Shown here: positions 1 through 64,000 of the stretch, in pieces | Layout of the letters: the number at the start of each line of letters is the position of its first letter | Position numbering within the stretch: position 1 is the first letter of the stretch | From: Zygnema circumcarinatum SAG 698-1b | Taxonomy: Eukaryota; Plantae; Zygnematophyceae | Direction: 5' to 3' | NCBI GenBank assembly: GCA_037447605.1 | Contig: CM074809.1 | Span: 3,214,689 to 3,278,688, forward strand | DNA length: 64,000 nucleotides | Program-made: the position numbers and the translations under genes | The notes under the pieces: generated by a model | What the model was told of the DNA's origin: nothing | Seen by the model: only the letters and a program-made list of their open reading frames with translations | Database searches by the model: none

Positions 1-189
1 CAATGGAAAAATGCCCTTTGTACTTCATCTTATCCAGCTCATAAGACATAGACAATGTAATTCCTAACATCCAACTTTTAAGAGTTGGGCTCTCCCTAGC
101 CATACTTTTTTGTCTTTTTTTGTAAAAGGGACGGAATGAAGGAATCATCTGCTACGCTGGAACCTCAATGCGCGCCTTTCCCTTCAGGT

Positions 190-700
190 TGTTAACTTCC
201 CTGTTTGACTTCGGTTGGTTGACTGACTCGTTGACCGTCACGAACTAATGAATTTGGGCAGGCTGACCAATGGCCCGCAACCCATTGGAATGGTTGGCAA
301 CCAATCTTTGTAACCGTGGGCAATGATTGGTGTGGGTTCGACGCCAATGTTGGAATCATTGCAAGCGTTGGTAACCACTGAATACAATGTTGAGCCCGAG
401 ACCAATTGTCGCAATCATTGATTTCAATAGTTGGCAACCATTGGCAATGATTGACGGGTCCGCCGATCAATGGTTACCAACCAGGATGCGTCCTATGGCT
501 GCCAACCATTGGCAATGGTTGGAAACAATAGCGAAATTGGGCAAATATGCGAAAGCAACAATTGCCGACAGAGAGGCTTGAACCAAACACGACCATTCAA
601 CATGAAGGTCGTACCTAGCCATAGCACCGCCAATACTCCCTCTAGTTCAAGCTGACCAAATATCAACCAATGGCTGAACCATTTCAATGGTTGTCAGCTC
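190..700. repeat. Degenerate short repeat array of (GC)AACCATTGGCAATGGTTGG-like, partly palindromic units
   Basis: Recurrent CCATTGG/CAATGG/TTGGCAACC units, e.g. ggcaaccattggcaatgattg (~433-453) and gccaaccattggcaatggttgg (~501-522). No convincing ORF. Confidence 0.55.
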
Positions 701-815
701 CATGAGCCAGTGTTGCCAAGTAAATCCAATGGTCAACCATTCCAAAAAGTTGACCGAATGGTTTCACCTGTGCCGTGTCAGTACTACTGAACTGAGCCGC
801 GATCGAACGCAGTGC

Positions 816-880
816 ATCATGATCATCATCGTCGTCATCATCATCATCATTAGCGTCATCATCATCATCATCATCACCAT
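816..880 (+). repeat. (CAT)n imperfect microsatellite
   Basis: catcatgatcatcatcgtcgtcatcatcatcatcattagcgtcatcatcatcatcatcatcaccat. Confidence 0.85.
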
Positions 881-1437
881 GTGCATGCACTCCGTGTTGT
901 TCATGTGCATGCGCGTGCTGCCGCCAGTCGGGCAGCAAGCGCATGCACATCTCTTTCAAGCTTCCCCGCGCCCGTAGACGCGGCGCCCGGAAAAACGGTA
1001 ACAGATCGGGCCAATCCCGCGCCGCCTCCCTCCCTCCCCCCCTCCCTCCCGCGAGTCCGGCGCCGCGTCCCGTCCGAGGGCGGTACGCGCCAGCCGGCAC
1101 CGCCCGCGCCAAAAGGCCGCCGGCGTCATCTCGTACGGCTTCGCCACGTGGCACATTCGGTGCACAGTCCTCCTGAGCGCCTAATTATTGAGGTTGTCGG
1201 CGGGCGTTACTGCCCCGGCCCAGCTGGGCACGTGGCCGTCCTTAAATTTGCCCGCCGGATTCGCCCGCCCGCCAGCCGCACAAGATTATGGCGTCCGGTT
1301 GACTTCCGCGCGTGAAACGCGGAGCTCACATCGCCAGATTGGGCGGGCCATCGCAGCCGTCGATTCTTGCCACGCTGGAGGCCTGCGTGGTGACGGCATG
1401 TCGGTGAACCAATCAGCGCTCGAAGCTAGGAACGGCC

Positions 1438-1662
1438 TTGTACGGATCTGAGGGCCTAGGACAAATTGTTGTTTGTCGGGGCCTGTTCTGTCGGGGCCCT
1501 CGCTGATGAGTGCGATTGGTTGTACGGTTCGTACAACTTAGCGAGACAATATTGGCTGCTTTCTGGCGATATTTGTCGCTTTTGGTTCCGGACGTTGTAC
1601 GAAAGGGCGCTGGCATGCCACGCGGCAGATTTTGACGCGCCGTCTCGCGCCACCTTGTACGG
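1438..1662. promoter_or_regulatory. Cluster of five CGTACAA (SBP/SPL-box, GTAC-core) motifs upstream of pseudo-PPase 1
   Basis: TTGTACG at 1438, 1520, 1595 and 1655, TTCGTACAA at 1528, plus CCGTACAG at 1990. TNCGTACAA/CGTAC is the established SBP-domain binding consensus. Confidence 0.55.
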
Positions 1663-2345
1663 TCTGGTCTTGCAGAAATTACACCGACAAAAATGGCCCC
1701 GGGCGTGCGCTCAACAGTCCAACAAAGCCGGGAGGGCCGGAAAGATCCCTGCCAAAGGGGAGCCCTCGGGCAGTAACAAAACGTTTTCTTCAATACGTAT
1801 TACTCGGGCAAGGTTGTTAGTTACTGTACTGCTCTACAACATTCGCCCAAAAAGCACTTTTTTAGTCCTGCCCAACGTTTTGACGTAGGCGTCAGCCCCT
1901 TTTTTCTGCCCGCCGGGTCTCCAGAAAAAACGTTTCTTGTCCCGCCCAATTCAGGCGCCGCCAGCGCACGCCCGCCTGTCCTGCCGTCTCCGTACAGAGG
2001 GGCCGCCGGCCGGCACCGCTCTCCCGCCGGCCGGCAGGTTTTGGAAGGTGCCTCCCTCCCTGTGCAGGCCCTGCCGCCTTGAAGCTTGGAAGACCCTCCA
2101 TACAGTGCCGGCCTGCTGCCTGCAAGCAGGGAGGGAGGGAGGGTCAGCTCTTGCTTGCAGCACAGCAGCCCTGCAAGCAGGAAATGAAGCAAGAAGAAAA
2201 CAGATTTCGCACTTCTGATGCAAAGAATCACCGCTCGTGTTAGGCAGGAGGAGGAGGAGTAGCGTCTGGAATAAGTAGAGGAGAGGCTCATTAATCTGGA
2301 GCAAAGAGAGCAGAGAGTCGCCTATGGTTTGTGTAAGGAGCCGCC

Positions 2346-5300
2346 ATGGCGCCTGATTGCAGGGCGGGTTCTTACGTCTTTTCGGAAATGACGAATTCAG
2401 TGCTGGACGAATCCTTCGCCGCATGCTCCATCGCAGCCGCAGATAAAGCAGCGCAGACCTTGCGCCTGCATGCGCATGCGGCTGCAGAACCAGCAGCTCT
2501 CCGAGTGGTAGAGCTTGCAGAATCAGGGACTCTGCAACACCGGGTGATGTATGTGGACCGGGACGGGAGTGCAGCCTCTCCTTACCACGACCTGCCCCTG
2601 CATGCAGGCCACGGCTTGCTGAACTTTGTCTGCCTCACACCGCAAGGGCGCTGGGCAGAGTACGAAGCAGCAGAGAACGAGCCCTTCACTCCGCTGCGCA
2701 TTCGGCAGAGGAGGGGAAGGCCGTCGCATTACTCAGAAGATTGCTTGTCGTGGAATTTCGGCTTCTTGCCGCAGACATGCGGACAGCTGGAGCCGGGGAG
2801 GGAGGGAGGGGCGGAGGAGGGAGGAGGAGGGAGGGGGCAGGGAAAGTGGAGGGGACCGGTGGAAGTGGCAGAGCTTGGAACGAGGAGGGTGAGAACAGGG
2901 GAGGTCTATCCTGTGAGACCGCTCGGAGCGCTCTGCGTTGTTGATGGGAAAGGAAATCACTCGTGGAAGATTCTCGCACTGGCCGTGCAAGAAGAGGGGA
3001 TAGAGTACTGCACCATGTTGGAAGATCTGCTGACAGGGCTCTCAGGCACATTGCACGAACTGCAAGAATGGTTAAAAAGGTGTCATGTGGATATTGAAGC
3101 AGGTATGGGTCTGAATTCTCTATTCTCTATTCGTGCTGATTCTCTTTCTGGACGAGCATGTTCCGCTTTTTGCCATGCTGGATACGGATCTACGAGATGA
3201 ACCGGCATGGTACTGCAAGGAGAAACCCAGTAGATGACTCTTTTCCGCGGCCAAGCTTTTCGAATCTTCATTTCTTCTTTCATCGACGGTTCAATCGGCA
3301 GTTTCATCATACCTCATCCTAATGGATAGTGTGGATGTCCAACAATTGTTCTGCATGCTTCCTGTTATGCCAGTCTTGGTCTTCTTCCTGCGCCGAACTG
3401 TTCATTGCAGAAGTAAAGAAGTGTTTCCTTTTCAAGTTATCTCGGCAAAGGCCTTGATGCATTACTGTATTTGTTGAGTGCCAGATAGTAACAGACGGAA
3501 GAAGGTGGAAACAGAACAAAAAGGGATACTATCAGCTAGAAATAGCGTCCTCGGTGAAGACTGTTTAAGGAAGATGATCAGTTTGGTTTGAACTCGATAA
3601 TTTCTCCCATTAGTCCTCTCTCGTTGTCTGGAAGCTAGCAATAGTCGTACTCCTTCCAAGTGTTCAGTTTGGGTGATTCTGTTGTTAGTCACTGGGACTG
3701 CTGCCACCATATGGCTTGTCGTGGCTGGTTTCAGTTCTTTGTCCTTTTTGTTGTGAAGTGCTTGGCATGCTCTCCTCTTTCCCTCTCTCCCACGTTTCTT
3801 CTTCTCTTCTCCCCCTCCCTCTTTCTCCCTTCCACAACAATCCTCCTATCCCGTTTAATCCGTTGCGTTCTTTGTTTTATTTTCGTTCTTGCTCCAGTCC
3901 CAGTCCTTCTCGGCCCTTCCAGGTCCTCTTCCCCTCCCCACACGACGCTTCACTTCTCTCTCTTCGTCTTTCTTTCGGCTTCCTCGCACTGTTCCTCTCC
4001 CCTCCCTCAGTATCGTACTTGCTTTGTCTTCATCCTTGTCCCGTTCTTTTGTTCTGTATGTAACAGAGTTACCATCATGTGCAATCAGCCAAACACTGCT
4101 TGAAAGTGCCTTCACATGTTTCGTGTCTGTATCTTGGCATGTCGCACTTTTTACTATTTTGGCATTCTTGGTTTTGAAGACCTTCACGGCGAACTAGTAT
4201 CGCTCTTTTCTTGCTTGTTGAGATCGTGAATTGAAAAAGCTAGGGAGATGTGCTTGCTGAATCCCGCAACCCTCCTTCCCCCAAAACTCTGAGGAGAAAC
4301 TCTCCAGCACTTGATCTTTCACACTTATCGGCTTGTTGTCGGACTAAGTCTGTCTGAGTATGAGCTCGTGTTTCTGGCACGATGGATACGCTTTTTCAGG
4401 CTGCTTCTTTCTGAATTAGAGTACAGTACTTCCTGTCCTTCTCCTACGATTAGCAGGAATTTTCACATGTGTACTATTCCAAAAAGAATATAGTCTTCAA
4501 CGTGTCCCTTGAGATGGTGTACTCTTGTGCATTTCCTCGTCTATTTTGGATTGTTGTTGCCATGAAAACATAGTGCAAGGGAGACTTACATACACGAAGG
4601 GGTGTCTGAAAACTGCAAGAATCTGCTAAACTGAGCTTTGGTGACTTGCAGGTGACCTCGAGAATCGGATGCGCGACCGGCAGCCCGTGGGACCTGAAAT
4701 GGCCAACCACGTGGTAGACGAGGCACATGCAATATGGCGACAGTGTGTGGACATTAGAGACCTTAGAGCAACATGGAAACGCCAAGTTGGCAGGGCTCAA
4801 AGTACAGCTGATTTTGAAAAACTGTGGGAGAATTACACTGCGGATGCAAGTCGGGTCCGCATTAGTCTGAGTGCTTCCGACAATACTTCACTCGTTCATT
4901 TGGACAGAGCGTGGGCAGATTCCGCTCACGAGGATGTGTGGGAGGCTTCTTGGAGCTCGTCATCAAACGGGAGTCTGGACTGGAAGAAAGATGAGAAAGA
5001 AGCTATGGGCAAAGAATCATCCAAATCTTCCGGATCTCGGACCTCAATGAAAATGGCTCAGATTTGGAAGTTGGTGGTGAATGCGATTAGGCCCACGCAT
5101 ACTGAGACTGCTCAGTTCCGGAATGCAACTGCGTCTCCGTCCTCCATGGAGACAACAGTTGCGAGAATGGGCAGCACAGGGAAAGTCATCACTCGCAGGA
5201 GGTCTCTACCGCCAACCGGAATGGAGGAGTCAGATTCACCCGTGCCTGAAGGTTTAAAGAGCGGCATACGCAATGCCGGCTACTCTCTGTCCAGTTCCTT

Positions 5301-6132
5301 TTCAAGCTCTAGTAAGAACTCAGGACTCGCCTCTGCAGACGCATTTCCAAGCCCTACCCACCACCGAATGTTGGGAAAGAGCAGCCTTACAGGGAGTCCA
5401 AAGTCGGGTCCTTTGGAGGCCACCTTCGACATGTCAGAGAGGGAGAAAGGGGTCAACAATGTGAGAAGAGTAGCGAGACTCCGTAGAGCATCCTCTCTCA
5501 CTGCATCATTCTTGGAGGCTTCTCTCAGACAAGTAGGGTCTAGCCCATTGCACACTTCCCGAGGTGCAGCACTTGGTCCTGAACCCTTGAGTCAGCCAAT
5601 CTTCACACTTAGCAACAGTGCAGGGGAGCTGGCTCAGCCTTCTGGACTTCGTTCCTGCGTGTCTGCACCGGCCGAAGGTTACCAAGAGCCCGTTTTGGAG
5701 ACTCGACTTCTGAGAGCCTATCGCTCTCATTCTCACAAAAGTCTTCAGACTCATAGGGCAGCCCTCCATGCCAGCATCGACTTCCGGGATATTTCTTCTA
5801 AACCTTTGCCGACATCGAATTCTCGAGACCTTCAAGCTGCCCTGTGTGAAGGAGCCTCTCAGCAGTCGAAGCCAAAACCAGGATCTGCAGATGGTCAGAA
5901 GTCTTCCAGCAGTAAGGGAGGAGCAGAATCTCACCTCACAAGTAGTCCCATGGAAGGGACTTCGGTGGCTCGACGAAGTCACAAGAGAGGAGGTGGCAAG
6001 GTCGTCACTGCGGAAAAATCCCCCCGCTCCCTGTCAGCTAAGGTTACCCTAACTAAGGGGCTCGCTGAGAGACTAAGAGAACAGTCACAAGGGAGCCCTG
6101 AAGCAGTGAGTCTGCCAACCCTACCGCTGTAA
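2346..6132 (+). CDS. Pseudo-pyrophosphatase 1: family I soluble PPase (plastid PPa6/eukaryote-type) fold lacking catalytic residues, plus ~450-aa Ser/Arg-rich tail; exons 2346-3102 and 4652-6132 (~745 aa)
   Basis: SPYHDLPL, FVCLTP, EPFTPL, WNFGFLPQT, GEVYPVRPLGAL and SWKILAL align to PPa6-type PPases. Donor AG|GTATGG at 3103 and acceptor TTGCAG| at 4651 give a phase-1 in-frame join. Exon 2 supplies the last PPase helix (DRQPVGPEMANHVVDEAHAIW). Confidence 0.85.
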
Positions 6133-7645
6133 CTGAAGACTGAGTGGGGGACACGTAGAAGTAGTTTCGAAGTATGCTTCATTCTCTAATGAAAAAGTGT
6201 ATTGGTCAGTTACCAGTTCCTTGGGCAACAGAGTGAAGGGTCCCAGGAGGAACGATGGGATAGGGACCGGGCGTTGCTTTTCTGCGGCGGTGTATCCTTA
6301 AAGAAATTATTTGTTCAAGGGCACGACTTGGTAGAAGGTTCCCGGCATCTTCCCAGGCGTTTGGAGTATATACAGCACTTAGAAAAAGTTTGGGGCTCGT
6401 ATTTTCGAACTTCTACGAAAGCAAGCAAGTTATGTCTTTGTCAACGGAAGGTGGTTTGCTGACACACGCTCCCCACAGGGAACACTCTCTTGGAGCCGGT
6501 TCCATGCCTTTGGAAGTCCTGGCTCTTTGACGAGCGGAGATAAGCACTTCACTTTTTTTAGTGACTGGCCAATGCTTGTTATGAAGTCGGCCGAGCTTCA
6601 GTCAGGAGAGAATGGACGAGTGTCTTTGGTCGTTTTTTTGGCTATATCTAGGGCTTTTCCAGTCAGGCCGTTGGCTTTTCTTGTGCCTGATAGAGCTCCT
6701 TGGAGCATGCTGCGAGGCTGCAGACGCTCGCCTATGCCCAACAATTTTCTTGCTCTTGCTATGCTTCCGAGGTTTCGTACGTTACCTCATGACTACTTAT
6801 ATTGGTGTTGTACCTACTACCGTCTATAAGGATAGCTATGCTTTGGTTCCCCCTTGTAACTAGTTCACCTTTGTCAACTAAAACCCACACACGTCTGATG
6901 TGGTGCACGGCTTGGTTTTATTGTGTTGTTACTGGCCATGACATTACATGACGTGAAAATTGGCGCAAGGTGGGAGTTGGGGGATTTAACACGCAATGGA
7001 ATGCTCAGCACACATCGGATGCATCGGGAGCAGCCGCAGCCATTGAGAAAGCTGAAGACCCATNNNNNNNNNNTCAGGATTTACTGCGCATCAGACAGCC
7101 AGGAACGCTCATATCTGAAGCGGAAGTCAACCAGGTCTGGCATGCACAGACCCTGTGAATCTTATTTTGAAAGCACAAGGTGCAGATTTGTAAAGAACAA
7201 ACAGAGGTCGACTCTTACTCACACCAAAACAGCCATGACTCAGTTCAGAACAAATAATGCTTAATGAAGTCAGGTTCCACGTATGATCTTATCTTCGAAT
7301 CCTTTAAGAAACGCAATTGCAGTCCCATAGATGCAAAGCAGGTCTACGTTACAGTTGAGAGTGCTACAGCAAACACCAAGCTGGCCTACAGTTGAGCAGG
7401 TATTTTGTAAACATGAGATGCTGGTGGGCGTAACCCAGGATGCTCTAGCCATAGTGGTTGAGCGATATTCAGCCGTACTGCCGCGACGAGGTTCTTCGTA
7501 GTAGTGTGAGTTGACTTCGAAAAAGTAGACAGATGCTAGCATATAGTGCAAGCCAAGTATGAACCAAACGACAGTCATCAATCGCCATTCACTGCATAAC
7601 CTCTGAAGTAGGGATCAAATCTTATTTACAGATCCCACACAAACA

Positions 7646-8404
7646 TCATCCCTCCTCCGCCCTTACCTGGACCTCTCCGGCGCATGGCGAGCCACCTGGA
7701 AACGAGTGCATTTGCAGAACTGAATCCATAGAGACTGTCCTCTCTGTTTTGCTCCCAGTACGTGACTCGCTCTCTTCCAGGTGCATCAGGTCCTGCTCCG
7801 GGGGTGGAGAGGAAGGGCAAGCAGGATTCCGCCGTGGCTGTTTGCTTGCTCCTCCTGCAGACTCCGCGGCGGTACCAACATACAAAAGCTCGTTCGGGCC
7901 TACACGAACATAGCCGGGAGGCAGGCTCTCGTTGCTACTGCACGGCATAGTGCCATTACTGTAGTCATACATCGCTCCAAGCGCCATCATTTGCTCAAAT
8001 CTCATAGCTGCATGCAAAGGTAGGACGCCCTGCTGAGCGCCATAGAACGCCTGCATGTGGATCTGCATCGCAGCCGCAAAGTGATCCATGTAGCTCCATC
8101 CCTCCATCACTTCCAAGTACTGCAAGCCCTAATCTTCCCGCTTCCAAACTCCGTCTGACTGCCGATTCGATTAAGCAAGCAGTCGACCCGACAATATCTC
8201 TCACCGCCTTTCTCCCCTGAAAATCACCCCCCCCACCCCCTCCTTCCCACCACGTCTTCAAAAATAATGCAAGGGACCCTTGTGCTTTTTCTTCCCTTGA
8301 AAGAAGAACCTGAGCAAACGTGCTCCTGGTGCAAGCGCTGGGCTCCAATCCTCTGACTCGGTTTCGGAATCAACGATTTGTTCAGAAATCCGCTTGAATT
8401 CCAT
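7646..8404 (-). CDS. Hypothetical protein fragment(s) in the duplicated unit (MEFKRISEQIVDSETESEDW... and the 159-codon ORF 7646-8125)
   Basis: Protein-like, non-repetitive ORF (AMYDYSNGTMPCSSNESLPPGYVRVGPNELLYVGT) and an upstream ATG exon. Splicing is unresolved and no family was recognised. Confidence 0.3.
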
Positions 8405-9929
8405 GGCGTCTGGTGCAGGGCAGTGCATTGCAGCAGCAGAACCCTAAATCATTGAAGCAGCCATGGCTGAAATGCGAAAGAAACCCCCAAGCGCCTTCCC
8501 TCCCTCTCAAAAGGGAGCGACTGTCTGAGACGGCGTGGCTTGCAGTCGAGCGGAACGGAACCTCTGCGAAGGCACCGTTCCGCGGGACGGTAAGTTTCGC
8601 TTTCCAGCCCTGTCAGTCTGGCGATCGTGCGCTCCTCGAAGGCCGAAACGGCGAATCGTGGGCGGCAAATGGCCGCCCGTTCCGCGGAACGTTTCGTGTC
8701 CCGCGGAACGGCCGTTTCACCGTCTGGGTAGATCTGGGAGGGCTCTGATTGNNNNNNNNNNAGTGACTGGCCAATGCTTGTTATGAAGTCGGCCGAGCTT
8801 CAGTCAGGAGAGAATGGACGAGTGTCTTTGGTCGTTTTTTTGGCTATATCTAGGGCTTTTCCAGTCAGGCCGTTGGCTTTTCTTGTGCCTGATAGAGCTC
8901 CTTGGAGCATGCTGCGAGGCTGCAGACGCTCGCCTATGCCCAACAATTTTCTTGCTCTTGCTATGCTTCCGAGGTTTCGTACGTTACCTCATGACTACTT
9001 ATATTGGTGTTGTACCTACTACCGTCTATAAGGATAGCTATGCTTTGGTTCCCCCTTGTAACTAGTTCACCTTTGTCAACTAAAACCCACACACGTCTGA
9101 TGTGGTGCACGGCTTGGTTTTATTGTGTTGTTACTGGCCATGACATTACATGACGTGAAAATTGGCGCAAGGTGGGAGTTGGGGGATTTAACACGCAATG
9201 GAATGCTCAGCACACATCGGATGCATCGGGAGCAGCCGCAGCCATTGAGAAAGCTGAAGACCCATATATTAAAGTGACAGGAGACTCAGTAATAAGGAAG
9301 CACCCACAATACAGCCAAGCCCTCACTCCCACTCTCTGCTGCGCTTCCCTCCCGGGACTGCAATGCCGAGCTCATCATCCGAAGATGACATGATATGCTC
9401 CACGTGGCTCCCTGAAAAGCCTCCAAATTCCACCACCCACTCGCGAAGCTGCCCCGCCAGCTCCTCTGGCGTTCCACGTGGCAGTCCCCGGCTGAAGACG
9501 GGCGTCGGCACAAAGTTTGGGGTTGGGATCATCTTTGATGTCACTCCACTCTGCCAAAACGACAGAACGCACAGAATATGTTACAAATTGGGTTATCAAG
9601 CTGTCATGCAACGTCAGGATTTACTGCGCATCAGACAGCCAGGAACGCTCATATCTGAAGCGGAAGTCAACCAGGTCTGGCATGCACAGACCCTGTGAAT
9701 CTTATTTTGAAAGCACAAGGTGCAGATTTGTAAAGAACAAACAGAGGTCGACTCTTACTCACACCAAAACAGCCATGACTCAGTTCAGAACAAATAATGC
9801 TTAATGAAGTCAGGTTCCACGTATGATCTTATCTTCGAATCCTTTAAGAAACGCAATTGCAGTCCCATAGATGCAAAGCAGGTCTACGTTACAGTTGAGA
9901 GTGCTACAGCAAACACCAAGCTGGCCTAC

Positions 9930-10566
9930 AGTTGAACAGGGTTTTTGTCAACATGAGATGCTGGTGGGCGTAACCCAGGATGCTCTAGCCAAAGTGGTTG
10001 AGCGATCTTCAGCCGTACTGCCGCTAAGTGGTTCTTCGTTGTAGTGTGAGTTGAACCTAACCACTTTGAACAAGCAACATAGAGCATATCTCCTAGCATT
10101 GCGTTGAAACTGAGCGTTCATGCCAGAATAATTAGGGAGACCACGATACTAGTTCACTCGAAATCGTAAGCATTGGAAATGCAATCTGTAAGTGCAGTTA
10201 TTTGGTGGGTGGAACCGGTGAACCATGAAACTCCTTTGTGGAAAGTCATGGGACAGAGGGCTTGTAGTACCTGCTTGCCTGAAAGGGTACGTGTAAACAA
10301 AAAGCAACGCTGGTTACTTCTGCCAGCATAAGGAAAGGAGCCTAAATCGTCGGCGCTCTGCGCTCGTCGCACACTCAAATAGAATAAGTTATATAGAGGG
10401 CGACCATAGGGTGACGAAGTCACAGGCGACCGAAGGGCCGTCAGGCAAGCTACCGAAGGTAGCGCAGAGCGCAGAGCAAGAGCTCGCTCGCGCGGCGCTC
10501 ACTGCGTTCGCTTGTTTCACCGTGACCGAAGGGAACAAGCAACCGTAGGGTAAAACCGAGCGAGCT
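9930..10566 (+). mobile_element. Organellar-type group IIA intron fragment (3' part of domain I, DII, J2/3, DIII, start of DIV); NUMT/NUPT or assembly chimera
   Basis: DII stem CCATGA(10223-28)/TCATGG(10246-51) is followed by GACAGAGGGCTTGTAGTAC, resembling the IIA J2/3-DIII motif. DIII helices: GTACC/GGTAC, GCTGG/CCAGC and closing GGCT/AGCC (~10342). Long-range pairs: GATGCTCTA/TAGAGCAT and CAAAGTGGTT/AACCACTTTG. Downstream small hairpins (GCTACCGAAGGTAGC) are typical of organellar DNA. Confidence 0.55.
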
Positions 10567-11409
10567 NNNNNNNNNNTTTCTTCCCTTGAAAGAAGAACCT
10601 GAGCAAACGTGCTCCTGGTGCAAGCGCTGGGCTCCAATCCTCTGACTCGGTTTCGGAATCAACGATTTGTTCAGAAATCCGCTTGAATTCCATGGCGTCT
10701 GGTGCAGGGCAGTGCATTGCAGCAGCAGAACCCTAAATCATTGAAGCAGCCATGGCTGAAATGCGAAAGAAACCCCCAAGCGCCTTCCCTCCCTCTCAAA
10801 AGGGAGCGACTGTCTGAGACGGCGTGGCTTGCAGTCGAGCGGAACGGAACCTCTGCGAAGGCACCGTTCCGCGGGACGGTAAGTTTCGCTTTCCAGCCCT
10901 GTCAGTCTGGCGATCGTGCGCTCCTCGAAGGCCGAAACGGCGAATCGTGGGCGGCAAATGGCCGCCCGTTCCGCGGAACGTTTCGTGTCCCGCGGAACGG
11001 CCGTTTCACCGTCTGGGTAGATCTGGGAGGGCTCTGATTGGTCCAAACTTGTAAACTTAACGACGCGGCGCCGTCCATACAAAACGACGATTCAAAAGAG
11101 AATTAGTACTAAAAAAAGGGGTTTCCAGCACAATTTCGAGTTTAAAGATACGCCTTCTTAGTTTTAAGGTGTCCCGGACCCTTCCGGTGCATTGCATCGG
11201 GACGACAGGTACACCGAAAGGGCTCGTCCTGCCGCATGGCGACAAAAGCTGCGTACACGTGGTAGGTAGTGATTGGTGCTGGGTATATGATGGGTTTCGT
11301 ATTGTTCTCNNNNNNNNNNNNNNNNNNNNNNNNNNNNNNNNNNNNNNNNNNNNNNNNNNNNNNNNNNNNNNNNNNNNNNNNNNNNNNNNNNNNNNNNNNN
11401 NNNNNNNNN

Positions 11410-11930
11410 AGGAGGAGGAGGAGAAGGTGAAGGAGGAGGAGGAGGAGGAGGAGGGAGGAGGAGGGAGGAGGAGGAGGAGGAGGAGGAGGAGGAGGGAGGG
11501 AGGAGGAGGAGAAGGTGAGGGAGGAGGAGGAGGAGGAGGAGGAGGAGAAGGAGGAGGAGAAGGTGAGGGAGGAGGAGGGAGGAGGAGGAGGGAGGGAGGG
11601 AGGAGGAGGAGGAGGAGGAGGAGGAGGAGGAAAGAGGAGAGGAGGAGGAGGAGGAGGAGGAGAGGGAGAATGAGGAGGAGGAGAGGGAGGGAGGGAGGAG
11701 GGAGGAGGGAGGAGGAGAGAAGGAGGGAGGAGAAGGAGTGAGGAGGGAGGAGGAGGAGGAGAGGGAGAACGGAGGAGGGAGGAGGAGAGGAGGAGGAGGA
11801 GGAGGAGGAGGAGAAGGAGAGAGAGATGAGGAGGAGGAGGGAGGACGATGAGGGAGGGAGGGAGGGAGGAGGAGAAGGAGAGGAGGAGGAGGAGAGGAGG
11901 AGGAGGAGAGGGAGGAAGGAGGGAGGGAGG
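11410..11930 (+). repeat. Large imperfect (GGA)n microsatellite next to a 100-N gap
   Basis: About 520 bp of ggaggagga/gggagg repeats. Confidence 0.95.
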
Positions 11931-12131
11931 ACGGGGCAAGGGGCAAGGGAGGCGGGCCTGGGTCAGGATCAGTCCAAAAGCGAGACAGGGGGATCACGTC
12001 GCAGCCAAAGTGATGATGTCCTGGATCACATCTTTCCAATTTTACAACGAAGATGAAGATTAGCTCGGGGGATGGTGAGCAGTCAGTCCAAGTCCGTGTT
12101 TTCGGACAAGACATAACCGAACCGAAACCAT

Positions 12132-23553
<11,422 letters not shown>

Positions 23554-24782
23554 AGCTTCACAATATCAGGAAAATCCCGGCTGAAGCTCTCTCTTATTCT
23601 CTTTTTCTCAGTCTCTCTCTCCCTCCTCTAATCCTGCTCTCCATCTCACTCCCTCCCCTCTCCCTCTTCCCCAAACACCCCTCATCCCTCTCCCTCTCGC
23701 TCAAGCTCTCTCCGTCCCCCCTTGCTCCAACTCTCACTCGCTCCAACCGTTGCAGGAACAAGCTCTATGTGCCAGATGTGTCGTTCAGTTGCAGTTACGG
23801 GCGACGGTCGCCGTTACACGGTAGCGTGAACGAGCTGTTGAACGGTGCATGCAGGTTTGTCATTTTCCCGTCATCGAACCCCCCCCCCCCCCCCCCCCCC
23901 CCGGCGGCTGCTTGCAGAGCCATGTTGTGTTCTTATTATGAAACTTGTTGGGCCTTGTTGCCGTTGTAGGGCTCCATTAGGAGCCTTTCTCTCTTTAATT
24001 CTGTCTATTGTTGATAAAGTTTGAATGGCTCACAAGGTTCTGCATTCTATCTTTGTCCATGTACATTTGATGGCGTCGCCAAAAGTCATGAGACCAATAC
24101 CAATCAACATCCACAATGAGATTCACTGCTGCAATTCCTTCCTAAAAACCCTGAAAAGCCTTCTGTTTCTGTAGGTGTTACTTTGTCCAGAATCACACGA
24201 TGGCCCAGCCATCAGCGCCAGCTCTAGTTTCATACTTCATGACTGGGCCATCGGGGGTGTATGACTAAAATTCCTTCAATATGATCCAAATCGAAGAGTT
24301 TTATTTTGATTTGACTTACCAAGACCTATTGTATGATAAAGTCAAACCAGGCATTACTTTGTCGATTTCGTTAGATTTCATTACTTCCTATCACTACATT
24401 CAAGCAGACCGGCAAACAGGCATAAAGTTGTGCAATGTAACAAGACGACGAAGCCGACGAAGTCGTGTAAGCTCGCCCAAGTCGTTTTCTTCAATCCATT
24501 AGTTTTTACAAGATTTTGTTGAACAACCTAAAGATCAACTGGCTGACCGAGAATCACAGACAAAGGTAATGCCCTCATCTTAGCCCTGTACGTCGGCAAA
24601 CCTCCATAACCCCTACATGAATTAACTAGGTCACAAATCTACCATATGTATACGCCGCCTCGCCTCCATCCTTCACCTAAGAAGAAGAAGCTTCCACAAG
24701 AACCCCTAGCCCATTCCCTTCCACCCTTTGCCTAGGATAAACAGCGTTAACAAGAACATGCACCTCTCATACCACTCCTGCT

Positions 24783-27410
24783 TCACACTTCAACACTCTC
24801 TGCCACATCTCTCTCCAATGCCTGCATTCTCATCTGCTCCTTGATCCTTTCAGCCAAGCCCTTAGTCAAAGTAACTGTTGTTGTGGGCCCAGATTTAGAC
24901 ACATTTCTTCGTCCTGAATAAGCCAACCGAGGGGTCTCCACAGAAGCAAAAGCGCGAAGCGAATGAATGGGCTCCGTCGGATTCCTTCGCGGAGAGACTC
25001 CTCCCCCTCCCCCTCCCNNNNNNNNNNCCCCCTCCCTCCAAACTCTCTCTCTCACTCGACCTCGGACTCTCCGTAATGTCATCACTACAATCATCACGAG
25101 AGAGGCTGCTGACCGAAACTGCCGGCTCATCGAAATTCCAATCAGACCAAGATGCTCTTCTATGCGTAGAATTGGACCCTGTTGACTGCTTCTGTGAGCA
25201 TTCCCCCATTGGAGTTGGTAGAGAGGGTGCTTCCGACGGCGAATCATCGGAGCAAATAACCAAAGGTGGTAGGGCTTCACGAACTGTCCGAACTTGCAAA
25301 GGTTTCGACTTTTGAGAGTTCCAAAAAGCTGCCTCTTTTCGCTTACCATTTTCGGAAAGCAAGTGATCGTAATCAGGCAGGAGATTAGAGCCCAATTTGT
25401 TTAATCCGCTTCCCTTACTTATCGAATTGAACTGATGGAGGGGTCTCTCCGTAGGCTCTAACATGGAAATTCCCTTAGTGGTTAAGGGCCCGCTCCAAGA
25501 CTCGTGCATCCCTAAATGACACTTTATCGAGGGGGGATAGAATAGGGGTCCGCTCGTTTTAAAGTCATAATTAGCAGCTTCCAAGGGGGCTACTCCTGCA
25601 AGGGCAAATCTAGGTCGACTCTTATGACCCCACAGTCGGCCAACTCCATTCACTCCTTCCCGGGGACTCCGCGATCTCTCTCTCCACTCTCTCTCCCAAT
25701 CCTCTCCCTCCTCTCTCTCCCTCCCATTCAGCGGCTGCGATATGTTATGGAACGTCCCGGATCGCCACCACTTTCCTGAAGATTCCGCCGCTCCTTTTGA
25801 AGGGGGAGAGAGCCTCCTCCAATCCTCCAAATCTGGGCTACCATTTCCATGACTCCGTACAATCTTTGAAACAGATCTTAGAAAACGATGGACCCTTCCC
25901 GAGGACTTAGACGCATCCCCTCTCTTCTGCTGCTGCTGCTCTCTCTCCCTCTCTTCTAACGAGTGGTTTCCGCCCCACCACGACCTCAACTTGCTCTCAT
26001 GCTCTCTCTCTCCCCTCTCTCCCTTCCCAAACTCCATCTCTCCCGACCCCGCCCACGCGAGATCGAGAGTTTCGTCTGAAGCTACCGTCGAAGCTGAATC
26101 CCCCGAGGGGCTATGTTCGGGAATTCTATTGTCGAGATATTCCGCCCACAAACTCGCATAGAGAGAGGGAGTTAGAGGCCGCGAGAGAGGGAGTCTCCAG
26201 GACTCCTTCCGGGTGAAGGAGCGAACCGTGAGCTGCCACCTGGCATGCGCTTGAAGCACCACCTGAGTGGCTCCATCGGCTGCGATAGCCTGTCTGTCTG
26301 CTTCATTGAACGGTTCCGTGATTTCTGTACAGTTCAAGACAGTGAACATGTGTCAGCAGTTCCGTTGGGCTCTGTTCCGTAACAGAGCTCTATGTGCATG
26401 TGTTGGGGGGGGGGGGAAAGCACAGTGTTTTGGAGATTGTGGAGGGTTTAAATAGCGCCTGTGTGATGGGGCGGGGGGGAGGAGGAAGGGAGGAAAGAAG
26501 GGGGGAAGAGAGAGAGGGGGTGGGGGGAAAAGGGAGGAGATGGGAGCGGGATGAAAGCATGAAATGGTTTCATCGCACTACTAAACTTAAAAACTTAAAT
26601 GAACTTAAAAAGCTCATGTCGGAACAAAGCTCAGGAAAAAGAAGAAAATAATTGTTTGAGAATTTCAAACTCACCGTCCGAAAAATTCCCGTAGCACTTC
26701 CTGACCCACTTCCGAACCTCCTCCAGCCCCTGCCAGACATCACTCTCTCCCTCCTCTCCCACTCTCTCCCTCCTCTCTCTTCCCTCTCCTCCCTCTCCAC
26801 CCTCTTCCTCTCCTCCTCCCACCCTCGCCCTTTCCTCCTCTCCCTCCCATCCCTCTCTCTCCCTTTCTCCCGCAGGCACAGCTACCACCGTCCACGACAG
26901 CAGTGAGTTCCTGCTAGTCACAGCCAAGGCGCCCACTAAGCGCACAACGCTAACCTCTCCCATGGAACGCCTCTCCTCCCCTAGAAGCACCCCCGGGAGA
27001 GGCCTCCCTCCCCCGCCCTCTCCCACCCAAGTCCGCGGAAAAAAGCCGAAGTTTCCCGCCATACAGGGTTCAGGGAAATAAGAAGGTTCGCCGCCATGGC
27101 TGCCGCCCAGGGACTTCAGAGGGCGCAGGGGAGTGAAGGGCTCGTTCCCGGCAACTTCGTGCTCTGCGGTGTCGCCACGTGGCGTCAGGCAGACGAAGTG
27201 AAATAGGTTTTCTGGAGGTTCATGCAGTCCCCGGTAGTCCCGGGGCGCCGCGTGGCGCAAAGGGAGGTCGTGTAAGGGGGAAATTTCTTCAGAGGCGGCC
27301 TCGTCCAATAGGAGGACGCGGAAGGAGAGAGTCCCCTTCTTTCCAAATCCCACTTGCCGCCATCTCCGCGGGTTCGGGGAGGTGGGGGACTCAGGCAGGG
27401 GCGGCGCCAT
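24783..27410 (-). CDS. Pseudo-pyrophosphatase 2 (paralogue of 2346-6132); exons 27410-26675 and 26324-24783 (10-N gap at 25018-25027 shifts the apparent frame)
   Basis: SPLHDLPL, FHFVCLTP, EPFTPL, GNFGFFPRTW and GEVSVVRLVGAL. Phase-1 intron (G|GTGAG...TACAG|) at the same position as paralogue 1. Exon 2 reads DRQAIAADGATQVVLQAHARW and ends with VTLTKGLAERIKEQ. Confidence 0.82.
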
Positions 27411-27488
27411 GGCTGAGAGCTCGGAGAGAGAGAGGGAGAGAGCGCGGAGGGGGAAGGGGAGGGGAGAGAGGAAGGGAAGGCGAGAGGC

Positions 27489-27519
27489 TTGTACGGAAAT
27501 TCGTACATCAGTTGTACGG
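27489..27519. promoter_or_regulatory. Three CGTAC(A) SBP-type motifs ~80-110 bp upstream of the pseudo-PPase 2 ATG
   Basis: ttgtacgg (27489), ttcgtaca (27500), ttgtacgg (27512). Further sites at 28296, 28332 and 28344. Confidence 0.55.
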
Positions 27520-29053
27520 CATATACGGATGGCTGCTCTAACGGCCGGCGCGGTCGGCAGAGTCTTGCGGGCTTCATTGAAGGCGGCCGAGGGGACATTT
27601 ATTTTCCGGGCAGGTCTGTCTGCCCGGGGATGACATTCTGTGCTGCCCGGAAACACGTGTTTGGCGGACTGGCTTTGTTCTCGGGCAGATAGGTGGGCGG
27701 CTGTGGCATTTTAATTGTTCTTTTTCTTTTTAGGATTGGTTTTGGTAATACTATGGTTTGTTTTAAAAGATATTCGGGCTGCCCGGAAAGGAAAAGTGGC
27801 GCCGGATCATGCGAAGGGGCGTTTCGCCGTTTTGGGGCGATCCGTTCTATGGGCTGCGAGCCAGGCTGGCACCGTTTTGAAATAATTTCGCCTAGTGTCC
27901 GCCAGATTGGAAAAAAAAAATTCGGCTGCGAGCTGACGGCACGATATTTTTTTTTTTTTTCTGACAGAGAGCCGTTATTGACCCGCCCGGAACTCCCTTG
28001 AAAAAGATTTACGGCGGAGGAAGCGGGACAGCCGGTCAGGAAAAATACAAGAGTAATTAATTCGATCCTGGGCCGAGAATTCCGGGCAGCGGAAGCAGAT
28101 TTTCTCCTGATACGTCCCGTGGAATCAGGGCCTTCCTATTGGTTAGTCAACGCCGGGTCACCTCGTTGAAAAAAAAATTGGCATCTTTTCCGCCAATCAG
28201 AACGTGGATTTCCTGCGTGGAATTCAGTAAAAAAATTGGACCAATCGCGGGGACGTCCCACGTGCGCGCGATGATTGTCCGGAGATCCGGCTACGCTGTA
28301 CGGATGTAACATCGGTCGGCGGAAACCGTCGTTCGTACAACTCTCGTACCACCTTTTCTGGCGTTTTGTGAGTCCCTGGGCGGCAGGACCCCGCAAACTC
28401 GGGTCCGACACACAGATGGTCGGTGGTCGGCGCCGCAAATCACGGCGGCCATCCCGAGAGGATCTGAAAGGGTACCATGCAAGTCGTCGTTTTAACACGT
28501 GTCGAATGCTCGTGCAAGTGTCGGCGGGTACCGACAGGTGGTCTGCATGTGAGGCCAAAGCGCTCATTATGGCACTCCAGAAAGACGTAGTGTATGACGC
28601 CGATATCCGTCATTCTCTGTCCGCGCCTGATCTCCTATTGGTTCAAATTCCATACGTGGCGAGCCGAGGAGCGGCGTGGCGGTAACGGACAAAATAGCGT
28701 GGCGCGTGAATCGGGAGGGCGGCGGTGTTGTCGCGTATCGGCGCTCGGGCAAGTGCGCAACCGAAGGGCCCCGGGCGGGCGCCGACACGCGGCGCCCGGG
28801 GGAGGGGGGCGCAGTTGGGCAACGGTCCGAGGCGCTGTCGGCGTTCCGAGCTTTGTGAACGTTCCTAGGACAGTTGTTGGATGCTTCCGCATGTTGGCTG
28901 CAACATGCATGTGGTGCGCATGCATCCACCCATGCATGCATGCATGCGCCATGCTGAGGAGGTCCACATCCATGCCCTCGTTCCGTGCCCTTCCAGTTTC
29001 CACACGTCGCAGTTGAGAGGACACGGTAGAACGGGGAACCCAACTGGCGTACT

Positions 29054-29145
29054 GCAATTTTGACATTTTTGCATTTTTGCATTTTTGCATTTTTGCATTT
29101 TTGCATTTTTGCATTTTTGCATTTTTGCATTTTTGCATTTTTGCA
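29054..29145 (+). repeat. Octamer tandem repeat (GCATTTTT)x9 plus degenerate flanking units
   Basis: Nine perfect units at 29071-29142. Confidence 0.95.
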
Positions 29146-30099
29146 GCGTGCGACTCCATCCATGCGACGCGCATGCTAAGTCGCACATTCGATGAGTTGC
29201 ATTAGTGAGGCGCCCCACTCCTGCTTCATGGTGCGACGTGCTCCTCGTAATGCGACGTTCATGCGACGAATGACCCTCATATACGTCGCACTATGGGGAG
29301 CATGTTGCATTCTGCCGGGAATATGATGAATTTCTATTTCTTTTGAGAAACAGTACATCCATGGCACGTTTCTCCCTCACAACACAGTCTTGGTCTGGAC
29401 TAAATCCTAACATTGCCGCCACAAATCGGGGCCCAGAAACCCACCGAACTCCAAAACCAGAAACCGGCCGTACGACGCGGCTCTGACGAATCCACGATCT
29501 CCGTCCGTACGTCCAGTCAGCACCCCGCGACAGCTGAGTGGCTGACCGCCCAAACCTCCCGGGACACGTGGCATAGTAGTGTGCGTCGGTCCGGTGAGGT
29601 CGAATGGGTGCTCGCCACGTGGTGTTGCTCCACGACCATTGGCTGGCCGCGGCGGCCCCTGGGCGCACCGACCAGGGGCTCCCCTCCACCGACATGTCGG
29701 CTCTCGCTCCCTCTCCCTCCCTCTCTCTCCCTCTCGCTCCCTGTCCCGCCCTCCCCCTCACTCTCCCTCTCCCTCCCTTTGCCCCCCTCCCTCGTTCTCT
29801 CTTTCTCCCTCCCTCTCCCATCACTGCTAGACAGCTGCATTGAGCTAGCTCCGCAGGAAGTAGGACTGACGCATATCAGGAAGCCCTAGTAAGAGGAGAG
29901 GACGAGAAAGGGAGAGGGTTAGATCAACTAAAAGAGAGAGAGAGAGAGAGGGAAGCGAGGGAGAGGAGTAGGAGTGGGAGAAGATTGCCGGAGGATAGGA
30001 GGACAGTTAAAGTGGTGGGAGCACTGTGATATTCCGAATTCGGAAAGGACGCGGAAGAGGGGGCGGGAGTAGGAGGAGGGAGTGGGCGGCGCGGAAGCC

Positions 30100-31164
30100 A
30101 TGGCGGAGGGAGGGAGTGGGAGCGAGGACGAGTTTGTCAGCTTGGTTCGTCGCACTCTCCTCGTTTAGTCACATGAGCGAACCCCTCTCCCCTCCTTGAG
30201 TCTCTGCTCTCTTCACCTTCCGCCCGCTACTTCGCATTTTCCCATCCAAATTCTCCATTTCCTCTGCATCACTCTCATATTTAACCCTTATACCTTCCTC
30301 CTTCCCTCCCTCCCTCCCTCCCTCCCTCCCTCCCTCCCTCCCTCCCTCCCTCCCTCATCCCTTTTTCTCCTTTTGAATCATACCTGATGCTCTACGGCTT
30401 CTCCCTCTCCCTCTCCCTCTCCTTCGCCTCCTTCCTTCCTTTCCTTTATCTCAGTTCTTCTGCAAGGTCCCTCCCTTCCAATCGTGCTCTCTACCTCATC
30501 TCTGCGCCCCCCTCCCTCCCCCTCTCTCTCCCTCTCCCTCTGCCCCCTACTCACACCGCACCCCAAAGGTGTTCTATGGATCAAACTTCGCGCTTTTCAG
30601 CACAAATTTTCAGACCACCAATTTTTTTCCAGAACAAACCTTTTCTTATTTTTTTTTATTTTTCTTGTTTCCGAGTTTTTTTTTGATCGCGCAAACTTCT
30701 GAACTCTGAGAGAGATAAATTCTCATTTCTCCTTGAGCCGTGAGCTGAGAGAAAGTAATGGGGAATCTTATCCTTCTATTTAAAAAAATAAAAATAACAA
30801 AACAAAAATCTCTACTCCCCAAAAAAAAACCCATCTCTATCCTCCGCTGAATCTTTGCTGGAACTAAAGCGATATTTCAAATCGATGATTCAAAGTTTCC
30901 GACAAATAAAGGGAAACCACGAGGCGCGGTGTTCCGTACCCGCCTGAAACATGGCTTTGAGGCAGATTGCTGTTAATTAGCCTCTAATTTTTTACCCGCC
31001 CGCCCGGCCGCCCGGCCGCCGGCATGCATGCACATGCAGAACGAGGCCCCTCTGGAGGCCGTGTTCGCGCAACTCCGCTCGAGCCGGCGCGGGCTCGCGG
31101 AAGAGGACGCGGCGCAGCGCATCGAGCTCTACGGCTACAACCGGCTCGAGGAGAAGAAGGCGAG

Positions 31165-31197
<33 letters not shown>

Positions 31198-31198
31198 C

Positions 31199-31237
<39 letters not shown>

Positions 31238-32477
31238 GACCGACCTCTCTCGTTCTCTCTCTCTCGACCTCTCTCGACCTCTCGACCTCTATCGGCCTTA
31301 CTCTCTCTCTCTCCCCTGTTCTCTCTCTGTCCCTTTCGTCCTCTCCCTCTTCCTTTCTCGCACTCCCTCGCAATTTCCTCTCTTTTCCCCCCTCCCTCTC
31401 TCACTATGTTATCTTTCGCTTTCTCCCTCTCTCTCACTGCACTCTTTCCGTCCTCCCCCCTTCTTTTTCAAGCTCTCTCTTTCTCTCTCTCTCGCCTGCC
31501 TCCCTCTTGCCCCTCCCTCTTTCCTCATCCTTTCGCTCTCTCTTTCTCTACCTCTCTCTTTTTGCAATGTCTTTCTCTCTGTTTCCCCACTACGTCCTCC
31601 ACCCCCCCCCCCCTCCCCTCAACTCCCCATTTCTCTGTGCTGAGATGTTGGTTCTGGGTGGGAAATCGACGAAGCAGGAGAGCAAGATTCTCAAGTTTTT
31701 GGGCTTCATGTGGAACCCGCTCTCATGGGTGATGGAGGCGGCGGCTGTCATGTCGCTCGTCCTGGTAAACTTCATCTCAAAGTTTACGTTTTCGTTATTG
31801 AACCTCAACTTCAATCTTAATCTTGAACGTTTCGGGTCATTTTAACCCAACTATAAACCTTAATCCTAAACCTGCAACAATGAGGATATTCCCTTGAAGC
31901 GTTTTTTTTACCTCTGAGTACGTTGAACTTGGGAGTGACTCTCATATGTAACTTTGTCAAAATGGGTGGCAGGCGGAGCCTCCTGATTATGCCGACTTTT
32001 TGGGAATATCTTTCCTTCTTATCGCCAATGCCACCATTTCCTTTATCGAGGAGAATGCGGCGGGAAATGCGGCAGCGGCTCTCATGGAACGGTTGGCGCC
32101 AACTGCGAGGGTGCGCTACAGACTCACATGGAACCCGTTTGAGGGAATGTCTGTCACTTAACAAAGGAAATAGAAGAGAGGAAGAATTAGTGAGGAAAGG
32201 CTCGGTTCGATTCATAGCTAACTACATAGAATCGCCTAAAGTATGTGGGGGAAAAAGAAGAGAGGTTGAAGCTGCTGTTTACCACGTATAAAAAAGCAAT
32301 GTATTGGATCGAGTGTTGTTGACAAGTGGGGGGGCTCTTGCAGGTGTTGAGAGACGGAAAATACAAAGAAAGAGATGCCGCTGTTCTTGTTCCGGGCGAC
32401 ATCATCACTATCAAGTTGGGAGACATCATTCCGGCAGACGCGCGCCTGCTTGAAGGAGACCCATTGAAAATTGATCA

Positions 32478-32538
<61 letters not shown>

Positions 32539-35500
32539 AAGCAAAAATAAAGAACTTGTTCCTTGTTGAATAGTGTGGAGGGTAGGCTGACACGTGGCAG
32601 TGGTGGCATGGCGGCGGGAGCAGTCGGCCCTTACTGGCGAGTCGATGCTCTCGACGAAGTACCCCGGGGACGAAGTGTACTCGGGATCGGTCTGCAAGCA
32701 GGGGGAGCTTGAAGCCCTCGTTATTGCAACTGGGATCAAAACATTCTTTGGAAGAGCAGCAAACCTCGTAGAGACAACGGAAGATATCGGCCACTTCCAA
32801 CAAGTAGGTTGCAATGTCCCACAATGTCAAAGGCGCAGCCATCTTACCTCTATCTTCTCTCTCCTTCAACATTTGACAACATGTCGATGAGGGTGTCCGT
32901 TATGCCCATCTTCACATGTGTAATGCGCATGATTGCTGTGTTTTTTTTACTGTCCAATCTCTGTCTATACAATGCTTGCTTCCTATATTACCGTATTGAA
33001 GTTCGCGCTTTGTTTTGGATGCAGGTGTTGACATCCATCGGGGCCTTCTGCATTTGCTCAATTGCGGTGGGACTGGTGATAGAAACAAGCCTGATGTTCA
33101 CAGTGCTTAACCGCTCCTACCAGGCGGGCATCAACAACCTCCTCGTGCTCCTCATTGGCGGCATCCCCATCGCCATGCCGACCGTGCTCTCTGTCACCAT
33201 GGCCATCGGGTCGAATGCGTTGGCCACCCAGGTAGGTCGGTGCGGGGGTGTGACAGTTTTGCGGGCTGGGCTGGTAGATAGGAATATTGTTTATTACGAG
33301 TATGATGATCATACATACATACATACATACATACATGATACATACATGATGATCATAGTCGCTACATGTTGAAGGAAGGGTTGAAGTACGGTCGGAGATT
33401 CACCCATAGTGTTAATTTCGATTGGTCGAAACAGGTCAGAGAATGAACGGTGTTGTTCGTTGCGTCTTGCAGGGCGCCATTGTGAAGCGGATTACTGCTA
33501 TTGAGGAGCTTGCCGGGATGGACATTCTTTGTAGTGACAAGACGGGCACGCTAACTCTCAACAAGCTCACAGTCGACAAGAACTTGGTCGAGGTGCGAGG
33601 CTCCAACATTGGTCCTAACTCACATGAAACATTATTTCCAATGCAATCCCCAAAACTTGCAGGAGGATGCAATTCCGACTCGTTCTTGAATGCTTATGCC
33701 CCTCCTTGCCCACTTTCTCTTTCAAACAATTCTTATCGATGGAGTGGTCACAGGTGATCGCACGAGGCATGGACGCCGACGAAGTGATCCTCCTCGCGGC
33801 CCGCGCTTCGAGAGTGGACAACCCTGACGCTATTGACGCCTGCATTGTGGGAATGCTTGACGACCCCGAACAGGTATGCATGCAACCACTCGCTGCGAGT
33901 CGCTCTGAAAACGAGAAAGACAAGTAGGAGTCTTAATCAAAAGGGTAAGGTAAGAAGTCACGCCTTTCACTCTTTCTCATTCGTTTTTTTCTTATTCTAA
34001 CCCCTCTTCCACCTTCTATGCATTCTGTGTGCCGTTTTATGAACCGAGGACAGGCACGTGCTGGCATAAAGGAGGTCCATTTCTTCCCCTTCAATCCGGT
34101 GGATAAGCGAACAGCAATCACTTACACAACCGAAGACGGAAAAATGTACCGCGCCAGTAAGGGGGCCCCTGAGCAAGTAAGGAATCTTCCTTTCATGAGG
34201 CCCTCACTTTTTGAAACTTAATTATAGAGCAGAACAAAACGACCCAAATGCTGAGTAGACGTCGACAAGTTAACCTTTTCTTAATTTAAATAATAAAAAG
34301 TACTCACAAGTATGTCAGTTTTGTTCTGCGAATGAATGCAGATATTAGCTTTGGCTGCAAACCGCGAGCACTTGGAAAGCCGAGTGAGGGAGACAATTCG
34401 GAATTACGCCGACCACGGCTTGCGCTCACTCGGGGTTTGTCTGCAGGTTCGCTCTCCTTCCCTCTTCTTACCATATAGCCATTCCATTTCAAATATTGGC
34501 CAACCACAAGGTTGCAAGCCAAGCCTCGACTAATTTATTTGTTGGGTTCAATTGTTTCATACAGTTCTCGTTTGCTGTGGGTTTTTGTGTGTGTGTGCCA
34601 TAGAGAAAGCGAGAGGGGGAGAGAGAGAATGTTAGAGGGGGGGGAGGGAGAGACCTTGTCAGTAACCTTGTTATGATGAGTGCAGGAGGTGCCGGACGGC
34701 AACAAGGACAGTCCCGGCGGGCCGTGGGAGATGGCGGGCCTCCTCCCTCTCTACGACCCTCCGCGGCACGACAGCGCGGAGACCATCCGGCAGGCCTTGG
34801 AGCTCGGGGTCAAAGTCAAAATGATCACAGGTGGGAAGGCCACAGCCCCTGCAGCGGGCCGAGGCAGGGAGAGGGAGAGAGAGAAAGAGAGGGAGAGGGA
34901 CGAGGGAGAGGGAGAGGGCGAGGGCGAGGGAGAGGGAGAGGAAGAGGGAGAGGGACAGGGAGAGGGAGAGGGAGAAAGCTGCCTGCCTTAAAATTTCATT
35001 TAAAACTACTGCCACTTTTATTAGATTTATTTTTCTGTTGTTTTTTGACGTCTTTTGTGTTTTCTCATCGCATTTTTTTGGACGCGTAAATAGGGGACCA
35101 GCTTGCCATCGCGATAGAAACTGGAAGAAGACTGGGAATGGGGTCCGAAATGTATCCTTCAACCAACCTCTTCAGTGGCAAGCAGAAAGATCCGGATCGA
35201 ACACTTGCGGAAATTATAGAAGATGCCGACGGATTTGCAGGAGTGTTTCCTGGTGAGCATAGAAATTGAAAAACGTATGCTTTCTGCGTTATCAATTAAT
35301 CCATCAATCAGCCAAAACCCGGACTACTAACTCAAATTCATCGTTCTCTCTCTCCCCCTATCTCTCTCTCTCTAGTTCTCTCTCTCCCTATCTCTCTCTC
35401 CCTCTCTCTCCCCTCCTCTCTCCCTCCTCTCTCCCTCTCTCTCCCTCTCTCTCTCCCTGTCTCTTCCTCCCTCTCTCCTCCCTCTCTCCCTTTCTCCCTC

Positions 35501-38500
35501 TCTCCCTCTCCCTCTCTCCCCATCTCTCTCCCTCTCTCTCTCTCCCCTCCCACTCTCTCTCCCTCTCTCTCCCTCTCGCTCCCCCTCTCCCTCTCGCTCT
35601 CTCTCTCTCCCCCCTCCCTACATGCTTGCCTAGTCCCCGCTTTCCGACTAACTCCCCCCTCTCCTTCCAGAGCACAAGTACGCGATCGTGGCCCAGCTTC
35701 AGACCGCGGGGCACATCGTGGGCATGACCGGCGACGGCGTGAACGACGCGCCCGCCCTAAAAAAGGCGAACATCGGAATCGCCGTTGACGACGCCACGGA
35801 CGCGGCCCGCGGGGCCGCCGACATCGCCCTCACGGAGCCGGGGCTCAGCGTCATCATCCACGCGGTGCTCACCGCGAGGTGCATCTTCCAGAGGATGAAG
35901 AACTACACGGTGAGGGAGGGAGGGAGGGAGGGAGGGNNNNNNNNNNTGGGTTTTTGTGTGTGTGTGCCATAGAGAAAGCGAGAGGGGGAGAGAGAGAATG
36001 TTAGAGGGGGGGGAGGGAGAGACCTTGTCAGTAACCTTGTTATGATGAGTGCAGGAGGTGCCGGACGGCAACAAGGACAGTCCCGGCGGGCCGTGGGAGA
36101 TGGCGGGCCTCCTCCCTCTCTACGACCCTCCGCGGCACGACAGCGCGGAGACCATCCGGCAGGCCTTGGAGCTCGGGGTCAAAGTCAAAATGATCACAGG
36201 TGGGAAGGCCACAGCCCCTGCAGCGGGCCGAGGCAGGGAGAGGGAGAGAGAGAAAGAGAGGGAGAGGGACGAGGGAGAGGGAGAGGGCGAGGGCGAGGGA
36301 GAGGGAGAGGAAGAGGGAGAGGGACAGGGAGAGGGAGAGGGAGAAAGCTGCCTGCCTTAAAATTTCATTTAAAACTACTGCCACTTTTATTAGATTTATT
36401 TTTCTGTTGTTTTTTGACGTCTTTTGTGTTTTCTCATCGCATTTTTTTGGACGCGTAAATAGGGGACCAGCTTGCCATCGCGATAGAAACTGGAAGAAGA
36501 CTGGGAATGGGGTCCGAAATGTATCCTTCAACCAACCTCTTCAGTGGCAAGCAGAAAGATCCGGATCGAACACTTGCGGAAATTATAGAAGATGCCGACG
36601 GATTTGCAGGAGTGTTTCCTGGTGAGCATAGAAATTGAAAAACGTATGCTTTCTGCGTTATCAATTAATCCATCAATCAGCCAAAACCCGGACTACTAAC
36701 TCAAATTCATCGTTCTCTCTCTCCCCCTATCTCTCTCTCTCTAGTTCTCTCTCTCCCTATCTCTCTCTCCCTCTCTCTCCCCTCCTCTCTCCCTCCTCTC
36801 TCCCTCTCTCTCCCTCTCTCTCTCCCTGTCTCTTCCTCCCTCTCTCCTCCCTCTCTCCCTTTCTCCCTCTCTCCCTCTCCCTCTCTCCCCATCTCTCTCC
36901 CTCTCTCTCTCTCCCCTCCCACTCTCTCTCCCTCTCTCTCCCTCTCGCTCCCCCTCTCCCTCTCGCTCTCTCTCTCTCCCCCCTCCCTACATGCTTGCCT
37001 AGTCCCCGCTTTCCGACTAACTCCCCCCTCTCCTTCCAGAGCACAAGTACGCGATCGTGGCCCAGCTTCAGACCGCGGGGCACATCGTGGGCATGACCGG
37101 CGACGGCGTGAACGACGCGCCCGCCCTAAAAAAGGCGAACATCGGAATCGCCGTTGACGACGCCACGGACGCGGCCCGCGGGGCCGCCGACATCGCCCTC
37201 ACGGAGCCGGGGCTCAGCGTCATCATCCACGCGGTGCTCACCGCGAGGTGCATCTTCCAGAGGATGAAGAACTACACGGTGAGGGAGGGAGGGAGGGAGG
37301 AGGGAGGGAGGGAGGGAGGAGGGAGGGAGAGAGAGAGAGGGAGAGAGAGGGGAGGGAGAGAGAGAGGGAGAGAGAGAGGGAGAGAGGGGAGGGAGAGAGA
37401 GAGGGAGAGAGGGGAGGGAGAGAGAGAGAGGGAGAGAGGGGGAGAGAGAGGGAGAGAGAGAGAGGGAGAGAGAGGGAGAGAGAGGGAGAGAGGGGAGGGA
37501 GAGAGAGGGGAGGGAGGGAGGGAGGGAGGAGGGTTGGAGGGGCGGAGGGGAGGGAGGGAGGGGAGGGAGGGGGGAGGGGAGGCAGCATGTTGGGTGGGTT
37601 AGTACTGAGAAGATGGGATGAATGGGAGCTGGTTTAGGACTGTGGGGGCTTTAGTTTTTTTTCGCTCTACTTGGTTACGGGTTGGTTGAAAGGCTTCCGT
37701 TTTTTGAGCTGATTCTCGTTTTGTGCTGACTGGGTTTCGTGGTTTGGAGGGTTTCTCAGATCTACGCAACATCGATCACCATTCGTATTGTTGTGAGTTT
37801 ACAGCAGGCTCAATTTGGTTGGGTTCAATCACATTGCCAGAATTAATCTTGTCACACACTTTTCGTTCCATTTTACGCTCTCGTGAGAGGATGAGTGCTT
37901 CTGTCCAAGTCGCTTGTGATGACTTTAAAGCACTAACATCTACCTGAAAAATGTTCCAGCTTGGATTCATGGTCCTCACTCTCGTATATAAGTACGACTT
38001 CTCGCCCTTCATGACTCTGGTCATCGCAATTCTTAATGATGGTAATTCTCCTCCCTCCCCTCCCTCCCTCCCTCCCTCCCTCCCCTCCCTCTTTCCCTCC
38101 CTCCCTCCATCCCCCACTTCACTCATCGTAGCCATCGTGCTGGTTACAATCCACACACTCCCTCTTACATCGATGACGTAAACAAAGAATGAACATGGCT
38201 CCTTCTCCTCCGGCGGATTGACTGCGTGCAGGCACCATTCTCTCCATCTCCACCGACAATGTGAAACCTTCTCCCCATCCGGACAGCTGGAGGCTCAAGG
38301 AAATTTTCGTGACTGGAATCGGCTTCGGTATTTACTTAGCCCTCACGAGCATTCTTTTCTTCTATCTCGAGCGTAGCACCACCTTTTTTCAAGTAAGCAA
38401 TTCTCAATTCCTTCACACCTTCTCATGAAAGGTTACTCTCTCAGCCTTAGCATCCCAAAAGAAACAACAACATTGACATTGAAACTTGACCCAAGTATGA

Positions 38501-39619
38501 GTGAGCTTGCTTGATTCAAGATCCTTCTTTTTGGGCGGCACTTGATTAGGATGTATTTGGAGTTCAAGACCTCGCCGAGTACAGAATGGAGCTGACGGCG
38601 ATCGTGTATCTTCAAGTGAGCATATCGAGTCAGGCCCTCATCTTCGTGACCCGCTCTCAGGGCTTCTCCTACTTTGAACGGCCCGGCACGCTCCTCATAG
38701 TGGCCTTCATTACGGCACAACTGGTAAGAAAATTGTGACATGGGGGGGTCGAGAGAGAGAGTGCGAGAGAGGGAGAGAGGGGGAGGGAGAGAGAGGGGGA
38801 GAGAGAGGGGGAGAGAGGGGGAGGGGGAGTGAGAGGGAGGGAGAGAGAGAGGGGGAGAGAGAGGGGGAGAGAGGGGGAGGGGGAGTGAGAGGGAGGGAGA
38901 GAGAGAGGGGGAGAGGGAAGGGGGAGAGAGGGGGAGAGAGAGTGAGAGGGAGGGAGAGAGAGAGGGGGAGAGAGAGATGGCTGCAGCAAAAAGGTCAGAA
39001 TCTGAGAGGATGAAGAGTGAATACAATGAGAACTCGATGATGTTTCTCTCCCTGTCCATTTTTCAATATTGTTCGTACTTACCTTCGATATCCTCAACTT
39101 TGATTTTTGTTTGGTATGCAGATTGCGACTTTGATCACTGTTTATGCCGATTTCAGCACTTTTGCGCAACTGCAGCATGTGGGCTGGGGCTGGGCCGGAG
39201 TCGTCTGGCTTTACAGGTAAGGGAAAAGTTAAAAAAACAAAGGAAACGATGAACAAAAAAGTAAAACAGGAGAAGACGAGCGAAATTTTCTGTATTTCTC
39301 CACGTTTACCAGACTTCTCACTTTTTTCCCGAGCCGCTTCCCGAGCTTTAGCTGATCTCAACCTCTTTTGGTGCTTTGATCTAAAACCATTACTAACTGA
39401 CTGACTGACTGACTAAAAACTCGAGTTCCCATGCATGGGTTGCATTGCAGCCTCATTATTTACGTGCCCCTCGACTTCCTCAAATTCGGCATGCGATATC
39501 TGATCGATGGAGGCAATGATACTTATCAGAACGGTAACCGAAGTAGCAGTAGTAGTAGTCGAGGAGGGGGAGGCAGGAGCAGGTCTCCGAGTCTGGGCAC
39601 CGGCACGAGTGGGAGCTGA
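30100..39619 (+). CDS. AHA: Plasma-membrane H+-ATPase (P3A), short C-terminus without R-domain or penultimate Thr
   Basis: Exon 1 30100-30144 ([15 protein letters not shown]) joins NEAPLEAVF. Motifs: [42 protein letters not shown] (~33536), [52 protein letters not shown]. Last exon [12 protein letters not shown]...GTGTSGS*. Confidence 0.97.
34578..37305 (+). repeat. Apparently exact 1359-bp duplication (34578-35936 = 35947-37305) across a 10-N gap inside the ATPase; probable assembly artefact
   Basis: Identical exons and introns with offset 1369. Copy 1 ends in a GGGA repeat directly at the gap. Confidence 0.9.
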
Positions 39620-40874
39620 CTCGCAGCAATGGCTGGAGGTCAGTTCACTCGCATCCCCAAATTGGCTTAAACTTCTTCACTTATGATCAATATTTCCGAC
39701 GAAAATTCATCATTAGCAGACGAGAATTGGCCTCTCGCTCTCCCTCCCTTCCTCCATCGACCACTCTCATTCTCTCCCCCTTCATCCACCTTCCCTTCCC
39801 TTCCCTTCCCCCATCCCTCCCTTCCTCCCTCCATCTACCACTCTCATTCTCTCCCCCTCATCCTCCTTCCCTTCCCTTCCCTTTTCCCCTCCCTCCCTTC
39901 CTCTCTCCATACACCACTCTCATTCTCTCCCCCTCAGCCTCCTTCCCTTCCCTTCCCTTCCCCCCTCCCTCCCTTCCTCCCTCCATCTACCACTCTCATT
40001 CTCTCCCCCTCATCCTCCTTCCCTTCCCTTCCCCCCTCCCTCCCTCCCTCCCTCCCTCCCTCCCTCCCTCTATCGGCACGGTTTTAAGAGTTGACCTGCA
40101 AATCTTGCAACTGAACGCTTCACTTATGCTTGTGCAGATTGAATGCAAAGAAATAAATTCCGGTGGAAATCTTCGTGTCTTATGGAAGGGTCCTTGGGAC
40201 TGCCGCTTTAATTTTTAACCGGAGATATTTTTTGTTTTTCCAGTGTACCGTTAAACTGATCTAACTCTGTACAGAAACCCTAGCTGCTGTTTTATATAGG
40301 AAGGTATGAAATTGAAAAATCTGTCCCGGCCTTGGCTCGAATTTGAGTGAGTCCGGAATCGGCCTTGCAATGTACTGTAAATGAGAATAGGGGAGTCAAT
40401 TTTTCAGTCTCTTCGCAAGTTGGAACCTTTTAGTGATGACGAGGAGGTAGATATAAGGCTCAGAAGGAACAATGATCAAATTTTTTAGGTTGAAAGAAAT
40501 TGTTGTTGAGAACATTGCGCCTTAAATGGCTCTGTTTTGCCTCCCCTTTTTTCTAACTCCCTCACCCTTAAAAAATACAAAAATATTTAAAAAAACTGTT
40601 TTTACTCCTACCGCCTCTCGCCCTCGTCTTAAACGAAGCACGGCAATCGCTACAGTACAGGCTGACACGTCGACATTTCCATGCTGCAATCTTTTTCTCA
40701 TTATTTTCTTATAAAACATTCGGTGAATGAAAAAGCGGTCAATATTTAACAGCTGATGCGAAAAGAGCCTCCTCCTCCGCTCGTCCTCGTCTCGAAGAAC
40801 CACGAGCAATGCTCCGCTTCAAACCCCACCTGCACACCCGACCATCTCCCCCAAACACCTCATTTTCAACTCTA

Positions 40875-40908
<34 letters not shown>

Positions 40909-40965
40909 CAAAAGCTTCGAGACCCAAACATGGGTTATTGGCGGATCTTAGCCGAGAGAGAGAGA

Positions 40966-43079
40966 TCATTGTTGATGAGAGGGAGAAACGGAGTGGGAAG
41001 TGCTGCTTTCTGTATGCGAGAGAAGAGGAGAGGGAGTACCTTGAAGGGAAGGTGGTGGAAGCAGAGTGGGTGGAAAAGGTGGCGGAGAACGCAGGGAGAG
41101 TGTTGGCGGAGGTGGTAGTGGGGAGGGAGGAGGAGAGGGAGGGGCGGAACCGGGGGGAGGAGACGGAGGAGGAGGCGAGGTGGCAGGACGAGAAGGAACG
41201 GGGAAGGGAGGAGGAGAGGGAGGGGGAGAAGGAGATGGGGGTGGAGGCGACGCAGGGGGGGAGGGAGAGGGCCTGGGAGGAGGTGAGGGAGGGGGGGGTC
41301 GACGAGATGAGGGTGGAGGAGGACGCGGGGAAGGAGGAGGAGATTGAAGTGGTGGAGAAGGAGAGAAAGGAGGAGGAGACGGAGGATGAGGGGAAGGAGG
41401 TGGTAGTGAGGGAGAGACAGGAGGAGGGAGTGGGAGGCGAGAGGCAGGAGAAGCGGGAACTGAAGTGCACAGAACGTACGTGTCTCCGTCGCTGAGATAG
41501 GAGCCTCCCTTTGGCGGGCCCTGCAAATAGCAGCCCTTGGTGCGATAGAAAAATCCAAGACAATTTTGTGTTTTCATGCACATTTCATAACATTGGGAGG
41601 GAGTTTTGGGCTGAGTGAAGTTTGTGAGGCGAGGGGCGGAGGGGGCCCAATAGCTCACTCCCGCAGCGAAAAAAAAGTTTGGAAAAGCTCTCCCACACAC
41701 CTCTGCATGAACAGATGAAGTCATTTATTAAAACATGCCTCAGTTTAGGGAATAATGCACGAAAACATAGAGAGGAATTTTAGAAACGTTTCTGCATAGA
41801 TTATCGCATTATAACGACTTCTATTGTTCATGAGGAAGGAGGAGTTTGCTGTTTACGCGCATATTGTTATGAAAATAAACTCTGAAAAAAAATGTGGCTG
41901 GGTGGAGATGCAGACCTGGGGGAGGAGGAGGTGATGGAGGGGGGGAGGGAGGAGGAGGGGGGGAAGGAGGGGGTGGCGGAGATGGAGGGAGAGGCGAAGG
42001 AGGAGGGGGAGAGGGTGGAGGGAGAGGAGGGGGAGGTGGAGAAATGGAGGGGCAATATACGTAGGATGAGCCATCAACTGTATAGGGAGCTCCTACAGGC
42101 TCTCCTTTTAAGTAACATCCCTTCCCTCGATAAAGGAAACCGAAGCAGCCGGCCATGGTGGCACAGTCCCGGTAGCAGTCGTCGGGAGAGAGAGGCTGCG
42201 TGAAGTTTCTTAGATGCGGAGTTTTTAAGCTCCAAAAACTGAGGTCTGGTTTGTAAATAAAATTGGGGTAAATTCGGCCGCAGTATTCTGCAGGTGGAAA
42301 GGAAAGTCAGTGGCAGAATCGATGAGATTTGATCACTTCATTTTTATGCTTTTTTACTTGCTAAAAAAATAGAACTGGAGAGCGATCGTAGGGGAATTAT
42401 TCCTTTGTTTTTCTGTCCTTCCTTCTTGCGCTTACCGAGAGAAGCTGGAGGGGGCCTTGGTGGAGGCAGAGAAGGAGGTGGAGAGGGAGGCGGGAACTGA
42501 GGAGAGGGAGGAGGAGAGGGAGGAGGAGAGGGAGGCGGAGAGGGAGGCGGAATTTGAAGAGAGGGAGGAGGAGTGGGAGGTGGGATTGAAGTGCATAAAA
42601 CAAATGTGTCACTGTCGGGGGAGGGCACCGGAACCCCCACAGGGGGCCCCTTCAAGTAGCAGCCGCGCCCTCTGTAGAGGAAGCCCCGGCAGCCCTCCGT
42701 GTTCCCGCACAGCGCAGAGCACTGCAGGGGGGTCCGCGGCTGAAGGAACACTCCGAGCGCGTTCGCGTTCTTCGGCCAATAGTTCACGCGGCTCGAAAAG
42801 AAATAGTTCGGGAGGGCGCGCCCGCATGTCTCTGCAACGCCGGCGGCTTCATAACCCACATTAGGATTTTCAGAAAATGAATGCATGAACAAATGTTTGG
42901 TCAGGAGCGTGAAATGAACTGCAGACATCAGCGATGAAGTCAACCAATCAAGTTAATAGGGTAGTGATGAAAAATTTGACGCAAACATCGAGGAAAGGTG
43001 GAGAAGTACGACTGTGAATTTAGGGTTAATGTGGGGTCTGGTCTGTACATGAAGTTATAACATGAGATAGTTCCGAGGC

Positions 43080-43110
<31 letters not shown>

Positions 43111-43112
43111 GC

Positions 43113-43182
<70 letters not shown>

Positions 43183-44549
43183 TGGGTCCGTACCGGGGGG
43201 AGGAGGGGTCGAGGGAGGACCCGCCGCCGGCGATGGCGGTGGCGACGGCGGCGGCGGCGGAGGAGGCGGTGGCGGCCGTACAAATCGCTGCGTGCATATG
43301 GCGGCGGCAGCGTACGGACCGTACGGTGTCAGCGAGAGGCCCAGGGCCGCTGCGACGCCACGTGGCGCGTCCGCAGCGAGCGGGAGCATCAGCACGCCCT
43401 CGGGGACTGCCACGTAGGCGTACGAAGGAGACTGGTACACCGCCACCTGTCCCCCTGGCAAGGTGGAACGCACTCAAGTCGCGTCAGTTCGCGAACGTAT
43501 ACGCCATTGCGCACTCACATGCGCTTCAGTTCGCGAACTTTCACGCCTAAAGGGAAAGGGAAGGGCGGCTGACCGTTGGCGGAGGCGGATGTGGACTTGA
43601 AGGAGCTCGCTATGGCGGCGCTCGGGCCGCGAACTTCGTCGAACTCGAGCATGTCCACTGCGAGGTTGAAGGTGCCGAGCTGGAAGGCGGCCCCGCTCGT
43701 GACCAGAACGCGGCGCTGTACTGTGTCGAAGGCGAAGGAATTAGGGTTTGGGAGGGAGGCGGAGGCGCGGGAGAGCGGGCGCGGGTCGAGGAGGGGGAAG
43801 GGGAAGGAGACGAGGGAGGCGTCCGCGGAGAGGCACGCGACAAAGCCGGTGCTTGCGCCGGCGGCGACGCCGGGCGAGCAGGAGCACTGGAGAGGCGTGA
43901 AGTCGAGCTGAATGCTGCGAATTTGGCTTCTTCCTGTGAGTGAAATAGAGGAGAGGGTGAACGTCACGCCGTCGGAAGAGCACGCCAAGAGAGCCATGGC
44001 GTCGGTGCATAACGAAGCGCTGAGACATGACTGCCCGGTTATGAGGGGAGTCCACACTCCCCCCCTGGTCGGCATAAGCAGAGCGCCGCCATTGTTCATG
44101 GCGTCCGCAACAAGCAAGGTGGCGCCGTCCAGCGATATGTCGACAATGGCGGCGTTTATGGGCGTGGGAACGCGAATGGTGTCGGGAAGCGGCCCGTCCT
44201 TGGAGAGGTCGACTCGCACCACGTAGCTGTTCAGACTTGTCAGGAAGACGACGCCGGCGGGGGCCGCCGCGCATGCAACGACTTGCGAGGTGGGGCCCAC
44301 ATTGGGCAGTACGGAGTCGCCCACAAAGTATCGGCGGCTGAGGTCGAGCAAATACCCTGCGGTCGAAACGGCGTTGGCCTGCACGTCGTACACGCTCCCG
44401 GTCACGAAAGCGAGGGGGAAATCGAGCGCGCTTTGGGCATGGGCTTGGGGGATGGGACCTAGCAGGAGTCCGGCGACCAGAGCAAGGAAGATGTGGGGGA
44501 GAAAGGAGGGGAAATTTTGGATGGTGGGAGGAAGCTTGGGCGAGTTCAT
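40966..44549 (-). CDS. Secreted chimeric proline-rich (SPPP, extensin/pherophorin-like) glycoprotein: signal peptide - beta-propeller-like domain - [Pro-rich - PAN/apple-like]x3 - Pro-rich; exons 44549-43574, 43454-43194, 42831-42436, 42287-41916, 41702-~41037/40966
   Basis: Hydrophobic leader (IFLALVAGLLLGPIPQAHAQ) and beta-strand repeats (YVVRVDL, IVDISLDGATLLVAD, FAFDTVQRRVLVTS). Three 6-Cys modules ExCGR.PN...QP..P..C...C....GC.GF.YR..GCYL.G...V.C. All four introns are GT-AG and phase 1. Confidence 0.8.
43078..43180 (+). repeat. (CAA)n microsatellite (~33 units) in an intron
   Basis: caacaacaa run with one CAG interruption. Confidence 0.97.
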
Positions 44550-46958
44550 GATGGCGCAGTTTCTTCTTACATTTCCTAAAGAAGAGATCGAGAGAGGGGG
44601 TCGGGGAAGGGAGGGAGAGGGAGAGGGGAAGGCGGCCGCCTCCTCCTTTCTACCGTACGGTGATACCAGGCGGGGGGGGCCCAGGCGGCAGCGCCGCAGT
44701 AACCGACAACTGTTGGGCCAGCTCGCAAGGCCGCCCGGCAGATAGTCGTTGATGCACACGTGGCGCCCTCTGATTGACTCGGCGGCGGAATGGGACCGTG
44801 AGGAGATCTTACAGATATGTCGGTGGCAGGTACATTTGGTGAGCTGTATACGTGGCACTATTTGAGTGGCTTCTGGGCAGGGTGGTACGGCCCCCCCTGA
44901 GATGCGTCCACGGTGGCCGTTGACCGCTGGGTGGCCGGCTATCCGCCAGCTGGACCAATGAGCGGCCGCCCGAAAGGAGGATCGCCGTAACGCTGGGCGG
45001 CAGCGATTGCCACGTCGGAGGAAGCTTCAACCAATCATAAGCCACCGACCACCAGATGGCTGGATTGCTGGCCTGTAGGAAAAAGAAACGTGGTTGTCGT
45101 TTTGTCATCGTGGTACACCAGGACGGACGTACCGGCCGTGACCGACAGATCCGGCAGGTGCCGCGGCTTGCCGGCCGGCGGAAAGAAATCTGGGAGGCGC
45201 CGGCAGAGGCTGTGGGTCGATACGCCGGCGATATGGCAATTGGACGGTCGAGCTTGTCACAAACGACAAAATGTCCCGCCCTGTGACCAAAGCGGCAGCA
45301 ATACCTGGCGCTTCTGATTGGATGGAGCAATCTAATGTGACGCATACATGGCACGAATAGGGTTTTGCCACGTGGTTTATGAGATTTTTTTTGAGGAGTG
45401 CTTGTCAATCTTTCAAAAAATCTCATACTATATCTAGATCAAAATTAGTACATATGTATCGAGAAGACAGAGGTTACAAATGTACGGGTTTCGAACCGAG
45501 CCCTCCGTTTTTTCCTCAAGACTGGCATTTGGCAGGGCGCGCGCGTACATCATAAATGGGCGGGGAGGAGGGGGCCGACCAAAGCGACAAGCGGCGAACT
45601 GTGCGGGCCAAATGTCGGCGTGTGATCGTAGTTTGGCGATTAGTGGACCGTACGGAACCGGGGATGGAGTGAATGCCGGCACCCAGGTCGAGCTGGCGCG
45701 TAACGTCCGTACAGGGCTGTGGCTCTTTGCCGAGGCGCCATACGCGCACCCCGAAGATGCTTTGTTCACACCCAAGTCAGCGTCAAATGAATTTCAGCCA
45801 ATCAGGATTCAGGAGTCACCACCTGGCGAGGGAAAAATCCGGAAGGGAGATGGGGCGGAGAGCGGGCGGGGGGTTTGTCGTTTTGTGACGATATATTGTA
45901 CAGTACCTTCCAGGCATATTGACGGCAGCCGGCGAAACTCTGCCGGCGGTGCCTGCCGGCCGGCGGCGGCCAGATCGTCTGACCCTTCGCTCCCGCGCGC
46001 TTATCGACAGTAGGAAAGTGTCGGCCGTCAGAGCCGATTTTACGACGATATGGCGATATGTTCGAGCAGGTCACCGACAAATGCGCGCATGTCGGAACAT
46101 TGGGAGGTGGATCGACAAAAAGCAACCTCGGAGGAAACGACCGCGAACCTCGCAACTGATGGACACGGGTCGTTGGCGTTGATGGGTGGTTTCGATGGCT
46201 GCCACAACCCAGGCTTGCCATGTAAGGACTTGGTCGGATGGTGAGGGCTGCATTGGACCATGCGTCACAGAGTCTCTTCAATAGAATTCACCAGATTCCA
46301 AGTGTGTGGATATGCATTGGTGTTACGACGGTGATGCCATCATGGAATATTGCCTTATGTGGGACCAATGTGAACGGTCACTCATGGATGGCCTGTAAGC
46401 GAGAGAAAGGTGACGAGAAGAATCTGCTACTAGGCCTAATTCCAAGATGCAAGGGCATACTGTACAAAAACCATCAACTTCGCCATCACCGATGCCTAAA
46501 CTGAAGCGCACTTGCTGTTGCGGCTGCCCGTGCCATGCCATGCAGAGGACTGCAGCAGCCCTCTCAATCCTCGTCTGCTTGAATCCCGCACAGGTGCTCA
46601 AAGGCACACCTCCTTGGCCCCCACTTGGAATGAGCCACATGTCCACCTTTGGACGCGTATACAGCCTCGCATCTCCTCAAAAGGAGTTTCCTTATTGGTC
46701 GATGTTGGCAGCTTTAACATCATTTGACTTGCTTACCACTGAGAGTGTAACAGGAAGCGCCTCCTTCACAAAGCATGCGAAACCCTGTCTATTCACTTTC
46801 TTATCCTGCTTTCCTTTTTCTCCGTTGCGTGAGCTAAAGACTTCAATTAAGCTACCACCCAGCCTTTAGATATGCGAGCTTTCCTGCAACGGGGCGATGA
46901 GGATATGGGCCACAAACAATAGCTTTAGTTGTTCCTATAAGGGACGCCCATTTCCTGA

Positions 46959-49900
46959 TCAACGTTTCACTAGTCGCAATACATCTCCCACTAAGTGCAA
47001 TGATCCCGTGACCAGCACCTGCATCCGCATTCCAACCACCACCCCTTTAAACATTGCTTCTCACAGCGTTTCCTGGCCAAAGAAACTAGAAACAAACGAG
47101 AGTTTCACGAGAACTCAACATGCAATTCATTATCAGCCGTACCAGACTGGCTCTGAAGTCTTCTAGAAGAAAACCATTCCACTCCTAAAAGTTAAGCCGG
47201 CTGAGCTTTTGCATCTATATGTAGAAAGGAACCTATGGAAAGCTCGTTTCTTGGACTAGAGCAACTGCTTTCACTCACCCTCAAAGCAGACCCATGACAG
47301 TTCCCAGTCATAACCTAACTGCAGAACCTACAGAACCTACAGCCTTCACAAAGATGCTCACACCTTTCAATTACATTTTCCCACAGACGAGAAGTGCGCA
47401 TGATGTTTACTTGCTGGTTAAAGACCTTCCTTAAAGCAAGAATACTACCAGAGAATACCCACCGTGCCATTACCGCAAAATCCGAAAGAGAGCAAAAACC
47501 CACCTGCAGTCGCAGCGAAGGCTGCTCCCTCACCGCTCGTCTGGCCATCTCCAGTGCTTCCAAAAGCGAAGGCAGGACCACGCTGGTGGGCCCCACAAAG
47601 CAGCCCTCCGCGGAGCCTCCGGTGGGGCCCACAGGGAGAGCGGCCGTACCCAAAAAAAACTCCGCAGGGGGTTCAGCAGTCCGGGAGATGGGGATTTCAG
47701 CCTGCACTGGCCCAGACTCTGCCACAATCTGAAGATTCCATAGTTAGAACTTTTTCCCATCAACTTTTGTTTGGGACAATGCCTTCAATTTGAAGTTTGA
47801 TTTGTGCAGCCATTCAGAAAAAAGCATAATCCTTCTGTTACAGCGTCTGTGTTCTTAAGTTTGAACCGAACATGATTTTGCAGGCTCCACCAATATCACT
47901 ATGGCTAACTACCGAACTATGACTCCACTCTCCAAAAGTGTATTGACTTACCCCTCGTGCTTGCTACGCTCGCCGACGACTGAAGGGCCTCCCACGTGCG
48001 CTGAATACGCAACTGAAAACTGAGATCATGGACTGTGGCTGAGTCTACAGGGGACTTAAATGATCCCAAAGAGGTGTATGAGGAGAGGCTTGGCACCACC
48101 ATCGCCCTATGGAGGATGATACCTGCAGTCAGAAAATCGGCCCTGGCCAAATTTAAAGATTTGAAAACGCAGCTTGAGCCTATTGAGCTTGAGCGAGAGA
48201 GTTGAATGAGGGTGTTTGTAACGCAGATATAGTTGAGGGAGAGCTAAGGGTTTACCGTTGCGACGTAGAACTGAAAGAAGAGGGGGGAGGAGGGCGGCCG
48301 GGTCCCTTTCAGGCATGCAGTTGAAAAGCAGAATCTGCATCGGCCATGGCTGCCACAATGAGAGAATGCGGGGGTACATAGAGAGGAGACCGGCATTTGC
48401 GGTGCAAGGAAGTCCATCTTAGTACTGCAGACTTAGTTTGTTTTTGTTCAAAATTCTTCTTGATGCTTGCTAAGTTCTAATCCGATTGTATCCAATGCTG
48501 ACTGTTTCAACTGTTGGACACAAGCGCTGCTGAGATCTAACTCACTAACACATGAAATTTTTAACAGTAGTAAGAAAACCCTCCAACGTGAGCTCATTAG
48601 CATGCAACAACCCCATAGACACAGCCCTACATAGTTGCACGGTACGCATCGGTTGAGTCCCTATCGTTTCAGCCTTTGGAATTAAAAAAAAAAAAAAAAA
48701 GGGAAAAAATGCAACGTACCCTCCTCAAGTTTTCCTCCCCTATTCCGGCTCCCTCCTTATTTGCAGCTTCAGCAAACCACTTTCCGCAAACATCCATACT
48801 TTCGGGCGTGTGGGCGCCATCCAGAAAGAAAACAAGCTTCCCCTTTGTTTCAAAACTCAGGTCATTATTTCCCCCCTCCCTATCATAAAGAATTTGGGCC
48901 CGTCCTGGCCACTGCGCATCTCGCAGGCCACGGTGGTAGTGTTCAGGAAGTCTTCCTGCTCGCATTGCCTGCAGAAAGCAATAAAAAATTAGTTAAAAAA
49001 ATCGTTAATTAATCATCAAAGCATGGTATTCTTGTTTCCTGCAGTCCGTCTCCTCCTATTTTCCGTCCCGTCGACAAACACTGAACTCGGCAACAACTTT
49101 GGACTTGCTTTCCTAAAAACCTGATGGAAAAAGAGAAGAGGGGGAACAGGAAAAATCTATCTCCCACCCACCCTTCCCCCCCCTCCCCCCCAGCGTTAAA
49201 CTCAAAAAGCAAAAGCATGCTAACTCTCACCTGCTCGAATTCCTGTACATGTGCGGTTTGGGCAGTTCGTTCGGCCCATGTTCTGCAAAGTGCTATTGCA
49301 AGCGCTGCATTTTCCCTCTGATGGCTGCCCGCAAGCCCTAATTGGACCTCTCCGAGGAGGGGGTCCAAAGGGGGGGCCGTTTCCAGTGGAATCTGAAATT
49401 CCCATTGCAGTGAGTGAGCCTTTACTTCTAATGCTCGTTGCAACCTTCTTTTCTGAACATCCTTTTTGCACAGCGGCGTAATCTGAAGTTCGAGATGGTG
49501 GCTACTGCGATGCCATTGTATATCAGGTCTTGCCATTTCGAAAGGTCATTTCAAGATTTTAGTGTGCTAGCTATCTCACAACTCCGGTGCAGATGTAGCC
49601 ATTCATGTCTCAATCTCAGATCTACGTTGTACTGTGAGAAACTGATCTGCATGTCTTTCATTCATTCATTCATTCATTCGCTTGCTACCAACTTATGGAA
49701 ACAAAAGAGCACCGTTTCTAAATCAGACCTTTCGTTTCCTCGCAATGGATAGAAAAGATTTCGCCTTCCTAAACTTTAGGTTGAAGACCGTCACCTTCAA
49801 TTTTTCTGCTTGTTTACGCAGTACCGCCATTGCCTCCTCTGTCTGGGCTGAAGTGAAAGCCGGAACGCCGGCCTGCAGGGGGAGAGTGGCCTTCCATCAG

Positions 49901-52900
49901 CCTCTGCCATTTGAATGGGGAGAGAAAGTAAAAAGGCACGAATAAGTTGAAAAGGGTACAGAAAACTCTCTCTGCAAATAACATGATATGGAGGGGGGGG
50001 GGGGGGGGGTTCATAGAAGCTATGGCCAACTAAGATTGACCGTTCCAAGCGCAAACAATCTCAGGAAACTAACAAACACTGAATAGCTTCCCGGAGAGTT
50101 TTAACTATAACTTTTTTCAAGGAAAAAATAAGTTTGTTGGAAAGGGTGGGCAGTACCTTGAAAATGCCCGCTTTCTCGCCTGCAATTTCCGCCAGCGTGT
50201 ACCCTGAAGGACCCAAATACAGAACTAATAAGAAACAAACATAGACCGAGTTCCATCCCCAGAACGGTGGAGATAAACCAAAACCAAAAGCTTTTGGCGA
50301 ACCAAAAGCTTGGATAGCACTAAGGGGCGTTAACTCTACATCCTCCAAAGAATGGAAAGGCCAGTTTGTCTAATTCATGGCTTGGGCCTGAACCTTTCAA
50401 GCTCGTTCAAAGGTGGCAGATTTTCTTCTCATAAGCACACCGATGATAAGCTTCACAAGCCAAGTTATCCATTTCTCGATTCAGAATTAGTTTTGTATCT
50501 TGATCTAGCAAAGTGGAAGATTTCGTTCAAACAATTTCCAAAACTATCTCGATCCTGATCTCTCTAAATGTCAAATTCATTCTCTTCTGAGATCCGAAAA
50601 TGCATTTGAACCAACAGCGCAAGGAAACTTTACAAGTGATTGATTCCCCACCAACATTGCTAGCTGATTGGGTTTTCCAGCCACAAAGTCCCTTCCTATT
50701 CTGACTAGAGGTAGAGATTGATCTGCAAGGTAACATCTTTCCTTTCCCAACGACTTCAAGAAAGAAGCGTTTGAGCGGATCAGTACCGCTGTGGCCTCAC
50801 CGAGAAGCTCCATGTGGTCGTACCCCAGTTTTGAGACTCCACACACCACTGGCTGCTTCACCTGTGCCGATAATAAACGATTCCATCATCATTCCCAAAG
50901 ATAGGCGACTCGCCCTCTAAAGAACAGGACAAAATCAGAACATTTCGATCTGAAACTGAAACGGAAACCGCTCACTTAAACACTAAAGAACGAAGGAAGT
51001 GTGGAAGGTCGAGCATGGGGAATTTCTTACCACGTTCGTGGCGTCGTACCTTCCTCCAATTCCAACTTCTAACAATGCAACGTCGACCTGCATGCAGTCC
51101 CAACCAAAACAGCGAGCCCTAGTGAAACCCTTGTTGAGTATTAGAAGCTCCCTCAACAGATAACTTAATGGACGTACTATCGTGTCTGGAATTATAGCGA
51201 ACTTGTACACATAGCCGCTAAGGGTAAGCATCACAACAACCATCGTGCAGGAGCAGGAGAAAGAGGAGGAGGAGGAGGACGTGGAGGGGGAGGAGCAGGA
51301 GGAGGAGGAGAAGGAGGAGGAGGAGGAGGGGGAGGAGGAGGAGGAGGAGGAGGAGGAGGAGGAGGAGGAGGAGGAGGAGGAGGAGGAGGAGGAGGAGGAG
51401 GAGGGGGAGGAGGAGGAGGAGAAGGAAGAGGAGGAGGAAAAAGAGGAGGAGAAGTTAGTGAGCCAAACCTTCTCTGCTGTGAACATACGAAAGGCGAGGA
51501 GTGTGAGGAATCGGAAGTAGGCGGGCATGGGAACTTTTTCATTGCATTTTGCCTGTATAACCAAGTGCAGTTTCAGTGTGAATCAAACTATTCGGAACTT
51601 CAGGAAGTTGATCTCACACCACCCAAACGTTTTGAAAGTGAAAAACTGTGGTTACGTATTTCGGCACCACAACCCTGCGTTCGAGTTGACTGTAACAATG
51701 AATTTGTTGCCGACCCGATCTAATTGTCCACTCACACATGATGACCATTGCTCATGAATATTGCAAGAATCATCAACGCGCTCATCATGAAATAACCAAC
51801 GAAAGGTTCAGTACCTGAAAGCGATCGTAACACCACCAAAAGTGCTTCAGAAAAATCTCCTTCTCCGCTTCCTGCCTATACAATCAGCCCGATTCGTCAT
51901 TGACATACCCCAATCAATCTATCACATTACCTGTTGGGACATGCAGACTCTGCAGCAATTGATGTTAGATCTCCCAAATAGCGAAAATCACATTGCCTTT
52001 CTATGACACCCTCATCTTATATTTACTTAATTTTTTAATTTTTTAGCAACAGACAATAGGCTTCTTTGGCCTTTTTTGGCTTCCTTTTGAGTCAGAAGAG
52101 AGCCTGAGACCCTCACCCATTCAATCTGAACCGTTCGCGAATGTCAACAAGATGGGGGGATGTGAACATGCCCGTGGTAACTCCATGAGCACGCAATATG
52201 CTTTCTGCAAATGCACAGGTGGAGCCCTGCCATTTACGAGGAATCGGCAGAAATGAGCATTATTGCGCTCATCGACTCTCGGCGAACAAACAAAACTGTT
52301 TCCACTTCTCGCCTTATACCGCACCTCGAAACACTTTGACCGATGCTTCCTTATCCACACTCACTCAGTCAAAGCTTCGATTTCAATGTGGAGAAAAATA
52401 TATCCCACATCGGCTACCTCTGTTTGGAAATCATCCATTTGAACAGATGAAGATCAGGACACTACCTTGTCAACATAGACAGTTTCAGTCCGCAGCTTCA
52501 AAAAACAAAGGGCCACTCAAAGGAAAACTTAAAGGATAGAGCATTATAAGTAAACCACATCTCGCCAGGCTCAACCAGCCAAACTGCACACGTAGATTGT
52601 CTAGGGCCAAAACGTGACTTACCTTGCCTTTGGTGCCAGCTACATGGATCACCCTAAGCTTTGACAAAGGTTCTTCCAAATCCAACATCTGGCCCAGTTT
52701 CCAAAACCAAAAAAAATGGTGAGACGTAGGCAAAAGACTGGCCCTCCCAAGTAGAACAGAGCTTGCATTATCGCGAACTTGATAATGATCCTGCCAAAAA
52801 GAAATTCGCTTCAGCTAGATAAAAGACACGGTGTGGTTACTTAACAGAAATAATTTCGTAGCATGAGCTGCTCAGGGCCAAGTGGGCTTGACAGAAAGAA

Positions 52901-53390
52901 GAGTAAAATTTTCCTCCTTGTCATTATTTTGCCCTCACATTCTTTAAGTCTAATGTCCAGAGAACAAAGCAAAGTGAGAAAAAGTAACCTGAAAACATCT
53001 AAATGTAACCTTAGCCTCTCATTAGTGTATAGTTCCTTCAGAGCCTTCCTGCTTCCCACTCAGGCTGCCTCAAGTTCCTCATTGCTCCACTTCAAGCCAT
53101 ACAATGCAGCAACCTTGCCATAATCCATTCAGCAAGGTCATGCAACATCAAAATTTTCATACAATTCAAGCATGCATGCATGCCATTTGCATGAAAGAAC
53201 ATTGGTACACCATCGCCACCTGCACGTAAGCTTCCATCAACGAAAAAGCGTCTCCCCAATTCGAAGCATCCGCCCTCTTTCTCTGCGTTATGAGCCCTGA
53301 CAGAGCGCTTAGGGCTGCAGAGTAGCCCCTTTCCCCGCTATCCGAAGCGGCAGCCATGGCTCCTGCACGAGGCTCCAAGAGCGCCTTCAT
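46959..53390 (-). CDS. FPGS: Folylpolyglutamate synthase, multi-exon
   Basis: [24 protein letters not shown]|[104 protein letters not shown]. Last exon [19 protein letters not shown] (stop 46959-61). Start at 53390 or 53357. Confidence 0.96.
51255..51450 (+). repeat. (GGA)n microsatellite in an FPGS intron
   Basis: About 190 bp of ggaggagga run. Confidence 0.95.
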
Positions 53391-53961
53391 TCAGGGCTGT
53401 CGCCGCAGCAAGCAGGACTGCAGGAGGCGCTGGAGCAAGCACTTTCAGTTGGTCGTACGCCTGAAACTTGGAGATCAACTGAACTGTTTCTGTACGATAG
53501 GTGGATCGTACAGCTGCGAGTGACAGAAACTGTACGGTCAAATATTGGATTTACTATTTACACACCTTTTTGGTATATATACACACCTTAAAAAAATCCC
53601 AATACATACCATGAACCTAAAATAAAGTCTGACCAGCAGAAAAAGGTGTGTATCTATCATTTTCCTAAAATAAGAGGCTGTCTGGGCGCACAGCTTAGAG
53701 TCGCTTTTCCCCTTTTTTCCTCGACACTTGAGCGACTTTTTGTAGCAACACAACTTCCGCCGTTGACGATCGCTGCAAGGCGGCTTGCCTTCATACGAAA
53801 ACTCTCATACAATGAAAATTCAAATCACTTTCTCTCTCCTCTGATTTGTCCCTCTCTCTCTCTATCTCTATCTTGTCTAGTCTCCTTCTCTCTGGACTCT
53901 ATTTTCCTATCCGGAATCCATCGGAGCTTTCAAGGTTGGGAGCTGAGCGCTTCGAACAGGA

Positions 53962-56900
53962 ATGGCGACTGTATGCGGGAATGAGGAGGCTTCCAAGGCC
54001 TGCAGCAGTCAGAAAGTGGTGGTTTCGGAGAGGAATGCGGAGAGCGAAAGGAAAGAGCATGCATGCCGTGCATGTTGTACGGGAGACTGCACGTGCGCAG
54101 TGCAGAGAGTTCCTCCACCCTTTCCTGTACCCTGGATGTCCGTCACAAACGGAACCTGTTCAGAGAGGCTCGCGCAGCGAAGCATAGAGTGGTATTTTGG
54201 ACATTCTGGCTCCAGCAATGGTTTGCTGAGGATTCAATGCGGTAGCAACAGCCATCCCAGCCTGTATAGAGTTATTGTAGGTGGAGATTTGGCTCGAGAA
54301 GTGAGCAGATTCGGCATAGGATGTCCAGCGGCTAGAAAAGACTTTCTCACATACCCTGTCAGGGCTCACGTGAGAGCCGCCTTACTCGATGACAGTACCA
54401 TAAACCTGCAACCTTACGTGTTCCCTGTAAGCAGGCTGCTAAAACTGGGGCGGCCTACAAGTGGACAATCGTTTGACGTCAATTTTTCAGCGGTATGAGC
54501 TGAACTTCAAAGCACATGCAGTGCATATGAAATGCATTGTAGGATATTCTCAAAGAAAAAATCCAGGTGTTCTTCTTACCAATACTCCCTCTCTCTGCGC
54601 TACCCTCACTGGCTGTGCTTCAGGCCGATGTTCCATTGCTCCTTCAAATGGCCTCTGATCGCACCCTCCTCCAGGCTGCAGGAAAGAGCAGGAAAAAATG
54701 GGGCCCCGTACATGCTGTACGGGCTCTCGGTACATTAAATGAAGGTTTGTCCTAGACAATTTTTTAGGAGCTTTATTCTTGAGACCGACCAGTCGGAATT
54801 TGCAGAGAGCATTTTCGATTTGTGATTCTTGTTCTTGAGCGTTGTATTATCAAGCCAGTTTTTGCAATAAGTTGCGGCGCAATGTGCATTTGTCATCCCA
54901 CTGAAATTGTGGCATCAATAGGACATTATTACAAGCTATTAGCAGCTGCTGGGCTATCTCACGAAGTTGTTGATGTGCTGCCATTCTTTACAGGTGCTAA
55001 GCTGGTGAATCTGCTAGACCTTCATGATGCTTGGTATCAAGCTGAGCTACCGAAAGTAATTGCAAGAGCAGGCATTCCGGTAAGTTTTTCAAGTAGACAT
55101 CCGAGTATGCATGCACGTCCGTCATACCACTCTTCACAATAGTCTTTTGGAGGGATAATCACGATTAGGGTAGGGTTAGTGCTTGCATGATTTGGTTCTA
55201 AACTTTGGTTGCTTTGCAGGCCTTTTGGCCATCCTTAGACTATTTGCAAGACGGAAGGAGATGGATGAAAGGCCGAATAGCAGCAGTAGAAATTGTGGAC
55301 CAGATTCTGCAAAGTTATAAGGACAGCGATAAAAAACTGCGTTCAACAACCGTGCAAGTATTCAAGGAACTACTTTCACGACAATCTACACAAGCATCAC
55401 TTGCTACAACAATCATTGGGACACATACATGGAGCACTGCTCTGCACGCCACTGGCTTGGATAAATCACCCAAGGTGATCATACCTTTCTCGACTTTTCT
55501 GCATGCATACTCTTGACTAGATGACTGTCTTGTCTTGAGGCCTAAGGCGTTTGTTTTCTATTTGGAACAAATTACAACATTTCCCATTCAAGCATGCCAC
55601 TTGTAGCATGCGGGAGAAAAAATGTTCAACAAGGAGTTATTCTGGGATGGTACATTACTCTGCTATTTACATAGTTTTCTTTTCCACGTGGAACAAGGTC
55701 GGCAAGGAATTTGAGTTGACCATTGTGGTTTAAAGGAAGTTGGGTACTTGTCTACAGGTACAAGGGTTGTGGCTTGCAGATAGGTTGACAACTTGTTACT
55801 TATGCCACCGGGTAGAGGAACGAGATTTTCTTGAAGGCACACGAGACCTTTCGAAACATCTGCAGGAAATTGGCAAAGATGATATCGCTGAAGAATATAA
55901 ATGTTGGTGGGAACCTCTCAGGAAAGGCAGCAAGCACTATTTCGCTGATCAAAAGATGACAGAAATCCAAGTCTTAACAGTTTTGTGCCAGTCTTGCGAA
56001 GGCGGGGTTTGCTCTAGCTGTGCCGATCGCTGCGTTGTTTGTGATGAAATCATCTGCCACCTCTGCTTTTCATTCGAGTGAGCAGTCATGGGCCTTACAC
56101 CTCCACATCGTTCTTTCCTTTTTTTATTGTAACTCAGAGCTGCAATTTTACTCAGCAACAATTTGCTCATTGATATTCTTGAACATGTGACAGTCATTTC
56201 CACTTTTTAGTTTACTCTTTTCCTTTGGAATTGTGTCTTGAACGCAGCTGTTGCTGATTGTGTTTTGCAGCTGTGATTCACGTTTGCTTGGAACCGTATG
56301 TGTCGCATGCTCACGATCCACAGCTTCTGCTGTCATCAGCCGTACGGTTGACATAGACAAGTGTACTCTCAGTGCTCGTACTAGTAAGGACGACATGAAT
56401 GATATAGATGATCCAACGGCAAGAAAAAGAATAAAGTTCAGCGAGTTATGCCGTGGTACTTTAGTTGATAAAAATGGCCTCAATACTGCGATTGCTTCAA
56501 CAGTTGGACTACACGAATTGGGAAAAACAAATAGCACTTGCAAAAGCTCAACTCAGGACACAGTAGATAAGAATAAGAAAGATATACAGGATAAGAAAAA
56601 AGCAGCTTCTGCTGCCCCGGCGGAACGAGACAGAAGGGGAAGATTTGAGGAGGCAGGAGGCGGGGTTACGAAGACTCAAAACGGTGGTCCTCGGAAAACT
56701 GAAGCTTTGAAGAAGGGGCTGCATGCAAGCGATGGTAGTCAGTTCAGCAAGTTGCCAGAAATGCCATCTTCAACCAAGGCTATGAAGTCTGCTGCTAGTG
56801 TTGGAGAGTCATCTAGTGGACGTAGATCGAACGTAGCAGATTTCTTCTATGTCATGCAAGAGGTTAAAAGCTATAAGGAGAAGGGCAATGCATTTTTCAA

Positions 56901-59900
56901 GGACGAGCAGGTAAGCCTTCTGAGCCGGTACTTATCAGCTTCTGCAAAATAACTGTTGTGATGAGTTTTGCGAAAAGCATATTTTTAAGTCTTCTTGTTG
57001 GCTTCCCTTGCTTTCCCGTTCAATACACCTTAGCGGATGAAGCGGGATATTTTCTTTTAATGAGAAACTCGTTTGATTTGCGAATCTTCTATGGGCTTCC
57101 TCATATTTTGCGAAGAGGTGTGGTCTGCTTTTAAATATTTGTAACCACAAACGGAAGCTATCAGCTCGCCTAACTGTATCATGGACCTGGCTTACTCTTT
57201 TTCCAGGGAATGGATCTTTTTCCTTGGATTACTTCATTCTTGTTATGTGCGTTGTTATCTCATTTCTTTTCTTGAACTCTCTTCTTTTTTTGGCAGTACC
57301 TGGCAGCCATGCAGGAGTATGTTTCTGCATCGGAGCTCTGCAAACGCAAAAAGGATCTCCTTGAAGAGGTGAGGACATGTCATTGGGTATGTGTTGTCGA
57401 GTGAAGCTGTATCCCAGGTCAGTTCAATCCGGAATAGCTGAGAGGTAATACTGTAATGTAAAAGAAAGATATGGCTGACCTGACAGAGATAGCACCGCCG
57501 ACTCAGCTAAGATCTGCGAGTGTAACCCTTGGCTACTTTTCTAAATTCTTCCTAGGAAGCATTAGACCACTTGCAGTCTGTTCTGCTAGTGAATGTTTGT
57601 AGTGCCTTTGCATGCTTCTGCATTATCAGATCCTATGATCTGAATCTGTGGACGTTTCTTGTCGTAGGGCAGAGTGCTGGCTTGGAGCTGGCCCGCTTGG
57701 AGTACTTCCAGTTACGAAGTTCTGTCTTCCTGAACATGGCGGCGTGTCAGCTCAAGCTTGGAAAGTACAAAGCAGCAATAGACAACTGCACGTTAGCCAT
57801 AGCTGCAGGAGACGAAAATCGATGCGCTAAGGTACGTCATCTCCATGGAAACAGTGGCGCAATTTATTAAAGGGAAGTTGAGTAGACGACGCAAAATTGA
57901 GTCCCGATTAAAACAAACAGGCGGTGAAGCTTGTTCTACTACTGATAAGGTTGTAATTTTGTAGTGCAACAACGAGCGTGGATATTGGTATTGCACAACC
58001 TCTTGAGTGTCAGTACCTTCTGAATGTTTTCTAGGATGGTTGTTTCCTTCTGCAGTTGGAAATGACCACTTCCTTTGCAGTAACTGGCTGCTGGAAGATA
58101 AATAGCAGAAAGTTTGAATTTCCCATTGCCTTCTGAAGGTATCTCGTGGGCAGGATAATTAAACTTTTTCTGTCCAGGATAGCGAGAGGCTGCTTCTCAT
58201 GTTCCATGGTAGCTTCTTCATTTTCATGGGAGTCTTACAGCTGACCTACCTTAGCTCGTACCATGTATGGATCGGTCGGATGGAGGACTTCATATGACAT
58301 TTTGATTGATCTTCATCTATGTCGCGTTGCGGTCATTTTGAATTCTGCATCCTCTTGGTACTGCAGCATTTGCGTAACACTGTTGGGTCGAATATCCAAT
58401 ACTATGTTGCTGTGATTTGAAAATGATGCAGGCCTTTTTCCGAAGAGGAGTGGCTTATTTCAATCTGGGGCAACTCACGGACGCATATACAGACCTCACC
58501 ATGGCTTTGCAGCGGCTTCCAGGGGACCGGCTGGTCCAGCAAGAGCTTAATCGAGTAACGGAAGCTTTGGCGGTATAGTCCAAAGCCATGTCAATGTCAA
58601 TGTTGTCCATGCACGTCATGTAGGAATGGACCTTTTCTTGCACGATGCTGTTTTTTAGTGCCAAAGACAGGAGGAAGCTTGGTCCTTTATTGGGTGCAGC
58701 TTTATGTTTGCTGCTTATGCAAAGTACCATTGGTGGATTTGACTCTTTCTCTGTACTCATGCTTGGGGAATTTCCGGTCCTGGTTGTAGCACCATTTTAG
58801 GAATGTTATTTCCCATTTGAGGTGGTCATTAAGAACGCCATTCTATTTTTGGCATAGATCTCACATTTTGCAAACGAATGATTTGGCAGTGTATGTAGCC
58901 AATTTGTAGCTCTCTGTTGTGGAATTGCTTCGTTGGGGTATCAATGTAGAATTTGAATTGTTCCAACTTTACAGTAATGGCAATTGTTTTGGTTTTCTGT
59001 CCTACTGGTGCAGACTAACCTGGAAATGACCAACTCCAAAAAAAAGCCTCAAGGTGGTAAGAAAGGAAAATCGTCCGGATCAGCAAATGAGAGCAAGAAA
59101 AGTGAAAGCAAGAAAGGAACACAGGAGAAGTCTGGAGGAGATAAAGAGATTGTGGTTAACAAAGGGGCTGCAGTGCAGGAGAAGTCTGAGCCTGCAGATG
59201 GAAGCCATGGATCAGCAAAACGAGCTAGTAATATCCAGGGAGGTGGAAGTAAGGACAAGCCGAAAGTTGCGATCGAGAAAGAGAAAAAGGCAAACAAGGC
59301 AAAAAAAGCGGCAGAGAAGGCTGCCCGCAGAGCAGAGGAAGAGAAGGAGGCAAGGTTGAAACAGCAGCAAGAAGAGGAAGAGTATCAGAGGGCATTGGAG
59401 CAGAGGAGAAAGGAGTTGGAGGAGGAAGAGATTCGAGAAGTAGAACGAAAGATCAACGAAAGGGAGGAGCTGGAACGGAAGTCGAAAGCAGAGGAAGCAG
59501 CGAGGAAGCGAGCAGAGGAGGCACGGGAAAAGCTACGGGAGGAGAAATTAGCTTGTTTGCAGGCAAAAATAAGTGCTGCAGACTCCGCTAGAGAAGGGCA
59601 GGCACCTAGAAGCCGCGCTCTACCAGCAACAGCCGCTTCCGCAACCACCGACTTAAAGGAGATTTTTCCCTTCTTTTTCCCAGCAGAGACTCACCGTGCC
59701 AGGCCCTATCATTTGCAGCCACAAGCTGTGTCCACTGCCCCCTCTTCGTCGAGAAGCAATGATATGAATGGTAGAGCAGCCGCCCTTGCGGGAGGCAGTG
59801 TTAATGATACATGGGGACAGTATCAGGATCAGAATGAGAGACTTTGGCAACATACCACATCTGGACCATCTGGAAACTCGCAAGTGGCTGGACTATGGCA

Positions 59901-60684
59901 ACCTCCCGGTACACAATATGCGGCAGTTCCGCAGCGGAGCATTCAAGAAGGACCCCACTTCATTTCTCCAAGTGAAGAATGGACCTCTCAAGGGTGGGCG
60001 GCTTTTCAAGGCCCTTTGCAAGGCTCTACTGCAACCTCGGGTGCAACGCCGCTGAGAAGTGGGTCGGCCTTCCAAAACGATGTTGAAGATGCCACTTGCG
60101 CTATCTGCATGGAGGCAGAAAGGGATGCCCTGGTGCTGCCCTGCTCACACCTCTCAACGTGAGTTTGGTTTCTTCCTTTCCTTTACAGCTAAGTTGCTAG
60201 GAGGGGCATACGTCCTCCAACTTCTCCATTAACTTCTCCACACTTACTGCCAGAGGGCTGCGTCGGACATGTAGTTCGTATATGGTGCATGGAGCTTTCA
60301 GTAGGCCTCTGGGACAGAGGCAACCGTTGTGACTGGCAAGACAGAGAGTATTCCCTCTCTGCCTCAATGCAAAGAGCTGTGCATGGGTGTCATTCTTATC
60401 TTTCTTAGTGGCTATAGCTCGGGTAAGCGAAAAGGCTAAGGGAGGGGAGGGGCTGTGGGCGACAGATACAGCCTATCAGACTCTGCCAATGGAAAGGGTG
60501 TTGTTGTGGAGATGAATGGTGGACTTTCTGACGGTGCGTTATGTTGTCGCTGTTGAAAACAATGCAGGTGCTCAAAGTGCATTCAGATGATAAAGGCGTC
60601 CTCTCGGGCGCTGTGTCCCATCTGCCGGGTACCGATCACCTCCATCATCAAACTGGACGTTGGGCCAACCAAGCCAAGCCATGA
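53962..60684 (+). CDS. Multidomain protein: unknown N-terminal region - multi-CxxC Zn-binding region - 3 TPR (carboxylate clamp) - coiled coil - C3HC4 RING (putative co-chaperone E3 ligase)
   Basis: Phase-compatible GT-AG exons (e.g. 55220-55473, 55758-~56078, 56271-56910, 59014-60158, 60568-60684). TPRs: YKEKGNAFFK, FLNMAACQLKLGKYKAAIDNC, K|AFFRRGVAYFNLG. RING: CAICMEAERDALVLPCSHLST|CSKC...CPICR. Confidence 0.85.
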
Positions 60685-60920
60685 GACATGGTCGGAGAGT
60701 CGTGGGGGGAGGGGGCCTGCTCGCTGAATGAATGCGGAGCTCCCACCCACCTTTGTAACTAACTAACTGCTCTGAGTCAATGTTCAACGGATTTAAAAAA
60801 ACAAAGAACTGAGCATGCGTGCTTTCCTTGTCAGTGCTTGTGCGCCTTTTTTTTCTGGTCAGCTTTTCAGGGAAATTTCATGTTTCAGCCTCAGACACAA
60901 GCATCACCCAATGGCGCGTT

Positions 60921-61690
60921 GCCACGTGCACAATTTGCACACGTGTCGAATTATTTTTGGACGATGCTAGACTACAGTTTGCGTTGTACGGAACACGGAC
61001 GTACGCCAACCGACGGTCAGGCTGTGGCGGACCAGATGGGAAAAAAGTTCCGAAAACGGCCAGGTCGAAAAAAATAAACGTTTCCCTCCCTGGAAGTCGC
61101 CGCTGATTGGCTGCTGAAATTCGCTTTCGTGTCAACATTTGCCGACTGCCACATATCCGATGGCAACACGTGGCGGCCTCTCCGCCACGGCTTATTGTCC
61201 GTTTCGGCAGCGGCTAGATCTACTTGGGACACGTGTCGCCTCCAGCGGCGTCCAGCCGCTCGGACAAAATGACGCAAAATCAAGAAATTGGCACCAAATC
61301 GAAAACTCGCCAAAAACAGGCCCGTTCCATGTGATAGCGTTAAGTTCAACCGCATATAGCCAAATGTAAGTGTTTTTAATATGTCTATTTTTCATAATTG
61401 GTACAAATTGGTCGCAAATTTATGACTACGTGTCGTTTTCCTATTGGATGAGAGGTCCTTGTTGCTCTCTCATTGGCTGATGAAAATCAAGCAAACGGTT
61501 TTTTAAGTGCCACAATTTCGGCATGTGCCTGTCGAAGCTATGGAAAATTTACCCTTAACGGCCACATGGAAAGCCGTTCCTTTCACCGCCAGATTATCCC
61601 CCTCGAAGTTCCCGAGGGTGGGACTCCATTGAGCGAGCCAACTTCGCTGGCCAATCAGAGTTTACCACGTCATTATTTGTGACACGTGGC
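60921..61690. promoter_or_regulatory. Cluster of G-box/ABRE-like CACGTG motifs upstream of the ARASP-like gene
   Basis: gccacgtg (60921), acacgtgtc (60939), acacgtggc (61166), gacacgtgtc (61228), acacgtggc (61682), with CCAAT/ATTGG motifs nearby. Confidence 0.4.
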
Positions 61691-61999
61691 AAATCGTTAT
61701 TGGCCAACATTTTAGCTTCGATGGAGGCCCTCCCTCAGGACTGAGGAAGAGCGAGAGAGGACGTGTGCGCTGTAGGTTTGGCAGCCATGGCGGAATTTGA
61801 TGAGTATCTTGCTCCGCCCATGACCTTGACTTAAACTTAAGCTTGAGATAACTGGATTTCTCGTTTAAGGCTGATGGAGCTTGGAAGAAATTAGGGTTAG
61901 GATTCTTCACTCCAGCAGCGCAGAAACCAGAAGGAAGGAAGGAAGGAAGGAAAGAAAGGTCTTTCCGCACTTGCAGAAATTTCTGGTTTAAAGTTAGGA

Positions 62000-64000
62000 A
62001 TGATAGTCCTTCCTTCCAGTAAGCTGATGGATCTGAAGATGGCCTCAGCTGGCTCCTTGGTGACTGAGTATTCTGCTCTGAGCAGTGATCATGTGGCCAC
62101 TTTTAGCTGCTATTCCAGAAGAGCGAAGGTGGGGGGGACTGCTCCAACACGTGCAGTTAGGGCAGTTGGGCTCTCTGGAGGGGGAGATTCCCTCTTGGTA
62201 CTATCAACTGCAAAGAGCAGTATCCGGCAATGCAGGTTTGCGTCTGTGGCAGGAAAGGAAGTGCTTTCACATCGTCTTTGCAACCTTAGGCCGAGGAGAT
62301 TTGCCGGAGCCGGAAATGTCTCAGGTCTGCGGAATTCGGAGAGATGCTCAGGCCGCCGGTTCTTGATAGCCGCCCAGAGGGATGCCAGTCGCGATACTAT
62401 TTCGGATACGGAATTGCCGGAACCGTCGCACCCCTCTGTAGAATTAAAGGTGAGTTCATCTACTTTGTTGCCTGTTCTGGATTTGAGTCGCATCCAGACT
62501 TTCAAGGGCACCACCTTTAGGCAACTATTGATTCAAATTTAGTTGAAGCCGTTCGTTTTTGTCTGCATAGAGACTGCAGGGTCTGTAAGTTCAGGTCCAG
62601 CTCGTAAGAGTTGTAGTTTTGGATGATCTTCTCTGTAATTGGAATTTCTTAACGCTCGGCATTCTTCCTTTGCTCTGGGGTTGGCCTGATGCTGGAGTGG
62701 CCAACCATTTTAATTCTCCTTTCTTCAATCAAGCCCGAGAGAAAGAGCTCTTCATGCTTCCCTTAGCAGGATGAACCTGGTTTGACGAGTCCCGGCCTTT
62801 CTTAGGTTGCTGATTGTGCGCTGCTCTGCGCCTCAGTTGATGCGGTAGTTTTGAGGGGCTGAGGTTTTTGAAAGGATTTCTCTCCTGGCTAGTGTACGTT
62901 CAACTCATTTCTAGAGATGTATAGGTATCAAATTCACTTGTGCTGTGGTTGGTACGCTGTAAATGGATGGCTTCTAGCTGCGGTTGAGTCTCTGAGGTTA
63001 GCGATTGAGCGTTTCCTAGTGCCCGTATTCAATTGTTTAGTTCTTAGGTTTGTCTACAACTTTGAAAGTATTAGTAAAGGACCTCAGAGGTATTCTATGT
63101 ATTGAATCGATATCGCATGGAAGATTGGGCACCGTACATGCATCATGGGCGAACCCTTAGTGGATGATACTTACGCAGCACAAGCAACTGCAATCTTTGA
63201 AGGTTTTCAGGATGGTCCAATGTTCCTCTGTAGTGTTCTATAACTTATTAGAGACGGTTATAGTGGCCTTTTGAAGGATTCCAAGTTTGGCACAGTCATT
63301 CATATCGAACTTTTAAAAGGGGCAGGCTGAAAACGTATTTTAGTATTCCGCTTCAATTAGGGGTCGGTCAAGTGATAAGGTCATAAACTTGTAGATAGAG
63401 AACCTGACATGGTTTGTCAAAATATTGTTTGATTGTGATTAAATTTCTACTGCGTACTGCAAAACTGAATTTGAAATTGATGGCTTCCTTAAGTCAGTTT
63501 GCTGTTTTGTACGGCCGTCCTTGAGGGCTCTTACCACTTTAGAAGTTGTATAAGGTCAGAGCAGGAAGGACTCTTAACACCATCCTAAGCATGGAAATGA
63601 CTAGTTTGACAGTGAGAACAATATAACCTAAAAATCAGACAGATAAACGGGTGCAAGCATTGGCCGACCACTCTGAACTATTTCAATTCAACGGGGCTGT
63701 ACAAGCAGTTGCCAGTCCTATGCCAAAAGGTGTTGGCAGAATTGGTTGTCCCTTTCATTGTCGTCCCTCTTCTGAGCCCGCAAGTATTCTGCTGAAGCTC
63801 GATTTTCCTTTCCTTTGCTGAGAGTTCTTTGCTTGTGCTTGAATCCTTGCAGATAACTGGAGGGGATAGGGGCACATGGAAGCAGTTACGGCCCACAGGT
63901 GCGCTGCTTGGCTTGGCTGGTTTGGTCGCCGGACTTAACTTGGAAGGGCCGGGCTCAGTATTAGAGGCTATGGGGGTGTTGGCACTAATAGTAACAGTGC
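62000..64000 (+). CDS. ARASP: Plastid RseP-like M50 intramembrane zinc metalloprotease (ARASP-like), 5' part; exons ~62000-62449 and 63853->64000
   Basis: Exon 1 is Ser/Arg/Ala-rich and transit-peptide-like, ending AAG|GTGAG (phase 0). Exon 2 reads ...LNLEGPGSVLEAMGVLALIVTV(H), matching the segment just before the HExxH motif of ARASP. The motif itself is cut by the window end. Confidence 0.72.

Follow-up and report, generated by a model that had tools for sequence, protein, structure and literature searches.

Two genes in the window, the 64,000-nucleotide stretch of the Zygnema circumcarinatum SAG 698-1b genome analyzed here, encode proteins in which the fold of a eukaryote-type family I inorganic pyrophosphatase (PPase) has lost nearly all of its catalytic residues and is followed by a long tail. 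These genes, A and B, are paralogues of long standing that fall in a single subfamily of a large non-catalytic family. The reading that we favor, and consider probable, is that the family is a derivative of the PPase fold with one origin, built from a non-catalytic module and a motif-bearing tail and likely to work as a phospho-regulated scaffold or adaptor. The earlier note, made from the sequence letters, had described a two-member family; a profile search instead recovered dead PPase domains in about 85 clusters at 50% identity.

Both genes exist at the positions that the note had given, and in each a single phase-1 intron splits the same codon, located 7 residues beyond the Cys that takes the place of Y192 in yeast numbering (Table 1). 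Exon 1 of gene A encodes an N-terminal region with an acidic D-E-S-F motif and a MAPDC start, the latter common to the orthologue P0001, together with most of the dead PPase fold. The last full codons of this exon read ...EWLKRCHVDIEA, and one base of a split Gly codon follows before the GT donor at 3103; the AG acceptor occupies 4650-4651. Splicing of gene A was checked through P0001, an uninterrupted cDNA found in 7 runs, whose open reading frame reads as the joined exons do. Words sampled from gene A exon 2 were present at 1.00 in runs X1-X5. Intron k-mers were also present in RNA-labelled runs, and these may come from a retained intron, from another transcript, or from carried-over DNA. 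No paper mentioning the SRR accessions of P0001 was found, and an Rfam scan of positions 1-30000 of the window gave no match.

Table 1. Features of the two dead-PPase genes, in window positions
Feature	Position	Strand	Description
Gene A	exons 2346-3102 + 4652-6132	+	product 745 aa
Gene A exon 1	2346..3102	+	open reading frame and sequence; PF00719; AF2; Foldseek
Gene A intron	3103..4651	+	phase 1, GT..AG, 1549 nt; from sequence
Gene A exon 2	4652..6132	+	last PPase-fold helix, Trp motifs, Ser-rich tail, RRRSLP site, stop codon
AHAIW, last helix of PPase fold, gene A	4723-4737	+	
Two post-domain Trp motifs, gene A	4813-4839 and 4900-4923	+	
RRRSLP site, gene A	5194-5211	+	
C-terminal motif VTLTKGLAERLREQ, gene A	6043..6084	+	from translation
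Gene B	exons 27410-26675 + 26324-24783	-	product about 758 aa
Gene B exon 1	26675..27410	-	dead PPase fold; PF00719, AF2, Foldseek, RNA contigs
Gly/Glu/Arg low-complexity insert in PPase fold, gene B	26741..26871	-	TRF: purine-rich tandem repeat
Gene B intron	26325..26674	-	phase 1, GT..AG on minus strand, 350 nt
Gene B exon 2	24783..26324	-	last fold helix, tail, RRLSPP site, C-terminal motif; N-gap inside
C-terminal motif VTLTKGLAERIKEQ, gene B	24834..24875	-	frame open downstream of gap

For gene B, RNA contigs of all four runs (X1-X4) join 26324 to 26675, skipping 350 nt bounded by CT..AC on the plus strand, and the intron is mostly without RNA depth. Exon 1, whose translation closes with ...KWVRKCYGNFSD and whose last base opens a split Glu codon, is covered by contigs at 26675-26834 and 26850-27419; the AF2 model gives its Gly/Glu/Arg insert a low pLDDT, and mRNA contigs contain the insert. 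Exon 2 contains an N-gap of estimated length at 25018-25027, inside a G-rich, GGGAG-type repeat, with RNA contigs on either side (24500-24996 and 25045-26324) and none bridging it. The reading frame is offset by 1 base across this gap, and continuity of the exon is unproven because the C-terminal motif and the upstream part lie in different frames. A match to RSLSAK in the alternative frame downstream of the gap was judged a coincidence.

Profile searches and predicted structures show that the N-terminal domains of both proteins, as modelled, keep the beta-barrel and helix fold of PPases, as the note had supposed. This is the fold (PF00719) of eukaryote-type family I PPases such as yeast IPP1, human PPA1, and plant plastidial PPa6. 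Gene A matched PF00719 at 2.4e-11 (44.1 bits) and gene B at 2.4e-5 (24.6 bits), both above the gathering cut-off of 23.5 bits, and in phmmer searches of the PDB the two reached eukaryote-type PPases at 2e-18 and 1.5e-12, respectively. AF2 domain models had pLDDT values of 87.8 for gene A and 83.8 for gene B, and their best Foldseek matches were all PPases (E values of 7e-16 and 7e-14), with TM scores to PPases of 0.78-0.82 (gene A) and about 0.6 (gene B). Many structural motifs are common to these proteins and canonical PPases, among them SP(W/Y)HD.PL, E.F.P, WN.G..PQT, G.V..VK.LG, SWK, and the final H..W helix.

The residues that perform catalysis have fared differently. We compared 13 catalytic or ligand residues, in yeast numbering, in an alignment of 153 sequences that reproduced every substitution listed in the earlier note. 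Relative to canonical PPases, 10 of the 13 are replaced in gene A (E48L, K56E, R78S, Y93F, D115W, D117G, D120E, D152S, Y192C, and K193H), leaving E58, D147, and K154, and 12 of the 13 are replaced in gene B, leaving E58. Among the metal ligands (E48, E58, D115, D117, D120, D147, and D152), gene A thus has only E58 and D147 and gene B only E58; of the phosphate-binding residues (K56, R78, Y93, K154, Y192, and K193), gene A keeps K154 and gene B none. The D-x-D-P-x-D motif is absent from both. The family as a whole keeps a median of 3 of the 13 residues, whereas 62 canonical PPases came from the same search, of which 57 have the full set of 13 and the other 5 have 11 or 12. Loss of the residues that handle Mg2+ and pyrophosphate (PPi) shows, at the level of sequence, that the two domains should be unable to hydrolyze PPi by the canonical mechanism. 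The dead domain may nevertheless bind a ligand at a remnant of the old site or at a new one, or perform new chemistry: about 80% of members keep E58, K154, and an acidic side chain at position 120, and 60% have Cys in place of Y192.

In trees, the dead domains are set apart from canonical PPases on a single branch (SH-aLRT 100 in IQ-TREE and 99 in FastTree), and the matching phase-1 intron occurs in gene A, gene B, genomic contig L008, and Closterium locus L016. A single duplication of a canonical PPase gene probably founded the dead family, which expanded later. All 18 of the taxon-labelled members belong to Zygnematophyceae (Mesotaenium, Closterium, and Netrium), a restriction that holds for labelled members, about 60 clusters being unlabelled transcriptome, Logan, or ENA sequences. 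Mesotaenium endlicherianum has at least 5 paralogues and Closterium many. A word-index search for homologues of the gene A tail matched P0001 and nothing else, while a profile of 40 full-length members found Closterium proteins only among the matches listed, low-complexity words having swamped the candidates. Searches of the ESM Atlas and AFDB clusters returned canonical PPases only, at 29% identity or less, and no dead-family relatives. Gene B sits on a terminal branch of 1.3-1.4, with best matches at 27-31% identity; a close orthologue was not found, and P0112, P0052, and P0029 matched it at 26-28%.

Compared with canonical PPases, genes A and B form part of a separate clade and add a 450-aa tail (455 aa in gene A and 464 aa in gene B), and most full-length relatives likewise have an N-terminal dead domain with a tail of 200-1800 aa. 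The tails are rich in Ser (14-18%) and Arg (8-9%), as the note had reported, but its description of them as low-complexity sequence is incomplete, because they contain conserved motifs. Just after the domain are Trp motifs, FEKLWENYT and LDRAWADS in gene A and LWAEYL and LDLAWAGS in gene B, and such post-domain Trp residues occur in 24 of 40 aligned family members. The C-terminal motif is common to genes A and B, P0001, and P0112, and is weaker in P0012, P0045, and P0002. Gene A, gene B, and P0001 have one RRxS-type site at aligned positions, although sites of this type could arise by chance in Ser/Arg-rich sequence. A cysteine in an E-D-C context is limited to the same three sequences. Pfam matched PF00719 in 39 of 40 family members and found no other domain in 39 of 40.

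Under the scaffold or adaptor reading, the dead domain would be a stable module that needs no metal and has a structural or protein-binding role, and the attached tail, presumably disordered over most of its length, would present short conserved motifs. These would comprise E-x-x-W-x-x-Y-T and F-D-x-A-W just after the domain, basophilic RRxS(L/P)P sites of a kinase- or 14-3-3-like kind, and an amphipathic T-K-G-L-A-E-R-L-x-E motif at the C terminus. Both proteins are probably cytosolic or nuclear, as their N termini have no chloroplast transit-peptide-like character. Phospho-regulated scaffolding or adaptor function would be the most likely role for such an arrangement, and a scaffold is plausible given the architecture. 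The note had offered a ligand sensor or a scaffold; the second suggestion is compatible with our analysis, and the first sits poorly with a variable pocket that has lost its phosphate binders.

Several other readings were weighed against this one. Gene B is very divergent and combines a repeat-derived insert with a frame offset at an assembly gap, features expected if these loci were decaying pseudogenes or annotation noise. That offset falls exactly at an N-gap of estimated length in a G-rich repeat, however, and both genes have open frames of about 750 codons, four runs contain precisely spliced gene B transcripts, and the 14-residue C-terminal motif differs between genes A and B by only two conservative changes (L/I and R/K) despite an overall identity of about 30%. 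Gene A and P0001 retain 62% amino acid identity in the domain and 50% in the tail, with dN of 0.39 and dS above 2.6; dN ranged from 0.26 to 0.45 with dS saturated, so that dN/dS can be read only qualitatively (NG86 fails on the domain and YN00 throughout). Decay is therefore largely refuted and hardly credible, and the note's view of selected pseudo-enzymes holds: the genes are transcribed and spliced, their reading frames are long and open, dS is saturated against P0001, and the fold is retained. Family I eukaryotic PPases are homodimers, and the dead domain could instead be a regulatory pseudo-subunit that heterodimerizes with an active eukaryote-type PPase and tunes PPi hydrolysis. Retention of the fold, and of many residues in the core and on the surface that canonical PPases also have, is consistent with such pairing, which is reported to be frequent between pseudoenzymes and enzymes in plants. 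We regard it as unlikely: the eukaryote-type PPase known from streptophytes is plastidial (Arabidopsis PPa6), whereas genes A and B lack a transit-peptide-like N terminus and the fold of gene B begins around residue 15, and about 85 diverged clusters with several paralogues per genome exceed the needs of one enzyme partner.

The remaining alternatives concern the former active site. It might still bind PPi, polyphosphate, a metal, or a phospho-metabolite and signal to the tail, and across the family E58 (82%), K154 (79%), Glu at position 120 (70%), and D115 (43%) are indeed kept to varying degrees. The contacts that would hold phosphate are nonetheless nearly gone (R78 kept in 2%, Y192 in 1%, K193 in 4%, and K56 in 20%), D117 and D152 are kept in 0%, and gene B has only E58. 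Pocket positions vary, with replacements that differ between members and that in some place a Lys (position 48) or an Arg (position 117) in the former metal site. Variable pocket residues and missing phosphate binders disfavor a PPi sensor in particular, and a ligand sensor of any of these kinds seems to us quite improbable. New chemistry is very unlikely as well. It might use, for example, the Cys at Y192 and the near-invariant Cys of the V-C-x-T-P strand, which precedes E48 in 94% of members, and gene A has a C-H pair at 192/193; but 58% of canonical PPases have the strand Cys too, which makes it no novelty, His occupies position 193 in just 27% of members, and the pocket has no other invariant polar residue. 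A new site built of three cysteines was considered and rejected, as only the strand Cys and the Cys at Y192 are found family-wide.

We found no literature report of a non-catalytic family I PPase derivative, and the pseudoenzyme reviews consulted do not mention one, which agrees with the note's impression of an undescribed family. The best PDB match in both sequence and structure is the trypanosomatid acidocalcisomal/vacuolar enzyme VSP1 (5cux, 5cuu, 5cuy, and 5c5v), which, like genes A and B, joins a family I PPase core to an extra region. VSP1 is an active enzyme that has every catalytic residue, and its additional domain is N-terminal; in genes A and B the core is dead and the extension, which from its composition looks disordered, is C-terminal. 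Parallels in evolutionary history are the plant pseudoenzymes PDX1.2 and the beta-amylase BAM9, which reportedly were likewise duplicated and lost catalytic residues while keeping the fold under purifying selection, and which regulate active paralogues. Unlike genes A and B, these have other folds, exist in single or few copies, and have no long tail.

Family I pyrophosphatase is among the most conserved housekeeping enzymes, and yet the algal sister lineage of land plants has a dead version that went through many duplications, acquired long tails with motifs, and stayed under selection. It offers a clean natural case of how an enzyme fold is re-used once its metal site has been filled or erased, and as a lineage-specific family it is open to experiment in Zygnema, Mesotaenium, Closterium, or Penium. 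There is also a consequence for annotation, as automatic pipelines will call these dead genes 'inorganic pyrophosphatase' and thereby inflate metabolic and GO inferences. Somewhat speculatively, the dead PPase fold and its conserved Trp-motif extension may together constitute an unrecognized zygnematophyte signalling module, with many paralogues per genome. If true, this could explain the GO enrichment of 'pyrophosphatase activity' among Zygnematophyceae-specific orthogroups (PMC11096116).

Genes A and B belong to a large family of proteins with a single origin and one common architecture, in which the fold of a family I inorganic pyrophosphatase (PPase) has been retained and the residues for catalysis and phosphate binding have been lost. 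The fold, which the earlier note had read from sequence, was recovered both by profile search and by structure prediction. Pfam matched PF00719 at 2.4e-11 in gene A and 2.4e-5 in gene B, and phmmer against PDB sequences returned eukaryote-type PPases only (2e-18 and 1.5e-12, respectively), namely VSP1 of T. cruzi and T. brucei and the Toxoplasma, human, and yeast proteins. AF2 models built from a 50-sequence family alignment reached pLDDT 87.8 and pTM 0.85 for gene A and pLDDT 83.8 and pTM 0.80 for gene B; the best Foldseek match was 5cux for both (E 7e-16, TM 0.78; E 7e-14, TM 0.61), and inorganic pyrophosphatases made up all of the top 50 PDB matches listed per model.

Catalysis by yeast PPase needs three or four Mg2+ ions on Asp/Glu side chains, with PPi held by K56, R78, Y192, and K193. 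When 13 catalytic or ligand positions (yeast numbering) were scored on a 153-sequence alignment, every substitution named in the earlier note was reproduced in both genes: the residues are L E E S F W G E D S K C H in gene A, which retains E58, D147, and K154, and L E E S F G R P S S T C Y in gene B, which retains E58 only. On sequence grounds, this loss of metal-binding Asp/Glu and PPi-holding residues excludes PPi hydrolysis by the canonical route. Across the dead family, E58 (82%) and K154 (79%) are mostly kept, followed by D115 (43%), D147 (30%), K56 (20%), Y93 (11%), D120 (8%, commonest Glu at 70%), K193 (4%), R78 (2%), E48 (1%, commonest Thr at 36% and Lys at 31%), Y192 (1%, commonest Cys at 60%), D117 (0%, commonest Arg at 23%), and D152 (0%, commonest Ser at 63%). 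Motifs of the fold core show the same degree of conservation as in active enzymes; thus the pocket is variable and the scaffold conserved. Many members carry Lys or Arg at former metal-ligand positions, which suggests that the site has been filled rather than re-used.

Far from having two members, as first proposed, the family is represented by about 85 dead sequences among the best 150 of 2318 matches, obtained when a HMMER profile of six dead domains was searched against 1.84 billion cluster representatives. The split among these 150 is clean: the dead sequences keep 1 to 6 of the 13 residues, and of 62 canonical sequences 57 keep all 13 and the remaining 5 keep 11 or 12. A single branch parts the two groups (SH-like 99 in FastTree, 111 rows; SH-aLRT 100 in IQ-TREE LG+C20, 57 rows). 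The sole exception to the split, P0005, is an unrelated protein of 5113 aa from an 18.7 kb NCBI contig, in which 20 degenerate PPase-like domains stand in tandem; its place in the tree is not in the zygnematophyte dead clade but among canonical-type proteins of 2-4 PPase domains (P0007, P0010, P0014, and P0074).

All labeled dead members are zygnematophycean, with about 60 further clusters (EukProt Trinity, Logan, ENA) carrying no taxon label. The labeled members are five genes of Mesotaenium endlicherianum (ME000191S02480, ME000124S00201, ME000565S08349, ME000420S07042, and ME000504S08105), twelve proteins of Closterium (several strains), and one Netrium digitus transcript; in their sources they are called "unnamed protein product" or "hypothetical protein." Among AFDB fold clusters, nothing was nearer than canonical PPases at <=29% identity. 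Literature searches found no paper on inactive or pseudo-PPases, and two pseudoenzyme reviews do not mention pyrophosphatases. Feng et al. 2024 (PMC11096116) reported enrichment of "pyrophosphatase activity" (GO) in 1,359 Zygnematophyceae-specific orthogroups and did not describe a dead-PPase family, which may be a source of that enrichment.

Features of genes A and B and the region between them (window positions)
Feature	Positions	Strand	Remarks
Gene A exon 1	2346-3102	+	starts MAPDC...; GT donor at 3103
Gene A exon 2	4652-6132	+	follows AG at 4650-4651; product 745 aa
Gene A RRRSLP site	5194-5211	+	
Gene A C-terminal motif	6043-6084	+	
GCN2 / eIF2-alpha-kinase-like gene, pieces	7600-22200	-	RWD-like N-terminus near 21.5-21.9 kb; kinase C-lobe motifs near 16.9-17.5 kb
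N-gaps between genes A and B	7064, 8752, 10567, 11310-11409, 20171		touch neither gene
Gene B exon 1	27410-26675	-	starts MAPPL...; GT donor beyond 26675
Gene B insert repeat	26741-26871	-	purine-rich tandem repeat
Gene B exon 2	26324-24783	-	predicted continuous; interrupted by N-gap
Gene B N-gap	25018-25027		only N-gap within a coding region
Gene B C-terminal motif	24834-24875	-	

The gene models confirm two loci sharing one phase-1 intron, which splits the codon 7 residues past the Cys of helix E-W-L-K-R-C-H in gene A and K-W-V-R-K-C-Y in gene B. RNA contigs from four runs of the same organism join 26324 to 26675 in gene B, skipping 350 nt (CT..AC on the plus strand), with zero depth across most of the intron. 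Three lines of evidence support the gene A junction: its GT..AG boundaries and preserved frame, the same intron position in three other genes, and the orthologue P0001 (790 aa, 53% identity overall), an uninterrupted ORF on contigs of about 3 kb in seven runs (SRR8128902-8) that reads CHVDVEAGDPEN without a break over the site. Gene A exon 1 and intron (3103-4651) k-mers also occur at 0.94-1.00 in runs X1 (marked "RNA?") and X9-X12 (kind not given); runs X2-X5, complete for exon 2, are not listed for these k-mers. They may come from a retained intron, from an independent transcript, or from DNA carry-over.

Contigs cover gene B exon 2 at 24500-24996 and 25045-26324, and none from the four runs spans the gap, which sits in a GGAGGGAGGGGG / GGGAGGGGGAGGGGG repeat. 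The frame upstream of the gap and that of the conserved C-terminus are offset by one base, as expected if the length of a gap in a poly-Gly-coding repeat had only been estimated. The gene B fold also holds a Gly/Glu/Arg insert, a microsatellite-type expansion that a folded domain tolerates; its repeat occurs in mRNA contigs. Repeats of the types (GA)n and (AGG)n abound in the introns of the GCN2-like gene, which also contains five N-gaps.

Two other genes carry the intron in the same codon, L008 (on a Logan genomic contig from a different species) and L016 (Closterium sp. Yama58-4, CANIUD010000732.1; cca g/gtaag ... acag/ac gac), and it is therefore ancestral to the dead family or older. Besides the conserved intron, the only one in genes A and B, L016 has two in its tail, at residues 833/834 and 904. 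The tail-to-tail placement of genes A and B, 18.6 kb apart, might suggest a recent local duplication, but the tree and the C-terminal motif reject this. Genes A and B share 30% identity overall. In the IQ-TREE tree, gene A and P0001 are sisters (support 100), gene B sits on a long branch paired weakly with P0112, and the clade of A, B, and P0012 has support 85. In agreement, the C-terminal motif is VTLTKGLAER(L/I)(R/K)EQ in gene A, gene B, and P0001, TKGLAERIKE in P0112, and SKNFSERLRE in P0012. It follows that A and B are old paralogues, already distinct when their lineage separated from the species of P0001; that species also expresses another paralogue, P0029, in the seven runs that yielded P0001. 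No copy beyond these two was found by tblastn of the window.

Most full-length members consist of an N-terminal dead domain followed by 200-1800 residues, and PF00719 is the only Pfam domain in 39 of 40 full-length members and in the longest ones. One model, P0158 of Closterium sp. NIES-53, joins the domain to RhoGAP (PF00620), which may reflect either a genuine fusion or the merging of two gene models. Ser makes up 14-18% and Arg 8-9% of the tails of genes A and B, and disorder-promoting residues account for about 0.66-0.69. Directly past the fold lie conserved islands, E-x-x-W-x-x-Y-T and F-D-x-A-W; of 40 aligned members, 24 have the first Trp, 24 the second, and 28 the Thr. An RRxS(L/P)P site falls at the same alignment position in gene A, gene B (RRLSPP), and P0001 (RRKSLP); other subfamilies terminate in LRRSLSF-type or RQVSFNSVV-type motifs.

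Both genes are expressed and selected, and pseudogene decay, which the earlier note also rejected, is essentially excluded. Even at a third-position identity of 0.38-0.39 and a saturated dS (above 2.6), gene A and P0001 share 62% of amino acids over the domain and 50% over the tail (dN 0.26 and 0.45, respectively), so that purifying selection on both parts is indicated qualitatively and a numerical omega is unreliable. Of the two roles proposed earlier, ligand sensor or scaffold, the latter fares better: a scaffold or adaptor is most likely, a regulatory partner of active PPase ranks next, then a ligand sensor, and a neo-enzyme last. As a scaffold or adaptor, the dead domain would serve as a structural or protein-binding module and the tail would bear phospho-regulated short motifs, probably in the cytosol or nucleus, because neither protein has a transit-peptide-like N-terminus.
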